Shown here: positions 1 through 64,000 of the stretch, piece after piece | How the letters are laid out: every line of letters begins with the position of its first letter | How positions within the stretch are numbered: position 1 is the first letter of the stretch | DNA from: an uncultured Pseudomonadota bacterium | GTDB lineage: Bacteria; Desulfobacterota; Binatia; Binatales; Binataceae | Length of the DNA stretch: 64,000 nt | Assembly: GCA_963804355.1 (NCBI GenBank) | Contig: CAWDQC010000029.1 | Location: 3,319-67,318 of the forward strand | Direction of reading: 5' to 3' | Translations under genes and position numbers: made by a program | Notes under the pieces: generated by a model | Told to the model about the DNA's origin: nothing | Database searches by the model: none | The model's input: the letters and a program-made list of their open reading frames with translations, nothing else

Positions 1-1716
1 CCACCTCAAAGAAATCACGCAGCGAACCCGGCTTTCACTGCGCCCGAAGCCGTCGGTACCCAGCGCCAGCAGCGGACGTGGCAGCCACTGCGCAATCGAT
101 TCCGGCAGCACCTTCATGTAATCCGACGCCGCCACCAGCACCCCAGGTGCATCCTTCAGCGACTGCGTGACGAACGGAATCTTCGGAGTCTGGCCGGGAT
201 GCAGCATGTTCCAGCGATCGCAGTCGTTGCCGTCGCGATAGAGCTGCTTGTAGCTGGTGACGCTCCAAACATCCGCCGCGACGCCATATTTTTCTTCCAG
301 AATCTGCTGCGCCTTGAGCACTTCGTACATGATGGTGCCGCTGCCGAAAAGTTGCGCGCGCAGCTTCGAATCTTTCTTGGTCGAAGTGCGGAAGCGATAA
401 AGTCCCTTCAGAATGCCGTCCTTCACATCCTTGCCTTCGGGCATTCCTGGCATCGCCAGCGGCTCGTTGGTGACGGTCAGATAATAGAAGATGGATTCCT
501 GGTCCACGTACATGCGCTTGATGCCGTCCTGAATAATGACGGCGATTTCATACGCGAATGCCGGATCATAGGCGAGCAAATTGGGCACCGGCAGCGCCAG
601 CACATGGCTGTGTCCGTCCTGATGTTGCAAGCCCTCGCCCGCGAGCGTGGTCCGGCCTGCCGTGCCGCCTACCAGAAAGCCGCGGGTTCGGAGATCGGCG
701 GCCGCCCAAATGAAGTCTCCGATGCGCTGGAAACCGAACATCGAGTAGTAAATAAAAAACGGGATCGTGTTGATCCCGTGATTCGCGTAAGCGGTTCCGG
801 CGGCGATAAACGAACAGATGGAGCCCGCCTCGGTGATGCCTTCCTCGAGGATCTGGCCGTCCTTGGCCTCCTTGTAATAAAGGAGGGTATCCATGTCCAC
901 CGGCTCGTAGAGCTGGCCCACGCTGGAGTAAATTCCCACCTGCCGGAAAAGCGCTTCCATGCCGAACGTTCGAGCTTCGTCAGGAATGATGGGCACGATC
1001 AGCTTGCCGATTTCGGGATCGCGCAACAACTTCGAAAGCAGCCGCACAAAAACCATGGTCGTCGAAACTTCGCGGCCTTCGGTGCCCTTGAAAAATTCCT
1101 GGAAGTGCGCCTCCGCGACCGGAGCGATCGGCTTGGACCGAACTTTGCGATCCGGCAAATAGCCGCCGAGCTGCTTGCGCCGTTCCTGCATGTAGAGGAG
1201 TTCCGGACTATCATCCGCGGGACGATAAAACGGAGCATCGTGCAGTTCCTCGTCCGGAATAGGAATTCCAAAGCGCGAACGGAAAATACGCAACTCGTCT
1301 TCGTTTAGTTTTTTCTGCTGGTGAGTAATGTTCTTGCCCTCGCCAGCCTCGCCCAATCCATATCCCTTGATGGTCTTTGCCAGAATGATCGTGGGCGCGC
1401 CTTTGTGCTCGGTCGCCGCTTTGTAAGCTGCATGCACCTTGATGGGATCGTGGCCACCCAACCGCATGCGGGAAAGCTGCTCGTCGGAAAGATGCTCCAC
1501 CATCTTGAGCAGGCGGGGATCGCTGCCGAAAAGATTGTGGCGGAAGTAGGCGCCGCTCTCGACGAAGTATTTCTGATACTGGCCGTCGGTGATCTCGCCC
1601 ATGCGCTTGACCAGAATTCCATCGCGATCGTTGGTGATGAGATTGTCCCAGTCACTGCCCCAGACCACTTTGATCACATTCCATCCGGCGCCGCGGAAAA
1701 TGGCTTCCAGTTCCTG
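1..1716 (-). pseudogene. aceE: Pyruvate dehydrogenase E1 component (AceE), 3' portion only. It is 5'-truncated, runs off the window at its 3' end and carries at least 2 frameshifts.
   Basis: Reverse-strand translation gives LQELEAIFRGAGWNVIKVVWGSDWDNLITNDRDGILVKRMGEITDGQYQKYFVESGAYFRHNLFGSDPRLLKMVEHLSDEQLSRMRLGGHDPIKVHAAYKAA...AKTIKGYGLGEAGEGKNITHQQKKL...DVWSVTSYKQLYRDGNDCDRWNMLHPGQTPKIPFV...LGTDGFGRSESR, colinear with E. coli AceE residues ~285 to ~830. A G-homopolymer frameshift near positions 25-35 restores the conserved LRxFFEV motif. There is no homologous N-terminal third, because the uspA-like gene on the opposite strand occupies that space. The ORF track omits this ORF because it has no in-window stop. 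Confidence 0.8.
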
Positions 1717-1798
1717 TAAGTAATGATGCGTTTCACGGCGGGATCCGATTCATCGATGGCCGCCGCCATTGGCGAAACAACGGCGAAAGGAGGGCCGC

Positions 1799-2264
1799 AT
1801 GGCCTTTCCCTATAGAAAAATACTGTGTCCGATTAACTTCGACGATAATTCGCTTACGGCGATCCACGAGGCTGCGGCAATCGCCGCCCATCACGCGGGT
1901 ACCCTCACGCTCTCTGCACGTGGTTCATATCAACCCGCTGGTCGCCCAGGGTGCGGCGGAGGGCTATGCGGGCGCCGAGCTGTACGAGGGTCAGCTCCAG
2001 GCGGCGCGCGACCAGGTGGGGCAGTTGCTGGCCAATCTGCCGCAGGGGATGAAACCGGAAATAGTGGTCGATATCGGCGACCCCGCGGAGGTCATCCTCG
2101 CGACCGGGGTGAAGCTGCAGGCCGACCTCGTGGTGATGGCGACGCATGGTCGCACTGGCCTCGCGCGGATCGTGATGGGCAGCGTCACCGACAAGATCGT
2201 GCGCGGTTCGCATGTGCCGGTGCTGACGTTGCTGCCGCCGGCCCACGATACCCATTCGCATTAA
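1799..2264 (+). CDS. Universal stress protein (UspA family); frameshifted near 1912 within a CTCTCT run
   Basis: N-terminal MAFPYRKILCPINFDDNSLTAIHEAAAIAAHHAGTLTL continues in the other frame as LHVVHINPLV...ADLVVMATHGRTGLARIVMGSVTDKIVRGSHVPVLTL, the canonical USP C-terminal ATP-binding motif. Confidence 0.8.
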
Positions 2265-2474
2265 GGGGTTTCCCGCTGCGAGGCGCTTCCGCCCGCGGCT
2301 TCGGCTGGTTCTGTAACTATTGCAAACCGTTCGGAGCAGTGCCAAAAGGTAGAGACGGGAGTGTTCTGTCCCGATGCCGGAACGCGGTGATTCGTCGCCC
2401 TCCTGGCAGTGACTGAATGTTGGGGTCACGTAATTCAGAAGTCCTTACCACACAAATACGGAGGGAACTGAAAA

Positions 2475-4213
2475 ATGGCGGATTTTGATGTCCAAATTAA
2501 AGGCGGAACCATCGTCGATGGAACGCGCGTACCACGCTATCGCGGCGACGTGTGGATCAAAGACGGTAAAATTGCGCAGCTCGGCGGCAGTGCCCCCGGC
2601 TTCGCCAAAAAGGTAATTGACGCCGACGGCCTTATCGTCGCGCCCGGCTTCGTCGATCTACATACCCATTACGACGCGCAGATCCGCTGGGATCCTTATT
2701 GCACGATCTCCGGATGGCATGCGTCACCTCGCTGGTCCTCGGAAACTGCGGATTTGGCTTCGCTCCCTGCCAAGCCGGATTTCCGCGAACGTTCGATGCT
2801 GACGATGACCCGCACCGAGGCGATTCCATACGCGGCGATGAAGGCCGGGTATGAGCTGGGATTGGGAGACGATTCCCTCAGTACATGGATTCGCTGGATC
2901 GCTCGGCCAAGGGCGTCAACGTAATTCAGTACATGCCGACGGCATCGCTGATGACCTACGTGATGGGTCTGGATGCCGCCAAGAGCCGTCCGGCGACCGA
3001 GAAAGAACGCGCCGAGATGGCCCGGCTGCTTGACGAGGGCATGGACGCCGGCCTCTGCGGCTTCTCGATTCAGCGCCTCGGACCCAACTCGGTGCAGGCC
3101 GACTTCGACGGTTCGCCGATGGTCACCGATACCATGTGCGACGAGGACATCTTCAACCTCGCGCGCGTGCTGCGCCGGCGTGACGAAGGTTTCATGGAAA
3201 TCACGCAGGGGTACCGGCAACGCCCGTCTACGACCTCGGTTTCGTCGAGCAGTTTGGCCGACGAAGCGCTGCCGCCCGATCCTGTGCAGGCGGTCGTCCC
3301 GACCCGCAACAATCCCGAAATCCATCGCCGCAGCCTGCGCTGGATCGAACCGATCGCGCCAAGGGCCGCAATATTTTCGGCCAGGGTGCGAACGGGTCCG
3401 CAGCGGTTTCGCCTTCTCTCTCGAGAACTGGAACCTCTACGACACGCTGCCCGAATGGCGCACGCTGAACACCGGCACCAAGAAAGAAGCTGGGCGAAGA
3501 TGAAGGACCCCGAGCTTCGCGCCGCGGTCACGCGCCAACGATAAACGCGCGACGCGAACTTCAAGGCGATCCAGGCCGGCGTAGGCGGAACATCCCAAGC
3601 ATCTGATCGTGCAGTGGGTCGAGAAATCGAGCCGCTCGAAAAGTACGTCGGCAAGTCACTCGGTCAGATTGGAATGGAAGAAGGCAAGCATCCGATCGAA
3701 GCGATGCTCGACCTCGCGATCGGGACCGATCTAAAGGCCGAGTTCCTCGGACCCAACCGCGGTTTCAACGCCGAATACATGGCGGAGATCATCACCAACT
3801 CGCCGTTCACCTTCCCCGGCGTATCCGACGGCGGCGCGCACACCAAGTTCTTCACCGGTGGCGCTTTCACCACGGACTTCCTGCGCTGGATGGTGCGTGA
3901 CGAGCAGAAGCTCAGCCTCGAAGAGGCGCACTATCGCATGTCCGCCCTGCCGGCTCATGCGGCGGGCTTCCGTGATCGCGGAATGCTGCGCGAGGGTTAT
4001 GCGGCTGACGTCGTGGTCTATGACCTCGCCGGACTCGGCATCGAGCCCGACTGGGTTGGTGAGATCGTTCACGACTTCCCGGGTGGCGAATGGCGTCGCG
4101 TGCAGCGCGCGAAGGGCTACCATTCGATCATGGTCAATGGCGTCGAGACCTTCTCGGACGGCAATTGCACGGGCGATACCCCGGGCAAACTGCTCCGTCA
4201 CGGCCGCGCCTAG
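2475..4213 (+). CDS. N-acyl-D-amino-acid deacylase (D-aminoacylase, amidohydrolase superfamily); at least 5 frameshifts
   Basis: The RBS GGAGGGAAC is followed by MADFDVQIKGGTIVDGTRVPRYRGDVWIKDGKIAQLG...LIVAPGFVDLHTHYDAQ. An alternate frame at 2707-2768 gives VTSLVLGNCGFGFAPC. The ORF at 2885 continues with YMPTASLMTYVMGLDAAKSRPATEKERAEMARLLDEGMDAGLCGFSIQRL. ...FAFSLENWNLYDTLPEW sits in another frame. The ORF at 3614 gives the C-terminal PFTFPGVSDGGAHTKFFTGG...GYAADVVVYDL. Confidence 0.8.
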
Positions 4214-4243
4214 ATCCAGGTAGTCAAGTCTAACGTTGGTAGA

Positions 4244-4276
4244 ACGCGGGGACCTTCGGGTCTCCGCGTTTTTTTC
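4244..4276 (+). terminator. Rho-independent terminator after D-aminoacylase
   Basis: ACGCGGGGACC-TTCG-GGTCTCCGCGT stem-loop followed by TTTTTTT. Confidence 0.8.
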
Positions 4277-4456
4277 GGCGACAGCGATCGCGTTCGCATA
4301 AATATTCTCGCGTGCGCGGGAAAATTTGCTGGTCGCGATCATGTTTCCTGGAGCGCATTGCGCTCCGCGCGCGACCATCGGCGAGTTTGTACGCCGGGTC
4401 TCTTTGTGCGCTAAATCTGGTGGATCAGCGCAAGCGGAATCAGGAGGAATGGTACG

Positions 4457-5060
4457 ATGTTGAAGTTGCATGGAACCTCGAAGTCACGCGCCGCGCGCTC
4501 TTTGTGGGCGCTCGAAGAGCTTGGACTCAAGTACGATCACAATCCGGTCGAAGTGCCCAAGGCCAAGGGCGCCGACAATGTCAAACTCAATCCCAATGGC
4601 CATATTCCCGTGCTCGAGGACGACGGCCACGTCGTATGGGAATCGATGGCGATTAATCTTTACCTGGCCGACAAGTACGGTAAGCCGCCATTTTGGCCGT
4701 CCACGCCCGAAGGCCGCTCCGAATGCACCAAGTGAGTTTTTCGGCATGACCGAGGTCGAGCCGCGTCTGATGACCATCCTGGTCAACAAGCTTTTTCTGC
4801 CCGCCGAACAGCGCGACGAAAAGGCCGTGCAAAAAGCCACCGAAGATCTGAAGGCTCCCCTCAAAGTGCTCGATGAGCAGTTGAAGGGGCGCGAGTATCT
4901 GCTCGGCAAGGATTTCACTATTGCGGATTTGAACCTCGCCGCGATTCTGAGCTTCGCCCTGTTGGTTAAACTCGATTTGTCGGCGACACCCGCCGCCCAG
5001 GCATGGCTGCAGAAGTGCCTCGCTCGCGAGGGCAACGCCCGCGTGCGCAAGCTCGGCTAG
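4457..5060 (+). CDS. Glutathione S-transferase; one frameshift near 4725
   Basis: RBS CAGGAGGAAT. N-terminal thioredoxin-like domain MLKLHGTSKSRAARSLWALEELGLKYDHNPVEV...NPNGHIPVLEDDGHVVWESMAINLYLADKYG. The C-terminal domain sits in another frame: LKAPLKVLDEQLKGREYLLGKDFTIADLNLAAILSFA. Confidence 0.8.
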
Positions 5061-5204
5061 TTCGTATGATCTCGATCCGCCGGGCGGATCTTTCCGCTCG
5101 GCGGCATCGCCCGCCTCTTTCGGAACCAGACCAAAACGCGCAGGTTTACAGCCGCCCGCAAACCAGACACGATCAGCGACGCCGCATAGTTGCGTTGCTC
5201 ACCG

Positions 5205-6590
5205 ATGGATAATTCTCGCGTCAATGTGATCGGCGCCGGACTCGCCGGCAGCGAAGCCGCGTGGCAACTCGCCCGCCGCGGTATCGCCGTGCGGCTGTTC
5301 GAGATGCGTCCGGCTCGGACCACCGAAGCTCATCAGACGGGGCTGTTCGGCGAGCTCGTATGCTCGAACTCTTTGCGCAACTCATCGCTCGAAACCGCCG
5401 TGGGCGTGCTCAAGGAGGAGATGCGGCGGCTGGGTTCGCTGGTTATCGAGGCGGCGGATCGATCGCAGGTGCCGGCCGGCTCCGCGCTCGCCGTCGATCG
5501 CGACCAGTTCGCCGGTATCCTCACGCATACCCTCGAGACGCATCCGCTGGTCGAAGTCACGCGCGCGGAAGTCAGGCGCTGCCGCCGGCACTCACGATTA
5601 TCGCCAGCGGTCCGCTCACCGCCCGGCGCTCGGCGACGATCTCAACAATCTGATCGGCCCGCGCAATCTCTATTTTTACGACGCTATCGCGCCGATCGTG
5701 ACCGCCGATTCGGTCAACATGAAGGTCGCCTTCATAGCCTCGCGTTATGGCAAGGGCGGCGACGATTACATCAATTGCCCGATGGACGAGGGGCAATACG
5801 ACGCTTTCGTCGAGGCGGTGATCGCCGCGGATAAGGTCGCCGCTGCATCCCTTCGAAAGGCCGATCTATTTCGAAGGCTGCATGCCGATCGAGGAAATGG
5901 CGCGCCGCGGCCAGTCGCACCCTCGCGTTCGGCCCGATGCGCCCTGTGGGGCTGCCGATCCGCGCAGCGATCGCCATCCGTTCGCGGTCGTCCAGTTTCG
6001 CCAGGATGATCGCCAGGGCCGCCTCTTCAATATGGTAGGGTTCCAGACCAAGATGACTTATCCGGAACAGCGCCGCGTGTTGCGCATGATTCCCGGCCTG
6101 GAGCAGCGCGGAATTCGTCCGCCTCGGCTCGCTCCATCGCAACACTTTTATCGATTCGCCCCGCCTGCTCCATCCACGTTGCAGCTGCCGACCCGCGACG
6201 ATCTGTTGCTCGCGGGCCAGATGGTCGGGGTCGAAGGTTATGTCGAATCCGCGGCCGCGGGCCTGCTCGCCGCCATCAACGCCGCGCGGATCGTCGCCGG
6301 CTCCGGACTGATTACCGCCGCCTGAGACCGCGCTCGGCTCGCTGATCGCATATATCACCGATACCAGCCGTCGCGATTTCCAGCCGATGAACGCGAATTA
6401 CGGCCTGATGCCCGAACTGCGCGGCAACCTTCGCGGTCGCAACAAGAAAATCGAAATCGGCACGCCGCGCGCTTGCCGCAATCGACCATTGGATCGGGCC
6501 CAACCATATCGAGGCGCCGACCGCCGCTCCGGCACACTCCGGCGACCCTCTCCCTCACGCGCCCGGCGAATGATGGCGTGGCCAAAATGA
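5205..6590 (+). CDS. trmFO: Methylenetetrahydrofolate--tRNA-(uracil-5-)-methyltransferase TrmFO (Gid); at least 4 frameshifts
   Basis: [58 protein letters not shown] (FAD-binding fold). Further fragments are [93 protein letters not shown] and the C-terminal [16 protein letters not shown]. Confidence 0.8.
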
Positions 6591-6612
6591 CTTCCTGCGA
6601 AGGACCGTTATC

Positions 6613-7536
6613 GTGAAACTCGCAGCTTTGGATGTGGGGACCAACACGGTCCTGATGCTCGTGGTCGAACGCACGCCGGCGGGCGAACTGCGCACGTTGG
6701 CCGATCTTCCGCGGATCACGCGACTCGGCCGCGGCGTCGACTCTAAAGGCCGGTTCGATCCGTCCGCGCGAACCGCCACCCTCGACGCGATCGTGGAATT
6801 TGCCGACAAAGCGCGTGCTCTCGGCGCGGAGAAAATTCTCGGCGTCGCCACTGCTGCCGTGCGCGACGCCGCCGATGGGCGCGAGTTTCTCGCCGAGGTC
6901 AAGCAGCGCGCCGCGTTCGATCTCGAAGTCATTTCGGGCGACACGGAAGCGCAACTCTCATGGCTGGCCGTGAAGAACGGCTTGGAAATCGATCCCGCGC
7001 TGAAAACCCTGACGGTGGATATCGGCGGCGGCTCCACCGAACTCATCCGCGTGGAAGCCGGACGCGACCTCGAAGCCGTAAGCTTGCAACTGGGCTCGGT
7101 GCGCCTCACCGAACGCTTCGTGCATCACGACCCGCCGATCGCGCGCGAGGCGGCCGACATCCGGCTCGCGGTCGACGAAGCCTTGCGTGCCCTCGGTTGG
7201 GATTGGAAGCCCGACACCATGGTCGGAATCGCCGGGACGGTGACAACAGTGTGCGCGCTGGTGAAGAACCTCGAGCAGTATGACCCCGCGCAGGTCCACG
7301 GACACCGCTTAACCCATCAGGAAGTTTTGCAGGCGCTCTCGCGGCTTGCCGCGATCCCGCTCGAGGAGCGCAAGAAATTACCCGGCGTGGAACCCGCGCG
7401 CGCGGACGTGATCTTCGCCGGCGCCGGAATTCTCGAGCGTGTGATGGCGCATTTCGAACTCGACCACGTGATCGTGAGCGACCAGGGCGTACGCTGGGGC
7501 CTCATCTGGCGCGAGCTGGAAAAATCTGCCGACTGA
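6613..7536 (+). CDS. ppx: Ppx/GppA family exopolyphosphatase / guanosine pentaphosphate phosphohydrolase
   Basis: Intact 307-aa ORF. MKLAALDVGTNTVLMLVVE...RITRLGRGVD...LTVDIGGGSTEL... is an ASKHA-fold Ppx/GppA signature. Confidence 0.85.
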   Translation: MKLAALDVGTNTVLMLVVERTPAGELRTLADLPRITRLGRGVDSKGRFDPSARTATLDAIVEFADKARALGAEKILGVATAAVRDAADGREFLAEVKQRAAFDLEVISGDTEAQLSWLAVKNGLEIDPALKTLTVDIGGGSTELIRVEAGRDLEAVSLQLGSVRLTERFVHHDPPIAREAADIRLAVDEALRALGWDWKPDTMVGIAGTVTTVCALVKNLEQYDPAQVHGHRLTHQEVLQALSRLAAIPLEERKKLPGVEPARADVIFAGAGILERVMAHFELDHVIVSDQGVRWGLIWRELEKSAD

Positions 7537-7617
7537 CGCTCGGCGGATTACTTCGAAGCGACTCGCCGCTCGATTCTTCGCCGCGCCTCCTCGCTCAGAA
7601 ATGACCAGTATGTCTGG

Positions 7618-7834
7618 TGGGTCATCCCGCGCAAGGTTCACTAGTCATCCCGCGAAGTCGTAACAAGTCCTCCTGAGCAAACCTGTACGGTAAGTCATCC
7701 TGAGCGGGTCCTACAAATCACCCTCAGCAGAGTTCCACAAGTCATCCTGAGCGGAGCCTGGGGTGTTAGTCATCCTGAGCGGAGCCAGCGGTGTAAGTCA
7801 TCCTGAGCGGAGTCTTCGCAGCGAAGGATCCCTC
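7618..7834. repeat. Tandem array of 8 imperfect units (23-39 bp) with conserved core AGTCATCCTGAGCGGAG; a degenerate inverted copy lies just upstream
   Basis: Units start at 7621, 7643, 7666, 7693, 7717, 7740, 7768 and 7796. The last three carry the perfect core AGTCATCCTGAGCGGAG, and the final unit extends to ...GTCTTCGCAGCGAAGGATCCCTC. The inverted partial copy at 7594-7607 is CGCTCAGAAATGAC. The array lies in the ppx to PRC-barrel intergenic region. Confidence 0.75.
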
Positions 7835-8063
7835 TTTCCGTTGCCTCCATCCGCACGCATGCCTATTTCTTCACAATTCACGCCATGACATCGTTCGCAT
7901 CCGTGTAATTCCCGCCCATTTGCCCCATCGTTCCGCGCACACGACGGCCACGCGTAACTGGACTTTACGCGAATACGTAATCCGATCGTCCTCTGGGCAT
8001 ATTGATTGCTCCACCTGTTCTTGCGGTGCACACGCACTCGTAATTTATCGAAGGAGCAGAATC

Positions 8064-8498
8064 ATGCCACAGATGGACGAAAATATCGTCAAAAATGACT
8101 ACTCGTCGTCGCGTCCCTATCGTCGCGTTCTTTCGGCCAGCACCTTGGCCAAGGATTCGGTTCGCAATCGATTGAACGAAAATGTCGGTTCCATCAAGGA
8201 AATTATGCTCGACGTGCCGAGCGGACGAGTTGCCTATGCCGTGTTGTCGGTCGGCGGCTTCCTGGGCATGGGCGACCGCCTTTTCGCTATTCCTTGGGAA
8301 GCGTTGACTCTCGACGAGGATCGTGAATGCTTCATCATGGATGTCGACAAGCAGCGTATTGAGAACGCGCCCGGGTTCGACAAGTCCAATTGGCCGGATA
8401 TGGCAGATACGTCATGGTGCCAAGGAGTTCACAAATACTGGACGGGCCGGGACGACTACGGCACTGCGGAGCCGAAAGGCCCGAGCGCTCACTACTAA
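8064..8498 (+). CDS. PRC-barrel domain protein
   Basis: RBS AAGGAGCAG is followed by ATG. The translation ...IMLDVPSGRVAYAVLSVGGFLGMGDRLFAIPWEALTLDEDRECFIMDV is the PRC-barrel motif. Confidence 0.75.
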   Translation: MPQMDENIVKNDYSSSRPYRRVLSASTLAKDSVRNRLNENVGSIKEIMLDVPSGRVAYAVLSVGGFLGMGDRLFAIPWEALTLDEDRECFIMDVDKQRIENAPGFDKSNWPDMADTSWCQGVHKYWTGRDDYGTAEPKGPSAHY

Positions 8499-8619
8499 TA
8501 GCTGGAGCAATTGAGCGCGAAGCAGCTCGGCGCGCAGGGAGCACGAAACTCCGGCGCGCCGGGTCCGTACCTCTTCACTTCGAGGCCCGCGATCGGCCTC
8601 GCGGGAGTGAAAGGGATCG

Positions 8620-9540
8620 GTGAGCGCGCGCATCCCCACCCGCGTCAGTCCGATGCTGGCGACCCTCGTACCGGCGCCCTTTCATCTGCCGCGATGGGTT
8701 TACGAGGAGAAATACGACGGCATCCGCATCCTCGCGTATAAGCAAGGCAAACGGGTGAGGATGCTGACGCGAAACGACCTCGACCGCACTACTCACTTCC
8801 CCGGTATTGCAGAGGCTATCAGCCGACTCCCCAACGAAACCCTGATTCTCGACGGTGAGGCAGTAGCGTTTGACGCCCATGGCGTTTCGCGCTTTCAGCT
8901 GCTCCAACGCGGGAATCCATCTCTGCGTTATGCATTATTCGACTGCCTTTTTCGCGACGGCGTCGATCTGCGCTCCAGGCCGCTCGTAGATCGCCGACAA
9001 GAACTCGAAGAATTGGTGAGAACACCGTCGGATCTACTCTTCATTTCGCGCCGACTTGCGCCGAACGGCCTCGATGCTTACCGCATCGCCAAGCGCAAAG
9101 GCTTCGAGGGAATAGTAGCCAAGGACATCGACAGTCCTTATGAAGAACGCCGCTCGCGCAAGTGGCTGAAGGTTAAGGTCCATCAGGAGGAAGAATTTGT
9201 AATCGGTGGCTTCACGGCGCCCGCAGGTGCGCGGAAGCATCTGGGAGCGCTGCTGCTGGGGGCTTACAGTGGTGAGGACCTCAGTTTCGTCGGCAAAGTC
9301 GGCACCGGTTTCGATGCGCATACTCTGGCCGATCTCGCTGCGGCGTTCAGGCCTCTCGGCCGTAAGACGCCGCCCTTCTCCAATCCGCCACGAGATAAGG
9401 ACGTCACCTGGCTTGAACCGCGCCTGGTGGCGCAAATCGCCTTCCAGGAATGGACGGCGGACCTCAAGCTGCGCCAGCCGGTCTTTCTTGGATTGCGCGA
9501 CGATAAAGAGCCGCGCGAAATCGTCTTACCCCGGATCTGA
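8620..9540 (+). CDS. ATP-dependent DNA ligase (LigD ligase-domain-like, standalone ~300 aa)
   Basis: PMLATLV...EEKYDGIRILAY (the KxDG adenylation motif with the active-site Lys), EGIVAKDIDSPYE...RSRKWLKVK (motif V) and a C-terminal OB fold. No Ku gene is adjacent. Confidence 0.85.
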   Translation: MSARIPTRVSPMLATLVPAPFHLPRWVYEEKYDGIRILAYKQGKRVRMLTRNDLDRTTHFPGIAEAISRLPNETLILDGEAVAFDAHGVSRFQLLQRGNPSLRYALFDCLFRDGVDLRSRPLVDRRQELEELVRTPSDLLFISRRLAPNGLDAYRIAKRKGFEGIVAKDIDSPYEERRSRKWLKVKVHQEEEFVIGGFTAPAGARKHLGALLLGAYSGEDLSFVGKVGTGFDAHTLADLAAAFRPLGRKTPPFSNPPRDKDVTWLEPRLVAQIAFQEWTADLKLRQPVFLGLRDDKEPREIVLPRI

Positions 9541-9686
9541 CGCAAGAAGGGCGCGACCGGACATGCTCCGGTTGCATCGCCTGACGGCGTTCATGCGATC
9601 ATTTCTAAAAAGAAACAGGTAGTCCGAAATGCGAATCTAAAAAAGACAAGTAGTGGGAAATGCAAAGGGTATCTACGAAATGCCAA

Positions 9687-9720
9687 GTCGCGCCGCAAAC
9701 TCTTTAGTCTGCGACGCGAC
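9687..9720. terminator. GC-rich hairpin in the convergent intergenic region (ligase vs DUF4142)
   Basis: GTCGCGCCGC-(14 nt)-GCGACGCGAC gives a 9/10 stem with no U-tract. Confidence 0.4.
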
Positions 9721-9776
9721 CTGCTTATGACCAGTACTAATGCCGATGAGTCGACTTCAGTACATATTACTCGTCG

Positions 9777-10349
9777 TTAATCGGCCTTGTTATTATTCGC
9801 ATTCTGATGACTTCCGAACCGTTCGTCGTCGTGTCGAAGATTTTCGGCCATCTTCAGATGCGCTTCGAGAACTGGAATTGTCTGATCGATATATACTCGC
9901 GAATCCGGATCGTCGCCGAGCGCGGTTTTCGCCTGGCGAAACGAAGCGATCGCCTTTTCGTGATCCTTGATGTCCATATCGAGAAACGCCTTGTTGAAGT
10001 TGGCGCCCTTCAGACCGTCGAGCTGATCCTGAGCAGCCTGATTTTTCTCGTAGGATTTCAACGTAATATTCTTTTTGCTGGCTAACGCCTCGACCGCCGC
10101 CTGGTTGGCCTTGTGGTCGTCGCGCATCGTATCCGCCATCGTTGTCAGTGCCTGGTTGTCGCCCGCCTTACTCGCGAGTTCCTTTGCCATGTCTTGCTCT
10201 TCGTTGTTCATCTGATTGGCCTGGCCGAGGAGCGTCACCAGGGCTTGGGACTGTGCGAGGGCGCGAGATGCGCCGAGAAAAGACAGCAGGATTGCTGCTG
10301 AACAGGCGATCGCCACGTTTTTCAATATTGTTTCTCTCCTTCGTGTCAA
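9777..10349 (-). CDS. DUF4142 domain secreted protein
   Basis: Signal peptide ILKNVAIACSAAILLSFLGASRALAQ. ...GANFNKAFLDMDIKDHEKAIASFRQA is the DUF4142 signature. TTG start. Confidence 0.7.
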   Translation of the reverse strand: MTRRRETILKNVAIACSAAILLSFLGASRALAQSQALVTLLGQANQMNNEEQDMAKELASKAGDNQALTTMADTMRDDHKANQAAVEALASKKNITLKSYEKNQAAQDQLDGLKGANFNKAFLDMDIKDHEKAIASFRQAKTALGDDPDSRVYIDQTIPVLEAHLKMAENLRHDDERFGSHQNANNNKAD

Positions 10350-10758
10350 AGTTCACCGACTGGCGAGAATGAATCTGCAAGACAAAGGCCAAATACTAGT
10401 GGTCGAAGCTCGACGGTGATCTGCTGTAGGAAATGCCGGGCGAGCCATCGCGCCATCGTGTGTATTCTCACAAGAATGCAAGGCGCGACGGCCTCGGCAT
10501 CCAGGCGCAAACCTATTTAGTGAGTTCGAACTGAAGCACCGGTGAGGTGATCTGTAGAACGATCCGAATCGGCTCGCACCTCATGGACCCGGTAATAATT
10601 ATATTTGCGAAGTCCGGCGATGCGGACCACGCGGACAGACCCAAGGCGCCTCGCGGGCCGTTGTAGTCGAGGTCTGATTAGTCAGTTTGAACGGTCGTGC
10701 TTCATGCGTCGGCCGCAACGAGTCTGGCCGTTCGAGTCAGGTGTCGTCGAGCGGCGTC

Positions 10759-11904
10759 CTAACCTTCCATCATCGAAGCCATATCGCCGAGCGCCTCGGC
10801 AAATTCTTCCATGAATTCCTTCACCACCACGCGACTCGATTTGACGCTGTCGACCAGTCCGACGCCCTGACCAACGAAATATGTGACCAGTTCGCGCGCC
10901 TTCGGATTGCCGCGTTCGGCCGCCCGCTGCGCCGCCGCCAGAGCAGGTTCGCTGATCAATGTTTGGAACGGCATCGGCAGCGGCCCCGGACTATCGGCGC
11001 CTTCCCAGGCCTCGGTCCACGCCGACTTGAGCTGGCGCGAATACTTTCCGGTGCGGCACTTGGAACGCACCGTGTCGCGCGATCGCGCTGCGATCATCTT
11101 CTCGCGAAAAATTTCCGTGGTCTCTGATTCCGTCGTCGCGAGCCACACCGATCCGGTCCACACTCCCGCGGCACCCATCGCCATGCATGCCGCCATCTGG
11201 CGACCGGTCATGATACCGCCCGCCGCCAGCACGGGAATATTCTTGATCGGCTTGATCGCGCGCAGCACTTCCGGGATCAGCACCAGCGTCGAAACCTCGC
11301 CGCAATGCCCTCCCGCTTCCGCCCCTTCTGCAACGATAATGTCCACGCCCGCCTTGGCTTGCCGCACGGCATGCTCGGGTGCGCCGACCAGCGCGGCGGT
11401 CGCCACGCCGTGCTTGTGCGCCATCTCCATCATCGACGGCGGCGGTACGCCAAGGGCATTGGCGATCAATTTAATTGGATGGCGAAAAGAAACCTCGAGC
11501 AGCCGCAACGCCTGATCCTCCTGCAGCGACGACCGCGCGTTGGATTCGCGAAAGCGCTCGGTCTGCGGCGCCTGCTCGACGTCGATACCGTGCCTGGCGA
11601 GCAGGTTGCGCACGAAGTCCTTGTGTCCCTGCGGATCCGTTCGGCGAGCGATCGGATGGTGACGTCCTTCTCGCCCTTGATCGAGAGGTTCTCGGGAATC
11701 AGCACATCGACTCCGTAAGGGCGTCCGTCGATATGGTCGTCGATCCACTTCGAGTTCTTCTTCGAGCGCGCTCGGCGAAAAAGCCGTCGCGCCAAGCACG
11801 CCGAAGCCGCCGGCTTTGCTCACCGCCGCGATCACGTCGCGGCAATGGCTGAAGGCGATCAGCGGAAATTCGACGCCCAGCATTTCGCAGATCGGATTTT
11901 TCAT
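10759..11904 (-). CDS. Nitronate monooxygenase (2-nitropropane dioxygenase family, FMN-dependent); two compensating frameshifts in the middle
   Basis: MKNPICEMLGVEFPLIAFSHCRDVIAAVSKAGGFGVLGA...GVDIIVAEGAEAGGHCGEVSTLVLIPEVLRA...PVLAAGGIMTGRQMAACMAMGAAGVWTGSVWL. The alternate-frame ORF 11466-11795 carries the true WIDDHIDGRPYGVDVLIPENLSIKGEKDVTIRSLAERI segment. Confidence 0.8.
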   Translation of the reverse strand: MKNPICEMLGVEFPLIAFSHCRDVIAAVSKAGGFGVLGATAFSPSALEEELEVDRRPYRRTPLRSRCADSREPLDQGREGRHHPIARRTDPQGHKDFVRNLLARHGIDVEQAPQTERFRESNARSSLQEDQALRLLEVSFRHPIKLIANALGVPPPSMMEMAHKHGVATAALVGAPEHAVRQAKAGVDIIVAEGAEAGGHCGEVSTLVLIPEVLRAIKPIKNIPVLAAGGIMTGRQMAACMAMGAAGVWTGSVWLATTESETTEIFREKMIAARSRDTVRSKCRTGKYSRQLKSAWTEAWEGADSPGPLPMPFQTLISEPALAAAQRAAERGNPKARELVTYFVGQGVGLVDSVKSSRVVVKEFMEEFAEALGDMASMMEG

Positions 11905-11949
11905 CTGAATCCTCCGTGGAACCGTCGCGCGCAAAACAAAGGGACTACT

Positions 11950-12288
11950 TTATTTTTTTGTTTTTGACTTCGGCGTCTTGCGTTTGACCGCCTTGACCGC
12001 GACCGCTTTCGCGCGCGCCACCTTGCGCTGGACTTTCTTCGGTGCGACTTTTTTGGCTGCGGGTTTTTTCGCAACGACCTTGCGGGGCTTCGAGGATTTG
12101 CCCGGCTTAGAGGATTTGCGCGCGCGCTTTATGCCCGCGATCTTCTCCACCGCGACCACCGCCCTCTGCGCCGCATTCTTGATCTGTTCCGCCGTCAGCT
12201 CGATATCCTGCGCGATCGCCGCCGCGATTCCACCGCTTTCGGGTTCCGACTCTTCCGCTACGATCGATTTCTTTGAACGCTTTGCCAT
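11950..12288 (-). CDS. Histone H1-like / lysine-alanine-rich nucleoid-associated protein
   Basis: MAKRSKKSIVAEESEPESGGIAAAIAQDIELTAEQIKNAAQRAVVAVEKIAG... followed by a KKPAAKKVAPKKVQRKVARAKAVAVKAVKRKTPKSKTKK tail. The annotated 263-aa ORF is over-extended into the antisense of the HU gene. Confidence 0.65.
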   Translation of the reverse strand: MAKRSKKSIVAEESEPESGGIAAAIAQDIELTAEQIKNAAQRAVVAVEKIAGIKRARKSSKPGKSSKPRKVVAKKPAAKKVAPKKVQRKVARAKAVAVKAVKRKTPKSKTKK

Positions 12289-12475
12289 GTTCTCATAATT
12301 GCACGGTCGCCGGCGCAAGGGGACTCCAGCATGGTTCCAAGGCGAGATTCCGTGGCGAAAGATTTCCCGCCGCCCTAAGCTTCGAATGCACCCGAATGTC
12401 GGCAAAAGAGATGGAGCGGTTGCACTTTTCATCGCCGGAGATCGCGCTAAACTGCCGAGAAGGGGAGCATCGGCC

Positions 12476-12745
12476 ATGACTAAGTTGGAACTAATCGAAA
12501 CCGTTGCGCGCGCGACACGCCAGCCGAAATCCACCGTCGCTCGAACGATTGAACTCACCTTCGACAATATTTCCCGCGCCATTCGGCGGGACAAGCGCTT
12601 CTGGTTCCCCGGCTTCGGCACCTTTTCCGTGCGCCGTCGGCGTGCGCGGCCCGGGTTCAATCCGCGCACCAATTCCGCGATGACGATTCCGGCCGCTCGC
12701 ACCGTCGGCTTTCGTCCCGCTCCTAAACTCAAAAAGACCATCTAG
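12476..12745 (+). CDS. hup: HU/IHF family DNA-binding protein
   Basis: RBS GAAGGGGAG. MTKLELIETVARATRQPKSTVARTIELTFDNISRAIRRDKRFWFPGFGTFSVRRRRARPGFNPRTNSAMTIPAARTVGFRPAPKLK is the HU arm motif RNPxTGxxxxIPAxxVxxFKPG. Confidence 0.85.
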   Translation: MTKLELIETVARATRQPKSTVARTIELTFDNISRAIRRDKRFWFPGFGTFSVRRRRARPGFNPRTNSAMTIPAARTVGFRPAPKLKKTI

Positions 12746-12769
12746 GACGGGCTGCCACTTGCCTCGCGC

Positions 12770-14179
12770 ATGCGCTTCCTGACCATCGCTACCGTGGCGC
12801 TGGCGCTGCTCGCGGGAGCCTACCTGCGCTTCGCCGATCTCGGCGCGCGCGAAATTTCCGCCGACGAGGGCGCCTCGTGGGCAGCGGCGGCGGCGCCTTC
12901 CACGATCGAGGTTTTGCATCGCCAGGCCCAACTTAATCCGGGCAAGCTCGGCGTCCACGATGTCGCGTTGCATTATTGGATGAATGCGTTTGGCGACAGC
13001 GCCGTCGCGATGCGTGCGCTCTCGGCGACGGCGGGAACGATCGCGATCATCCTGGTGTTTTTTCTCACGCGCGAACTGCTCCGCACCGACTTCGTTTTCA
13101 CATCGGCGCAGACTGATTCGCGCGATCTTCTGTCGTCGCAAGATCGTGACATCGTCGCTGCGATCGCGGCGCTGCTATTCGCTGTCAATCTCATCACGAT
13201 CAAGTATGCGCGCGAGGCCCGGATGTATCCGCTCGTGCTCGTCTTCACGATCGCGCAGGTCTGGTTTTTTCTGCGCGCAGTGCGGCACGGCGGCGTGGCA
13301 AATTATCTGGGGATGGCCGTGTTCAGCGGACTTGCGGTCGCGACGAATCTGACCGCGACGGTCATCCTCGTGCCCGAGGGAATCTGGATCGCGCTGATAC
13401 TGTTGCGGCGCGGCGATCGCCGGTTCGCGCTCGCGTTTAAGCTCGTAGCCTCAATCGTCGCTGGGCTGCTGATGATCGCACCGCTCGCGATTATCTATCT
13501 TCGCGTTCGCACGGGTCCGACCAATCCGCAGGCCTACGCCTGGATTCCGATACCGCCTCCGTACGCGCCGATCACTCTCTTCAACAAGGCGACTGGCACC
13601 TTCGCGTTTCCTGTCATGGCTGCGCTGGCATTGTGGGGGGCGATCAGCGGATTCAGGCGCGCGCGCGGTGCCGTGGTTTTCGCGGTTCTATGGATGTTCG
13701 CGCCGCCGCTCGCCGCCTTGACCTTCTCCTACGTGATCCAGCCGGCATTCCTCGAGCGATACCTGATCTCGTGCTTCGTCCCGTTTTTCATCCTCGACGC
13801 GATTGGCGTATGGCAACTGCGCTATTGGTGGGCGCAGGCCGGCGCGCTCGCGATCGCAATCGCGCTCGCCTTTGGCCACGTCGCCTCCTACGACCGTAAA
13901 CCGCACGATGCGCAATGGCGCGAAGCGGCGATCGTCGCCACCTGCAATGTATCGATGGATGGCGCGGTAGTGGTCGCTCCCGGTTATGCCGTCAACGTGG
14001 TCCGTTACTATCTGCGGCGAGCGCCCGCTGTCGTCGCAGTCCCGGTTGACCAACCCGACGATGCGACTGTCGCGATCGTCGCGGAGGAAGGCGTTGCGCC
14101 GACACGGGCGGCTCAGCTCACGCACGATTACGCGCGTTTCCTTGTGAGTCTGCGTGGTGTCATGGTTCGCCAAAACTAG
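12770..14179 (+). CDS. Glycosyltransferase family 39 (ArnT/PMT-like GT-C) membrane protein
   Basis: 469 aa and multi-TM. An N-terminal loop ...ADLGAREISADEGASWAAAAAP precedes ...NPGKLGVHDVALHYWMNAFGDSAVAMRALSATAG. It resembles the dolichyl/undecaprenyl-phosphate sugar transferase family. Confidence 0.7.
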   Translation: MRFLTIATVALALLAGAYLRFADLGAREISADEGASWAAAAAPSTIEVLHRQAQLNPGKLGVHDVALHYWMNAFGDSAVAMRALSATAGTIAIILVFFLTRELLRTDFVFTSAQTDSRDLLSSQDRDIVAAIAALLFAVNLITIKYAREARMYPLVLVFTIAQVWFFLRAVRHGGVANYLGMAVFSGLAVATNLTATVILVPEGIWIALILLRRGDRRFALAFKLVASIVAGLLMIAPLAIIYLRVRTGPTNPQAYAWIPIPPPYAPITLFNKATGTFAFPVMAALALWGAISGFRRARGAVVFAVLWMFAPPLAALTFSYVIQPAFLERYLISCFVPFFILDAIGVWQLRYWWAQAGALAIAIALAFGHVASYDRKPHDAQWREAAIVATCNVSMDGAVVVAPGYAVNVVRYYLRRAPAVVAVPVDQPDDATVAIVAEEGVAPTRAAQLTHDYARFLVSLRGVMVRQN

Positions 14180-14285
14180 CCAAGGCTTCCCCAATGTTTC
14201 ACGTGAAACATATGCGAGCGAAATTCTTCTCCCCGTAGCCAAGCCGTGGAATAGTGACCGAAGCCTTCCGACGAGAGGTAATGCG

Positions 14286-15146
14286 ATGAGCGACCAGACA
14301 CCCGACCCCCAACGCCTCAAGGACGATCAACGGCGCGACTGGGACGCTGCCGCCGCCGGATGGCGCAAGTGGTGGCCGATTTTCGAGCGCGCGGCGCAAC
14401 ACGTCAGCGACCGGCTCGTCGATCTCGCCGGGATCAAGCCGGGATCGCGCGTGCTCGATGTCGCCACCGGCAATGGCGAGCCGGCGGTTACCGCGGCGCG
14501 GCGTGCAGGCGCAACCGGTCGCGTGATCGCGACTGACCAGGCCCCCGGGATGTTGGCGATTGCCCGCGAGCGGGCCTCGACGCTGGGAATCACCAATATC
14601 GACTTTCGTCAAAGCGACGCCGAGTCACTGAGCATCGACGATCGCGGATTCGACGCCTTGGTCTGTCGTTGGGGTTTGATGTTCATGCCTGACGAGGAAC
14701 GCGCACTGCGCGGCCTCTACGAGCGCCTGGCTCCCGGCGGCCGTATCGCCACAGCGGTCTGGTCGAGCGGAGATAAGGTTCCAATGATAACCATAGGCGC
14801 CGATACGGTCCGCAAAATGGCTGGATTGCCGCCACCGACGCCGGGCGCGCTCGAGCCCACGCGGCTCGCCGACCCCTCGATACTCACTGCCGCGCTTGAG
14901 CGCGCCGGCTTCAAGGAAGTTACCGTCGAGCGGCGCGATGTGACTTTCGAGATGGAATCGCCGGCCGCATTTACTCAATTTCGCGAGGAAGTCTCGGCAC
15001 CGTTTCGCGCATTGCTGGGGCGGCAGACCCCGGAGATGCGACAACGGATTCTCGACGCGGTAACGGAAGCCGCCCGCGCATACGTCGGAGGCGACGGCAA
15101 AATGCGCACCACCAACGAGACGATTTTGTTCGCTGCGCGTCGCTAA
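14286..15146 (+). CDS. Class I SAM-dependent methyltransferase (Methyltransf_11-like)
   Basis: VLDVATGNGEPAVTAARRAG (SAM motif I, GxGxG), VCRWGLMFMPDEERALRGLYERLAPGGRI (motifs II/III). Confidence 0.8.
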   Translation: MSDQTPDPQRLKDDQRRDWDAAAAGWRKWWPIFERAAQHVSDRLVDLAGIKPGSRVLDVATGNGEPAVTAARRAGATGRVIATDQAPGMLAIARERASTLGITNIDFRQSDAESLSIDDRGFDALVCRWGLMFMPDEERALRGLYERLAPGGRIATAVWSSGDKVPMITIGADTVRKMAGLPPPTPGALEPTRLADPSILTAALERAGFKEVTVERRDVTFEMESPAAFTQFREEVSAPFRALLGRQTPEMRQRILDAVTEAARAYVGGDGKMRTTNETILFAARR

Positions 15147-15273
15147 GGCTTCGCCAGCCGCCAGGATTCGAGAACAAAGGGGGCTGCGAGGTATCCGCAT
15201 CGCTGATATCCTTTTTTTGAAGGGGAGGTGCGGGGATGGCGGTGGTCCCTCAAGTGGAGCAGTTCGGTAGGCC

Positions 15274-17007
15274 TTGCGGCGGCGCGATTCGCGTCGACCG
15301 CGACCGTTGCGAACCGATCCGCACGGGTCCCCTTTGAGTAGTCCCGCCAAGGAGGCCGGTATTGCCGATCGGCTGAATGATTCCGGCAAGGTAGCTATAC
15401 AGCCGGCCGCCTATACGCATCATCGCGCCGGGACGTCGGCGCTCTCTGCCAACTCCGAGGAAACTATTTCGCTGATTCGCTATGCGCCCGGCATCTTGCT
15501 GGTGGTGATCGCGATCGTGGCGGCGGGTCAGCAAGTCGATCCTGACTTGTGGGGTCATATTCGTTTCGGACAGGCGGTTCTTGCTCAGCATCACCTGGTG
15601 CTTCAGGATCCCTACTCATATTCGGCGCCAGGCCATTTGTGGCTAAATCACGAATGGTTGACCGAAGTGCTAATGGCGTGGCTATACAATCATTTCGGGG
15701 TTATCGGACTTAAGTTGTGGAAGTTCGTGTGTGCGGCCGGGACGATTCTACTGGTGGCGAAAGGGATGAGCGAAACGGGGGCGGCAGCCTCGGTGCGCCT
15801 CAACACCCTGACCGCGACCGCGCTTGCTCTCATGCCGCAAATGGAGTTTCGCCCGCAGGTCTTCACTTTCCTGCTATTTGCCGCGCTGCTCGCGCTGCTT
15901 GCCCGGCATAATTATCGAGGAACCGCACCGCTTTGGCTGGCCGTGCCGCTTCTCGGCTTGTGGGCCAATCTGCATGGCGGTTTCATTATCGGGCTCGCCT
16001 CGCTGGGCGTGTACACCGCGGTAGTAGCTATCCAAGACCTGATCGATCGAAAAGGCCTTCGGCGCACGACACAACTGATAATTCTAACTATTGGCGCGAG
16101 CGCCGCCACTCTACTCACGCCGTACGGTCTCGGTATCTGGGTGGCGGTGTTGCATGCATTGCATAATCCGCTCACGCGCAACGTGATCACCGATTGGCAG
16201 CCGCTGCTCTTCGCTTTGAGGAGTCAATGGAGCATAGGACATCTGGGAGTTATCTACTACCTATGCGCAATTGCGCTGATCGCGACGATGGCGATAACTT
16301 TCGCGATGACCCCGCGCGGCGGCGATTTACCGTTGGTCGCTATCGCGATGCTGATGAGCGTCGCGGCCTTCACCGCGGTTCGCAACATGCCGCTGGCGGT
16401 AATTGCCTGTGCCGCTCCAATCGTGCGTCACTTCCATCTTATCTTCGAACGAAACCGAATAGCCGCGACGCACGCGGGCGTGGAAATAGAGAATGGTCCC
16501 GTTCGCTCGGGGGTCAATCAGTGGGTGGCGGCGGCCTTGGCGGGCGTAGTGGTGATTTCGAGTGGCGTTTTTTCACCGAGGCTGTCAATTGGATCGGACT
16601 ATCCCGCCGGGGCCGTTGCCTTCATGCAGCGCAAGCATCTGAGCGGCAATATTCTGAACGCGTTCGGCTGGGGCGAGTATCTAATATGGCATAGCGCGCC
16701 GGAGTCGAAGGTTTTTTTCGACGGCCGCTACGACACCGTCTTTCCCCAGCAGGTTATCAAGGATTACGTAGTTTTCTACTTTGATCTGCCGGGTGCCCCA
16801 CGAGTTCTTTCGGCCTATCCGCATGACTTTGTCCTGATTCCACCGCAGTCTGCTGCCGCCGGCTTGATGAAGACTACCCCGGGCTGGAAGTTGATTTACC
16901 GGGACGCAAACTCAGTGCTCTACGCGCGTGACAATTCCCCCATCGCTTCAATCGAGGATAATCCCTCTGACAAAGGCGGGGTCGCGACGCGACTTTACTT
17001 CCCGTGA
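15274..17007 (+). CDS. Large polytopic membrane protein, paralog 1 of 3 (putative GT-C-like glycosyltransferase, unknown family); start uncertain
   Basis: 577-aa ORF with TM helices. Conserved motifs shared with paralogs 2 and 3: N-terminal RY(S/A)P, DPDLWGHIRFGQ, YSYSA, NLHGGFIIGL, TPYG, RGGDLPLVAIAMLM and SVRNMPLAVIA. The C-terminal periplasmic domain carries FGWGEYLIWHSAPESKVFFDGRYDTVFP and YPHDFVLIPP, and the protein ends in YFP. Confidence 0.75.
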   Translation: MRRRDSRRPRPLRTDPHGSPLSSPAKEAGIADRLNDSGKVAIQPAAYTHHRAGTSALSANSEETISLIRYAPGILLVVIAIVAAGQQVDPDLWGHIRFGQAVLAQHHLVLQDPYSYSAPGHLWLNHEWLTEVLMAWLYNHFGVIGLKLWKFVCAAGTILLVAKGMSETGAAASVRLNTLTATALALMPQMEFRPQVFTFLLFAALLALLARHNYRGTAPLWLAVPLLGLWANLHGGFIIGLASLGVYTAVVAIQDLIDRKGLRRTTQLIILTIGASAATLLTPYGLGIWVAVLHALHNPLTRNVITDWQPLLFALRSQWSIGHLGVIYYLCAIALIATMAITFAMTPRGGDLPLVAIAMLMSVAAFTAVRNMPLAVIACAAPIVRHFHLIFERNRIAATHAGVEIENGPVRSGVNQWVAAALAGVVVISSGVFSPRLSIGSDYPAGAVAFMQRKHLSGNILNAFGWGEYLIWHSAPESKVFFDGRYDTVFPQQVIKDYVVFYFDLPGAPRVLSAYPHDFVLIPPQSAAAGLMKTTPGWKLIYRDANSVLYARDNSPIASIEDNPSDKGGVATRLYFP

Positions 17008-18631
17008 CCAGTGCCGAAGCCAGCTACGCACGGATTTCTGCCGAAGCGCCGGCGAAAATTCGAGTCATACGGCCGTCGCGCCGCCGTTCGCTGCTGCGCT
17101 ATTCGCCGGCATTGTTTGCGCTGGTAATAGTGATCGCCGACGCGATTCAAGTATCGGACCCGGACCTATGGGGCCATATCCGCTTCGGCCAGGCCGCACT
17201 CACCGATCATAGCCTCGCTGCCTCACTGTTCGCGCAGGGAATAGGCAGGCAAGAAAACTACTCGTATTCGGCCGCCGGCGCACAATGGCACGATCCCGAG
17301 TGGCTGGCGGAAATCACGATGGCGTCGGTATACGACCATTGGGGCGTCGTCGGGCTCAAGTGCTGGAAGTTGGCGTGCGTGACGGCGACTTTCACCTTTC
17401 TGATGATGGCGTTGATAGAAGCCGGTGCGAGTCCCGCGCTCCAGCTCAATCTACTGATACTGGCGGCGCTGGCGATGATGCTGCAGATACACCTGCGCCC
17501 ACAGCTTTTTACCTTCGCGATGCTCGCGGCGACACTGGGTATTCTCGCGCGCGAGAACTACTTCGGTACGGCTCCGCTATGGTTGATTCCACCTCTGATG
17601 ATTTTGTGGAGCAACCTTCACGGCGGCTATATCGCGGGTCTGGCGGCGATCGTGGTCTATACTGTCGTGGCCATTGGGCAGGACGTTTTCAACGGTGACG
17701 CGAAACGCCGCGCGCTTCGCCTGATAACCCTCGCCCTCACCGCGTCGGCGGCGACGTTGATAACGCCGTACGGCTTCGAGGGATGGACCGCGATACTGCA
17801 TTCGGTGAACGATCAATCGATAAAAAAGGCGATCGTCGAATGGCAACCGCTGTGGCGCGCGATGGCGCATCAGTGGCATGCCTCTCCGCTCGGCGAGTTC
17901 AACTATCTGATCGCGATCGGTCTGATGGCTGCCCTGGCTATCACTTTTATTTCACGGCCCTATTTCGAAGATCTGCCGATGGTCGCGATTGCGCTGTTGA
18001 TGAGCATCGGAACCTTCATCTCGGCGCGTAATATGCCGCTCGGCGTTATAGCTTGTACGATTCCGCTGGCTCGCCGGCTATCTATTCGAGGGGCCGATCA
18101 GGATGATCCGGACTCAGCGCGACGCTGGAGCGCTCGGCGGTCAATCAATGGTTGGTAATGGCGATCGTGGCCCTTTTGATATTCATCACTGGTACGTTTT
18201 CGCCCCGGCTGGCGACAGGAATGAGCGTACCGAGTGGCGCTGTCGCTTTTATGGAAAAGCATGACCTTCGGGGTAACGTGTTGAATGACTACGACTGGGG
18301 TGCGTACCTAATCTGGCACGTTGCGCCCAAATCAAAGCTATTCATCGACGGACGCTGCGAGACGGTCTATCCCGACCGAGTTCTCCATGACTATCTTCAG
18401 TTTTATTTCAACTTCGCCAACGCCGAAGAAGTGTTGCGCGCATACCCTCACGATTTTGTTCTGATCCCGCCCGATGCGCCGATTTCCGTTCCGCTGGAAA
18501 AGAACCACGACTGGAAACTTGTTTATCGCGATCGAACCTCATTACTGTTCGCGCGCGCAGATTCGGCAGCAGCGAAAATTCCTGATGTTCCCGTCGAAGG
18601 CGTCGTGCCGAAACGCAGCTACTTTCCATGA
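17004..18631 (+). CDS. Large polytopic membrane protein, paralog 2 of 3; one frameshift near 18105; start overlaps the stop of paralog 1
   Basis: SDPDLWGHIRFGQ, YSYSA, SNLHGGYIAGL, TPYG, EDLPMVAIALLM and SARNMPLGVIA. The C-terminal domain (ORF 18152-18631) has YDWGAYLIWHVAPKSKLFIDGRCETVYP and YPHDFVLIPP, ending in YFP. Confidence 0.75.
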
Positions 18632-20274
18632 CTGGTGGATTGCCGCAGGCTGAAGCCGCAACTATGGCGAACGAATCGGCGAAGATCGCGTTTCCTTCGA
18701 ATGGCGGCCCGCAAATCGAGCCGGAGGGGCGATCCGCTTCTGCTTTGCGGCAGTCGCTGCTGCGCTACTCACCGGCGATGATGCTGGTGATAATTGCGGT
18801 AGCGGACGCGGGGCGTTTCGCCGATCCCGACTTGTGGGGACATATCGTGTTTGGCCGCGGAATTCTCAGTAGCGGTCATCTGACGCGAATCGATCCCTAT
18901 TCATATTCGGCGGCCGGGCACGTATGGAGCGACCATGAGTGGCTGAGCGAAGTGGCGCTGGCGGCCTTCTATGGAGCGATGGGCGTGGTCGGCCTCAAAT
19001 TGATGAAATTCATATGCACGGCGGCCACGATCGTGCTGATCGCTTTAGGCCAGGCGGAAACCGGCGCCACGGTGAATACCCAGTTCGTGGTTTTGATCGT
19101 AACGGCGATGGCGCTGGGCCCGCAAATGCAGTTTCGGCCGCAACTGTTTACCTTCATTTTTCTTGCGGCGATGCTGTGGCTATTGGCGCGGGACAATTAC
19201 GGCAGACGCGCGCAGCTCTGGCTGATAATCCCGATGATGGCGCTATGGGTAAACTTCCACGGCGGGTTTTTCATCGGATTGGTGGTACTCGGGCTATACA
19301 CTGTCGTGGCGACGACGCGCGATCTGATTGAAGGTCGCGGTTGGCGTCACGGAATCGGACTCGCGGCGATAACCGTGGCTGCTGCGGCGGCGACCTTAGT
19401 GACACCGTATGGACTCGATAATTGGCGCGCGGTATCGCATACGCTGAACAATTCGATGACGCGGGGGCTGGTGATGGAATGGGAGCCGCTCCTGGTCGTG
19501 ATGCGTATCAGTACCCATTCCGCGCGATCGGTTTGGCTATTATACCTTGCGATTCTTGGTCTGATGGGGGCGCTCGTGGTGGCCTTCGCGTTGACCCCAC
19601 GCGGCGGTGATCTGCCGATGGTAACGATCGCGGCTTTGATGATCGTGGCGGCGTTTACCTCGGTGCGGAACATGGCGTTGGCGGTGATCGCGGTGAGCGG
19701 TCCACTTACGCGACACGCCATGCTGGTCGCCGCGCGATGGCGTGGTAATGCTCCGGCGCCTCCTGCTATTCCGCGACAGAGTTGCGGCAACCAAATAGTA
19801 ATGGCGCTAATCGCTGTTGCCGTGCTGGTCGAAACCGGGCTTTTCTCGCCGCGGCTCACGGAGGGTATACGCTATCCGGCGGGCGCGGTCGCGTTCATGC
19901 ATGCGCGGGGCTTGAAGGGAAATATTCTGTGCGACTTCAACTGGGGCGAATACCTGATATTTCACAGCGCGCCGGATTCCAAGGTCTTTATGGATAGTCG
20001 TTATGACTTGGTCTATCCGTCGAAGGTGATCCGGGATTACGTTGATTTTTATTTCGGCTTGCCGGGAGCGAATCGGGTAATAAATTCCTATCCGCACGAT
20101 TTCGTTTTGATTCCTCCGCACAGTGGCGCGTGGCCCGTGATGATCGCGCGAAAAGACTGGCGGCTGATTTATCGCGATCAGGACGCGGGCCTGTTTGCGC
20201 GCGTCGACTCGCCGATTGCACGCAGCGCGGGTGTCCCGGTGGTGAGCAAGGCGGCGACCGCCTATTTTCCATAA
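18628..20274 (+). CDS. Large polytopic membrane protein, paralog 3 of 3; ATGA overlap with paralog 2
   Basis: Intact 548 aa with ADPDLWGHIVFGRG, YSYSA, VNFHGGFFIGL, TPYG, RGGDLPMVTIAALM and SVRNMALAVIA. The C-terminal domain has FNWGEYLIFHSAPDSKVFMDSRYDLVYP and YPHDFVLIPP, ending in YFP. Confidence 0.8.
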   Translation: MTGGLPQAEAATMANESAKIAFPSNGGPQIEPEGRSASALRQSLLRYSPAMMLVIIAVADAGRFADPDLWGHIVFGRGILSSGHLTRIDPYSYSAAGHVWSDHEWLSEVALAAFYGAMGVVGLKLMKFICTAATIVLIALGQAETGATVNTQFVVLIVTAMALGPQMQFRPQLFTFIFLAAMLWLLARDNYGRRAQLWLIIPMMALWVNFHGGFFIGLVVLGLYTVVATTRDLIEGRGWRHGIGLAAITVAAAAATLVTPYGLDNWRAVSHTLNNSMTRGLVMEWEPLLVVMRISTHSARSVWLLYLAILGLMGALVVAFALTPRGGDLPMVTIAALMIVAAFTSVRNMALAVIAVSGPLTRHAMLVAARWRGNAPAPPAIPRQSCGNQIVMALIAVAVLVETGLFSPRLTEGIRYPAGAVAFMHARGLKGNILCDFNWGEYLIFHSAPDSKVFMDSRYDLVYPSKVIRDYVDFYFGLPGANRVINSYPHDFVLIPPHSGAWPVMIARKDWRLIYRDQDAGLFARVDSPIARSAGVPVVSKAATAYFP

Positions 20275-20353
20275 TGTCTGAGTTCGGGACGTTGATGCTC
20301 CGACATCTGGCGAAAATGCACTGGCTGATGGCATACTGGCGGCTGACCGTCGC

Positions 20354-20445
20354 GGAGAGGTGGCCGAGCCCGGTTTAAGGCGCACGCCTGGAGAGCGTGT
20401 AGACTCGAAAGGGTCTCGGGGGTTCAAATCCCCCCCTCTCCGCCA
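20354..20445 (+). tRNA. tRNA-Ser (anticodon GGA), 92 nt including CCA
   Basis: Acceptor stem GGAGAGG/CCTCTCC, D-arm GCC...GGC and anticodon stem CACGC/GCGTG with loop CTGGAGA. The long variable arm AGAC-TCGAAAGG-GTCT is typical of Ser tRNAs. T-arm GGGGG-TTCAAAT-CCCCC, discriminator G, 3' CCA. Confidence 0.9.
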
Positions 20446-20560
20446 GCACCATGGTGGCGGATGTCGATTAGAGGAAATAATATTTTGTCCCGGTTGAGAA
20501 TTGCCTGGACGCAACTGCAAGCAGACTACCAGTAGGATGAAACGACCAGGACAATCATCT

Positions 20561-20917
20561 ATGAAATTCAGCACGAGAATCGCAACGGCTTCGATAGCAC
20601 TGTCTATATTCGCGAGCGGGGCTTTTGCGCAGTCATCCGCGCCTGTCTCAAGTGCGGCGACACCTGCTGCCGCGGCAACGGCGACGCCGGCTGCGGCCCC
20701 GGCGGCCAACACCGCCGTCAAGGTGAAGTCGATCAAAAGACGCTATCTGTTGACTCACAGCTCGTCCGTCTACAGTCAGCCGGACAAGGGCAGTACGGTC
20801 ATTGCCCACGTCAAGCGGAGGAATCACGTCAACGTTACGGGCGTGACCGGCGATTGGCTACAGATCCATCTATCGAGCGGTAAAGAAGGCTATATCCCAG
20901 CGAGCGCGGCTGAGTAG
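20561..20917 (+). CDS. Secreted SH3b-domain protein
   Basis: Signal peptide MKFSTRIATASIALSIFASGAFA, an Ala/Pro/Thr-rich linker and a C-terminal domain ...SVYSQPDKGSTVIAHVKRRNHVNVTGVTGDWLQIHLSSGKEGYIPASA (bacterial SH3-like). Confidence 0.65.
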   Translation: MKFSTRIATASIALSIFASGAFAQSSAPVSSAATPAAAATATPAAAPAANTAVKVKSIKRRYLLTHSSSVYSQPDKGSTVIAHVKRRNHVNVTGVTGDWLQIHLSSGKEGYIPASAAE

Positions 20918-20950
20918 TTACTCGTCGTTGGCATTTATCAGTTGAGAGTT

Positions 20951-20992
20951 GGCTCGGGACGACCGATGGTCGCGACGTCCCGAGCCTTTTTC
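20951..20992 (+). terminator. Rho-independent terminator after the SH3b gene
   Basis: GCTCGGGACG...CGTCCCGAGC stem followed by CTTTTT. Confidence 0.75.
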
Positions 20993-21041
20993 TATTCATT
21001 GCTCGAGTCTTGGGAACATTCGGACTGACTAGATATTGCGA

Positions 21042-22468
21042 CTATTTAGCCTGAGCGCTGATCGAAGACCAGCTCGCGGGGTCAGCGCCAGGTTGCTTCG
21101 CCTCGTACCTGTACGCCGCGGCCGGATGATTTTCCGGAAGGCGCGCGCGTCCCACGCCATAGAGTTTTTCACGTAAGGTTCCCGGTCGATACTCACGCTT
21201 GTAGACGCCGCGGCGTTGCAATTCAGGGACGACCAGCTCGACGAAATCTGAAAAACTCTCGGGTGTAACCGCGTATGCAAGGTTGAAACCGTCCACATCG
21301 GTTTCAGCGATCCACGACTGCAACTGGTCGGCGATCGAGGTGGGCGAGCCGACGACGATCGCACCCATCCCACCGATTCCGACGAACTCCGCGATCTCAC
21401 GTACGGTCCAGACCCGGTTCGGGTCACCGATCGTGAACGCCTCAACGGCCGAGTTGATTGCGTCGTTCTTGATATACTCAATCGGGTCGTCGAGGTCGAA
21501 GCGCGAGAAATCAACTCCGGTCCATCCGGAGAAGAGAGTCGAGAGCACCCTCGTGGCTTATGTAAGATCGGTACTCCGCGAATTTATCCTGCGCTTCGGC
21601 GTCGGTGCGTCCGGGAATCACCGTCATCAGATTGAAGATCAGGATCTCTCTAGGGTCGCGTCCATAGTGCAGCGCCCGTTGCCGAAGGTCGCGAACGCGT
21701 GGCGCAATGACCTCCTTTGAAGGCCCCAGCAGGAATACGCACTCGGCATGTTTGGCGGCAAACTCCCGGCCCATCGTCGAGGCTCCGGCCTGGTACAATA
21801 CGGGCGTTCGTTGCGGCGATGGTTCGGATAGATGTATCGCGTCGACGCGAAAGTTGGGGCCTTCGTGCAGGATCCGATGTACTTTGTCCGGGCGGCTGAA
21901 GATGCGATTCGCGCGATCGCGAACGACCGCGTCGTCTTCCCAGCTACCTTCCCATAGCTTGTACATCACTTCCATATACTCATTCGCCACTTCGTAGCGG
22001 GTGTCGTGAGCAGTCTGATTATCCAGACCGATACCTTTCGCAGCACTATTCAAGTAGCCGGTGACGATGTTCCATCCGGCGCGGCCGTCGGTGAGATGAT
22101 CGAGGGTCGACATGCGTCGCGCGAAGGGATACGGAGGTTCGAACGAGAGCGTGCAGGTCACGCCGAAACCGAGATTGCGCGTGACACGCGGCCATCGGGG
22201 GGATCACGAGTACCGGGTCATTCAATGGCAACTGAGCGGCGGTCTTCACCGCCGTATCCACGTTGCCGCCATAGACGTCGTAGACTCCGAGAACATCGGC
22301 AATAAAGAGTCCGTCGAACTTGCCGCTCTCGAGGATTTGCGCAAGGTCGATCCAATAGTCGAGTCGCGCATATTGATCGGCGCGGTCGCGCGGATGAGCC
22401 CAGAGGCCGGCCGATTGATGCACGACGCAGTTCATATCGAACGCATTGAGACGAATTTCTTTGCTCAT
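21042..22468 (-). CDS. FMN-dependent LLM-class monooxygenase, NtaA/SnaA/DszA family; at least 3 frameshifts; degraded paralog of the gene at 29626-31074
   Basis: Fragments MSKEIRLNAFDMNCVVHQSAGLWAHPRDRADQYARLDYWIDLAQILESGKFDGLFIADVLGVYDVYGG (N-terminal), CTLSFEPPYPFARRMSTLDHLTDGRAGWNIVTGYLNSAAKGIGLD...VYKLWEGSWEDDAVVRDR (middle) and LFSGWTGVDFSRFDLDDPI...VDGFNLAYAVTPESFSDFVELVVPELQRRGVYKREYRPGTLREKL (C-terminal). All are colinear with, and about 70% identical to, the intact paralog. Confidence 0.8.
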
Positions 22469-22490
22469 GATCTTTTCCGATTTAATCGCG

Positions 22491-23848
22491 TCAACGGAGA
22501 ATCTGCATCAATCCGGAGGGCGAACCGTAATTGACGCCATTCTGATATTCCTCAGGCGTCAGGCGATTGAGATAATGACCGCGATGCTGCGGATTGCCCC
22601 ACGGACTCCAGATGGTTGCGTGGGTATTTTGTAGATCCCAGTTGACCGCGGCAACCCCAACCCATACGTGGCCAAGGCTGGGAACGTCTCCGGTGGCGTT
22701 CTCATAAGCGGCGACCTTCCATAGTTTATGGTTAGCGTCGAAGAGATCGACCCAGTAGGGCAGCCAGAATTCCTTGTCGACCCAGAGCACGCGATTGCCG
22801 TAGCAATAGCCTTTGGTTTCGCTCTGAATACGATGCGCGTCGATCACGGAGGCATCGCGTACTTCCCACTTGCCCCAACTTGGTTTGGGAAAGCCCAGCG
22901 GCATGTCGTAGTTTCCCGGGAATTCTCCACTGGAGTTGTTGAGCTGCACCAGTTCGATTTGCTTGCGATCGCCTAGATAGTCAGCGTCGAAAATCGCGGT
23001 GCCGCCGTTGAAGCCGTTGATCTTCGCGTCATCGTTAGTCCATTCACTGCCGAACAGCGGCGCGCAACGAGCGGAGGCCGAAAGACGCAGTGAGCGACGG
23101 AGAGACGGCACGAATACATAGTTGTCGGGAACCTGATGCGCTTCCTGGTCTTTGTAGTAGAGCGCGAGAGTAGTGGTATAGCGCGCCTGCTCGGGAGTTT
23201 CTTCCATGAACCACTCGGTATACCAGGTGCCGGGAGCGTAAGTTTCGTCAGGTGGAAAGCCGGCGTCGGTATCCCATCCGCTCTGGCGATAGATAAGGTC
23301 GAAAGTATCCTGGGAGACGTTGCCGAAGCGATCGACGAACCAGATCGCGGAGGTGTTTTCAGGGCCCGCGCCAAAAATCGCCGGTGCATGCGCAAAGAAG
23401 ACATTGGCCAGGATCTTGAAGCCCTTTTGCGGTTCTTGCGGATCAGGAAAGACGAACACCGCCGTGGTAGTTGTCGATCTTGAAATGCCCGTTAGGCAAC
23501 ACCTCGACGCGGTCCTGTCCGCCGTATTTTTCGGTCGCCTCGATCCAGGTCTTGGGCAGATTCCCGATAGCGCGCGGGGCCGATGTCGATTTCGACATCC
23601 TGGGGCATCTGCCACTGGTAGCGTCCCTCGAACAGTTTGACCATGCCGAACGGCATGAAGGCCTTGTACTGCTGCCAGTTGGCGTTGGTGATCTTGGTTC
23701 CGATTGGCGGCGGGGGTCCCTGATTGGCGGTTTCCTTGAGGAAACTATCCAGTTCGCTGCGATCGGTGCTGGTCTGCGCCCACAGAAGCGACGGCAGCAG
23801 CAGGGCAAACAGCCCGATTCCGAAAAAGAGTCGTCCGAATTTACTCAC
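22491..23848 (-). CDS. DUF1329 domain secreted protein (LolA-like; usually partnered with DUF1302); one or two frameshifts near 23500-23620
   Basis: GTG start with RBS GAGGAGAAAC. Signal peptide MSKFGRLFFGIGLFALLLPSLLWAQ. ...ITNANWQQYKAFMPFGMVKLFEGRYQWQMPQDVEIDIGP is typical of DUF1329 N-termini. The body continues in ORF 22491-23615 (...YCYGNRVLWVDKEFWLPYWVDLFD...). Confidence 0.7.
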
Positions 23849-24002
23849 GTGTTTCTCCTCCTATGAATCAATTAAATCGATTGAACTAGTCGATAAATTA
23901 GCGATATCAGCCGACGCTCTGAAAGCGGAACAAAGCCGCGGTCTGGCCGGGAAACGTGCTGCCCTTTCCCTAGGACATGATGGCTGTAGGGCGGGAACCC
24001 TC

Positions 24003-24263
24003 TTATTTCTTCAAGAGGCGTGCGGCGGCGGAGATGTACGGTGTCAGCAGCGCGAATGCCAGGAACAACGCTGCTCGTACATCCCTGGCGGTACAAAGAA
24101 CCATGGCGCAAACGGACGATTCATCAGATTCGAGTTGCGACTTATCGCGAAGTGGGGGCAGACGAGTACAGGCCGAGAAAAGTGCGAGCGAGCCGTCTAT
24201 GGCGTCGGGCGTCATCTGGACCCTGTTTACGAGGCTGTCGTCTCGGTCGTCGAAGGAAGTCAT
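24003..24263 (-). CDS. Hypothetical small protein (87 aa) with a C-terminal hydrophobic segment, lying between rrf2 and the DUF1329 gene
   Basis: MTSFDDRDDSLVNRVQMTPDAIDGSLALFSACTRLPPLRDKSQLESDESSVCAMVLCTARDVRAALFLAFALLTPYISAAARLLKK. Third-position GC bias is consistent with coding. It has no recognisable homology, and the local region is lower-GC. Confidence 0.3.
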   Translation of the reverse strand: MTSFDDRDDSLVNRVQMTPDAIDGSLALFSACTRLPPLRDKSQLESDESSVCAMVLCTARDVRAALFLAFALLTPYISAAARLLKK

Positions 24264-24386
24264 AGTGCTCACCTGGCATATACTCGTTGAAGACGATTGA
24301 TTTAATCGATTAATAGAATAACTGTCAAGCGTCAATCGACATGCAGGTCGGAAAACGTCGAGAACCGAGCGGAGTGGCTGATTGTC

Positions 24387-24866
24387 AGGTCGGATGGAGA
24401 GGCGAATTAGATCGAGTAGGTGAGTGCGCGTGCGTCTTTGCGGATCGATCTCGGCAGCGGCCGAGAACCTCGGCAAAGGTAGTGGAATCGAGAATCGCGG
24501 CGGTAGCGTCTCTCACTTCTTTCATCAGCAGACGAATCCCGCAGGTCCGCTCGTCACGGCACTCCGCGCATTTCTCGTATGCGGTCTTGCTGACGCAGGG
24601 CAGGGGAGCCGGGGCCTTCGAGCATCCTGAGGACGTGTCCGACTGACAGCAGGTCGGGCGGTTTGCTCAGTATATAGCCGCCACCCTTTCCTTTTTTGCT
24701 ACGAAGTACACCCTGATTCTTGAGTTCGAGCAGAATCGAGTTCGAGGAAGCGCTTCGGAATATGCTCGCGCTCGGCAATTTCGGCGATAAGGAGGGGCCC
24801 ATTGCCGTACTCTTCGCTCAAGACGAGGAGCGCCTTGAGAGCATACTTGGATTTATGCGAAAGCAT
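24387..24866 (-). CDS. Rrf2 family transcriptional regulator (three-Cys, Fe-S cluster type, IscR/NsrR-like); about 2 frameshifts
   Basis: MLSHKSKYALKALLVLSEEYGNGPLL (HTH N-terminus), ILLELKNQGVLRSKKGKGGGYILSKPPDLLSVGHVLRMLEGP (ORF 24554-24802) and the C-terminal PCVSKTAYEKCAECRDERTCGIRLLMKEVRDATAAILDSTTFAEVL, which carries a CX6CX6C ligand set. Confidence 0.75.
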
Positions 24867-25001
24867 CCCGATGGTTTATATCGATTTTGTTGAGATAACG
24901 CACTACCTGAACCAATACCGACCAAGTCTGAGGATGGGCTTTGATAGGCCTGATCCTTAATGTTCGCGCTGGTATGGGAAGCGCAAGGAATCCGGCGAGA
25001 A

Positions 25002-25839
25002 TCACGCACGATAGAAGGGCTTATCGCCTGCGATAGTGACGCGGTTGCCGTAGCGATGGTGGGGATAGTAGTCCCAGAGCGCCTGGTGCTGCGCGCACGG
25101 TTGTCCCAGAATGCGATCGAATTCGGCCGCCACTGGAAACGGCAGTTGAAATGTCGGGGTTTTCGATATGCCGGAAGAGCATCTGGAGGATGCTCGTCGT
25201 TCTCCGAATTGGCAAGTTGCGCGATGCGCGTGGTGAACATGCGGTTGACGAACAGGGCTTTGCGGCCGGTCTCCGGATGGGTCCGCACCACCGGGTGTTC
25301 CGCCGCGGGGAAATTCGGCGGTGTTCCCGCCGGACGCGGTGTTCATAGTTGCGCGGCAGGCCATCGTGAATGGCGGTGAGGCCGCAGAGAAACGCCTTGA
25401 TCGGTCCGATAGCGCCTCGTATGCCGCGTACATACTGGCGAAGAGCGTGTCGCCTCCAGCGCGATGGCACTTCCTTGATGTAAAAAATCGAACCCATGGG
25501 CGGCTCGGCATCGCAGGAGACGTCCGAATGCCAGTGTTAGCCGGCGATACGCCTGGAATTTTCATCCGTCTTGATAACGACGATTTCCGGATGGCCTTCG
25601 AGAACCCCGGCGGCGCGTTCGGATGGATGTGGAGTCGGCCGAAGCGGCGGCCGAATGACTTATGCTGGTCGGGGGTCAGCGTCTTGATCCCTGAAGAAGA
25701 TCACCAGGTTGTCGAGCAAGGCGTCGTGGATTTCAGCAAAAACGCCGGCGCTCAATGGAATTGAGAGATCGACTCCATCGAGTTCCGCGCCGATACGCGG
25801 TGTCAGCTTGCGCACCGAAAAGGAACTTTGCGTCATTGC
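25002..25839 (-). CDS. tauD: TauD/TfdA family alpha-ketoglutarate-dependent dioxygenase (taurine dioxygenase-like); at least 4 frameshifts
   Basis: N-terminal MTQSSFSVRKLTPRIGAELDGVDLSIPLSAGV (reverse-strand reading of 25741-25839). Central ...GSIFYIKEVP... and ...HRAGGDTLFASMYAAYEALSDRSRRF (TauD motif GGDTxFAxMxAAYEALS) sit in different frames. Confidence 0.7.
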
Positions 25840-25856
25840 TTTCAGCCGAAAACTGG

Positions 25857-26966
25857 TCAGGCCGTCGCGCGCAATCGCGCACCGATACTGGTCTCGCGGC
25901 GGGCGACCTCGGCGCGCACCAATGGAATCAGCTCGCGCCCGTAATCGATTACATCCTCGAGCGGATCGAAACCGCGAATGAGGAAGGTAGTCACTCCGAG
26001 TTTATAATATTCGATGAGTGCTTCGGCCACCTGCTCTGGTGTACCGACCAATGCGGTGGTATTGCCGCGCGCGCCGGTCGCTTCGGCCACCGCGGTCCAT
26101 AGGCGACGATCGCGAATCGCACCTTTTTCGGCGGCACGGAGCAGCCGTTGCGATCCGACGTTCTGCGGCTTTCGACTTGCGGGGCCGAGGGCAGCCTGCC
26201 CGCGCGAAGCTTGAACCGTGGCGAGAATCCGGCCCGCTCTTTCCCAGGCCTGCTCTTCCGTCACGGCCAGAATCGGACGCAGCGAAAGGCTGAACCTCAA
26301 CTCGCGTCCGTGACGCGCCGCCGCCTCGCGTACCCTGCGAATCGTCTCGGCCGCATCGGCGAGCGGCTCGCCCCACAATGCGTAGATGTCAGCGTGCCTG
26401 GCCGCCACTTCGATCGCGGCATCGGAGGCGCCGCCAAAATATATCGGCAGATGCGGCTGCTGTACCGGCTTCACATCGGAATACGCCTTGGTGAACTTGT
26501 AGTACTTGCCCGCGTGGTCAATCGGCCGCGCACTCGTCCATATGCGCTTCAGAATCTCGACATACTCATCGGTGCGCGCGTAACGCTCGTCGTGCTCGAG
26601 GTAATCGCCGTGTTTTCTCTGCTCGCCGTCATCGCCGCCGGAGATAATGTGGACCGCGAGTCGTCCCTGGGAAAATTGGTCGAGCGTCGCGAGCTTTCGC
26701 GCCGCCAGTGTGGGCGCAACGAAACCGGGGCGATGCGCCAGCATAAAGCCCAGTCGCTCGGTCACGAAAGCCGCGTAGGAAGTTACGATGAAGCCGTCGG
26801 CGCCGTTGCCGAAGTAGCCAATTAGGATACGGTCGAAGTCGGCATCCTCATGCGCCTGGACGAAACGGCGAACGTAGTCGCGGTCAATCGCCGGCGGTTT
26901 CGGTGGATGAATCTCGGAGACGACCTGCGTTCCAATCATGCCGATGAACTCGACTGCCATCGCCAT
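25857..26966 (-). CDS. ssuD: LLM-class flavin-dependent monooxygenase, SsuD-like alkanesulfonate monooxygenase
   Basis: Intact 369 aa, colinear with SsuD: ...HRPGFVAPTLAARKLATLDQFSQGRLAVHIISGGDDGEQRKHGDYLEHDERYARTDEYVEILKRIW...PIYFGGASDAAIEVAARHADIYALWGEP...TALVGTPEQVAEALIEYYKLGVTTFLIRGFDPLED. Confidence 0.85.
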   Translation of the reverse strand: MAMAVEFIGMIGTQVVSEIHPPKPPAIDRDYVRRFVQAHEDADFDRILIGYFGNGADGFIVTSYAAFVTERLGFMLAHRPGFVAPTLAARKLATLDQFSQGRLAVHIISGGDDGEQRKHGDYLEHDERYARTDEYVEILKRIWTSARPIDHAGKYYKFTKAYSDVKPVQQPHLPIYFGGASDAAIEVAARHADIYALWGEPLADAAETIRRVREAAARHGRELRFSLSLRPILAVTEEQAWERAGRILATVQASRGQAALGPASRKPQNVGSQRLLRAAEKGAIRDRRLWTAVAEATGARGNTTALVGTPEQVAEALIEYYKLGVTTFLIRGFDPLEDVIDYGRELIPLVRAEVARRETSIGARLRATA

Positions 26967-27077
26967 CCTCCATCAACCGGCTGGTTCGGCGGACAAACGT
27001 GCTCGTTGATTGTATCCGCTAGCAGTGAATGGGGCTCACCGCTAGCGGACGATAGATTGACTTAGCGCCGCTCTTCT

Positions 27078-27934
27078 TCAGGCCAGAAGACCAATGCACG
27101 AACCTCGACGCTTTCCCGGGGGGCCGCATCGGGCCGCTGCTGGATCTTCGAAAGCCGTGTGAGCGGTGAAGCGCGCCCGCCCATCTTCCTTCGAATCGTA
27201 GCACTTGAGCAGAATCGCTTCGTTGCGCTGCAACAGCGGGAAATAGTACCAGCGGTGATTCGGATTGAATTTGAAGCGATAGGTCTCGCCGACTTTATCG
27301 CGATAGATGAGGTCGGATGCGACGAAGTCGACCGGATCGATCGAACCGGCGTCGCATACCGCGAGCGGCGTGGATTCGATCGGTCCGCGAATCGGACGCC
27401 ATACGTTGATCTCGGCGAAGCGATGGCGCAGGCGTTCCTCGGCTTCCGCTGGTGGCAGATGGTCGGTCACGCGCCGCGGACCGGATTTCGCCGTGTAGTC
27501 ATTGTGAACCACTTTGCCATACTCGCGAGCGTTCTTTTCGCCGCGTTGCGCGAGCGGAAACGTTGCTATCTGATGGTCGAGAAGATCACCACTTTCGAGG
27601 CGCCGGTCGCTTCCTTGAGCATGCGTTCGACCTCGGGATAGTAAACCTGCTTCACCTCTTCGGGGTCGTAGAAATCCTTGACGGAAGTCTCGTGGCGCAC
27701 CAATTCGAAGCCCTGCTTGTCGAGCGAGAGTTCGTCGACGACGTCGCGAGCATTCCTGACCGGCACCGGTTGCTGGGCGAATTTACCGGTCTGCCGCGGC
27801 ACACCAGTCGGCGGCTCGTAGGCATAGTAGACGGGTTTTTCCGTTGAATCGGCGAGGTAATTGAGCGACGCCTCGACGATGTTGTGGGTGCGATTGTCGA
27901 CGCCCAGCGGTTGATTTTCATTGAGTCTGTCCAT
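27078..27934 (-). CDS. CmcJ/NvfI family oxidoreductase (7-alpha-cephem-methoxylase P8-chain-related); one frameshift near 27520-27565
   Basis: N-terminal MDRLNENQPLGVDNRTHNIVEASLNYLADSTEKPVYYAYEPPTGVPRQTGKF...VKDFYDPEEVKQVYYPEVERMLKEATGASKVVIFS. C-terminal ...FAEINVWRPIRGPIESTPLAVCDAGSIDPVDFVASDLIYRDKVGETYRFKFNPNHRWYYFPLLQRNEAILLKCYDSKEDGRARFTAHTAFEDP. Confidence 0.7.
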
Positions 27935-28058
27935 CGAAAAGCTCCTTAATTTGCCGCCACACTACATCAATCGAATTCTCGATTGATTTACTTGACTAAT
28001 AACGCATCAAATCTTTCGGTGTCAATGCACGGCGTCAGAGAATCCCCTGCGGTGACGA

Positions 28059-29393
28059 CTATTCGGTGCGAGCCGGGAAGAAGCGGTTCTGCGGACGCGG
28101 CAGGCCGAGATTGTCTCGAAGCGTTTTGCCCTCGTATTCACGCCGAAACAGACCCCGTCGCTGCAATTCCGGTACGACGCGATCGACAAAGTCGTCGAGT
28201 CCCGCCGGCAGATAGGGGAACATCACGTTGAAGCCGTCGCAGGCCTCGGTGAAAAGCCATTCTTCCATTTGATCGGCGATCGTCCCGGCGTACCGACAAA
28301 CGCGAGGCCGGCATAGCCTCCGACCCGCTGCGCCAGTTGGCGCACAGTCAGATTGTCGCGAGCGGCGAGCTCGAGAACCGTTCCCGCCCGCTCTTGCTCG
28401 CATTGCTCTCGGGAATTGGAGGCAAGGGACGGTCGGGATCAGACGGGAAACATCGTGGCCGAGTGCGATTGATAGCGACGCGATCGCGCTGTCGTAATGG
28501 ACGAGGCTGTCGAGGCGAGCCCGCTTTTCGCGTGCTTCGGCGACGGTCTCCCCAACGACGACGAAGGCGCCCGGCAAGACCTTCAGATGGTTGGGGTCGC
28601 GGCCAAGTTGAGGCATCCGCGATTTCACATCACGGTAGAAGGATTGAGCGTACTGGATACTGCCCCCTGCGCCGAAAATGACCTCGGCGGTCTCGGCGGC
28701 AAGCTGGCGTCCTTCTTCGGAGGCGCCGGCCTGAACGATTACCGGCCATCCCTGGACCGGACGCGAGATATTAAGCGGACCGCGCACTTTGAGGTGCTCG
28801 CCTTCGTGATTCAGGACATGGAGGCGAGCCGGATCGAAGTAGACGCCAGCTTCGACATCGCGAACGAACGCATCGTCGGCCCAGCTATCCCAGAGTCCGG
28901 TGACCACGTCGAAGAATTCGCGCGCGCGATGATAGCGTTTGGCGTGCTCAACGTGTTCTTCCAGCCCAAAATTCATCGCCTCGTGCGGATTACCGGAGGT
29001 GACCACGTTCCATCCGGCGCGGCCGCCGCTCAGATGATCGAGCGAGGCGAATTTGCGAGCGATATGGTAAGGCTCGTTGTAGGTGGTCGACGCTGTAGCG
29101 ATGAGCCCGAGATGATCCGTGACGACGGCGAGCGCCGGGAGCAGCACGAGCGGATCGAATGAGGTGACGGTGGCGCTGCGTTTTAGCGCCTGCATCGGCA
29201 TGTTGAGCACGGCCAGATGATCGGCCATGAAGAAGGCGTCGAACCTGCCGCGCTCCAGGGTCTGAGCGAGCCGCTTGAGATGATCGAAATTGAAGTTCGC
29301 GTCCGGCCAGGAGCCAGGATACCGCCAGGCTGCGGTATGAATGCTGACGGGACGCATGAAGGCACCAAGGTGCAATTTACGTAAGCTGTCCAT
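28059..29393 (-). CDS. FMN-dependent LLM-class monooxygenase, NtaA/SnaA/DszA family (second paralog); compensated double frameshift near 28380-28440
   Basis: MDSLRKLHLGAFMRPVSIHTAAWRYPGSWPDANFNFDHLKRLAQTLERGRFDAFFMADHLAVLNMP...NEPYHIARKFASLDHLSGGRAGWNVVTSGNPHEAMNFGLEEH...DGFNVMFPYLPAGLDDFVDRVVPELQRRGLFRREYEGKTLRDNLGL. Confidence 0.85.
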   Translation of the reverse strand: MDSLRKLHLGAFMRPVSIHTAAWRYPGSWPDANFNFDHLKRLAQTLERGRFDAFFMADHLAVLNMPMQALKRSATVTSFDPLVLLPALAVVTDHLGLIATASTTYNEPYHIARKFASLDHLSGGRAGWNVVTSGNPHEAMNFGLEEHVEHAKRYHRAREFFDVVTGLWDSWADDAFVRDVEAGVYFDPARLHVLNHEGEHLKVRGPLNISRPVQGWPVIVQAGASEEGRQLAAETAEVIFGAGGSIQYAQSFYRDVKSRMPQLGRDPNHLKVLPGAFVVVGETVAEAREKRARLDSLVHYDSAIASLSIALGHDVSRLIPTVPCLQFPRAMRARAGGNGSRARRSRQSDCAPTGAAGRRLCRPRVCRYAGTIADQMEEWLFTEACDGFNVMFPYLPAGLDDFVDRVVPELQRRGLFRREYEGKTLRDNLGLPRPQNRFFPARTE

Positions 29394-29625
29394 GTCCTTA
29401 ACGTCTGTCCATCCGGTACTCGACGACTCGGTCGGGAGTCAAACGCCGTGAGGTTCTGCGAAAGATTCGCGAATGATTGCCGAAATTCTTGACTAGGGCG
29501 CCTCGTTATCGATAATAGTCTATCAAATCAATCGGATAATTGAATAGAGGCCGACCAGGATTATCTACTGATAAGCCTGCGAGCCTTGACCTGCCGCGGG
29601 AAAGCGCCATAACCAGACTGACGGT

Positions 29626-31074
29626 TTGAACAATATGACCAAAGAGATTCGTCTGAACGCATTCGATATGAACTGCGCGGGGCATCTGTCGGCGGGTCTT
29701 TGGACTCATCCGCGCGATCGGTCAACCAAATACAAAGACCTCGAATACTGGACCGATTTGGCGAAACTGCTGGAACGCGGCAAGTTCGACGGTCTTTTTC
29801 TCGCCGACGTGCTCGGGGTTTACGACGTTTATCGTGGCTCGAATGAAGCCGCGTTGAGGCAGTGCACCCAGGTGCCAGTGAATGATCCGGTACTGGTGAT
29901 ACCGGCGATGGCGACGGTCACCGAGAATCTGGCATTCGGCGTTACCTGCACGCTCTCTTTCGAGCCGCCGTATCCGTTCGCGCGGCGAATGTCGACGCTG
30001 GATCATCTGACCAAGGGGCGGGTGGCCTGGAACGTCGTCACCGGATACCTGAACAGCGCGGCCAAGGGAGTCGGCCTCGACGCGCAGACTGCACATGATC
30101 TCCGCTATGACATTGCCGACGAATACATGGAAGTCGTTTACAAGCTGTGGGAGGGAAGTTGGGAGGACGACGCCGTGGTGCGGGATCGCGAGCAAGGCAT
30201 TTTCGCGCATCCGGAGAAGGTTCATAAGATTCATCACAACGGCGCGAATTATCGCGTCGACGCGATCCATTTGTGCGAACCGTCACCGCAGCGAACGCCG
30301 CTGCTCTACCAGGCGGGCGCCTCGCCGAGAGGTCGCGAGTTTGCCGGAACGCATGCCGAGTGTGTCTTCCTCGGTGGACTGAGCAAGAAAACCGTTGCCT
30401 CGATTGTCGCGGATATTCGGCGTCGCACGGCGCTGCATGGACGCAATCCCGCGGATGTTTTGATGTTCATGGGAATAACCGTGATCGTTGGACGGACCGA
30501 GGCAGAGGCGCGCGCCAAGCATGAAGAATACAAGCGTTACGTAAGCACGGAAGGCGCGCTGGCCTTGTTCTCGGGATGGACCGGAATCGATTTCTCGGAG
30601 TATGCGTTGGACGAACCTCTGCGCCACGTCAAAAACGACGCGGTCAATTCCATTGTCGACGCGTTGACTCGCGCAGACCGCCACAAGGCGTGGACGGTGC
30701 GGGACGTCGTCGAATACGGGGGACTGGGCGGGCCGTCGCCGGTGGTCGTTGGATCTCCGACGCAAGTTGCGGATGAGCTGCAAGCCTGGATGGACGAAAC
30801 CGATATCGACGGTTTCAATCTCGCTTACGTGGTTACGCCCGAGACTTTTTCAGATTTCGTCGAGCTCGTCGTCCCCGAGCTGCAACGCCGCGGCGTTTAT
30901 AAGTCTGAGTATCGCCCCGGTTCGATCCGCGAGAAGCTCTTTGGTCCTGGACGCGCGCGGCTATCCGACGACCATCCGGGGGCGAAGTTTCGCTTTCGCC
31001 CGTCCGCTGAGATAAGCGATGCGGTGCCGGCGGAATCACTAGCTTCCGGGAAGAGCGCCGAACGAGCGGTTTAG
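29626..31074 (+). CDS. FMN-dependent LLM-class monooxygenase, NtaA/SnaA/DszA family (intact paralog of 21042-22468)
   Basis: Intact 482 aa. MTKEIRLNAFDMNCAGHLSAGLWTHPRDRSTKYKDLEYWTDLAKLLERGKFDGLFLADVLGVYDVY...TCTLSFEPPYPFARRMSTLDHLTKGRVAWNVVTGY...DGFNLAYVVTPETFSDFVELVVPELQRRGVYKSEYRPGSIREKL. Confidence 0.9.
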   Translation: MNNMTKEIRLNAFDMNCAGHLSAGLWTHPRDRSTKYKDLEYWTDLAKLLERGKFDGLFLADVLGVYDVYRGSNEAALRQCTQVPVNDPVLVIPAMATVTENLAFGVTCTLSFEPPYPFARRMSTLDHLTKGRVAWNVVTGYLNSAAKGVGLDAQTAHDLRYDIADEYMEVVYKLWEGSWEDDAVVRDREQGIFAHPEKVHKIHHNGANYRVDAIHLCEPSPQRTPLLYQAGASPRGREFAGTHAECVFLGGLSKKTVASIVADIRRRTALHGRNPADVLMFMGITVIVGRTEAEARAKHEEYKRYVSTEGALALFSGWTGIDFSEYALDEPLRHVKNDAVNSIVDALTRADRHKAWTVRDVVEYGGLGGPSPVVVGSPTQVADELQAWMDETDIDGFNLAYVVTPETFSDFVELVVPELQRRGVYKSEYRPGSIREKLFGPGRARLSDDHPGAKFRFRPSAEISDAVPAESLASGKSAERAV

Positions 31075-31086
31075 GGAAGAATATCT

Positions 31087-31656
31087 ATGGCGGGTTTGGT
31101 TGCGATTATGGGGAGCGTCACGCCCCCGGGACGATCGCTCAAGGCGATGGAATTCGTGGTGCGATGCGCGGGCGAGGAATCGCCGGGAATAGACGCTCGC
31201 CTGATCAACCTCAGAGACTATCGCATCGCTTTCGCCGACGGCCGCCAGCCGAACGAATTTGGCGATGATACAGAGAAGGTCGTCGAAGTTATCGGCGAAG
31301 CGGCAACGGTTATTTTCGCGAGCCCGGTGTATCGAGGGTCGTTCACCGGATCACTCAAGAATTTGATCGACCACTTGCCGGTCGAGGCCCTGATGGGCAA
31401 GCCGTGCGGGATAATTGCGATCGGCGCGACCGAGCATCATTTTCTCGGCGTCGATTGGCATCTGCGCGACGTCCTGGGATGGTTCGGCGCGCTTGTGGCG
31501 CCGACCAGCGCGTATCTGTCCGCGAAGGATTTCGCCGATGGTGAGCCGAATGACGACGCGCGCGCCCAGTTACGAGCATTGGTCTCGACGGTAATCAAGC
31601 TTCGTGCGGCCGCGGGTGCGGTCGGGCCGATTCCGCTGGCCGCCCGGCGTCGTTGA
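31087..31656 (+). CDS. NADPH-dependent FMN reductase (SsuE/MsuE-like partner of the two-component flavin monooxygenases)
   Basis: MAGLVAIMGSVTPPGRSLKAMEFVVRCAGEE...ATVIFASPVYRGSFTGSLKNLIDHLPVEALMGKPCGIIAIGATEHHFLGVDWHLRDVLGWFGALVAP. Confidence 0.85.
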   Translation: MAGLVAIMGSVTPPGRSLKAMEFVVRCAGEESPGIDARLINLRDYRIAFADGRQPNEFGDDTEKVVEVIGEAATVIFASPVYRGSFTGSLKNLIDHLPVEALMGKPCGIIAIGATEHHFLGVDWHLRDVLGWFGALVAPTSAYLSAKDFADGEPNDDARAQLRALVSTVIKLRAAAGAVGPIPLAARRR

Positions 31657-31667
31657 GAGTGAGAATC

Positions 31668-32330
31668 TAGGGAAGAGTCGCGAGCCGCTGCGCGAATTCC
31701 AGCAGGTTGCTCGCGACAAGTCGGGTGGAATATCCCAAGGGTCGAAAACGATCCGAGGATTGCGCCTGATCCACGCGACCTTAAGACCCGCCACTTTGGC
31801 GCCGATCACGTCGAACGGATTGCTCGATACCAACCAGGTGCTGGCCGCCGGACGATTCAATCGGCTGGTCAAGGCGGCGTAGACGCGCGGATCGGGTTTG
31901 AAGGTCCTGAGCGCGTCGACACTGACAATCCCGCTCAGCGAGGCCAGCAGGCCCGCGCTATCGAGCAGCTTGCGAAGCGTGGTCTCGACACCGTTGGAAA
32001 AGGCCACCAGCGTATGGCCGGAGGCTTTGAGCTGCGTTAGTCCGGCAGCCGCGTCGGGGTAGGCGCCGAGAGTCTGGTAGCGATCCACCAGTCGCACTTC
32101 TTCATCCGGCGAGATGGTCAGATTCGCGTTGGCGAGCACGAATCGCAACGCCTGTTGCGTGCATACGTCGAAGTTCTCATAAAGACCCATCGCGGTGCGC
32201 CGGAAGGTATATTCGAGTTGTTTCGCGCGCCACTGTTCGGCGATGCGATCGGCAGAATCGCCGACGAACGGCCGCAAATGGTCGCTCATCCCAAGCGGAT
32301 CGACCAGGGTCGTAGACGTCGAGACCAATT
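31668..32330 (-). CDS. HAD-superfamily hydrolase, L-2-haloacid dehalogenase type II-like; about 2 frameshifts (N-terminal and C-terminal)
   Basis: ...LVDPLGMSDHLRPFVGDSADRIAEQWRAKQLEYTFRRTAMGLYENFDVCTQQALRFVLANANLTISPDEEVRLVDRYQTLGAYPDAAAGLTQLKASGHTLVAFSNG...TFKPDPRVYAALTSRLNRPAASTWLVSSNPFDVIGAKVAGLKVAWIRR. The true C-terminus DLSRVASNLLEFAQRLATLP sits in a shifted frame, with its stop near 31668. Confidence 0.75.
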
Positions 32331-32606
32331 CCCGCACTCATATGAGCTCATATTAAGGATCGACCTCGGATAGAGAATCAGTCGCTCGCAGCTCAGCAGA
32401 TGGACTTTGCAAGGCGGCGCGCACAGGCGAGCCGACTTTCTGATCGGCCAGGACACGATGGAGAGAGACTGCGCGGGGACTGTCGGCGTTGGTGGATTAT
32501 GACGAGGCGAAATAGCTATGATTCGTGTGCCAGCCATTGGCTGGAAACGCGGCAGACCGGCGCAGCGTCGCGGTCGGTCTGAACGCGAAGCTACGAGGAA
32601 GTCCCG

Positions 32607-33806
32607 ATGGAACTTGTCGATCTCTCCAACGCCCGTTCGTTCGCAAGCGGTTTTCCGCACGAATTCTTCAGCTGGTTGCGCCATAACGAGCCGGTGTGGT
32701 GGCACGAACCGACCGAATTCACCCCTAACAACGTGGGCTTCTGGGTCGTCAGCCGTTACGACGATGTGGTTGCGGTGTTCAAGGACGCGGAGACCTTCTC
32801 CTCGGAGCTGGGCGGGACGCAGATCTACGACGGCAAGGGCATGGGTTATCAGTTGAATCAGACTGACGACCCGAAGCATCGCCGGCTGCGCGCGCTGGTC
32901 AACAAGGGTTTCACTCCACGAATGATCGGGAGGCTCGAAGACGAGCTGCGCAAACGCACCAAGCGCATCCTGGACGACGTGCCATCGTCGGAGACCTTCA
33001 ACTTCGTGCCCGTAGTGGCGCGTGAACTCCCGCTCCAGACGATCTGCAGTGTTTTGGGAGTGCCGCAGGAAGATCGGACGGAAATCATAGAAATCGTTGA
33101 TCTAGCGGTCGGCGCCGGTGACGGCACTGTGATGTCGCCGCAATACCTGAAACGTTTGAGCGCCTATGCCGATACCCTGGTTCAGCGCAAACGCAGCGAG
33201 CCGGCGGATGACATACTTTCTGTCATTGTTCACGCCCAGTTGGATGACGGGTCACCGCAACTCAACAACCAGGAGTTGCGTGCGTTCTTTAATCTGCTCT
33301 TTCCCGCGGGAGCGGAGACCACTCGCGGTTCGATCGCCGGGGGACTGCTGGCTCTGATCGAAAACCCTGAAGAGCACCAGCGGTTGCGTGAAGATCCCAA
33401 GCTGATGCGGACCGCGATCGAAGAGATCGTACGATGGACCTCTCCATCGATCTACAAACGGCGCACGGCGACTTGCGATACGGCGCTGAGCGGGCAAGCG
33501 ATCGCCAAGGGTCAAAAGGTGACGGTCTGGGAGATGTCGGCTAATCGCGACGAGGACACCTTCGAAAATCCGTTTCGCTTCGATGTGGGCCGCGATCCCA
33601 ACTATCATGTCGGCTTCGGTCTCGGCACGCATTTCTGCCTCGGAGCAAATCTCGCGAGGCTGGAGATCCGCGTGATGTTCGAAGAGATCCTCGAGCGCTT
33701 CGAAAACTTCGAGCTGACCGGACCACTAGCCTGGACCAACAACAATCGGCTGCTGGGGCTGAAGCAATTGCCGGTTCGTGCGTTCCCCCGCCAGAGCGTC
33801 AGCTGA
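32607..33806 (+). CDS. Cytochrome P450
   Basis: Intact 399 aa. AGAETTRGSIAG (I-helix A/GGxxT), EEIVRW (ExxR) and FGLGTHFCLGANLARLE (heme-thiolate FxxGxHxCxG loop). Confidence 0.9.
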   Translation: MELVDLSNARSFASGFPHEFFSWLRHNEPVWWHEPTEFTPNNVGFWVVSRYDDVVAVFKDAETFSSELGGTQIYDGKGMGYQLNQTDDPKHRRLRALVNKGFTPRMIGRLEDELRKRTKRILDDVPSSETFNFVPVVARELPLQTICSVLGVPQEDRTEIIEIVDLAVGAGDGTVMSPQYLKRLSAYADTLVQRKRSEPADDILSVIVHAQLDDGSPQLNNQELRAFFNLLFPAGAETTRGSIAGGLLALIENPEEHQRLREDPKLMRTAIEEIVRWTSPSIYKRRTATCDTALSGQAIAKGQKVTVWEMSANRDEDTFENPFRFDVGRDPNYHVGFGLGTHFCLGANLARLEIRVMFEEILERFENFELTGPLAWTNNNRLLGLKQLPVRAFPRQSVS

Positions 33807-33847
33807 CACGGCGCAGTCTCCAGTCGCGCTGCCGAGCCTCGTGATAT

Positions 33848-35704
33848 TTATTGCACGAGATTTTGCGAGAGCTTGACCAATCCCTGGGCCGGACTCGCCT
33901 TTTTCGTTTCGACTACTTTGCCGCGAACGCACCATGCCGCGGCTCTTTGTTGCGAAGTTCGCTCTCGAATCGCCCAATTCGCGTAGGCCAAATATAGACG
34001 AAAGCGTTCGATCGTTGCGGCGACGCGGGCCGCCGGCAGAACGCGAATGACCGCCATCATCCCGTCATCCTCGTGCTCGGCGATATGACAGTGGTAGACG
34101 AAATCGCCGACGTCGGCGCCGCGGAAGTCTACTCTGACGGTGACGCTGGGAAACGGATGGTTGGGATTTCCGTCCCAGAAGGGAATCTGGATCGTATCCA
34201 CCAGCTGCTTCTGGATCGCTGCGTTGGTGGCGCTACCGTTGATCTCGAAATTGTCTTGCGACTCGACCAGGAAATGCAGTTGATGCATGTGGAATTCATG
34301 GTTTTCCAGCGATTGATTCTGGATCGTCCATTCCTCGACCGAGCCCTGGGTGGTGATGATCGCCGGCGGTTCGTTGGGGTCGAATAGGGTCGGAGTCGCA
34401 TCGCCGGCGGTGATGAAGAACTGCGAGAGTGGGTTGTTCTCTGAAAAATAGAGCGAGCGGGCTGTTACCGGCTTCGCCGTCGCGAGACCCTCGAAACGTT
34501 GTTTCCAGGGCGCAGCGGTCGTTGCTGCGATCGTGCTCTCCGCGTTCGCTACCGACGCGAGGTGACCGGAGGCGAGCTTTAGGGTGGCCAAGGTTCGCTG
34601 CGGATCATTGTCTCCGTCCGGCCCCGTATTGATAGCGAGCGTAACCAGGCTCGCATTGGTGACCGTCGATGGCGGCGCCGCCACGATAAATTCCGCGCGT
34701 CCCGCCGTCGGAATCAGAATGTCCGTCGCGTTGACGATGGTTCCGCGCCGGGAGTGGCTCTGTGAGCCAGTCGGCACGCCGTCGAGCGCCACGATCTGTA
34801 GATTCTGAGCCACGCCGTCGAATAGAACCTGGAGGTCGAGAATGCTGTCGGCAGAGGAATTTGATACTCGCCAGAGCTGCTTCTGCCCGGGCTGCATCTG
34901 AATCACCGCCGGAGTTTCGTCTGGGTAGGCGATCGGAACATTGTTCAAGCTCAAATCCCATGACGGAATGTCGCCGCCCGGAGTCGGGTTACCCGCGACG
35001 TTCTGGTCGCGAACCACTATGACCTGCTGTGCCAGTCCCGCGACCGCGTGCTGAAAGTTTTGAATGCCGTCGACTATGATCGCGCCCGAAGCTCCGCCCT
35101 GCAGCGCAGCTTCAACCAGCATGTGGGCGTGTGGATGGTACCAGTACAGCCCGGGCGGTTCGTTCGCGGGAAAGTGGACGTCGTACGCAAACGTCTGCCC
35201 GGAGTTGATCAGCGTGTGGATGACCTCGTCCTGATGGCAGGTCGGCGAGGTATTGGTGCCGTGAAAGTGCATATTTACGGACGAACCAGTGAGGTCGCTC
35301 GCGCCGCAATTAGGCGAGTCGATCTGCATCACGACTGGCGCCGCCGGCGTGTTGTTCGTCACCGTAACGACGAGGTGGTCTCCTGGACGCACGTGGAGTG
35401 TCGGATTCTCCAGGCCAGCGGGCGTCATGAAGCAAAATAGATTTCTCCCATCGGCATCTACCCTGGTCTGATAGGAGAAGCTGACCTTGAGAACTCCGCC
35501 GCGGCTGAATAAAGCCGGGGGATTCTCGACGGCGCTTCCGGCCGCCGGCCTGGGACAGGGGTTGGCGACGGGCCCCACCGGGGTCACGGTCTTACTCGCC
35601 GGGACGGCTGACGCTCCGCCGATTCCGGTCAAGAGATGGCTGCCCAGGAAAACGCCCAGGGCAAGGACGGTTGCAGTTAAGAGGAGGCTGTTTTTGTTCA
35701 TCAC
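33848..35704 (-). CDS. Multicopper oxidase (CopA/laccase-like), secreted
   Basis: Signal peptide MMNKNSLLLTATVLALGVFLGS. Copper-site motifs VNMHFHGTNTSP, GLYWYHPHAHM and, at the C-terminus, FVYHCHIAEHEDDGMMAVIRV (HCHxxxHxxxGM). The C-terminal ~55-aa tail after the GMM motif may be read-through. Confidence 0.85.
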   Translation of the reverse strand: MMNKNSLLLTATVLALGVFLGSHLLTGIGGASAVPASKTVTPVGPVANPCPRPAAGSAVENPPALFSRGGVLKVSFSYQTRVDADGRNLFCFMTPAGLENPTLHVRPGDHLVVTVTNNTPAAPVVMQIDSPNCGASDLTGSSVNMHFHGTNTSPTCHQDEVIHTLINSGQTFAYDVHFPANEPPGLYWYHPHAHMLVEAALQGGASGAIIVDGIQNFQHAVAGLAQQVIVVRDQNVAGNPTPGGDIPSWDLSLNNVPIAYPDETPAVIQMQPGQKQLWRVSNSSADSILDLQVLFDGVAQNLQIVALDGVPTGSQSHSRRGTIVNATDILIPTAGRAEFIVAAPPSTVTNASLVTLAINTGPDGDNDPQRTLATLKLASGHLASVANAESTIAATTAAPWKQRFEGLATAKPVTARSLYFSENNPLSQFFITAGDATPTLFDPNEPPAIITTQGSVEEWTIQNQSLENHEFHMHQLHFLVESQDNFEINGSATNAAIQKQLVDTIQIPFWDGNPNHPFPSVTVRVDFRGADVGDFVYHCHIAEHEDDGMMAVIRVLPAARVAATIERFRLYLAYANWAIRERTSQQRAAAWCVRGKVVETKKASPAQGLVKLSQNLVQ

Positions 35705-35872
35705 AAGGCACCGGCACCGCTCAATCTGATCTGCCGGTCGTCGCGTAGGCTAAACGGAAGGGCGTGAGAAGAGTGAGCAAATTGAAATTAAGAATGATTC
35801 TCAATATCGATGATAGGCGCGGCTGTCAAGGATGATGTCGGCGATTTTTTCTGCGGATGCGGCGGTATCTAT

Positions 35873-36834
35873 CTAATACCGCGGGCGAGTTCGTCTGATC
35901 GTGCGACGTCTTAAAGGTTCGCCGGCGAACATCACCATCGACGAATGCCCCATATTCATGAGGGTGCCGTGCGCCGGCGGCGTATTAGCCAGAAGCGTCG
36001 CCAGCGCCAGGACTCCAAAGACCAGGATGACGGATTCCACTCCGACGTTGCGCAGGAGTCCCTCGCGCGCGGCGGAATTATCGACGTGGGGCACGAGCCA
36101 GAAGCGATTGTACCCGCCGATCGCGAGAACGGCGGCAAAGACCGCGACCTTTACAATCAGAGTCTCCCCGTAAGCCGAGAAAATCAGCTGATGCAGGCTA
36201 AACCCGAGGCCATTGTATGCGGCGTAAATTCCACTGATGACGATCGCGACCACCGACCAGAAGGCGACCTTCGAGACCATCCGAGCTGCATCTTCGATCC
36301 ATGCGTATGGAGCCTGACTGCGCTTGGCCACGATCCAGAGCACCAGGAGGGAGCCGATCCAAAGGCCGGCGCCAGCTTCGTGAATGAAGTAGATGATGAT
36401 CGCGCCGATGCCTTTGTCGATCGCGTGGCTCAGCAGCGCACGGAGAAAGAGGAGGACGCCGGCCAAGGTGAAGAGAATTGCCACTTTGAAAAACGGACGG
36501 ATCGGGATGAAGGCCGTCAAGAAAAGCAAAAGCGCGATCGGCAGAAACCATTCCCATACGCGGCCGGCGTGGGTTTCGGCGAAAACCTCGGGCATCAGTG
36601 GCAGTGCAGCCCGCCACGAAACGGTGGCCATCTCCGCGACCACGTTGAGAAACACCAAGGGAGAGGCCAAGAGCGTTATCACGCCGAGCAATCGCCAGAC
36701 GGGCGACATGCACGTCGTAACGGCGGATAGATCTCCACGATCAATGCTGGTCGAGAAAAGCACGAATCCCGCGGTTCCGAAAATCACGATGGTCGCGATT
36801 ACCAGTGGCCATTCGAGCAGCGCCCGACTCAGCA
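35873..36834 (-). CDS. copD: Copper resistance protein CopD family (inner membrane)
   Basis: MLSRALLEWPLVIATIVIFGTAGFVLF... with 8 predicted TM helices and the typical CopD layout. It lies immediately downstream of, and contiguous with, copC. Confidence 0.75.
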
Positions 36835-37215
36835 TCACGACGGTTTCCCCGCGACAGTGAAAGAGTAGGAACCTTCGGTGTGATGAGTGTCGATACAGAC
36901 GACGGCCCATTTGACGGTGTAGTCGCCGGGTTGCAACGGTTTGACCTGAACCGACAGGGTAAATCCGTCCGGACTGATCACGGGTGGGCTCACGGCCAGG
37001 TCATTCCCGGCGCCGTCGACGACGTCGAGTTTTGCGAAAAGGTGCTCGATCGGGGCGTCGTACTTGATCGACACCGTGGGAGGAGGAGTCGTCAGAACCT
37101 GTCCGGCGGCTGGTATCTCTTGCTCGGGAAAGGAATGCGCCCAACTTACCGCGATTCCAAGTGCAAGCGGGGCAAACAGAATGATGGCAAATGACGTGAG
37201 CTTAGGCGTTTTCAT
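36835..37215 (-). CDS. copC: Copper resistance protein CopC (periplasmic copper chaperone)
   Basis: MKTPKLTSFAIILFAPLALGIAVSWAHSF (signal peptide followed by the N-terminal His of the Cu site). ...YTVKWAVVCIDTHHTEGSYSFTV matches the CopC beta-sandwich C-terminal motif. Confidence 0.8.
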   Translation of the reverse strand: MKTPKLTSFAIILFAPLALGIAVSWAHSFPEQEIPAAGQVLTTPPPTVSIKYDAPIEHLFAKLDVVDGAGNDLAVSPPVISPDGFTLSVQVKPLQPGDYTVKWAVVCIDTHHTEGSYSFTVAGKPS

Positions 37216-38132
37216 CCCCCGAACCCCTTGTCGATAGTCCAATTGCCGAGCTTCGGAAGTAGCGAATCGTAAAAAATGTCGAGAAGGCCGAGGACCGCGG
37301 CATGTGTACCCGGTACGCTGGCGTTGTTGAGCGCGAACTGCGTCGCGATTGCCAGTTCGAAGTGATAGCTCACGTACGCGATCCCGGGCGTTGCCAGGAT
37401 CGTGGGGAAGGTCTGGCCGGAAGGCCCGGTAATCAGCTGGTTGTAGTTGAACTCATTGAAAAGAAACAGGTTGCGAAACGGCGGCTTAAGTCCGATATCG
37501 CGCACGTTGTTGCTCAGATACGGCAGGGAATACTCGATTACCGCGTCGGCGAACATTTGATGGCTGGTATGTCCACCGAGAGCGGGCAGGTAACCGAAAT
37601 CGCTCTGGATACCGATGGGCCGCAGGTACTTGATAGCGGATCGGTTCGGCAGGTCGCCCATACCCTTTTCCCATAAGAAGACCGGACCGAGGCTGGTATG
37701 GTTTTGCTCCTGCACCGACTTGTTGCCGGTCGGTAGCTGTATCTGCGCGGAGATCGTCAGCATGAATTCATGCTTCTGCGAATAATAAAATGCGTACTTT
37801 CCGAAAAGTGTAAGATCGTCAAAGCCTTGCGTGCTGCGTTCCGCGAAGGAGGACACATGGCTCCAGGTGCTGCCTCCGCCTACGCTGAATCTCGGCATAT
37901 AGTCGGCATCCGCGTAGAGCACCTTTTCGATCGAAAAATCGATGCTGTAAGTGTTGGCATCGCTGCTTTTGACCCATGACGGGCCGAGAATATCGAACTC
38001 ATTCGCGGGCGTAGGGTCTTGAGTGATGATCGGTTCCAGGAAGACGTAATCTCCAACCACGCCATGCGCCCAGGCCAAAGGTGCATGACTCATGGTCAGA
38101 ATAAAAAACGCAATTGCGACAACTCTATTCAT
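37212..38132 (-). CDS. Outer-membrane protein, predicted beta-barrel (MetA-pathway/transporter-like); first gene of the copC-copD-MCO operon
   Basis: Signal peptide MNRVVAIAFFILTMSHAPLAWA. The sequence alternates hydrophobic and hydrophilic residues and is aromatic-rich. The stop overlaps the copC start (ATGA). Confidence 0.55.
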   Translation of the reverse strand: MNRVVAIAFFILTMSHAPLAWAHGVVGDYVFLEPIITQDPTPANEFDILGPSWVKSSDANTYSIDFSIEKVLYADADYMPRFSVGGGSTWSHVSSFAERSTQGFDDLTLFGKYAFYYSQKHEFMLTISAQIQLPTGNKSVQEQNHTSLGPVFLWEKGMGDLPNRSAIKYLRPIGIQSDFGYLPALGGHTSHQMFADAVIEYSLPYLSNNVRDIGLKPPFRNLFLFNEFNYNQLITGPSGQTFPTILATPGIAYVSYHFELAIATQFALNNASVPGTHAAVLGLLDIFYDSLLPKLGNWTIDKGFGG

Positions 38133-38239
38133 GCCGTCCATCCCTGCGATCTGGCGAGAGGATTGTAGCGCCCAGGACGGGCGACAGGCTCAAGCCGATG
38201 CAGCTGCGAAAGAAGAAAATGTCTATCAGCGAAGAATTT

Positions 38240-38551
38240 TCAGGATAGGGCTTCGGGCGGAGGGCTATCGGGCGCGATGCGCAGGTCGGCGAGCGACCTC
38301 CATAGGGCGATTGGGGTCATACCAATCGCAAGGAGGCCTGGATGCGAAGGGATTGGCGCCGGCCGCGCAAGCGGATTTCCCGATATTGTCGCGGCAGGTT
38401 GTAGCGGCTGACAGACGTTCACAGTGAACGTCGTCTGCGTCGAACTACGAACAACAGTGAAACCAGAAACGAGAGGAAGGGTTCCCAACAGGACGGACAT
38501 CGCCACGATTGTGGCGAGGAGACGCGTCTGAGTTTGGGGTGGCCGCTTCAT
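38240..38551 (-). CDS. Hypothetical small secreted protein
   Basis: MKRPPQTQTRLLATIVAMSVLLGTLPLVSGFTVVRSSTQTTFTVNVCQPLQP... has a signal-like N-terminus but no homology. It lies upstream of the copper operon. Confidence 0.25.
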   Translation of the reverse strand: MKRPPQTQTRLLATIVAMSVLLGTLPLVSGFTVVRSSTQTTFTVNVCQPLQPAATISGNPLARPAPIPSHPGLLAIGMTPIALWRSLADLRIAPDSPPPEALS

Positions 38552-38828
38552 GTGCGCGTGGATGCTAGACCAGACCTCGATACAGCTCAAGCTCAAGCCG
38601 TTCGAGCGCCCGATCATACATCGGACGCTTGGATTTCAGCGAGCGCGAGTCTCCTATGTGGAAGTGCGCACGGCTGCTCAATCGAATCAGGTGAGATGAA
38701 GAGACCAGATTCGACTTGCGGGGTCTGACCGGCTGTACGCCCGGATGCCAGCATATGACTCGAAGGGCTGGCATCCGTTTGCGGCGGCGGTGCGGGTTTC
38801 TCGTAGCGGCTATTACAGAGATCCCGCG

Positions 38829-39812
38829 TCAATTCTCATTGATGTAATAACAACCGTTTTGGCAGACGTCGCTTTGGTAATTACCCGAAAGTCCGATGGC
38901 CTGGCGGATCGAAATTTTGCGACCAGCGCCGTTGACGGTGTCTCCAACCGCCGTACAGCCGCTATAGTTTGCGCCAGAATGTTGCTGAACTGTTCCGCAT
39001 GTGAGCCCAACGAAGTATCCGTCTCCGCATCCATTGACTCTGCAGCCGTAACCCGTCGCATATTGATCGCGCGTGACATAGTTGTAACTGACGGTCGTTC
39101 CCGGAAGGCTTTGTCCGCCACCGTCAAGTTCAGGGCCTAAAATGCAATCCAATGAATAGTTATGGTCGATGTGTGAGTTCCTTACGTTGTCGAATGTCGC
39201 CCCGTAAAGCCCGCAGTATCTAAAATCATTGTTGCTCACAGTTATGTTGCTGGGCTGCGAGAATACGCTGCTGCCGTAGACTTCGATCGCGGCTTGACCG
39301 TAGGAGTGTAAGAACTGGTTGTCGACGAAAGTCAGATTGCTCGAGGTTCCGGAATAACCGCCGACCAAAATCAGAAAATTATATTGTGGCGGTGTTGGAT
39401 AGGAGGGCGGCAGTGTCACCGGTGTGCCTTGTAAGGTGCAGTTGCTAAGTGACGAATTGGAGACATTATCGAAGAGGAATAGAGACGTATCACCGTCGGT
39501 GTTGGGGTTGATCAAGGTAACATTGCGGCTCGCGCACTGGATGTTCTTATTGCTAGGCACGTCTATTCTGCGCGCGATGCTGCAAACTGAACCCGAGATC
39601 AGGACATCGCCGGATGCGTGGATCGCTGATTGCAAACCAGTGCTGTTGTCTCCTCCGACACAATTATAGGTGTGCGGGCTGTTCAGTTTTGGCAACGGTG
39701 CCGAACCGGCGCCATAGCTTTGCGCCTTCCCAATTGCAGGTGTGAAGAATGTGAGTAGGCCGAGACCGAGGAGCATGAAAATGCCCCTCCGCGCGATAGC
39801 GCTTCGCTTCAT
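38829..39812 (-). CDS. Secreted right-handed parallel beta-helix repeat protein (pectin-lyase fold)
   Basis: Signal peptide MKRSAIARRGIFMLLGLGLLTFFTPAIGKAQ. Repeated N-rich turns (NVTLINPN, DNVSNSSLSNCTL, SNITVSNNDFRYCG, DNVRNSHIDHNYS) are typical of beta-helix coils. The protein is Cys-rich and the gene is lower-GC. Confidence 0.7.
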   Translation of the reverse strand: MKRSAIARRGIFMLLGLGLLTFFTPAIGKAQSYGAGSAPLPKLNSPHTYNCVGGDNSTGLQSAIHASGDVLISGSVCSIARRIDVPSNKNIQCASRNVTLINPNTDGDTSLFLFDNVSNSSLSNCTLQGTPVTLPPSYPTPPQYNFLILVGGYSGTSSNLTFVDNQFLHSYGQAAIEVYGSSVFSQPSNITVSNNDFRYCGLYGATFDNVRNSHIDHNYSLDCILGPELDGGGQSLPGTTVSYNYVTRDQYATGYGCRVNGCGDGYFVGLTCGTVQQHSGANYSGCTAVGDTVNGAGRKISIRQAIGLSGNYQSDVCQNGCYYINEN

Positions 39813-40466
39813 TTTTGTTTCCCCCGGACGAGTATATTTCTTGACAGCGGAGCGAAGGCGTCACAAAGAGGCACTACGGCGCAGCATCACTGGCCGTGGC
39901 CTGAGAAGCCTAAGTCTTACTCTAGAAGCAGAAGATCAGCAGGCAGGAATACGACCCACCACCATCCATTCCGCAACCGGAAATTCGCTGTCGGCGCATG
40001 TATAGCCGCTGACCACAGTCTTTTCAACCCAATCGGGCGAAAAAAAGAGAGAATAAAAATTGAAGATTCGATGACGCGAATTCTCAGCGCGGTTCGTAGT
40101 TACCCAAAAGGCGAAGTCTAAATCTATATGGCGCATCGCATGATTTCTGTTGCAACACGGAACTGCGCAATCCGACGCGTAACATAAAGTTCCGCACGTG
40201 ATGTCCGGATGATGTTCAGAATTCCGGGGCCTTGTTAAGAAAACAAAAAGTAGAAATTCTCGTCGGATGGAACGAAGATGCGGACGTCGGTGCGCTCCCA
40301 AGTTTTAGGCTCCTGGACGCCAGAGTATTTTTGTGCGGAGGTGGAACGGACGATGCAACCGCGATGAACGACGACGCGTAACTTGGTTTTTACCCGGGTT
40401 CGTTGCTTTAATGAATTACCGGATGCTCCGAGCGTCTGAAGAATACCAGGCCAAAGGAGGAAGCAA

Positions 40467-40832
40467 GTGGCAATGCCGACCTGGGACAAATCGGCTTTTC
40501 GGAAAGATATCGAAGGGTTCGTCGGGCACCTCCGCAGCTTGCAAGCCCAAGGCTGTCGCTGGCTGGTCGTTCCACTTACCGAGGATGAAGTGGAGAGCCC
40601 GAGGTGCAGCCAGTGCGGTGTCGACGCTGCAGACGCGGCGCCGCTTTATTCGATCGCCACACACCTGGCCTTCGAAGAAGAGGTACTAAAAGCGCTCGAA
40701 GCGAGTAGCTCACAAGCCGACTACGAGAGTCGAGTTTCTCGGATCATTGAAGAGGAGCCGACTCCGATGGTTTGCAAGAATTGCTGCCCGCGCGACACGC
40801 CTCATCGTCACGACTTCAACCACGCGTTCTAG
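40467..40832 (+). CDS. Hypothetical protein with two Cys pairs (possible zinc-ribbon)
   Basis: Strong RBS AAAGGAGGAAG, 7 nt before the ATG. ...ESPRCSQCGVDA...MVCKNCCPRD. No recognisable family. Confidence 0.45.
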   Translation: MAMPTWDKSAFRKDIEGFVGHLRSLQAQGCRWLVVPLTEDEVESPRCSQCGVDAADAAPLYSIATHLAFEEEVLKALEASSSQADYESRVSRIIEEEPTPMVCKNCCPRDTPHRHDFNHAF

Positions 40833-41225
40833 GTGCTCGAAGTTACGAGAACGTGAAGTCGTCGGTTGATGCAGATAAGGAATCGAGCTAGACCTGAGGG
40901 CCGCTCTGGGAGCGGCTGAAAACGATAGCGCCTCCCCTGCCCGCCTAACTTCTTCCCAACAGCGGCCGGCGCAATTCGACGAACTGAAGTGAACGGTACC
41001 GAGCGCGCCGACTGATTCGAGTAACTTCTTGATCGGCGAGAGCAGTCGCGGAGCCGAGACACCCAAGATACTGGCCTAAAATTCACCTGACCCAGCGGTC
41101 AGCATAGCAGCTTTGGACCTCTTGAAAAACTTTAAGGAGTGACGTAACAGTCGTTGAGAGGCTTAGCTTTGATAGTGATAAATAGACCTAATAATCACCA
41201 TAATAGGTTAGTTAGAGTATTCGAT

Positions 41226-41366
41226 ATGTCTTATCTTTCGGCGGTTACGATGGTATTGGATCAGGGTGACCTTAAGCTTTCTATTGCGAGGCCAGATGAC
41301 TTCACGACAGCTAGCGGGCCCCCTGGTCACAATTTGAATCTGAAAGGATCTCTTACGAAGGTATGA
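41226..41366 (+). CDS. Small ORF (46 aa from the ATG at 41226; the ORF track starts it at the GTG at 41154), translationally coupled (ATGA) to the downstream 356-aa gene
   Basis: MSYLSAVTMVLDQGDLKLSIARPDDFTTASGPPGHNLNLKGSLTKV. It is preceded by an AT-rich promoter-like region (TTGATA...CATAAT). Its stop overlaps the start of the next gene. Confidence 0.35.
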   Translation: MSYLSAVTMVLDQGDLKLSIARPDDFTTASGPPGHNLNLKGSLTKV

Positions 41367-42433
41367 CCGAATCTTCCGCACCTCTGAAGAGGGCCTGTGA
41401 GCCGATCCATCGTATAACCCCGCATGCGGTCCGCTGCGGTGCGCTAGCAGGATCGTTTCAGACAGGTGCGAACGCGGTAGTTCTCGGCGGTGATGAACGT
41501 ATTCCCAGTCTATTTCGGTCCGTTTTAGACTGGCTCGGATTCGAAGATTCGAGCGGTCCGGAATGCTTCGGGACCAATCTGATCGACCTTGCCAGAAATC
41601 ACCTGAAAGAGAATGCCAACGCGGGCGATATGTTGCGCTTTCAGCCCGGCGTATTCGGTCACCTTGCGCGCAAATTTATTGTCTTTCGAAGGGGCCCGGA
41701 TCAGCCGATCAGGGCGTTCCCTAACTCATTTCATGTGAACAATCGCCGTGTTTTGGTGCCGTACGAGATAATCGAGAAGGCCTGGGGTTTGGTCTCCGAA
41801 ATCCTGATGAGCGCGATGCCTCAAGAGGTCGAACGTTCGGACTATGCGGCGGAGGTCGACATTCTCGTCTATCCGACTTCGAGCGGAGACATCAACGGTC
41901 TCACTACACTACTGGCCGATTCTTGCGGGGCGTGGTCGCGACTGGGTCATCGAATCGACGCCAACAAGGGCCAGGCGGCCGGTCTCTTTGACAAGAAAGT
42001 CGCCAGGGAATTGTTCGCGATCGCGTCTCTAATTCCTGGGCTAAAAGATCTGGTGACGAGGCTAAACGATATCGCGATCGCCAATGATATTGCTTCCCCT
42101 CGCGACTATCGAATTGTTGGCGGTCCGCATATCGACAAGAGCAAGTTTGTCACGGGATTGATTGGCAACAGGCACAACCTGCAAACCCAGATTTTCTCCG
42201 GAAAGCGCTGGATCCCGCTGCCGGTCAATGCCGACACGATAACGATGTTCCCCGGCCTGAAGATCGGTCCGCTAACCAAGATTCCTCCGACACGTCACCG
42301 GATCCTTATGGAGCGGCCGCTCGACGACCAAGAGAACAGCAGCGAACGAAACATAACGCTGAGTCTGGCCGTTGTCTCCCGTCCACCAAACCTTCCCGAA
42401 GATTCCGCGATTACCGCAGCGGAATTGAGTTAG
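41363..42433 (+). CDS. Hypothetical protein, 356 aa; C-terminal half has a candidate HxD...H...R Fe(II)/2-oxoglutarate-oxygenase-like (PhyH-like) pattern
   Basis: Intact ORF. ...RIVGGPHIDKSKFVTG...(about 70 aa)...PPTRHRILMERP. It is otherwise unassigned and lower-GC than its surroundings. Confidence 0.5.
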   Translation: MTESSAPLKRACEPIHRITPHAVRCGALAGSFQTGANAVVLGGDERIPSLFRSVLDWLGFEDSSGPECFGTNLIDLARNHLKENANAGDMLRFQPGVFGHLARKFIVFRRGPDQPIRAFPNSFHVNNRRVLVPYEIIEKAWGLVSEILMSAMPQEVERSDYAAEVDILVYPTSSGDINGLTTLLADSCGAWSRLGHRIDANKGQAAGLFDKKVARELFAIASLIPGLKDLVTRLNDIAIANDIASPRDYRIVGGPHIDKSKFVTGLIGNRHNLQTQIFSGKRWIPLPVNADTITMFPGLKIGPLTKIPPTRHRILMERPLDDQENSSERNITLSLAVVSRPPNLPEDSAITAAELS

Positions 42434-42690
42434 CTCCCTCTCGTGTACCGATAAAGGTTGGCTGGGCCGCTGACGAGGCCGGCATCGACCTCGCGAAGAT
42501 CTGCGGAGCGCCGCCGTTGAATTCGATAGCCACGACGAGTTGCATGATGCAACTCTTGACGGCCCCGGTTCGCCCATGTCAGAGCTAATTCAAGAATAAC
42601 GTGTGCCCTAAGACAGGGATGATAGCCACTTGAAGGGATTCAGGAGACAAGCAGCGGGAACGTCCGGCTATCGATGTAGAGGAGATATCA

Positions 42691-43158
42691 ATGGAAACCA
42701 TTCGATTCGATGAGGTCGATCGACTGCGCTCAAAAATCAGTGCCGACTTCGGGCCTTGGAGCAAGCCGATTGCAGTGACCCAGGAAAAGATTAACCAGTT
42801 TGCGGATGTTACCGGCGACCATCAGTGGATCCACATAGATATCGAACGCGCCAAGCGCGACAGCCCGTTCCGCGGACCAGTCGCGCATGGGTTTCTCACT
42901 CTTAGTTTGCTGCCCGCGTTCGAAATTGACAGCGGGTGGAACGTCACGGGCTACCGCAACGTGGTGAACTACGGCGCCAACAAGTTGCGTTTTATCTCGC
43001 CCGTTCCCGCGGGGGCCGAGGTTCATGCTCGTCAACGGGTTGTTGCGGTAGACGCGCGTCCGCAAGGTACCCAGATAACGCAGGAAACCCAAGTTCAAGT
43101 CGTTGGCCAGGATAAGCCGGCGATCATCTATGAGGGGATCTTTCTTTACGTCAAATAG
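42691..43158 (+). CDS. MaoC-like (R)-specific enoyl-CoA hydratase / hotdog-fold dehydratase
   Basis: RBS GAGGAG. ...FADVTGDHQWIHIDIERAKRDSPFRGPVAHGFLTLSLLP... is the MaoC dehydratase motif. Confidence 0.85.
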   Translation: METIRFDEVDRLRSKISADFGPWSKPIAVTQEKINQFADVTGDHQWIHIDIERAKRDSPFRGPVAHGFLTLSLLPAFEIDSGWNVTGYRNVVNYGANKLRFISPVPAGAEVHARQRVVAVDARPQGTQITQETQVQVVGQDKPAIIYEGIFLYVK

Positions 43159-43288
43159 ATGGTAGATATAGCGACTCGATTTGCCCGAGCTGGATCTTCC
43201 GGTCGCATCTGGAAAGATGGCCGGATGGCCGGTTTAATAGACGATTGCGCAATAAGTCTGTTATCCAAGGTCAGGAAAGGAGTTCCTC

Positions 43289-43702
43289 GTGAGGACAACT
43301 AGAACCTTGAGCTTTTTGGTGGCGGCAGCCCTGATCATGACATTGACCGCCACGGCACGAGTCTTTGCCCAGTCGGCCAGCGAATCGATGCATGATGCGA
43401 AAGAATCGACAGAGAACGCGGCCTCGAGCACGGGCCACGCGATCGGGCATGTCTATCACGCCACTACTACGGCGGTTGAGGATTCCACGATCACGGGCAA
43501 AATAAAGGCGGCGCTGCACGAGGACAAGGTTACGAAAGACGCCGACATCCATGTTAAGACAGTGGCGGGCGTCGTCACGCTACGCGGCTCAGTCACATCG
43601 AGTGTTGTCTCCGAGCATGCGCAACATCTGGCGGCGGAAGCGAGCGGCGTTAAGAGTGTGAGGAACAGGCTGAAGCTCGCGAGCCCTCAAGCAGCCAACT
43701 GA
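43289..43702 (+). CDS. BON domain secreted protein (OsmY-like)
   Basis: GTG start after AAAGGAG. Signal peptide MRTTRTLSFLVAAALIMTLTATARVFA. ...ITGKIKAALHEDKVTKDADIHVKTVAGVVTLRGSVTSSVVSEHAQHLAAEASGVKSVRNRLKL is the BON motif. Confidence 0.8.
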   Translation: MRTTRTLSFLVAAALIMTLTATARVFAQSASESMHDAKESTENAASSTGHAIGHVYHATTTAVEDSTITGKIKAALHEDKVTKDADIHVKTVAGVVTLRGSVTSSVVSEHAQHLAAEASGVKSVRNRLKLASPQAAN

Positions 43703-43949
43703 GCTCGCAGGGCGATCGTGGCCACGGCATCGTCGTTGAGAATTTAGGCGAGCGTTCTCGACGTGATGAGCATTCCAAACCCTTAGCCGGATTTTTCGAA
43801 CCTGAGCGTCGGTAGGTTCGCGTCGAAGTTGCAATGGCTCCGACGGCAACATCTATCCGGCCCACGTCCGATACGCCCGCTCACTCATTTTAATATTGCC
43901 GGTCGCCAACGCAGCAACATTCCTCCTATCGATCTAGACTGCGGTCCCA

Positions 43950-45461
43950 ATGAGAGCACGCAGTTTGATGGTGATGGGGACTGCTTCCGATGTCGGCAAG
44001 AGCGTCGTGGTGACCGCGCTTTGCCGGCTACTCGCCAGTAAAGGAATCCGGGTCGCGCCGTTCAAAGCGCAGAACATGTCGAACAACGCGGCAGTTTGCC
44101 CAAGCGGAGGGGAGATCGGGCGCGCCCAAGCTGTTCAGGCCGAGGCTTGTGGCCTCGAGCCAACCGTCGACATGAATCCCGTGCTGCTAAAACCCGAAAG
44201 CGATCACACCTGCCAGGTTGTGATTGCCGGCCACGCGCGGTTTCAGATGACCAGCATGGGAATACGACCATTATAGAGAGGCGGCGTGGCCGGAGATCGT
44301 AAAAAGCTACCAACGCTTGTCGCAGAATTTCGAAGTTATTGTGATCGAAGGGGCGGAGCTGCCGAGGTGAACCTGCGGCATCGCGATATCGTCAATTGGG
44401 CAGTGGCCGACCTCGCAGATTCGCCGGTGGTAATCGTTGGCGACATCGACAAAGGAGGTGTGCTCGCGTCGTTGGTGGGGACCACAGCGCTGCTGACGTC
44501 TGACGAACGCCGGCGCGTGAAGGGGTTTATCATTAATAAGTTTCGTGGCGACCCGGCGTTACTGTACGACGGTCTGCAGATTATCGAGCAACACACGGGC
44601 GTGCCAGTTCTCGGAGTCCTCCCTTTTGCGGGAAGCCTGGAAATTCCGGAAGAGGACGGCGCAGGGCTCAAGGCTGCGACTAATTCGAAGCTGGACCGAC
44701 CGATTAAAATCGGGGTGGTCGTGGTGCCTCGCATTTCGAACTATACGGATTTCGAGCCGTTGCTTGCGGAGGATGACGTCTCCCTCCAGTACTTCGAAAA
44801 TCCCGGGCGCGCCGGAACTCTGGATGTGCTTTGTCTCCCCGTGAGCAAGAGCACGATTGCCGATCTGGCTTGGCTGCGCGATCGCGGATGGGAGAAATAT
44901 ATCGCAGATCACCGGCGCGCCGCGGAGCGAGTGATTGGAATCTGCGGTGGCTATCAGATGATGGGGAAGCGTATCGATGATCCGGGACACGTCGAGAGTG
45001 AAGTCGGCACCGCGATCGGTCTGGGGCTGCTGGATGTAGAGACGGTCTTCGAGGGCGAGAAAATTACGATTCAAGTTGAGGGAACCCCTGTCGCATCAGG
45101 GTTGCCGATATCCGGATACGAAATTCATTGCGGTCGGGTCACGCGGCTCGGGGGCGAAGGAATGTTGCGTATCGGACCCGCGAAGAAAGAGGATGGCGTT
45201 TCGGAGGGAGCCGTGAGCGCTGACGGTCTGGTCTGGGGTACGTTGGTTCACGGAATTTTCGATGCTCCCGAATTTCGCCGCAACTTCCTGAATGAGATCC
45301 GAAAGACGAAGGGCTTCGAGCCGCTGGAAGCTTTGCGCGAAAACGCGCATGACCTCCGCGTCCAGGCATACGATCGGTTTGCGCAATTGCTCCAGAGTCA
45401 TCTCGATATCGCGGCGGTGGCGAGGCTAATCGGAATCGATCCTGATTTATTAAATGATTGA
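43950..45461 (+). CDS. cobQ: Cobyric acid synthase CobQ (both domains: CobQ ATPase and class-I glutamine amidotransferase); about 2 frameshifts near 44250-44350
   Basis: [85 protein letters not shown]..., then ...[40 protein letters not shown]...[17 protein letters not shown]...GYEIHCGRV (GATase Cys/His). Confidence 0.8.
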
Positions 45462-45791
45462 TGCGGGCTCGTCGAAGCTCATTGCTCCCAAAGCATTCTA
45501 GATAGCGCGACGGATCATCTACCGGGAGCGCGCGGCACTCAGAAGCCGCACACTCTATTGCATTCTCATGCCTGGAGGATTAATAGCTGATGGCGCCCTT
45601 GGCTAAGGGAGCTAATTATTGCGAGGGAGGTGAGAATTTAGAATAAGCACTGTCCGCCATAAATACCGCTAAATACAAAAGCAGTACCACACAACGGTCG
45701 TCACTTCTCTTCCAGCCTGGGAGAGCTCAGAAGTGAAGCGGAAGCCATAGGGGACGAATGGCTGCCCGCTTCGGTGATTGAGGGAGGAGTT

Positions 45792-47696
45792 ATGAGACTG
45801 GGTTCGTCGTCGTTCGTGCGTTCTGATTTTTTCGGGGTAGTCGGTAAGTTGTTCGGACTTTCGGTAGCCACCCTGTTTGCGATTGGGTTCGGCGCCTCAC
45901 AGGGATGGGCGGGAGACACTTCCGCTTCTTCGTCCGATTTTCTAAGCGTCAACACTCCGGCAAATACTCTTTTGCCGCAAAGCCAGAGTACCGAAAGTGA
46001 CTGGCTAAGCGGTCTACACGTTTCGGGTTATGCCAGCCAGACCTTCGGCATGTGGCAGGATCCGACCGGCCTTAAGGATTACACACCCAGCCGTAACAAC
46101 CTCTCGATCGCTCGGACGCTGTTACAGGTTGACGAAAACTACGGCTCAACGATTCAACAATTTCTTCATGCGGGAATGGTTCGTTTACGAACCGCCGTAT
46201 TCATTCAATAGCGCGAACAACGCGGCTTATGGCGCGGCGAGCCGAATCATTCGAGTTTCGGCAGCCATATGAACGGCTACTATAACAACTACCAGGTGCG
46301 CGACGCCTGGTGGGAGAACAAGACCGGACCGCTGACGACCTATCATTGGAAATCAGATCGTCGTATGGGGCCAGTCGGTGGCCTTCCGCGTCGGCGACGT
46401 CGTCAATCCCACTGATACTTGTTGGGCTTTCGGCTTCGCCAACCTCGAGCAGTCCCGGGTGCCGCAATGGATGATCCATCCGATGCTGAACTTGCCGGAG
46501 GCGGGCCCATTCAGCTCGAACTTTGTCGAAGCGATTATCCAGCCGGGCTTCCAGCCGAATTACTGGCCGGAGCAGACAATCGATCCTTATGGCAAGTATA
46601 TCGGCAAAGGCGTCAAGGCGGGTCGCGTGAACGCCGTGCTTTCCGGCGGCCAGTCATGGCCCTAGCGCACGTTTCGACGTTCACTACACAGAATCGCGCC
46701 GAAGTTCGGCTTGTCATATTGCACTGCCGATCGGAGCGTTGCCGGCGGATAACAACCCATTCGGAACGGAGGCCTGGCGTTGCTCATCAGCATTCGCAGC
46801 AGCCACCGAATGCGGCTGGAATCCGCTGCCGCCGAGCCAGCGAAACTTCAACTGCAATCTTGGCTTGAGTAAACACAACAACCCTTACTCGCCAATCGGC
46901 GATGGCACATTGCTCGATATCGGCGTATGGAATATTCCCGGGCATGCAGCCGCAGAACTGGAATGATGGAGTCCGCTTCCATACGCTGCTCGGCGCAACT
47001 GAGTTGACGTGGCTTTACTACAATGACACCATCAACGGCGGCATTCCTTCGGCACGCTCAAGTGGACGCCGTACACCAACCTCTGGAAGTACTCTACTCC
47101 AGACATTCAGAAGACCGGCGTAACCGCGGACCGTCCGCTGCCGATGCCTGCCTCCCTCGCTGAATACTTCCCGGCAGTCTTCCGCGGCGAAATGGTGTAC
47201 CGAATCACGAACAACTTCTCCGACATGAGCCCGCTCAACAATTCGGACTGGCGCAGGCCTAGTCGGACGTAGTCAAGTGGATGGCGGCGATCGACGTCGA
47301 TCAGGCCTATGCGCCGTGGCTGACCAGCACCGGCAACCTGTCGGCCAACTTCGAAGTCGACGACAACATCATCATGGACAACGAGAAGCTCTTCACGGTC
47401 GGTGACGCGATCGATGCGAATCCACCGAAGAACGACGTGAGATTCTGTTGCAGCATCGGAACCTCGTGGCTGTGGGAGGATATCGCGCCGACGTTCACGA
47501 TGATTTATCAGGCGAAGGGACGGAACATCGCGTTGTTCCCATCGCTGGTGCTGAATCCGCCGTGGACCAAGAAGTACTTCCTCAAGCTGCAGGCGATCGA
47601 AGTCATGGGCGGTGACGGTTAGCAATGGCCTGGGTCTGTTCAAGGGCCAGAGCATGCTGACGCGCGCAGTTCCAGTACAACTTCAACCTGCTGTAA
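45792..47696 (+). pseudogene. DUF1302 family outer-membrane protein, copy 1; at least 8 frameshifts and a short internal deletion relative to the intact copy 2
   Basis: RBS GAGGGAGGAG. Seven or more ORF-track fragments are colinear with 48623-50533 (MRLGSSSF...LSVNTPANTLLPQSQSTESDWLSGLHVSGYASQTFGMWQDP...NFFMREWFVYEPPYSF...YQVRDAWWENKTGPLTT...FRVGDVVNPTDTCWAFGFANLEQSR...IPGMQPQNWNDGVRFHTLLGATELT...AIDVDQAYAPWLTSTGNLSANFEVDDNIIMDN...PPWTKKYFLKLQAIEVMGGD...AQFQYNFNLL*). Confidence 0.8.
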
Positions 47697-47720
47697 ACGA
47701 GATTCCGTTTAAACCGGCGG

Positions 47721-47747
47721 ATGCGGCGCGCCTCGGGCGCGCCGCAT
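47721..47747 (+). terminator. GC-rich perfect 12-bp hairpin downstream of DUF1302 copy 1 (no U-tract)
   Basis: ATGCGGCGCGCC-TCG-GGCGCGCCGCAT. Confidence 0.45.
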
Positions 47748-48622
47748 ACCGGCCGCGTCAGTGATACGGTTAGGTGTGTGAGGACTCGCGCACCAATTGG
47801 GCGCGAAGTGGTTTGGGGTTCCGCAGTCTGATGTTTGAGGGATTCGAATGTTTAGACTTGCCCAGGCCGCGGTCGCCGAAGCCGAGCCGCATCCCCGTAG
47901 GATTTCCCCAATTTGTACGTCCTACTTAGGGTCTGGACCCTGCAAGGAGGCCCTTGGGGCGCGCGGATTTCCTCCGCCCGCGCGGCAGGTCAGGGCCTAA
48001 GCCACCCGCCGGCGCCGCGGCTCTGGGCAACAGAGAACATCAATTCGGGCTAGTAGGCGACGCTGTCGTCTTCGCACAACGGCTGAACTTTCCGCTGCTC
48101 GGAATAGAACCCGCCTCATCAGCTCTCAACCCCGCGCGCCGAGTGCCCGACAAATCCTTTGCAATGCTGTCGCGCAGCAGCGCGGTCTGTTTCCGGCCGA
48201 ATATTACGATTCCGTAACGACGAGTTCAATAACGCCCGGCGTGCCGAAGACGGCGCAGAAACTCGGCTCGTCTCGCGCAGCTGAATTCCGGAGATACTAT
48301 TTCACAGCAATTTTAGCCTCGAGGTTGAGTCGCACGAAATATTTCCAAGATTGTAGCCGCAGAAGATGAATCTCAAACTAACGTTGGCGACGTAGGCGTA
48401 ACCCATATTGCATTCCTAAGTCGATCGGATTATTAGCAGTTGGCTGAATCGCAGCCGAGCAACAAAAAAGGAGGTAAAAAATTAAGAATCCTTGAGCCTA
48501 AGGATGGCAGTTTGATTCGCTTGCGGTGGTGAAATGGCCGCAGGAGATCAGGAGCGAGGCAGGACCGTGTTGGGGAACATTGGTTCGCGTCCTTGATGAT
48601 TGGCTGATCGAGGGAGGAAATT

Positions 48623-50533
48623 ATGAAATTGGGATCGTTGGTGTCCCCTGGTCTACTCAGGGGAAGGGGCAGGATGTTAGGTCTCGTCGTGGCGGCGACC
48701 CTACTCGTTGTAAGCTTCAGAGCCACTCAGGTTATGGCCGGCGATGTTTCTGCGCAGCCTGCCGATTCACTAAGTATCAACACTCCGGGCAACACTCTTT
48801 TGCCGCAAAGCCAGGCTGCGGAAGAAAGCTGGCTGGATGGCCTGCACATATCGGGTTATGCATCGCAGACCTTCGGCATGTGGCAGAATCCAACCGCCCT
48901 GAAGCAATTCACTCCGAGCCGCAACAACCTCGCGGTATCGCGAACCTTGCTCCAGGTCGATGAGAACTACCGGCTCAACGAAAACAACAACTTCTTCATG
49001 CGCGAATGGTTCGTTTACGAACCCCCGTACTCATGGGATAGCGCGAACATAGGCGCTTACAATACGGCCTCGGCGAATACGCCATTTTGCACAGTCAATT
49101 GCGAGCATCCGGCCAGCTACGGCCACTTCATGAATGACTGGTACAATATCTACCAGGTGCGCGACGCCTGGTGGGAGAACAAGACCGGTCCGCTCACAAC
49201 GTTCATCGGTAATCAGATAGTGGTGTGGGGCCAATCGCTCGCCTTTCGCGTCGGCGACGTCATCAACCCGGTCGATACCACTTGGGCATTCGGATTCGCG
49301 AACCTGGAGCAGTCGCGCAATGCGCAATGGATGATTCATCCGATTCTCAACCTGCCGCAGTTCGGCCCGTTGAATTCGAATTTCATCGAAATGGTGTTGC
49401 AACCAGGCTTTGCGCCCCAATGGTGGGAATGTGATTATGCTGACGGCCGCTACCTGGATGAGTGCACCACCGGCATGAAAGCCGGCCGCGCGGCAACCGG
49501 CGCACCTTCCGCTGAGCATAATCCCAGTGCCCGATTCGATTTGGGCTACAGCAACCAGCCTTATTTCGGATTGAACGCGCCTCTTACGGCCGGAGGATTT
49601 GTACCGTCGCCAGCGGCGCACGAGTTTTGGAGCTGCTCACAATTGGCTCCCGGAGTTCGCCCGGGCTTCAACCCAGTCCCCGCTGGTCTGCAAAGAGCGT
49701 GCGCTCTCGGACTTAGCAAGAACACTGTACCGTATGGTGTTAATGGCGACGGCAATCTGGTCGATATCGGGCAATGGCGTATTCCAGGGATGCAGCCGCA
49801 GAACTGGAACGAGGGCGCTCGTTTTCACACTCTGATCGGAGCGACTGAGCTCACGGCTCTCTACTACAACGACAACGTCAACGGTGGGTATCCGGCGACT
49901 CTCAAATGGACGCCCTACACCAACCTATGGACCTACAGCTACCCTGACATTCAGGACGCTGGCGTGACCGCTGATCGTCCGCTACCTATTCCCGCTTCGC
50001 TCGCGGAATTTATTCCTGCCGTAGGGCGCGCGGAGTTTGTGTATTCCAATCACAACTCGTTCGACGATATGAGTCCGACGAATCTCACTGCACAGGGTTG
50101 GTCGGACGTCGTCAAGTGGATGGTAGCCATCGACCTCGACCAGGCCTATGCGCCATGGCTCACCAGCACCGGCAATCTCACGGCCAACGTTGAGGTGTAC
50201 GACAGCATCGTGATGGATAACCAGAAGACTTTCGCGGTTACCAACGCACTGTCGGAGAACCACGTCAAGAACGACGTCAGCGTATTGTTCAACCTCGGGA
50301 CGTCATGGTGGTGGGACGATTTCGCTCCGACCTTCACCACGATCTTTCAGCCCAAAGGGAGGAACATTGCAATGTTCCCGGCGCTGGTTGTGAATCCGCC
50401 GTGGACCAAGAAGTATTTCTTGAAGTTGCAGGCGATCGAGGTTATGGGCGGCGATCACGAGCAGGGAGTTGGGTGGTTCAAAGGCGAAAGCCTTCTGACA
50501 GCCCAGTTTCAGTACAACTTTAATATACTGTAA
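48623..50533 (+). CDS. DUF1302 family outer-membrane protein, copy 2 (intact)
   Basis: RBS GAGGGAGGAAATT. 636 aa with signal peptide MKLGSLVSPGLLRGRGRMLGLVVAATLLVVSFRATQVMAG and the full-length DUF1302 architecture, ending in an aromatic-rich beta-barrel C-terminus ...AQFQYNFNIL. Confidence 0.8.
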   Translation: MKLGSLVSPGLLRGRGRMLGLVVAATLLVVSFRATQVMAGDVSAQPADSLSINTPGNTLLPQSQAAEESWLDGLHISGYASQTFGMWQNPTALKQFTPSRNNLAVSRTLLQVDENYRLNENNNFFMREWFVYEPPYSWDSANIGAYNTASANTPFCTVNCEHPASYGHFMNDWYNIYQVRDAWWENKTGPLTTFIGNQIVVWGQSLAFRVGDVINPVDTTWAFGFANLEQSRNAQWMIHPILNLPQFGPLNSNFIEMVLQPGFAPQWWECDYADGRYLDECTTGMKAGRAATGAPSAEHNPSARFDLGYSNQPYFGLNAPLTAGGFVPSPAAHEFWSCSQLAPGVRPGFNPVPAGLQRACALGLSKNTVPYGVNGDGNLVDIGQWRIPGMQPQNWNEGARFHTLIGATELTALYYNDNVNGGYPATLKWTPYTNLWTYSYPDIQDAGVTADRPLPIPASLAEFIPAVGRAEFVYSNHNSFDDMSPTNLTAQGWSDVVKWMVAIDLDQAYAPWLTSTGNLTANVEVYDSIVMDNQKTFAVTNALSENHVKNDVSVLFNLGTSWWWDDFAPTFTTIFQPKGRNIAMFPALVVNPPWTKKYFLKLQAIEVMGGDHEQGVGWFKGESLLTAQFQYNFNIL

Positions 50534-50555
50534 ATGAACTGACTAACCGACCGAT

Positions 50556-50592
50556 GCGGTACGCATCTTTTGTGCGTGCCGCATCGGTCGCA
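50556..50592 (+). terminator. Imperfect hairpin plus T-run after DUF1302 copy 2
   Basis: CCGATGCGGTACGCA-TCTTTTG-TGCGTGCCGCATCGG. Confidence 0.5.
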
Positions 50593-50667
50593 CGAAGAGT
50601 CGAAGATACTCCCCGTCGCTTCCATCTTCTCAATCCAAAATTATCGCCGGGTCGAAAGTTGTCGGCG

Positions 50668-51924
50668 TTAAGGAACAGCTACGACAGTTGTCGCGGTCGT
50701 GCGGCCAAATTGATTGGTTGAATACAAAATATAGGTAGTTCTCTTCTTCGGACTGACGGTGATCGAGGTCCCTCGCACAGCACCTATCGTCGATATGATG
50801 TTGTAATTGGCGTTACTAACGTCCCAGGTCAGGGTCGTCGATTGACCTTTACTAACCGATGCCGGACTTGCCGAGAAGCTACTAACAACCGGAGCGGAGC
50901 CGGTGGGCGGCGGATTGGCGACCGAGTAGACATCACCCATCTGGACGACTTCGAAATCCGCACCGACCAGCGTTTTGAGCTGACCGAGATCGTTGTTGTT
51001 CCATCGGCTGTCGGGTGCGCCGCTTATGTAAATCGCGCTGCCGTTATCGGCAAGGATCATTCCGTATTTTTGCAGGGCCGTCAGAATCACCTGATTTTGG
51101 GCCGAAAAGCCCGATATGTCGAAGCTGGCCTTAAGCCGGAGCCGTGTGCCCATCGGCGGCGCATCAGTATCCGTAACTGAAGAGGCCCAGTGGCTCGCTG
51201 GCGCGGTGAATGCCTGCTGAGTAACGGGCACTGTAAAGCGTAACGCGTGATTGATTGCACCCGCGGCGACCTCGTCGTACCGAACCAGTCCGACGAATAT
51301 CGGCAGTCCCGCGGCGTCAGCCGAAGTCCAGTTATACGGTCGCTCCTCGTCGCTGGCCATATCCCAGACCGCGGTGGAATCCGCCTTCCACTTGAGCCGT
51401 CCCAGACGATGCGAATTATACAATTCGTATAGCCAACAACTGTCCTTATCGAGCACCAATACATGCCGGTCACCGTTGCCGGGCTTCGGGTAGCCCTCAA
51501 TCAGCGCATTGTATGGAATTGGCATCGGGCCCGGATCGCTTTCGTCCCCATAGGCCCCGAACTGGATATTCGCTTCAGCCTGGCTACCTGACACAACCTG
51601 ATACGGAATACCCATATATTGTCCATCCCACTCTCCGGAGCCGAAGTCAGGATGCACAGTGACAGCCGAGCCGATGTAATTGATGATATTGTCGGAATTA
51701 GGATCCGTCGGAGCCGAGGAGATATCGGTGTTCCATAGGTTATCCGCCGGGAAAGGTACAAACCCATTCAAGCTGGAGAGCTGCCCCGGCGTCATTCCGG
51801 CGCAGGTTCCGGCTTGCGCTCGAGCGGAACCGTTCGAAAGTTGCAGGATGGCCGCACAAAAAAAGGCCGCCCATAAGCTACGCAGGTTGACGCCGCCTGC
51901 CTGCACAATCCGATCTCGCCCCAT
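50668..51924 (-). CDS. Secreted hypothetical protein with a C-terminal Ig-like domain
   Basis: 418-aa ORF with signal peptide ...LRSLWAAFFCAAILQLSNGSARAQA. The C-terminal ~90 aa (SAPVVSSFSASPASVSKGQSTTLTWDVSNANYNIIS...) is Ig/fibronectin-like. The body is unassigned. Confidence 0.55.
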   Translation of the reverse strand: MGRDRIVQAGGVNLRSLWAAFFCAAILQLSNGSARAQAGTCAGMTPGQLSSLNGFVPFPADNLWNTDISSAPTDPNSDNIINYIGSAVTVHPDFGSGEWDGQYMGIPYQVVSGSQAEANIQFGAYGDESDPGPMPIPYNALIEGYPKPGNGDRHVLVLDKDSCWLYELYNSHRLGRLKWKADSTAVWDMASDEERPYNWTSADAAGLPIFVGLVRYDEVAAGAINHALRFTVPVTQQAFTAPASHWASSVTDTDAPPMGTRLRLKASFDISGFSAQNQVILTALQKYGMILADNGSAIYISGAPDSRWNNNDLGQLKTLVGADFEVVQMGDVYSVANPPPTGSAPVVSSFSASPASVSKGQSTTLTWDVSNANYNIISTIGAVRGTSITVSPKKRTTYILYSTNQFGRTTATTVVAVP

Positions 51925-52331
51925 TTCCGATCCCCCTTGAGACGCGCATCGTCAGCGTACCAAGGGGTCATCGCGTATATCGAGTCAATTTGTTTCGTGA
52001 AGCGTCGGAAGGGAAAGGTCTCGACCTAGTGCGCCTATAGTCTCCCGGAATGATCGCCACGCAATCCTAAGTGCAATTGACTTTCGCCAGCTTAAAAGCT
52101 CCTAAAGCAAGCAGTCCGCGAGGCCGACAATATGACGGGTGAGATTGCAGTCGAGCCGCTACCAGATCAAAAGTTGGCGAGGTCCCAATCCGATCGTAGA
52201 AAAATCTTACCACGTTCCCATTCTCCCTTCCCGAAGAGATGCAATTATCCAACGGGAATCGCGCTGTCCCTGATCGGCATATCGATTGCTGTGTCCATTG
52301 CTGTCGGGAATTTCTCTTGGAGGTAAGAGCT

Positions 52332-52406
52332 ATGCCGAAGCCTAACGATCAGTGCCCGTGCGGTTCTGGAAAAATGTACAAAGACTGCTGTGGTAAAGAG
52401 AAGTAG
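52332..52406 (+). CDS. SEC-C motif mini-protein (24 aa), absent from the ORF track
   Basis: Strong RBS TGGAGGTAAGAGCT is followed by ATG. The translation MPKPNDQCPCGSGKMYKDCCGKEK* matches the SEC-C metal-binding motif CPCGSGKKYKxCCG. Confidence 0.55.
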   Translation: MPKPNDQCPCGSGKMYKDCCGKEK

Positions 52407-52826
52407 AATTTTCCCGGACGGCGAGACGGCGGGGTGGCGCATCCATATCCTCTATTTAGATACCTACAGGCCCGAGATCCTCATCATGATACCACCCCGT
52501 CGCCTCTCCGCGGACACAAAGCCGAGTACCCGCTAAAGCAACTCCTCCTCGCGACCACTCCCTGATATCCATCCGCATCTAAATTATCCGCCTTGGGCCT
52601 TGCCCACCCTTCACGCTTGGCAGCCGCTGCTAAGTTTTTCTTCATTTTGCCTACAGACAGGCCGTGACTCTGTTTGAATGTCCGGGATGACAAGCTGTTA
52701 GGATTGAGGCACGGCGCCCGGTCGGCATCAACATAGCTCCCGAAGTCGCAATCTTTTATTTGCAAAGTTTCCGAGTCGGGTGCACTCTTCATCAGTACGA
52801 CCTTAGCCTAAAATGCGAGGGAATTT

Positions 52827-54008
52827 ATGAGCGGCTATACAATCATCGATGTCGATACGCACGTTACCGAGACGCCTGACTTGTGGACCCGACGCGCGCC
52901 GGAGCGGATGCGCGACTTGGTGCCACGCATCGAGACGACCAACGGGCGCATGCATTGGATCGTCGGCGGAAAGTCGATGCTGGGGAATCCGGGAATGACG
53001 GCTACCGCCGGAGTTGGTAGCTTTAAAAAACCTCCCCGGACCTTCGAAGAGATGCATCCTGGCGCTTTCGACGCCAAGGCCCGCCTGCGTTACATGGATG
53101 AGATGGGCATCTGGGCAATGGTGATGTATCCGAACGTCGGCGGATTCGGCGCCCAACAGTTTCTTAAACTGGGCGACCCTGAACTGATGCTGACCTGTGT
53201 CCAGATCTACAATGATTGGCAAACCGAATGGGCCTCTGCGGATTCCCGCAGGCTGTTGCCCATTACTTCGATTCCGTTCTGGGATGTCGCGGCAGCGGTG
53301 AAGGAAGTACGTCGATGCGCCGCGAACGGCCACAAGGGAATCCTCTTCACCGGTGAGCCTCAATATTGGGGGCAACCGCTTCTCGGCGATTCTCACTGGA
53401 ATCCGCTATGGGAGGCCGCCGTCGATCTCGACCTGCCGATCAGCTTCCATATTGGCTCGGGCAACATGGAGGAAGGCCTGCTGCAGAACAAAATCGCGTC
53501 CTATGGCCGCATGGCTGCCTTCACCGATCTGGCGGTCGAGATCTTCTTACGCAACGGCATCCAGCTTAGCGACTTGCTGATGTCCGGTGTGCTCGCTCGA
53601 TATCCGAAGATCAAGTTCGTTTCTGTCGAGAGCGGCATCGGCTGGATTCCGTTCATGCTCGAGGCGATGGATTATCAGTTCCAAGGCAATGGCGTGGCGG
53701 AAGAGCATCCGGAGTTCGACTTGCTGCCGTCACAATACTTCGCCCGTAACGTGTACGCATGTTACTGGTTCGAGCAGATTGCTCCGCGCCGGCTGATCGA
53801 TAAGGTCGGTGTCGATAACGTTCTCTTTGAGACGGATTTTCCTCATCCGACTTCGCTCTATGGAGATGAGGTACATTCGCGAATCAAGACTGGCCTGTCC
53901 GATTGCGAGGAATCGATCCGTCACAAGATTTTGTGGGGCAATGGGCAAAAGCTCTACAAGGTAGAATCTCCCGTCGCCGCAGATGAGGCGAAGCGCGCCG
54001 CGGCCTGA
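52827..54008 (+). CDS. Amidohydrolase-2 family protein (ACMSD/decarboxylase-like metal-dependent hydrolase)
   Basis: Intact 393 aa. MSGYTIIDVDTHVTETPDLW (the HxH metal-ligand start), ...ISFHIGSG..., ...LFETDFPHP (C-terminal Asp/His). Confidence 0.8.
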   Translation: MSGYTIIDVDTHVTETPDLWTRRAPERMRDLVPRIETTNGRMHWIVGGKSMLGNPGMTATAGVGSFKKPPRTFEEMHPGAFDAKARLRYMDEMGIWAMVMYPNVGGFGAQQFLKLGDPELMLTCVQIYNDWQTEWASADSRRLLPITSIPFWDVAAAVKEVRRCAANGHKGILFTGEPQYWGQPLLGDSHWNPLWEAAVDLDLPISFHIGSGNMEEGLLQNKIASYGRMAAFTDLAVEIFLRNGIQLSDLLMSGVLARYPKIKFVSVESGIGWIPFMLEAMDYQFQGNGVAEEHPEFDLLPSQYFARNVYACYWFEQIAPRRLIDKVGVDNVLFETDFPHPTSLYGDEVHSRIKTGLSDCEESIRHKILWGNGQKLYKVESPVAADEAKRAAA

Positions 54009-54028
54009 CAAGAGTTTTCATGCGATCT

Positions 54029-54060
54029 GGTCGCGGCCGTAAAAGTGCCGCGATCAGAAT
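54029..54060. terminator. Hairpin between the convergent amidohydrolase and HlyD genes
   Basis: TGGTCGCGGC-CGTAAAAGT-GCCGCGATCA gives a 9/10 stem. Confidence 0.4.
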
Positions 54061-54155
54061 CATCCCGGTACGTTCGATACGATGCGCACGAATGCCGAAA
54101 CAGCGTTCGTGCGATCTTTTTATTGCTTAAGGTTCCGGGGATCCGGCAGCGCCGC

Positions 54156-55203
54156 TCAGCGCGATCCCTGGATCGTTACGATCGCGGTCGCTCCCATCCT
54201 GAAGGGATGCGTCGCGTCAGGATCCTCGAGGGTAATTCGCACCGGAAAACGCTGCGAAAGCCGCACCCAATTCAGCGTCGGTTCGATCTGTGGCAAACCC
54301 TCTATCGTCGCTCCGTTAGCTTGATAGAGAGCCCAACCGACACCCTGCACCCGGCCGCTAAAGCGCCTGTTCGGATAGCTCAGCAGGTACACGTCGGCAT
54401 GCATCCCCGGCTCGATATGACCGAGAAAATTCTCGCGAAAGTTCGCGATCACGTACCACACGCGATTGTCCACCAGGCTCAATACTTCATGCCCCTCGTT
54501 CGCGTATTGGCCCACCGCGATATTGAGGTTGGTCACGTATGCGTCGAATGGGGCGTGGACGTAGCAGTAATCGACATTTAGCTTGGCGTCGTAGACCGCG
54601 GCCTCCGCAGCCTTACGTCGCGCATTGATTCCCCCGTATTCGCCGAGATCGTTCTGCGCCTTGCGGACCTCGCTCGCCGCGCTATCGATCGCGGCCTCGT
54701 CGGCGCGCAGCCGGCTTCGCGCGTTGAACACGTCGTTGGCCGTCACGAAATGCCGCGCCAGTAATGGTTCGATTCGCGCCAGGTACTGCCGATCGTACGC
54801 GGTCGTCGCCTCGAGTTGGGCTTGCTGCGAACGAGTCGACTTGATCGTGTCGTTGAGCGCCTTGATTTGCAGCGCCGTCAGCGCAAGGTCCGCCTCGGCT
54901 CGATCCAGCACCGATTTGTATGGGCGTGGATCAACTATGAACAGCAACTCGCCGGGTTTGACGTGCTGATTGTCATGGACCGGCAGCGCGACGATCGGTC
55001 CGCTCACATGCGGCGCGTACTCCGACGACATTGGCACGCACGTATGCGTCGTCGGTCCGCGGGTAGAGATAATAGAGCCAGGTGACGTAGAGCAGCGTCA
55101 CCGCTGCGCCGACAACGATCAGGATCGCGATCAGGCGCCCGGCAATTCGTACCGATAACCTCGGCGGCTGTTCGCTTACTTCGTCGGCCATCGCTCGTCT
55201 CAA
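54156..55203 (-). CDS. HlyD/EmrA/AaeA-type periplasmic membrane-fusion protein; one frameshift near 55030
   Basis: N-terminal TM segment RLSVRIAGRLIAILIVVGAAVTLLYVTW in ORF 54973-55203. The body ...YAPHVSGPIVALPVHDNQHVKPGELLFIVDPRPYKSVLDRAEADLALT...(coiled coil)...YCYVHAPFDAYVTNLNIAVGQYANEG... follows. Confidence 0.8.
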
Positions 55204-55397
55204 ATCCGGTTAAAAAACACCAACCACACCATGCATGCCAATAGGACTGCCAGGGACGTATAGACCAACGCGCGTGGCCCCATGTGAGGCTCGACCCCGC
55301 TCACCACGAAGATCGGCCGAATCACCGCCATCAGGATCGCGCCGACGATCGAACATAGCAGCCACGCCGGGAAGTTCGCCCCCGCGATATTGACCAC
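55200..55397 (-). CDS. DUF1656 (AaeX-like) small membrane protein, translationally coupled to the HlyD gene
   Basis: 65 aa with two TM helices: MVNIAGANFPAWLLCSIVGAILMAVIRPIFVVSGVEPHMGPRALVYTSLAVLLACMVWLVFFNRI. It overlaps the HlyD start by 4 nt. Confidence 0.6.
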   Translation of the reverse strand: MVNIAGANFPAWLLCSIVGAILMAVIRPIFVVSGVEPHMGPRALVYTSLAVLLACMVWLVFFNRI

Positions 55398-55610
55398 GGG
55401 GTCGCATCCGCCAAAGGCAAAGGGCGTAGCCGCAAATGCGGCGACGACCGACGGTCGTTCCTGCTCTCCTCACGCTTGGCATTGTTTCAGGCGACTTGAT
55501 TCTGACCGACCCCGATCACTGGATCAATTGAGCAAATACGCTCCCCGGTGAATATTTTGGGTCCTATAAGAATGCACAATCCCTCGCCGATCGCTACGAT
55601 TCCACTCATT

Positions 55611-57074
55611 ATGAAGACCCGCGATCGTCGATGGTCGAGCCGTGCAGCCCTCGCTGCGATGCTTTTCGCTTCCGGATGCGTCAGTTTCGCCGAGCGGCCC
55701 GAGATTACCCCTGCTCGATACGCACCCGCCAGCTCGGATCGTTCATGGAACGCCAATCCCGACGTCGCCGTTAATCACACACCCGTGCCCGAAACGATGG
55801 CCGCGCTGCAACCCGCACTGCCAGGCGCGCACACCTATGACCTCGACGCGATGGTCGATCTCGCGCTTCGTAATAACCCGCGTACGCAGAGTGCCTGGGA
55901 AGCCGCGCGAACTGCCGCCTCCGAATTCGGTGCGGCTCAGGCGCCCTACTATCCTCAAAGCGACGTCGAAGCCGCCAACGGTTACGTACGCGTCCCGTTC
56001 GAACTTCCCGGGATGGCGGGTGCCGTCAATCAATGGCAAGCGCAACCGGTGGTCAACGTAACCTATGTTCTGCTCGATTTCGGCCGTCGCAACTCAGCCT
56101 CAACTATCGCCCGCGAACATCTCATCGCCGCCAACTTCGCCTTTAATCGCGTGATTCAGGAAGTCGTCTTCGAAACGCAAAGCGCCTTCTACTCCCTCGA
56201 CGGCGCTCGCGCCGCCGTGATTGCTTCCGAAAAAAACCTCGAGTTGTCCCAAACCGACTTCGAAGCCGTGCGCCAGCGCGTTGACCTCGGACTGGCCACG
56301 CAGCCCGAGCTCCTGCTCGCCAAGGAACGCGTTGCGCAATCTCAATTCGACCTCGCCAACGCTCGCCTCCTGGTCCATGACGCACAGGCTAATCTTGCGA
56401 TCGCCCTCGGCATCCCGGCGAACTCTGACTTCCGCATCGAGAGCCTCGAGAGCCTGCCCGTTCCCGAGACGCTCGGTCCTGCCGTCGAAGCACTCATCGA
56501 CGAAGCTCGCCGGCAGCGCCCCGATTTGGCTGCTCGCGTGGCTAACCTTCGAGCCAGCGAGGCGCAAGTCTCCGAGGCGCGCGCGCAATTTTTTCCGACC
56601 GTCGGATTGGCGGGCTCCTATGGCGAGGATATGTGGCGTTTCACCTTCGTCAAGCCGCCGACCGTCCAAACCGCCATGCCGCAATACTCCGCGTTGCTGA
56701 CCCTCCGATGGGATCTTTTTACCGGCTTCCGCCACCTTAACGACATGCGCAGCGCCGAATCGGCTCGTGAGGGTGCCCGCGCCGACCTTCGCTCTCTTGA
56801 AGTGGACGCCACCGCGGAGGTCTGGCGCGCCTATTACGAGTTCGAGTCTTCGTTAAGCAAGTACCAATATGCCGTCAGCCTGCTGGCCTCGGCCAAGGAA
56901 GCCTATGCCGCAAATAGTGAAACTTACCGGCAGGGCCTGAGTACCATCATCGAACTGCTCACCGCTCAGCGCGATCTCGCCAATGCTCGCTACACCTTGG
57001 TGCAGACCAAGGCGGAGCTTTTGACTAGTTCGGCCGCAATTGCCTTCGCCGCGGGCGAGGTTCATGCGCGTTAG
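55611..57074 (+). CDS. Efflux transporter outer-membrane factor lipoprotein (TolC/NodT family)
   Basis: Lipobox ...AAMLFASGC. Two OEP repeats show the typical motifs (...LSQTDFEAVRQRVDLGLATQPELLLAKERVAQSQFDLANAR...; ...LTAQRDLANARYTLVQTKAELL...). Confidence 0.85.
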   Translation: MKTRDRRWSSRAALAAMLFASGCVSFAERPEITPARYAPASSDRSWNANPDVAVNHTPVPETMAALQPALPGAHTYDLDAMVDLALRNNPRTQSAWEAARTAASEFGAAQAPYYPQSDVEAANGYVRVPFELPGMAGAVNQWQAQPVVNVTYVLLDFGRRNSASTIAREHLIAANFAFNRVIQEVVFETQSAFYSLDGARAAVIASEKNLELSQTDFEAVRQRVDLGLATQPELLLAKERVAQSQFDLANARLLVHDAQANLAIALGIPANSDFRIESLESLPVPETLGPAVEALIDEARRQRPDLAARVANLRASEAQVSEARAQFFPTVGLAGSYGEDMWRFTFVKPPTVQTAMPQYSALLTLRWDLFTGFRHLNDMRSAESAREGARADLRSLEVDATAEVWRAYYEFESSLSKYQYAVSLLASAKEAYAANSETYRQGLSTIIELLTAQRDLANARYTLVQTKAELLTSSAAIAFAAGEVHAR

Positions 57075-57202
57075 GCATTGTCCGCATCATCTCGATAGGT
57101 AATTTTTTCCTGATCGATTGTCAGCTCCGCGCTCGAAGGACGCGCGAAAGGGACTTTTCTGGATCGGTGCTTTATCGGATGGTATTGATGTTCGCTATTT
57201 AG

Positions 57203-59390
57203 ATGGAGCGAAAAAGCAAACTCTTTGCGGTTTTCGTCAGTAACGCGATTGCCTTACTCGGCGTTATCGCGGCTATTTCCGCGATGGGGCTGATGACCAT
57301 CCGGGCCAACGCCGAAGCCTCGCGCCATCGTGTCCTCAGCACGCATCTGCTCACGACCCTTTCAACCCTTAAAGATGCTGAAACCGGTCAACGCGGTTAT
57401 CTCCTCACGGGCAAGGAGGAATACCTAAAGCCCTACAACGACGCGACCGAGGCAATTCAAGGTGAGCTTAATGAATTGACCAGAGAGGCCTACGTCGGAA
57501 ACCTGCCCGCAGCCGACGTGGATAAGCTTTCCAGCGCAATCGACCGCAAGCTCAACGAACTTCAGGAAACTATTTTCCTCCGTCGAACCGAAGGCCTTCC
57601 CGCCGCTCTGACCGTCGTGCAAACCGACGCTGGGATGCACACGATGGAAACTATTCGCGCCCTGGTCAATCAAATGACCGCGCGCGAAGGTATCGAATTC
57701 GAACAAGCACATAGTCGCGCCGACTCACTGGTGAGCTACAGCGCCATAATCGTAATCCTCAGCGCGCTTCTCGGTCTTAGTATTCTCAATTGGTCATATC
57801 GTTTTCTTAAGCACGAATCGGCCGTGCGCGAAGCTATCGGGGTCGAACTACAGCGTCAGAAAGATCTTTTGGAAGTTACCCTTTCCAGCATCGGTGACGG
57901 CGTAATAGTTACCGATAACCACGCCCGCATTACTTTCCTCAATCATGTCGCCGAAAATCTTACTGGATGGGGCCATTCGGAGGCGCTCGATCAGCCGATT
58001 GCGCATATCTTCAACATCGTCAGCGAAGACTCTCGCCAGTCGGTCGAAAGTCCTGTCGAAAAAGTGCTGCGGATGGGCACCATCGTCGGCCTGGCGAATC
58101 ATACCCTGCTTATTCGCAAGGACGGCGCGGAAATCCCTATCGACGACAGCGGCTCGCCCATCACCGAGAGAGACGGCACTGTGCGCGGAGTCGTTTTGGT
58201 TTTCCGCGACTTTTCCGAACATCGCGTCGGAGAACGCAGATTGATTCAGGCTAAAGACGAAGCGGAAGCAGCCAGTCGCGCCAAAGATGACTTTCTGGCC
58301 TCCTTGTCGCATGAATTGAGAACCCCGCTTACCCCTGTCCTGGCGATACTCTCGAGTTGGGAATTCAACCGGAGTGTCCCTTCCTCGATGCTGCCGACGA
58401 TCCGGATACTCCGGCGCAATATCGAACTCGAGGCCCGCATCATCGATGATCTCCTGGATCTGGCGCGCATCAGCAAGGGAAAACTCTCGATGAATCTGGA
58501 AGTGCTCGATGTCAACGAGTTGCTCGACGGTGCGATAAGCAGACGTCGAAACGAGATGGAAGCCAAGCACCTCTCCCTCGAAACGAATTTCTCTGCGGCT
58601 CGGCATCATGTGCTGGCCGACGCGGTTAGACTCGAGCAGGTGCTCAGCAACGTTCTAACCAACGCAATCAAATTTACTCCGACCGACGGCAAGCTCACGC
58701 TCGCGACCGCCAACGAAGGCCCCCGCGTGACTGTGACTATCGCCGATAACGGAATCGGCATGACGGATCAGACGATCGCCAAAATGTTCACACCCTTCGA
58801 GCGCGGCGACAGTGAAGTGGTCAGGCGCGCGGAGGGCCTCGGCCTTGGAATGGCTATCGCGAAAAATCTCGTCGAAGCCCTCGGCGGTACCATATCTGCG
58901 TCCAGCGCCGGCATAGGAAGAGGCTCCGCCTTTACCATTTCGCTACTGACGGCCGAACCCGCGACGCACTTGCTTCAGCCGCTTGCGGGTCGCGTCGCGG
59001 AAAGCGGACCCGTTCAAGGGCACCACATTCTTTTCGTCGAGGATCATGCCGACACGGCGGAAGTTCTGACGATGCTCTTGCAGGATTTCGGCTACAGGGT
59101 CGAAAGCTGCGCCACCGTCGCCGAAGCCATCAAGCTCGCTACCGAGCACCGCTTCGAGCCTTTTGATCAGCGACGTCGGCCTTCCCGATGGCACCGGTAT
59201 CGATCTGTTGCGCGCGATTCGCCAGCATTCCGCCCTCCCCGCCATCGCGCTCACCGGCTTCGGGATGGACACCGATGTGGCCCGCTATCGGCAAGAGGGC
59301 TTCGACGATCATCTCACCAAGCCGGTCGATATCCAGGAGCTTCGTGCGGCGATTCGCCAGTTGCTTGCCGCCAGGGGAAGCCTGAATTGA
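57203..59390 (+). CDS. Hybrid sensor histidine kinase with an N-terminal CHASE3 domain, TM segment, PAS, HisKA/HATPase and a C-terminal receiver; one frameshift near 59165 inside the receiver
   Basis: CHASE3: HTxxVLSTHLLTTLSTLKDAETGQRGYLLTGKEEYLKPY. PAS: VTLSSIGDGVIVTD. H-box: LASLSHELRTPL. N, G1 and G2 boxes: NAIKFT...DNGIGM...GLGLGMAI. Receiver: ILFVEDHADTAEVL...FDLLISDVGLPDGTG...HLTKP, split across frames. Confidence 0.85.
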
Positions 59391-59532
59391 TTCGAAGCTC
59401 GACGGAACGGTTGGCCTCTACCGCCGGCCCGCTCCGATAGTTACTCATTGTCGCCCCGCGCTAAGCTCCTCCATCCGGTCGCTATTTCTGCTCAAATGCT
59501 ATTTACCGACGTTATCGGTCGTTAATTCATCG

Positions 59533-59549
59533 GCGGCACGGATGCTGCT
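59533..59549 (+). promoter_or_regulatory. Candidate sigma-54 (-24/-12) promoter upstream of the second BON-domain gene
   Basis: CGGCACG-GATG-CTGCT versus the consensus TGGCACG-N4-TTGCW. The GG and GC dinucleotides are correctly spaced (12 nt), about 40 nt upstream of the ATG at 59588. Confidence 0.4.
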
Positions 59550-59587
59550 GCTAAGCTGACATGTTCCCTTTACTGGAGGTGACAAAA

Positions 59588-59953
59588 ATGAAGTCCATTC
59601 GAAAAGGGATTACCGGTGCAGTTGCCCTCGGAGCGGCCCTCGCTTTCTCTCCTATGGCATTCGCGCAATCCAACGCGATGCCGCCGGGTCCGGTTCCTCC
59701 GGAAACCATGCCGATCCCCCCGGCCGGTAGCTCACAGCCCAGCGATTCCGCCCTGACGCAGGAGGTGAAATCGGCACTGGCAAATGATCCAGGGACCTAT
59801 CGGTCGAACATTAATGTCGCAGCCAAAGACGGAATCGTGCATCTGCATGGACGGGTCAGTTCCATGGCGGCCAAACAGCACGCGCAACAAGTAGTCGCCG
59901 AGATACAGGGAGTGCGAAGTATCGATAACGAACTCCGCGTGAGAAGTGACTAA
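59588..59953 (+). CDS. BON domain secreted protein
   Basis: RBS GGAGGTGACAAAA. Signal peptide MKSIRKGITGAVALGAALAFSPMAFAQ, a Pro-rich linker, then the BON motif ...LTQEVKSALANDPGTYRSNINVAAKDGIVHLHGRVSSMAAKQHAQQVVAEIQGVRSIDNELRV. Confidence 0.8.
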   Translation: MKSIRKGITGAVALGAALAFSPMAFAQSNAMPPGPVPPETMPIPPAGSSQPSDSALTQEVKSALANDPGTYRSNINVAAKDGIVHLHGRVSSMAAKQHAQQVVAEIQGVRSIDNELRVRSD

Positions 59954-60024
59954 AAGCACTATGCCGGGCAGGTATCCGAGCTAAGCCAAGCCCGGACGCG
60001 TAGCTCTTGAGTAGAATGGACGGC

Positions 60025-60064
60025 AAAGGGCCCGACCGCGTTGGTCAGGCCCTTTGCTTTTGTC
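60025..60064. terminator. Rho-independent terminator between the convergent BON and lipoprotein genes
   Basis: AAGGGCCCGACC-GCGTT-GGTCAGGCCCTT followed by TGCTTTT. Confidence 0.7.
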
Positions 60065-60195
60065 TACATCTTGTCCGTTCAGGCGTTCCGAACCAGCCGA
60101 ATCATCTTTCCCACCGCCAAAGAGCCGACCGGTGTTACCCGCCGGCCTCGAAAGCTTTCATTCGCGTGCCCACAACCCGAAGCGCGAAGGCGTAA

Positions 60196-61098
60196 CTAAT
60201 TCAACGTAGGCCCGTCGGGGATCCAGCCAATAACCTTAGCCGAGGGCGTGGACTCCGTCTCTGTTGAATCGTCTTTCGCCTCAACTTTCCAGCTTTGCTG
60301 CCGTGCCGCCATTTGCAGAGTCTCGATATTCCGCTTGGAAACAGGAATACGTCGAACGATTTCACGCGCGACTTCGTCTTCCGCGCGCGCGAGAGTTACG
60401 TCGCGCAGTTCGAGCAACGTAAGACCGGAATTCAATCCAATATCCAACAGGTCGAACGCCGGCCGCAGGTCAACTGAATTGCGCGTGTCGGTCCCGCCGA
60501 AGATTTCGTGACCGTCTCGCGTCGAAACCATACGGACGTGCGCCCCAACCTGCCAGCCCGCAACCAGAAAGGCGTAAAACGCATCGTAGTGTTGTACTTC
60601 ACCGTAGACCACCGAATCTGCCCCTAACCAATGACCCAGCCGCTCGGGCGGAACCGCTTGAAGTTCCTGCCAATTATCGATTCCGTGGTCCTGCAGAACC
60701 GCATCGACCGCCGGCAACGGGATAATCTGAAATTCTCTCTCGGCCAGTTCTCCCGTCATGCTTTTGCGTAAACGATTCGCGTAGGTCCAGGCCCATTCAT
60801 CGCGTTCGTGCCCATCGCGCCGACTAATCGGAATCTTGTCGACTACGTACTGACCGCTTCCCTGGTCGACGAAAGGAAGGACCGCAATCCTCATCGGTGG
60901 ATCGGTCGAATAGTCCTGCGCGACCGTGTACTTTGCCTTGCCCGGGTCAACTTCGACCAGGTGATCGAACCAGGTCTTCTTTCCGTGAGTCTCGACATCT
61001 TGCTCGGTCAGATAGAACGGCCGTTTTTGGTAATTCGCCGCCGATCTCGTGGCACATCCCGAAACCAGGAGGGACAAAATAATCAACACGATTGCCAT
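60196..61098 (-). CDS. Lipoprotein of unknown function
   Basis: Lipobox MAIVLIILSLLVSGC. 300 aa, soluble and acidic, with no assignable family. Confidence 0.55.
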   Translation of the reverse strand: MAIVLIILSLLVSGCATRSAANYQKRPFYLTEQDVETHGKKTWFDHLVEVDPGKAKYTVAQDYSTDPPMRIAVLPFVDQGSGQYVVDKIPISRRDGHERDEWAWTYANRLRKSMTGELAEREFQIIPLPAVDAVLQDHGIDNWQELQAVPPERLGHWLGADSVVYGEVQHYDAFYAFLVAGWQVGAHVRMVSTRDGHEIFGGTDTRNSVDLRPAFDLLDIGLNSGLTLLELRDVTLARAEDEVAREIVRRIPVSKRNIETLQMAARQQSWKVEAKDDSTETESTPSAKVIGWIPDGPTLN

Positions 61099-61603
61099 GA
61101 TGCACGCCTCCGAGCACGAATAAGCGACAATTAGGCTTCGCTCTAAATCGACATAACGATGCGCTCCTGCAAGCTCTTTGCCATTTTTTCCGACTGACCG
61201 TGAATGTAGCGCAATTCTACATTAAGGGTAGCGTCTGCTCTTTGAATAATTCCCGGTCGATTGGAATCGGTGCCCGGAACCTTCTTGCCCGGGAAGAAAA
61301 AACCTCCGCCTGAGAAAGCTGCAATTATTACAGATATTTACGTCCCGATTCTTGCGCAGTTCCGCAATCGCCGTCGCCCACTTCTCAAGCCGAATCCAGC
61401 GCCATTTACCGCAATGTCCCAATTCAGATCGATGGCATGCGGTTTGTATAAACCAATCCTAGATTCGTTGACTCGATTTTCTTGTTCGCCAGCCATCGCG
61501 TCATGAAGTCGGCGCAAGTCTCTGAAATTCGAGACACAGTTGGCGACGGAGACTAAAGACGGCAAAGCTCCGCGAGCGACGAAATCGGAAAAGGCATCAG
61601 GGA

Positions 61604-62845
61604 ATGAAGCAAATCAGGCTGGTCGATCTGGCGGCTCAAAACCGGGAAATTAGCGATGACGTCGAAGTCGCATTCAGCGAGATTCATCGCAACACGGCGT
61701 ATGTTGGCGGTCCCCAGATCGCGGCTTTCGAAAGTCAGTTTGGCGATTACCTCGGCGTCCGGCATGTCGTCGGCGTCGGCAGTGGAACCGACGCTCTCCG
61801 ATTATCGCTCCTCGCCATTGGCGTCGGTCGCGGCGACGAAGTGATCACTTCTCCCATGACCTCGGCGGCCACGGTCGAAGCGATCATTCAGGCGGGCGGG
61901 CGTCCGACCTTCATCGATATCGACCCGGTAACGTGTAACATCGACGTTGACGCGGTCCACCGTTACCTCAGCGCTGCCCGTTACAGAACGCTGAATGGTC
62001 CCAGGGCGATTTTACCGGTGCATCTTTACGGTTTGCCGGCTGCAATGGAGCCTTTGCTCGACGTTGCCAATCGATTCGGCCTTAAAGTCGTCGAAGATGC
62101 CTGCCAGGCCCACGGCTCGCGTGCCCGGGTCAGAGGTCATCAGTTACAGGCAGGAGCGATCGGCGACGTCGGATGCTTCAGCTTCTCGCCCGGAAAAAAC
62201 CTCGGCGCATGGGGTGACGGCGGCGCAATCGCCACCAATGATCCCGAAATCGCTGCACGAATCGCGATGCTGCGTGATCACGGCCGTATCTCCCACTACG
62301 CCCACCAGGAATGCGGCTTCAATTCCCGGCTGGATACCCTCCAGGCGGCAGTCCTGAGTGCCAAGCTCACGCGACTCGACAACTGGAACGCGAGTCGTCG
62401 TGTGATTGCGCACACTTACGATGAATTACTTAAGGATACTGGCGTAACTTTGCCGCCAGCCTCGGCTAGTGACGGCTCGAATCATCATCGCTACGTAATT
62501 CGCCACGAACGGCGAGACGCCATCCGCAACGCGCTGCTCGTTCGCGGAATCGAATGCGGGATCCACTATCCGGTTCCCCTCCATCTACAACCCGCGCTGC
62601 GAAGTTACGGTTATCGCAGCGGTGATTTTCCATCCAGCGAAAGTGCTGCCGATACCGTTTTGTCGCTCCCGATGCATCCGCATCTCATCACATCGGATCT
62701 GGAGCTAATCGTCGACACCGTTCGCCAGGCATTAGTAAAGAAACCAATCTTGTTCGCCGGCGGGCACCACCTTGCTGCTGCTGCGTGGCCCCCCCCACAC
62801 GCGGTCAACAGGGATTATGTCCGCCGGCGGGCTTCACGTCCGTAA
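61604..62845 (+). CDS. DegT/DnrJ/EryC1/StrS family PLP-dependent sugar aminotransferase
   Basis: ...HVVGVGSGTDALRLSL...VVEDACQAHG...GCFSFSPGKNLGAWGDGGAIATND (the PLP-lysine SxxK motif)...RDHG. The last ~25 aa may be frameshift read-through. Confidence 0.85.
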   Translation: MKQIRLVDLAAQNREISDDVEVAFSEIHRNTAYVGGPQIAAFESQFGDYLGVRHVVGVGSGTDALRLSLLAIGVGRGDEVITSPMTSAATVEAIIQAGGRPTFIDIDPVTCNIDVDAVHRYLSAARYRTLNGPRAILPVHLYGLPAAMEPLLDVANRFGLKVVEDACQAHGSRARVRGHQLQAGAIGDVGCFSFSPGKNLGAWGDGGAIATNDPEIAARIAMLRDHGRISHYAHQECGFNSRLDTLQAAVLSAKLTRLDNWNASRRVIAHTYDELLKDTGVTLPPASASDGSNHHRYVIRHERRDAIRNALLVRGIECGIHYPVPLHLQPALRSYGYRSGDFPSSESAADTVLSLPMHPHLITSDLELIVDTVRQALVKKPILFAGGHHLAAAAWPPPHAVNRDYVRRRASRP

Positions 62846-63036
62846 CGCCCCACCCTCGCTCCCCCCGAAATGGTGGCGGACGCGATCCTTCCCGGTCGTG
62901 TTCCGCCACCAGCCGCCCTCAAAAAATAACCGCGCCCAATCTCGGCTGAAGGGCTAATTTACTGAGTAAATTTTACCGGTCATTGTAGATTGTATATAGA
63001 TGGGCAAAAATTGTCTAAGAAATCACTGGATTATTT

Positions 63037-63054
63037 TGAGGCATGTAGGTTGCG
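63037..63054 (+). promoter_or_regulatory. Candidate sigma-54 (-24/-12) promoter upstream of the sigma-54 activator gene
   Basis: TGAGGCATG-TAGG-TTGCG. GG at 63040-41 and GC at 63052-53 sit at the canonical spacing. The RBS GAGGAG (63069) and the GTG start (63082) follow. Confidence 0.45.
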
Positions 63055-63081
63055 TTAAACAGTCCCGAGGAGACTGACAAG

Positions 63082-64000
<919 letters not shown>

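Follow-up and report, generated by a model that had tools for sequence, protein, structure and literature searches.

The spacer between ppx and the PRC-barrel gene in the window analysed here, a 64,000-nt stretch of the Binataceae contig CAWDQC010000029.1 to whose positions all coordinates refer, is 527 nt long and contains an array of short repeats, which raises the question of what these repeats are, how they came to lie there, and whether they serve the genes on either side. The array is a lineage-specific polar stutter beside a hairpin element of REP/MITE-like type; it is selfish or neutral DNA and locally ordinary. Its annotation as a gene, a CRISPR array, or a regulatory site is unwarranted, and the regularity seen at the level of the repeat family is more interesting than the array itself.

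The array and its inverted unit

Two boxes define the repeat family, GTCATCCTGAGCG on the 5' side and CGAAGGATC on the 3' side, with N(0-20) between them. The array comprises eight units arranged head to tail on the forward strand (7620-7831) with periods of 23-28 nt (Table 1), as described in an earlier note on this DNA, which had also placed them correctly between these two genes. Each of the five upstream units (u1-u5, 7620-7739), which were also detected as direct repeats, consists of a 5' fragment of the element followed by a tail of 6-10 nt. The cores of u6 and u7 are identical to that of u8, their tails agree with one another at 8 of 11 positions, and both units keep the GCGGAGC mini-hairpin sequence with the 3' stem strand missing. 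Both boxes of the family pattern are exact in u8, where they enclose a 12-nt inner segment, and this unit carries the ATCCT...AGGAT stem boxes together with the inner palindrome CTTCGC-A-GCGAAG, which does lie in the last unit, as the earlier note had stated.

The 13-mer GTCATCCTGAGCG occurs in four exact copies in the 64 kb, every one within the array, and TRF reported a repeat of period 28 with 91% matches at 7739-7812. Eight core matches with at most two mismatches were found in the window, a count reached by none of 100 shuffles. Compared with AGTCATCCTGAGCGGAG, the 17-nt cores have 6, 6, 4, 2, 4, 0, 0, and 0 mismatches from 5' to 3' (Spearman -0.93; exact permutation p = 0.0012), a gradient that bears out the 5'-ward degeneracy previously noted. 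The core is perfect over 13 nt in u4 and over 17 nt in u6-u8, and the tails vary.

The inverted copy that had been described upstream of the array as degenerate is present, lying 14 nt from u1, but it is a whole unit, longer than the 14 nt originally noted. Read on the minus strand it is GTCATTTCTGAGCG-AGGAGGCGCGG-CGAAGAATC, shaped like the right arms (GATTCTTCG...CTCAGAATGAC) of complete family elements, and it is divergent from the array. A convergent partner arm for it was not found in the window sequence, nor was one found 3' of u8. A further core-like sequence within ppx (GTGATCGTGAGCG, 7468-7480, two mismatches) was rejected as a unit, being conserved coding sequence (VIVSD) in all relatives.

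Table 1. Features at the array locus and in the block downstream of ppx
Feature	Position	Strand	Description
Ppx/GppA gene	6613-7536		5' neighbour of the array
Inverted unit	7572-7605	-	Complete family unit (GATTCTTCG...CGCTCAGAAATGAC), 14 nt upstream of u1
u1	7620-7642	+	Old decayed partial unit, 6 core mismatches
u2	7643-7665	+	Old decayed partial unit, 6 core mismatches
u3	7666-7692	+	Old decayed partial unit, 4 core mismatches
u4	7693-7715	+	Old decayed partial unit, 2 core mismatches
u5	7716-7739	+	Old decayed partial unit, 4 core mismatches
u6	7740-7767	+	Young partial unit, 0 core mismatches; AGTCATCCTGAGCGGAG + 11-nt tail CCTGGGGTGTT
u7	7768-7795	+	Young partial unit, 0 core mismatches; AGTCATCCTGAGCGGAG + 11-nt tail CCAGCGGTGTA
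u8	7796-7831	+	Sole complete unit of the array, AGTCATCCTGAGCG-GAGTCTTCGCAG-CGAAGGATCC; 0 core mismatches
Palindrome CTTCGC-A-GCGAAG	7814-7826		Inside u8; u8's version of the family's variable inner hairpin
PRC-barrel gene	8064-8498		3' neighbour of the array
Block downstream of ppx	7537-12470		Array, PRC-barrel gene, ATP-dependent DNA ligase, DUF4142, nitronate monooxygenase, Lys-rich ORF
Lys-rich small ORF	11950-12291	-	

The array shares with CRISPR arrays its direct repeats, its short intervening segments, and a single degenerate end. It differs from them in its period of 23-28 nt, in intervening segments of 6-11 nt that are related to one another, and in a last unit that runs into the palindrome of a dispersed family. 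Where CRISPR arrays have repeats of 23-55 nt and unrelated spacers of similar length, the units here decay as whole repeats. No CRISPR-like criterion detected the array, and none of the neighbouring ORFs examined was noted as a cas gene. The earlier dismissal of a CRISPR array thus holds, the tails being too short and mutually related.

A widespread family of mini-hairpin repeats

The core had been thought to resemble a dispersed family of short repeats, and it does belong to one that is widespread in environmental bacterial and phage DNA, the complete-unit pattern matching at least 120 viral contigs. A search for the motif beyond the locus found the family dispersed in metagenomes yet nearly absent from the rest of the window and from the loci of relatives: within the 64-kb window units occur only at the array locus, and a relaxed core search returned one match in ∼190 kb from 12 related Binataceae loci.

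Among the matches listed, the inner segment is mostly NAG, giving GCGNAGC, or is a longer insert with a GNA mini-hairpin. The inner mini-hairpins of other family members (GCGNAGC, CCGAAGG, and GTGCGAAGCAC) occupy the place of the u8 palindrome, and the stem of the unit is closed by tandem G.A pairs. The heptamer d(GCGNAGC) forms an extraordinarily stable DNA mini-hairpin, with a reported Tm of 70-76 °C (PMC13037366). The intra-unit stem (ATCCT/AGGAT) covaries, with an exact complement in 71 of the 81 units whose 5' stem dinucleotide is other than CC (TC/GA in 61, TT/AA in 5, GC/GC in 4, and GT/AC in 1). This covariation argues that a hairpin in single-stranded DNA or RNA is a conserved feature of the family.

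An inverted partner is often found 20-80 nt away from a unit. The matches listed include 85 distinct complete elements of 60-130 bp, each composed of a left unit, a centre, and an inverted unit; they are non-coding, present in many copies, bear terminal inverted repeats of ∼25-31 nt, and are flanked as T|GTCAT...ATGAC|A. No clear target-site duplication was seen at these complete elements, only the T|...|A flanks. The sequences between inverted units were searched for an autonomous element and contained mostly ordinary genes and one IS110-family transposase, with no partner sharing the same ends, and no transposase gene consistently linked to the elements was found. A stutter array on one side and an inverted unit on the other flank the IS110-family (DEDD) transposase gene (L161:219-1864), an arrangement in which an IS110-family element has probably inserted into the middle of a palindromic family element. 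On a 132-kb viral contig (L136, L139, and L140), a doublet of a partial and a complete unit sits inside a larger repeated palindromic element, which is flanked by heptamers of the GGGATCA/CTGATCC type and occurs at several loci on that contig.

Searches for a previous description returned little. A BLAST search with a complete element gave one weak plasmid match and none in cultured phages. Rfam 15 holds no such family, the array being unmatched at the gathering threshold across the window and at E≤10 over 7450-8100, with no match in eight repeat-dense loci either. Literature searches with the motif, its reverse complement, and the derived peptides matched only unrelated PCR primers and yielded no published family name. 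Small dispersed repeats of cyanobacteria, reportedly described by Elhai in 2008, are a possible relative. Neither the family nor its polar stutter is present in the searchable literature, in Rfam, or in the other collections searched, and both are apparently undescribed.

Among known systems, REPs and REPINs are repetitive extragenic palindromes mobilised by RAYT transposases (Bertels & Rainey 2011, PMC3116915). The present family resembles them in its short imperfect palindromes, in inverted doublets able to fold into a long hairpin, and in its clusters and tandems. REPs are known targets of IS110/IS621, and one family element has apparently been hit by an IS110-family insertion. They differ in other respects. 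REPs are species-specific and number hundreds per genome near a RAYT gene, whereas the 13-nt and 9-nt boxes of this family are nearly constant across very many unrelated environmental contigs and the family is essentially single-locus in this lineage (64-kb window and ∼190 kb of 12 relatives' loci). The family includes 85 distinct convergent inverted doublets among the matches listed; at this locus the inverted unit is divergent from the array and u8 has no convergent partner 3' of it. No RAYT/Y1 transposase was found among the window ORFs examined or among ORFs between inverted units, and polar arrays of 5' fragments do not figure in the description of REPINs (PMC3116915).

The complete members are likewise similar to MITEs in their length, non-coding nature, terminal inverted repeats, and many copies, differing from them in the lack of a demonstrated target-site duplication and of an autonomous element with the same ends; the window locus itself consists of one arm plus fragments rather than a two-armed element. 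Since the array is not a CRISPR, has a low copy number for a REP, and comes with no RAYT gene, target duplication, or autonomous partner, it is best described as a polar stutter array beside a widespread mini-hairpin repeat.

Polar stutter arrays and their growth

The arrangement of the window array recurs throughout the family. At least 120 metagenome contigs hold runs of three or more cores, with periods from 14 to 39 nt. Among the matches listed, 112 arrays were scorable, having their 3' end inside the contig, and in 87 of these a series of partial units, each a core plus a tail of 5-25 nt, is followed by exactly one complete 3' unit. Of the remainder, 10 close with a complete unit, 9 consist of complete units in tandem, and 6 are apparent exceptions, 5 of which proved to be complete variants. 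The same polarity was found in a viral sample of 138 units selected solely for being complete, where, among the matches listed, solo 5' fragments lie directly upstream of 7 units and directly downstream of none. Decay is heavier in the 5'-most than in the 3'-most core of 22 arrays, with the opposite pattern in 4 (p = 5e-4); this comparison treats both ends alike with regard to the way in which the arrays were found. Such polar stacking of 5' fragments ahead of a single complete unit characterises the family in general.

In 47 of 85 arrays the breakpoint between partial and complete sequence falls at nt 13-15, and in another 30 it falls at nt 16-20; both ranges lie within the 5' half of the hairpin. 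Junction microhomology in the youngest arrays is just 0-5 nt. Three simple origins for the fragments were considered and set aside. The tail is a simple copy of the 5' flank in some arrays only; most arrays have tails without a simple copy of a recognisable 5' flank, and in many cases the flank is a decayed unit in its own right. No stacked 3' remnants exist, as the nesting of new elements inside older ones would have left, and excision footprints followed by re-insertion do not fit tails that are unlike the 3' ends of the element.

Growth of an array could be followed in phage terminase genes. On a viral contig (L051, 3163-4230, minus strand), a stutter array and a complete unit lie in frame in the gene for the terminase large subunit, between the ATPase and nuclease domains. 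The linker inserts of its homologues range from 0 to ∼125 residues and consist of repeat-derived peptides, distant homologues being without an insert. Translated family units in this linker give LRMT and AQDD peptides. The terminase of a second contig (L276, 501-1853) is 94% identical at the protein level, and the two arrays differ by one unit. The extra unit, carried by L276, directly adjoins the complete unit and is composed of the complete unit's first 17 nt (GGAG variant) and the tail of the preceding partial unit. The change corresponds exactly to a tandem duplication of the preceding unit's tail together with the 5' end of the element, as would result from slippage or unequal exchange between the complete unit and the unit upstream of it. 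Growth at the junction with the complete unit accounts for the polarity as well as for the gradient. As a separate observation, this terminase linker is a hotspot for several kinds of small GC-rich in-frame repeats, its inserts varying over the stated range even among close homologues.

Head-to-tail units, a copy number that varies between close relatives, and a new unit that is a chimera of two neighbours are features shared with minisatellites and VNTRs. Growth here is polar and anchored to one intact 3' hairpin element, decay is one-sided rather than at both edges, and what repeats is a piece of a dispersed element with a tail attached, which sets these arrays apart. Rickettsia palindromic elements (RPEs), reportedly described by Ogata and colleagues in 2000, are said to be small palindromic repeats inserted in frame into protein-coding genes. 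The translated, in-frame units of the terminase linker, for which insert-free homologues exist, are similar in this respect; they differ in their unrelated sequence, in their much shorter units (25-45 nt), in their spread over phyla and metagenomes, and in their variable unit number.

Collectively, these data make it probable that the seven 5' fragments beside the single complete unit of the window array arose in place as selfish or neutral DNA, the fragments being added at the hairpin junction by slippage. The element itself is non-coding and REP/MITE-like, a variable mini-hairpin bounded by GTCATCCTGAGCG and CGAAGGATC. On reaching it, DNA synthesis would copy its first 13-20 nt and then stall at the hairpin, whereupon the nascent end could re-pair with the same sequence in the preceding unit. 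The segment made up of the preceding unit's tail and the element's 5' end would then be copied again, by replication slippage or, equivalently, unequal exchange. New fragments would join only beside the intact hairpin, and older ones would be shifted 5'-ward and decay; growth confined to the side of the intact hairpin would produce the degeneracy gradient. That the hairpin is the trigger is suggested by the positions of the breakpoints and of the growth point. A replication-slippage hotspot had been among the explanations offered in the earlier note, and the array architecture, the gradient, and the junction growth in the terminase pair fit it.

Some observations count against slippage. The predicted DNA hairpin of u8 (-6.8 kcal/mol, z = -1.4) is not better than shuffles, and the microhomology of the first event is only 0-5 nt. 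The minimum-energy fold of u8 uses an outer pairing slightly unlike the ATCCT/AGGAT family stem; energy tables deal poorly with sheared G.A pairs and GNA loops. Given that stalling is a candidate step, that the fold is unexceptional, that microhomology is short, and that tails are mostly not copies of the flank, an enzyme-driven origin remains a live, if unlikely, rival. In this scheme the fragments would be the work of a mobilising enzyme acting on single-stranded DNA, for instance a nickase or an HUH/Y1 transposase, that nicks within or next to the mini-hairpin, with nicking leading, again with low probability, to repeated abortive re-initiation or to one-ended copying at the 5' end of the element. 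Consistent with this are the clustering of breakpoints at the hairpin (nt 13-20), the very short first-event microhomology, the stem covariation expected of a recognised single-stranded hairpin, and the T|GTCAT...ATGAC|A ends with no obvious target duplication, while the asymmetric excision of REPINs provides a precedent (PMC3116915). No transposase is consistently linked to the family, however, the IS110-family gene having most likely inserted into an element, and the lack of stacked 3' remnants excludes nested insertion. Moreover, the tails within an array copy each other, and the growth event in the L276 terminase is fully explained by homology between neighbouring units.

A bolder and rather doubtful proposal in the same direction is that the family constitutes a cross-phyla miniature mobile element whose mini-hairpin, with its tandem G.A pairs and GNA loop, is the recognition or nicking site for single-stranded DNA transposition, so that the arrays would record abortive initiation. 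If this were true, the arrays would give a readout of the point and direction of cleavage, and the window array would be one such record.

Whichever agent builds them, the arrays have practical consequences. The family is extremely abundant in environmental DNA and yields spurious ORFs as well as in-frame peptide insertions such as those of the terminase linkers, in keeping with the earlier suspicion that such repeats are mistranslated into ORFs. Its short tandem arrays are hypervariable and can disrupt assemblies or be used to mark strains. In its strict polarity the stutter offers a clean natural example of one-directional repeat growth anchored by a hairpin, with a possible use in studying how stable DNA mini-hairpins disturb replication, or as a route to the mobilising enzyme.

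Relatives of the locus and the question of function

The relatives of the window Ppx are Candidatus Binataceae MAGs with at most 76% identity, and the array is absent from 12 Binataceae loci. A closer comparison is provided by a sister lineage, represented on 17 JGI contigs, whose PRC-barrel protein is 98% identical and which has the gene order GST, TrmFO/GidA-like, ppx, PRC-barrel, ligase, DUF4142, and NMO in common with the window. Its spacer between ppx and the PRC-barrel gene measures 257 nt against 527 nt here, a difference of 270 nt, and in the alignment lacks the sequence corresponding to window ∼7546-7797, which contains the inverted unit and u1-u7. The sister lineage has no array and keeps one decayed unit, TAATCCTGAGTGAAATTTGCAGAGCAA, at the position of u8, while the downstream, promoter-proximal part of the spacer (7860-8063) is mostly conserved. 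A 91% homologue has a 258-nt spacer with the array likewise absent, and PRC-barrel genes in other gene contexts have no units upstream. This absence from the sister lineage and from other PRC-barrel genes shows that the array is not a conserved regulatory feature.

Array length therefore varies between related lineages, from eight units here to one in the sister lineage, a comparison across strains having been proposed in the earlier note; the array may have expanded in this lineage, or deletion may have reduced an ancestral array in the sister lineage. The four perfect cores here, set against the decayed unit of the sister lineage, could reflect gene conversion, re-invasion, or selection acting on the core instead of neutral drift. 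A metagenome scan with the array's own 45-nt pattern gave no matches, so that no near-identical strain was found. Exact look-ups of the window Ppx and PRC-barrel proteins also gave no match, for which, in the case of Ppx, its GTG start may be the explanation. In the closest GTDB relative (Ppx 76%; L121:10915-11000), the ppx stop codon lies within the core-like sequence GTCAGCCTGAGCG, with a second core-like sequence ∼45 nt further downstream; both are possibly vestiges of earlier units at this gene end.

In another proposal the array is functional, its units being bound by a regulator or nucleoid protein that would control the stress genes for the PRC-barrel protein and the ligase, or else the termination of ppx. 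This proposal draws on the perfect cores of u4 and u6-u8 despite their differing tails, and on the position of the array in a long spacer upstream of a probable stress gene cluster. It is nonetheless improbable. The array is missing in the sister lineage despite the same genes and a conserved promoter-proximal region, and is missing in the 91% homologue and upstream of other PRC-barrel genes; similar arrays occur in unrelated contexts, for example inside a phage terminase gene. The three differences between u6 and u7 all fall in the tail, but this distribution is not significant (about 0.06 by our own estimate). The protein-binding or regulatory array envisaged at the outset is accordingly hard to maintain.

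A small structured RNA, the other functional possibility then raised, fares no better. Rfam gave no match with the threshold relaxed to E≤10, RNA folds of the entire spacer scored no better than shuffles for either strand (z = -1.4 and -0.8), and a scan found no sigma-70-like promoter. A hammerhead or K-turn reading of CUGAG...CGAAG was rejected by inspection, its core nucleotides being unfit. One could imagine that the minus strand is transcribed as an RNA sponge for a protein, presenting CAGGAUGA every 23-28 nt in the manner of the GGA motifs bound by CsrA/RsmA. Four exact and several degenerate CUCAGGAUGAC repeats on the minus strand, with a terminator-like hairpin and T-run downstream on that strand (7544-7528), would suit such a transcript, but the number of terminator-like structures is within the range of chance, the fold score is -0.8, no promoter-like site or Rfam match was found, the array is unconserved in the sister lineage, and the motif is simply the family core, found in all contexts. 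This possibility is scarcely credible. Taken together, these results point to no role of the array for either ppx or the PRC-barrel gene, and nothing suggests that it serves its neighbours. The sole Rfam match in the window is a tRNA (20354-20442, 89 nt), for which a long variable arm is suggested.

The setting of the array raises one more alternative. Synteny with five Binataceae MAGs is lost at the ppx stop and picked up again at the HU gene (12473). The intervening ∼4.9 kb (7537-12470), in which no integrase or transposase was seen, is missing in those five MAGs and present whole in the sister lineage. The break in synteny at these two points indicates that the block is lineage-specific. 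The left edge of this block might then be marked by the array as a multi-site terminus of some transposon or island, given that the gene order breaks exactly at the ppx stop and that direct repeats of 20-28 bp at an element's end are like the ends of Tn7/Mu-type elements. Such an origin is very improbable, because the right edge has no matching unit, the block carries neither integrase nor transposase, the sister lineage has the whole block and no array, and the arrays of the family are situated outside small palindromic elements rather than at the termini of units that carry genes.

Two further sequence features were observed in this block. A 31-nt tandem repeat (9604-9663, 1.9 copies, 82% matches) lies between the ligase and DUF4142 genes. 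The motif GATTGCT...CACCTGTT...GCGGTG is found 35-60 nt upstream of PRC-barrel starts in the window (∼8004-8030) and at two other loci (L272 and L275) with differing gene contexts, and may be a promoter or operator.

What the first reader, a model, noticed from the sequence alone, without database searches (positions are those of the whole stretch)
23860..24895. Shared AT-rich palindromic motif TT(A/T)AATCGATT immediately upstream of rrf2, a small ORF and the DUF1329 gene: candidate Rrf2 operator set
Three copies of an ATCGATT-centred motif occur within 1 kb of a 63%-GC region, each 10-40 bp upstream of a minus-strand start codon. They are TTTATATCGATTTTG (24876-24890, before rrf2), the perfect palindrome TTAATCGATTAA (24301-24312, before the 87-aa ORF) and TTAAATCGATTGAA (23872-23885, before the DUF1329 gene). 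Rrf2 regulators bind AT-rich inverted repeats, and this one carries three Cys (Fe-S type). The arrangement suggests autoregulation plus control of the downstream DUF1329 and LLM-monooxygenase genes, possibly linking Fe-S or redox status to sulfonate or xenobiotic oxidation.
Basis: seen in the sequence. Interest (0 to 1): 0.55.

Follow-up and report, generated by a model that had tools for sequence, protein, structure and literature searches.

The report
Rrf2 sulfur-regulator operators, half-sites spotted
The short ATCGAT-centred motifs are real, but each is only half of a conserved 25-bp binding site for an uncharacterised four-cysteine Rrf2 regulator that probably switches off sulfur-scavenging genes in this soil bacterium (Binatia) and, in variant form, in many other phyla.

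Summary
The three motifs exist, one base off the stated coordinates for two of them. Two of the three (before the small ORF and before DUF1329) are highly non-random. The third (before rrf2) is weak by score but conserved in relatives.

Each is one arm of a 25-bp, 9-7-9 inverted repeat: TTA[A/G]TC[G/T]A[G/T]-N7-ATCGAtTAA. A weight matrix built only from other organisms' DNA finds four strong sites in the 64-kb window (27-30 bits). Two are new, at 27975-27999 and 29515-29539. All four lie in promoter regions of a cluster of flavin monooxygenase (LLM), TauD, CmcJ-like, FMN-reductase and DUF1329 genes, and three follow a TTGACA/TTGACT -35 box.

The same architecture flanks orthologous rrf2 genes across Binatia, Acidobacteriota, Gemmatimonadota, Bacteroidota and Myxococcota. 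It is about 150-fold denser next to rrf2 than elsewhere in those loci. There the neighbouring genes encode sulfate ABC transport, cysK/cysE or PAPS reductase.

The clade has an invariant C-X9-C-X2-C-X6-C motif. It passes no CymR, IscR, NsrR or RirA model threshold.

Best reading: a CymR-like (by role) repressor of sulfur acquisition. Binding itself is untested. The broken genes in the window are most likely assembly errors.

The parts
23873..23897 (-).
   Evidence: PWM-A 34.4 bits and PWM-C 28.9 bits. It lies in a fully conserved block in L140/L141/L144/L145 while the flanking intergenic DNA varies. The same element lies upstream of 12 DUF1329 orthologues.
24289..24313 (-).
   Evidence: 28.1 and 27.4 bits. 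Conserved block in L140, L141 and L144-146. Homologous promoter-operator units occur in L084:2865, L087:3025 and L090:133.
24323..24328 (-). -35 box TTGACA, 9 nt upstream of the operator; a TTAAAT -10-like hexamer lies 17 nt downstream, inside the operator
   Evidence: Read from the sequence. Conserved in L140 and L144-146. The consensus scanner did not call this promoter.
24864..24888 (-). It overlaps a TATAAA -10-like hexamer (24875-24880) and the rrf2 ATG.
   Evidence: Only 14.4 bits, not significant alone. It is nonetheless the fifth-ranked distinct locus in the window. The architecture [A/T]CGA-TATAAT-N3-TCG-ATG is kept in L140, L144, L084, L098 and L148.
27975..27999 (-). New operator upstream of the CmcJ/NvfI-like oxidoreductase gene: TTAGTCAAG-TAAATCA-ATCGAGAAT. 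A TTGACA -35 box lies at 28020-28025.
   Evidence: 23.6 and 29.0 bits. Sequence read. An additional 12-nt inverted repeat lies at 27963-27990.
29515..29539 (+). New operator in the divergent LLM/LLM intergenic region: ATAGTCTAT-CAAATCA-ATCGGATAA. It overlaps the -10 of the promoter TTGACT(29489-29494)-16-GATAAT(29511-29516).
   Evidence: 27.5 and 30.4 bits. The promoter was called by the scanner with 10 of 12 matches. An orthologous site of 31.2 bits sits in the same divergent region of L144.
24407..24866 (-). rrf2 gene (152 aa when intact), broken by frameshifts in the window. Cys motif PCVSKTAYEKCAECRDERTC.
   Evidence: Pfam Rrf2 matches on two frames. Reconstruction. Intact 152-aa orthologues at 93-99% identity. 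Only the NCBIfam superfamily model passes its threshold.
24003..24263 (-). 86-aa ORF of unknown function, first gene after the regulated promoter
   Evidence: No Pfam or NCBIfam match. Five homologues at 77-97% identity, 85-86 aa, all in the same gene order. Weak purifying selection, 12 synonymous to 17 non-synonymous codon changes. Absent in L098 and replaced by an unrelated ORF in L084.
22491..23848 (-). DUF1329/LolA-like protein gene with a signal-peptide-like N-terminus, two frameshifts in the window
   Evidence: Pfam PF07044 and PF17131. Intact 451-454-aa orthologues.
21042..22468 (-). NtaA/DmoA-family FMN-dependent (LLM) monooxygenase, two frameshifts in the window
   Evidence: Pfam Bac_luciferase. 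NCBIfam TIGR03860, 299.7 bits on one fragment. The DUF1329-LLM pair is conserved in most loci of L081-L134.
25002..25836 (-). TauD-family dioxygenase gene, heavily frameshifted in the window, immediately upstream of rrf2
   Evidence: Pfam TauD on fragments. The intact 276-aa orthologue in L140 scores 291 bits against the taurine dioxygenase model, below its 313-bit cutoff.
25857..26966 (-). SsuD-like LLM monooxygenase (369 aa, intact)
   Evidence: Pfam Bac_luciferase. The alkanesulfonate monooxygenase model gives 244.6 bits, below its 518.2-bit cutoff.
27078..27934 (-). CmcJ/NvfI-family oxidoreductase gene (one frameshift), first gene after the 27975-27999 operator
   Evidence: NCBIfam NF041278 on both fragments, 107.7 and 181.9 bits. 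Intact 289-aa orthologue in L084.
28059..29393 (-). NtaA/DmoA-family LLM monooxygenase, divergent from the 29.5-kb operator
   Evidence: TIGR03860, 528.9 bits.
29626..31656 (+). NtaA/DmoA-family LLM monooxygenase (29626-31074) plus MsuE/SsuE-like FMN reductase (31087-31656), downstream of the 29.5-kb promoter and operator
   Evidence: TIGR03860, 567.6 bits. FMN_red Pfam match and MsuE model at 106 bits, below cutoff.

Best explanation
The three ATCGAT-centred motifs are arms of 25-bp operators (9-7-9 inverted repeat TTA[A/G]TC[G/T]A[G/T]-N7-ATCGAtTAA). They are bound by the dimeric winged-helix Rrf2 protein encoded at 24407-24866.

The window holds four strong operators and one weak one. They sit over the spacer, -10 and transcription-start region of sigma-70-type promoters that drive:
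1. the 86-aa ORF, DUF1329 and an LLM monooxygenase;
2. the CmcJ-like gene, SsuD-like LLM, TauD and probably rrf2;
3. a divergent pair of NtaA/DmoA-type LLM monooxygenases with an FMN reductase.

Bound regulator would block RNA polymerase, so the protein acts as a repressor of organosulfur-scavenging genes and is released when sulfur is scarce.

The regulator belongs to a clade found in many phyla, marked by an invariant C-X9-C-X2-C-X6-C motif. Elsewhere it sits next to sulfate transport and cysteine biosynthesis genes, with the variant operator TTAGTCTAT-N7-ATAGACTAA.

Shown here: the motif, its extent, its non-randomness, its conservation, its linkage to rrf2, its overlap with promoter hexamers, and the sulfur-gene contexts. 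Inferred: that Rrf2 binds it, that it represses, and that the signal is sulfur status sensed through the four Cys (Fe-S cluster or thiol chemistry).
For: 1. Motif extent. Unbiased EM on 12 DUF1329-orthologue upstream regions gives TTAATCGAGTAAATCAATCGATTAAAT. EM on 13 Binatia rrf2 upstream regions gives (TCT)TTAGTCTAGCCACCCTATCGACTA, which has the same architecture.

2. Non-randomness. Matrices trained without window sequence find four window sites of 27-34 bits. Random-window maximum was 22.2 bits, and 27 bits or more arose in 1 of 500 AT-rich sets. No other locus in the remaining ~58 kb reaches 13 bits.

3. Footprinting. All three reader sites lie in invariant blocks within otherwise diverged intergenic DNA of L140-L146.

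4. Linkage to rrf2. In 80 rrf2 loci from many phyla, 62 of 74 hits of at least 18 bits lie within -150/+200 nt of rrf2 (2.23 per kb against 0.015 per kb). 45 loci carry at least one. Only 11 of those upstream sites were used in training.

5. Protein-DNA co-variation. Proteins with IPKRFL...LRSK have TCGA half-site cores. Proteins with IPKKFL...LQSK have TCTA cores.

6. Promoter overlap. TTGACA or TTGACT lies 8-20 nt upstream of three window sites and of many Binatia-lineage sites.

7. Sulfur theme. Sulfate ABC binding proteins score above 490 bits downstream of the orthologues. cysK, cysE, PAPS reductase and sulfite reductase surround an 85%-identical orthologue that has a 33.6-bit site. The window cluster encodes NtaA/DmoA, SsuD-like, TauD and MsuE-like proteins.
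Against: - No binding or expression data exist; everything is comparative.
- The rrf2-proximal site is weak (14.4 bits, reached by 26% of AT-rich random sets) and overlaps a -10-like hexamer and the start codon. Its conservation may reflect promoter or leaderless-start constraints rather than an operator.
- The co-variation rests on a single lineage, so it is in effect one evolutionary event.
- The 7-bp spacer is itself conserved (TAAATCA) and not symmetric, which a simple symmetric dimer site does not explain.
- The site before DUF1329 has no recognisable -35 in the window.
- The consensus promoter scanner called only one of the proposed promoters.
- Close Binatia MAG orthologues at 70-74% identity are not syntenic with DUF1329/LLM. 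Orthologue versus paralogue status within a genome is therefore unresolved.
Confidence: 0.72

Rival explanations
1. The 25-bp element is the operator of a different sulfur-responsive regulator encoded elsewhere (for example a LysR-type CysB/Cbl/SsuR-like or other factor). That factor would control rrf2 along with the sulfur genes, making rrf2 merely a regulon member.
For: Sites occur upstream of DUF1329 orthologues on contigs where no rrf2 is adjacent, so the factor acts in trans. No binding data exist. Sulfur regulons in Proteobacteria are run by LysR proteins (established knowledge).
Against: - The motif tracks the rrf2 gene itself on both of its flanks across at least five phyla with otherwise different neighbours.
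- The half-site core changes together with residues of the Rrf2 DNA-binding domain.
- The 9-7-9 inverted repeat of 25 bp has typical Rrf2 operator geometry and lacks the T-N11-A LysR signature.
- No other regulator gene is conserved in these loci.
Confidence: 0.12
2. The motifs are chance or compositional features of AT-rich promoter DNA (UP-element or -10-like sequence) with no dedicated binding protein.
For: The 12-bp palindrome alone is not remarkable. The rrf2-proximal site is within the random score range. The sites are in the most AT-rich parts of the window.
Against: - Four sites of at least 27 bits were found with a matrix trained on other organisms, against 1 of 500 AT-rich random sets reaching that score once.
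- The blocks are invariant in diverged intergenic regions.
- The motif is enriched about 150-fold next to rrf2 across phyla.
Confidence: 0.03
3. The element works at the RNA level, as a transcribed hairpin in the 5' leader that acts as an attenuator, a processing site or a translational control element for the sulfur genes.
For: The element is an inverted repeat and part of it lies downstream of the predicted -10, so it would be partly transcribed. The site before DUF1329 lies inside a possible polycistronic transcript.
Against: - No Rfam family matches these regions even at E<=1.
- The arms are AT-rich 8-9-mers around a 7-nt spacer, which gives a weak hairpin.
- At three sites the left arm lies in the promoter spacer/-10 and would not be transcribed.
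- The arms vary by simple substitution without compensatory pairing, for example ATCGTCTTC opposite TTAATCGAT.
Confidence: 0.04
4. The Rrf2 binds these sites but acts as an activator, or as a dual regulator like IscR, responding to Fe-S or redox status rather than sulfur supply.
For: Four invariant Cys are present. The nearest solved structure is an IscR-like protein, 4CIC. IscR is known to both activate and repress (established knowledge). Peroxiredoxin genes follow the rrf2 orthologue in two Bacteroidota loci.
Against: - Operator positions over the spacer, -10 and start region fit repression.
- No isc or suf genes are found in any of the contexts examined.
- The recurrent neighbours are sulfate transport, cysteine synthesis and organosulfur oxygenases.
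- The IscR model score is far below its cutoff.
Confidence: 0.09

Closest known systems
CymR, the Rrf2-family master repressor of cysteine and sulfur metabolism in Bacillus subtilis and Staphylococcus aureus
   Same: - Same protein family; CymR is the best-scoring named NCBIfam equivalog (80 bits) and the second-best PDB match, 2Y75.
- Same kind of regulon: sulfur uptake, cysteine synthesis, and sulfonate/organosulfur utilisation.
- Same logic: a repressor operator of about 25-27 bp overlapping promoters.
   Different: - It scores far below the CymR cutoff (80 against 195 bits).
- It carries four invariant Cys (C-X9-C-X2-C-X6-C) in the segment that is gapped out in the CymR alignment.
- CymR is known to need CysK for DNA binding (established knowledge; not testable here).
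- The operator sequence is different: there is no match to the recalled CymR box.
- It is distributed in Gram-negative phyla rather than Firmicutes.
IscR, including the Thermincola potens IscR-like protein (PDB 4CIC)
   Same: - Closest solved structure by sequence (82 bits).
- Cys-rich segment at the equivalent position.
- 25-bp inverted-repeat operators, and autoregulation of its own promoter.
   Different: - The IscR models give 61 and 48 bits against cutoffs of 207 and 275.
- The Cys spacing is not C-X5-C-X5-C-X2-H.
- No isc or suf genes are nearby.
- No match to the recalled type-1 consensus. The order of the GACT/TAT blocks is in fact inverted relative to it.
[quoted passage not shown]
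   Same: It is a prior bioinformatic prediction that an Rrf2 protein regulates sulfate assimilation genes. It is quoted for a Rhodococcus protein induced on organosulfur (PMC8557817).
   Different: It is only an annotation label. In the searchable literature I found no published operator, regulon or biochemistry for the clade described here. I did not test whether the Rhodococcus protein belongs to the same Cys4 clade.
CysB/Cbl/SsuR LysR-type control of ssu/tau sulfur-starvation genes in Proteobacteria
   Same: The same target gene classes (SsuD-like and TauD oxygenases, FMN reductase, sulfate ABC transporter) under sulfur-status control.
   Different: An unrelated protein family, acting as activators rather than promoter-occluding repressors, with a different DNA motif architecture.

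Membership tests
Rrf2-family transcription factor with its operator | Winged helix-turn-helix Rrf2 domain protein encoded at the locus | tested here: met
   PF02082 matches on the two window fragments. The intact orthologue gives 122 bits on Pfam and 110 bits on TIGR00738 against a cutoff of 73.3.
Rrf2-family transcription factor with its operator | Operator is an inverted repeat of roughly 19-29 bp suited to a homodimer | tested here: met
   A 9-7-9 element of 25 bp was recovered by unbiased EM and by the pan-phylum scan. L018, L148 and L098 are near-perfect palindromes.
Rrf2-family transcription factor with its operator | Operator overlaps the regulated promoter | tested here: inconclusive
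   -35-like TTGACA/TTGACT boxes lie at fixed short distances upstream of three window sites and many related sites. No transcription starts are mapped, and the scanner called only one promoter.
Rrf2-family transcription factor with its operator | Direct sequence-specific binding of the protein to the site | not testable with these tools
   Needs EMSA, footprinting or DAP-seq.
CymR (cysteine metabolism repressor) | Reaches the NCBIfam equivalog score (NF047409, 195 bits) | tested here: not met
   80.2 bits.
CymR (cysteine metabolism repressor) | Regulon of sulfur uptake, cysteine synthesis and sulfonate utilisation genes | tested here: met
   Sites lie upstream of LLM/TauD/FMN-reductase clusters, sulfate ABC transporter genes and cysK-cysE. 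This is by sequence prediction only.
CymR (cysteine metabolism repressor) | CymR box TAAWNCN2ANTWNAN3TAWGGAATT (consensus recalled from memory) | tested here: not met
   No match with up to 3 mismatches in the window.
CymR (cysteine metabolism repressor) | No Fe-S ligand set; activity depends on a complex with CysK | tested here: not met
   Four invariant Cys in all 46 clade members examined. CysK dependence is not testable here.
IscR | Reaches equivalog scores (TIGR02010 at 207.55 bits; NF008110 at 275 bits) | tested here: not met
   60.9 and 47.7 bits.
IscR | Cluster ligands C-X5-C-X5-C-X2-H, with linkage to isc/suf genes | tested here: not met
   The spacing is C-X9-C-X2-C-X6-C. No isc or suf genes appear in any context examined.
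IscR | Type-1 site ATASYYGACTRWWWYAGTCRRSTAT (recalled from memory) | tested here: not met
   No match with up to 3 mismatches.
NsrR / RirA | Reaches equivalog scores (182 and 193 bits) | tested here: not met
   32.9 and 40.6 bits.

The most novel reading that the evidence does not exclude
This Cys4 Rrf2 clade is the so far unnamed master regulator of sulfate and organosulfur acquisition in Binatia, Acidobacteriota, Gemmatimonadota, Bacteroidota, Myxococcota and others. It would sense sulfur supply directly through a C-X9-C-X2-C-X6-C site (an Fe-S cluster or thiol/persulfide chemistry). That mechanism would differ from both CymR-CysK and LysR-type CysB. A traceable specificity switch (K to R in the recognition helix and Q to R next to the wing, matched by TCTA to TCGA in the half-site) would have occurred in one Binatia lineage.
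Probability: 0.3. Interest if true: 0.65.

Novelty: new member of a known kind. Interest (0 to 1): 0.45.

Why it matters
Sulfur-assimilation control is understood mainly for Proteobacteria (CysB/Cbl) and Firmicutes (CymR). For the abundant soil phyla seen here it is essentially unannotated, and every homologue is labelled only 'Rrf2 family'.

The analysis gives a concrete and testable model:
- a defined 25-bp operator;
- five sites and three to four operons in this window;
- a pan-phylum variant of the operator;
- a diagnostic four-Cys signature;
- a candidate pair of specificity-determining residues.

This would allow regulon prediction for organosulfur scavenging (sulfonate-, sulfone- and taurine-type oxygenases) in uncultured soil and peat bacteria. 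It also offers a new Rrf2 sensor type for biochemistry.

Tried and rejected
1. The exact patterns AATCGATT, ATCGAT and TTWWATCGATT are enriched, but the extra copies lie in coding DNA. These patterns missed the two further operators.

2. Synteny with the closest genome-collection Rrf2 loci: none have DUF1329 or LLM, apart from unrelated LLMs in Labrys. A metagenome scan with DUF1329 was needed instead.

3. The consensus promoter/terminator scan of 23700-25100 found nothing.

4. The small ORF has no Pfam or NCBIfam family and is not homologous to the 84-aa ORF at the same position in L084. No FMN-reductase remnant exists in the window's rrf2-DUF1329 gap.

5. Pseudogene decay of this locus: rejected as the main explanation. 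An unrelated TrmFO-like gene at 5190-6500 is also frameshifted. A 97.8%-identical contig, L140, carries every gene intact.

6. An RNA element: no Rfam match.

7. The recalled CymR box and IscR type-1 consensus: no matches.

8. Literature searches for a characterised member of the clade found only a SEED-style annotation label and unrelated Rrf2 proteins.

9. Structure prediction was not run, because the tool reports no coordinates from which Cys-Cys distances could be read.
Full report
**Observation.** The three strings are in the sequence.
- TTTATATCGATTTTG is at 24875-24889 and TTAATCGATTAA at 24302-24313, each one base off the stated coordinates.
- TTAAATCGATTGAA is at 23872-23885, as stated.
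- They lie upstream of the minus-strand starts of rrf2 (ATG 24866), an 86-aa ORF (ATG 24263) and a DUF1329 gene (GTG 23848).
- Pfam confirms Rrf2, DUF1329/LolA-like, a luciferase-like monooxygenase and TauD.
- The span is 54% GC and the window about 58%, not 63%.
- AATCGATT occurs 7 times against 2.4 expected. TTWWATCGATT has five exact copies, and the two outside the finding lie in coding DNA.

**State of the sequence.** rrf2, DUF1329, the LLM gene and TauD are each split over two or three frames.
- This is not local gene decay. An unrelated TrmFO-like gene at 5190-6500 is broken in the same way.
- A metagenome contig 97.8% identical over 8.3 kb (L140) has the same gene order with every gene intact: LLM 369 aa, TauD 276, Rrf2 152, small ORF 86, DUF1329 451, LLM 474.
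- I treat the frameshifts as assembly errors. The indels are unevenly spread, with many in TauD and none in the neighbouring LLM, and I cannot explain that.

**Organism and regulator.**
- The reconstructed Rrf2 finds its best genome matches (70-74% identity) in Candidatus Binataceae/Binatus MAGs. Relatives at 50-66% identity occur in Acidobacteriota, Gemmatimonadota, Bacteroidota, Myxococcota, Methylomirabilota, Geobacterales and Alphaproteobacteria.
- Only the Rrf2 superfamily model passes its threshold. CymR (80 bits against a cutoff of 195), IscR, RirA, SUF-regulator and NsrR models all fail.
- The nearest solved structures are 4CIC and CymR 2Y75.
- All 46 clade members I aligned keep four cysteines spaced C-X9-C-X2-C-X6-C.
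- Public sources name every close homologue only 'Rrf2 family'.

**What the motif really is.** Upstream of 12 non-redundant DUF1329 orthologues (82-90% identity), an unbiased EM search recovers TTAATCGAGTAAATCAATCGATTAAAT. Upstream of 13 Binatia rrf2 genes it recovers TTTAGTCTAGCCACCCTATCGACTA.
- These are the same architecture: TTA[A/G]TC[G/T]A[G/T], seven bases, then ATCGA(t)TAA. That is a 9-7-9 inverted repeat of 25 bp.
It looks palindromic because its core, TCGA, is self-complementary.
- In L098 the symmetry extends to 37 bp: AATCAATTAATCGA-N9-TCGATTAATTGATT.

**Statistics.** All matrices were trained without window sequence.

| Window site (29-mer) | Strand | Score (bits) | Location |
|---|---|---|---|
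| 29514-29542 | + | 30.4 | divergent LLM/LLM region (new) |
| 27972-28000 | - | 29.0 | upstream of CmcJ-like gene (new) |

- The next-best unrelated locus in the window scores 12.9 bits.
- Random windows of the same composition peaked at 22.2 bits.
- With a null built from the AT-rich parts of the window, a hit of 27 bits or more arose in 1 of 500 sets. A score of 14.4 bits arose in 129 of 500.
- That site's architecture, [A/T]CGA-TATAAT-N3-TCG-ATG, recurs before the rrf2 start in L140, L144, L084, L098 and L148. There it cannot be told apart from a conserved -10 box and a probably leaderless start.

**Footprinting.** In alignments of the three intergenic regions from the window, L140-L143 (about 97% identical) and L144-L146 (about 77% identity in the small ORF), each site lies in an invariant block. 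The surrounding intergenic DNA has diverged.

**Link to the Rrf2 protein.**
- Scanning 1.2 Mb of fetched loci shows that the motif tracks the rrf2 gene itself. In the pan-phylum form it reads ATTAGTCTAyTAAATCnATAGACTAAAT.
- In 80 rrf2 loci, 62 of 74 hits of at least 18 bits lie within 150 nt upstream or 200 nt downstream of rrf2. That is 2.23 per kb against 0.015 per kb elsewhere, and 45 loci have at least one. Only 11 upstream sites were used in training.
- Proteins with IPKRFL...LRSK (the window lineage, L084, L098, L140, L144, L148, L149) go with TCGA cores. Proteins with IPKKFL...LQSK go with TCTA cores. This is suggestive, but it rests on one lineage.

**Promoter relationship.**
- TTGACA lies 9 nt upstream of the small-ORF site (24323-24328).
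- TTGACA (28020-28025) lies upstream of the 27.9-kb site.
- The scanner calls TTGACT-16-GATAAT at 29489-29516, overlapping the left end of the 29.5-kb site.
- Many Binatia-lineage sites have TTGAC 8-12 nt upstream.
- This geometry fits promoter occlusion by a repressor. No transcription starts are known.

**Regulated functions.**

In the window:

| Genes | Coordinates |
|---|---|
| NtaA/DmoA-family LLM monooxygenases | 21042-22468, 28059-29393, 29626-31074 |
| SsuD-like LLM | 25857-26966 |
| TauD | 25002-25836 |
| CmcJ/NvfI-like oxidoreductase | 27078-27934 |
| MsuE/SsuE-like FMN reductase | 31087-31656 |
| Secreted DUF1329 protein | 22491-23848 |

In other organisms:
- The gene after rrf2 and its site is a sulfate ABC binding protein (above 490 bits), a porin, a DASS permease or a peroxiredoxin.
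- An 85%-identical orthologue is followed by a 33.6-bit perfect palindrome and then cysK and cysE. PAPS reductase, sulfite reductase and cysG are nearby.
- The common theme is sulfur acquisition.

**The small ORF.** It has five homologues (77-97% identity, 85-86 aa), always in the same position, and one in-frame codon indel. Purifying selection is weak: 12 synonymous to 17 non-synonymous changed codons, against 33:2 for rrf2. It is absent in L098 and replaced by an unrelated ORF plus an FMN reductase in L084. It is probably a fast-evolving small protein of unknown role. It matters here mainly as the first cistron after a regulated promoter.

**Comparison with known systems.**
- The system works like CymR: an Rrf2 repressor of sulfur uptake and organosulfur use.
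- It is not a CymR by model score, by Cys content or by operator sequence.
- It is not IscR, NsrR or RirA.
- I found no paper that characterises this clade. [quoted passage not shown] Other searches found nothing relevant.
- No Rfam family matches the regions.

**Verdict.** The finding is a real regulatory element, correctly attributed in outline and mis-defined in detail. It is a new, uncharacterised member of a known kind: an Rrf2 repressor with inverted-repeat operators.
- Confidence that these are operators of this Rrf2: about 0.7.
- That it represses in response to sulfur status: plausible, and inferred.
- That the four Cys bind an Fe-S cluster: open.

Noticed in passing
window 5190-6500, 21042-25836, 27078-27934: Many genes are split by single-base indels. 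Against the 97.8%-identical contig L140 there are 37 gap openings in 8.3 kb. They are very unevenly spread: about 14 in the 0.83-kb TauD gene and none in the adjacent 1.1-kb LLM gene at 25857-26966. This is probably assembly noise, but the clustering is unexplained.
   Followed up: partly
Rrf2 clade, e.g. L098:3359-3817, L140:2431-2889: Four cysteines spaced C-X9-C-X2-C-X6-C (PCVSxTAYxxCxxCxDExxCGIR) are invariant in 46 members from at least six phyla. The spacing differs from the C-X5-C-X5-C of IscR and NsrR.
   Followed up: partly
L084, L098, L140, L144, L148, L149 versus L001-L080: Half-site core TCGA goes with IPKRFL...LRSK in the protein, and TCTA goes with IPKKFL...LQSK. These are candidate specificity-determining residues, but the evidence comes from a single lineage.
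   Followed up: partly
L098:3940-3990; window 27963-27990: The symmetry extends beyond 25 bp. L098 has a 37-bp palindrome with four tetramer boxes, TCAA-8-TCGA-13-TCGA-8-TTGA. The 27.9-kb window site has a second, overlapping 12-nt inverted repeat with a 4-nt gap. This may indicate two overlapping dimer sites or cooperative binding.
   Followed up: no
operator spacer, all sites: The 7-bp spacer is itself conserved and asymmetric (TAAATCA; A at spacer position 3 and C at position 6 even in the rrf2-promoter set). A purely symmetric dimer site would not predict this.
   Followed up: no
window 20354-20445 (+): A tRNA-Ser (GGA) gene lies between a large membrane-protein gene and an SH3-domain gene, just downstream of the LLM operon.
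   Followed up: yes
L003:6487, L005:6485, L009:6486; window 24864-24888: Several sites abut or overlap an ATG with no Shine-Dalgarno sequence (rrf2 itself, and the first ORF after rrf2 in Binatia MAGs). This suggests leaderless or near-leaderless transcripts in this regulon.
   Followed up: no
L147 and L148 (same ENA sample ERZ25039548): An identical 152-aa Rrf2 (P0030) sits on two long contigs in different contexts. One is next to amidohydrolase and GST genes without a strong site. The other is next to cysK/cysE with a 33.6-bit site. This could be a duplication or two strains.
   Followed up: no
L068:4585-5217, L072:6524-7186: In two Bacteroidota loci the gene directly after rrf2 and its operator is a 1-Cys-type peroxiredoxin rather than a sulfur transporter. 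This hints at a redox branch of the regulon.
   Followed up: no
window 31570-33806: A HAD-family hydrolase and a cytochrome P450 gene follow the LLM/FMN-reductase pair. No operator-like site was found near them.
   Followed up: no
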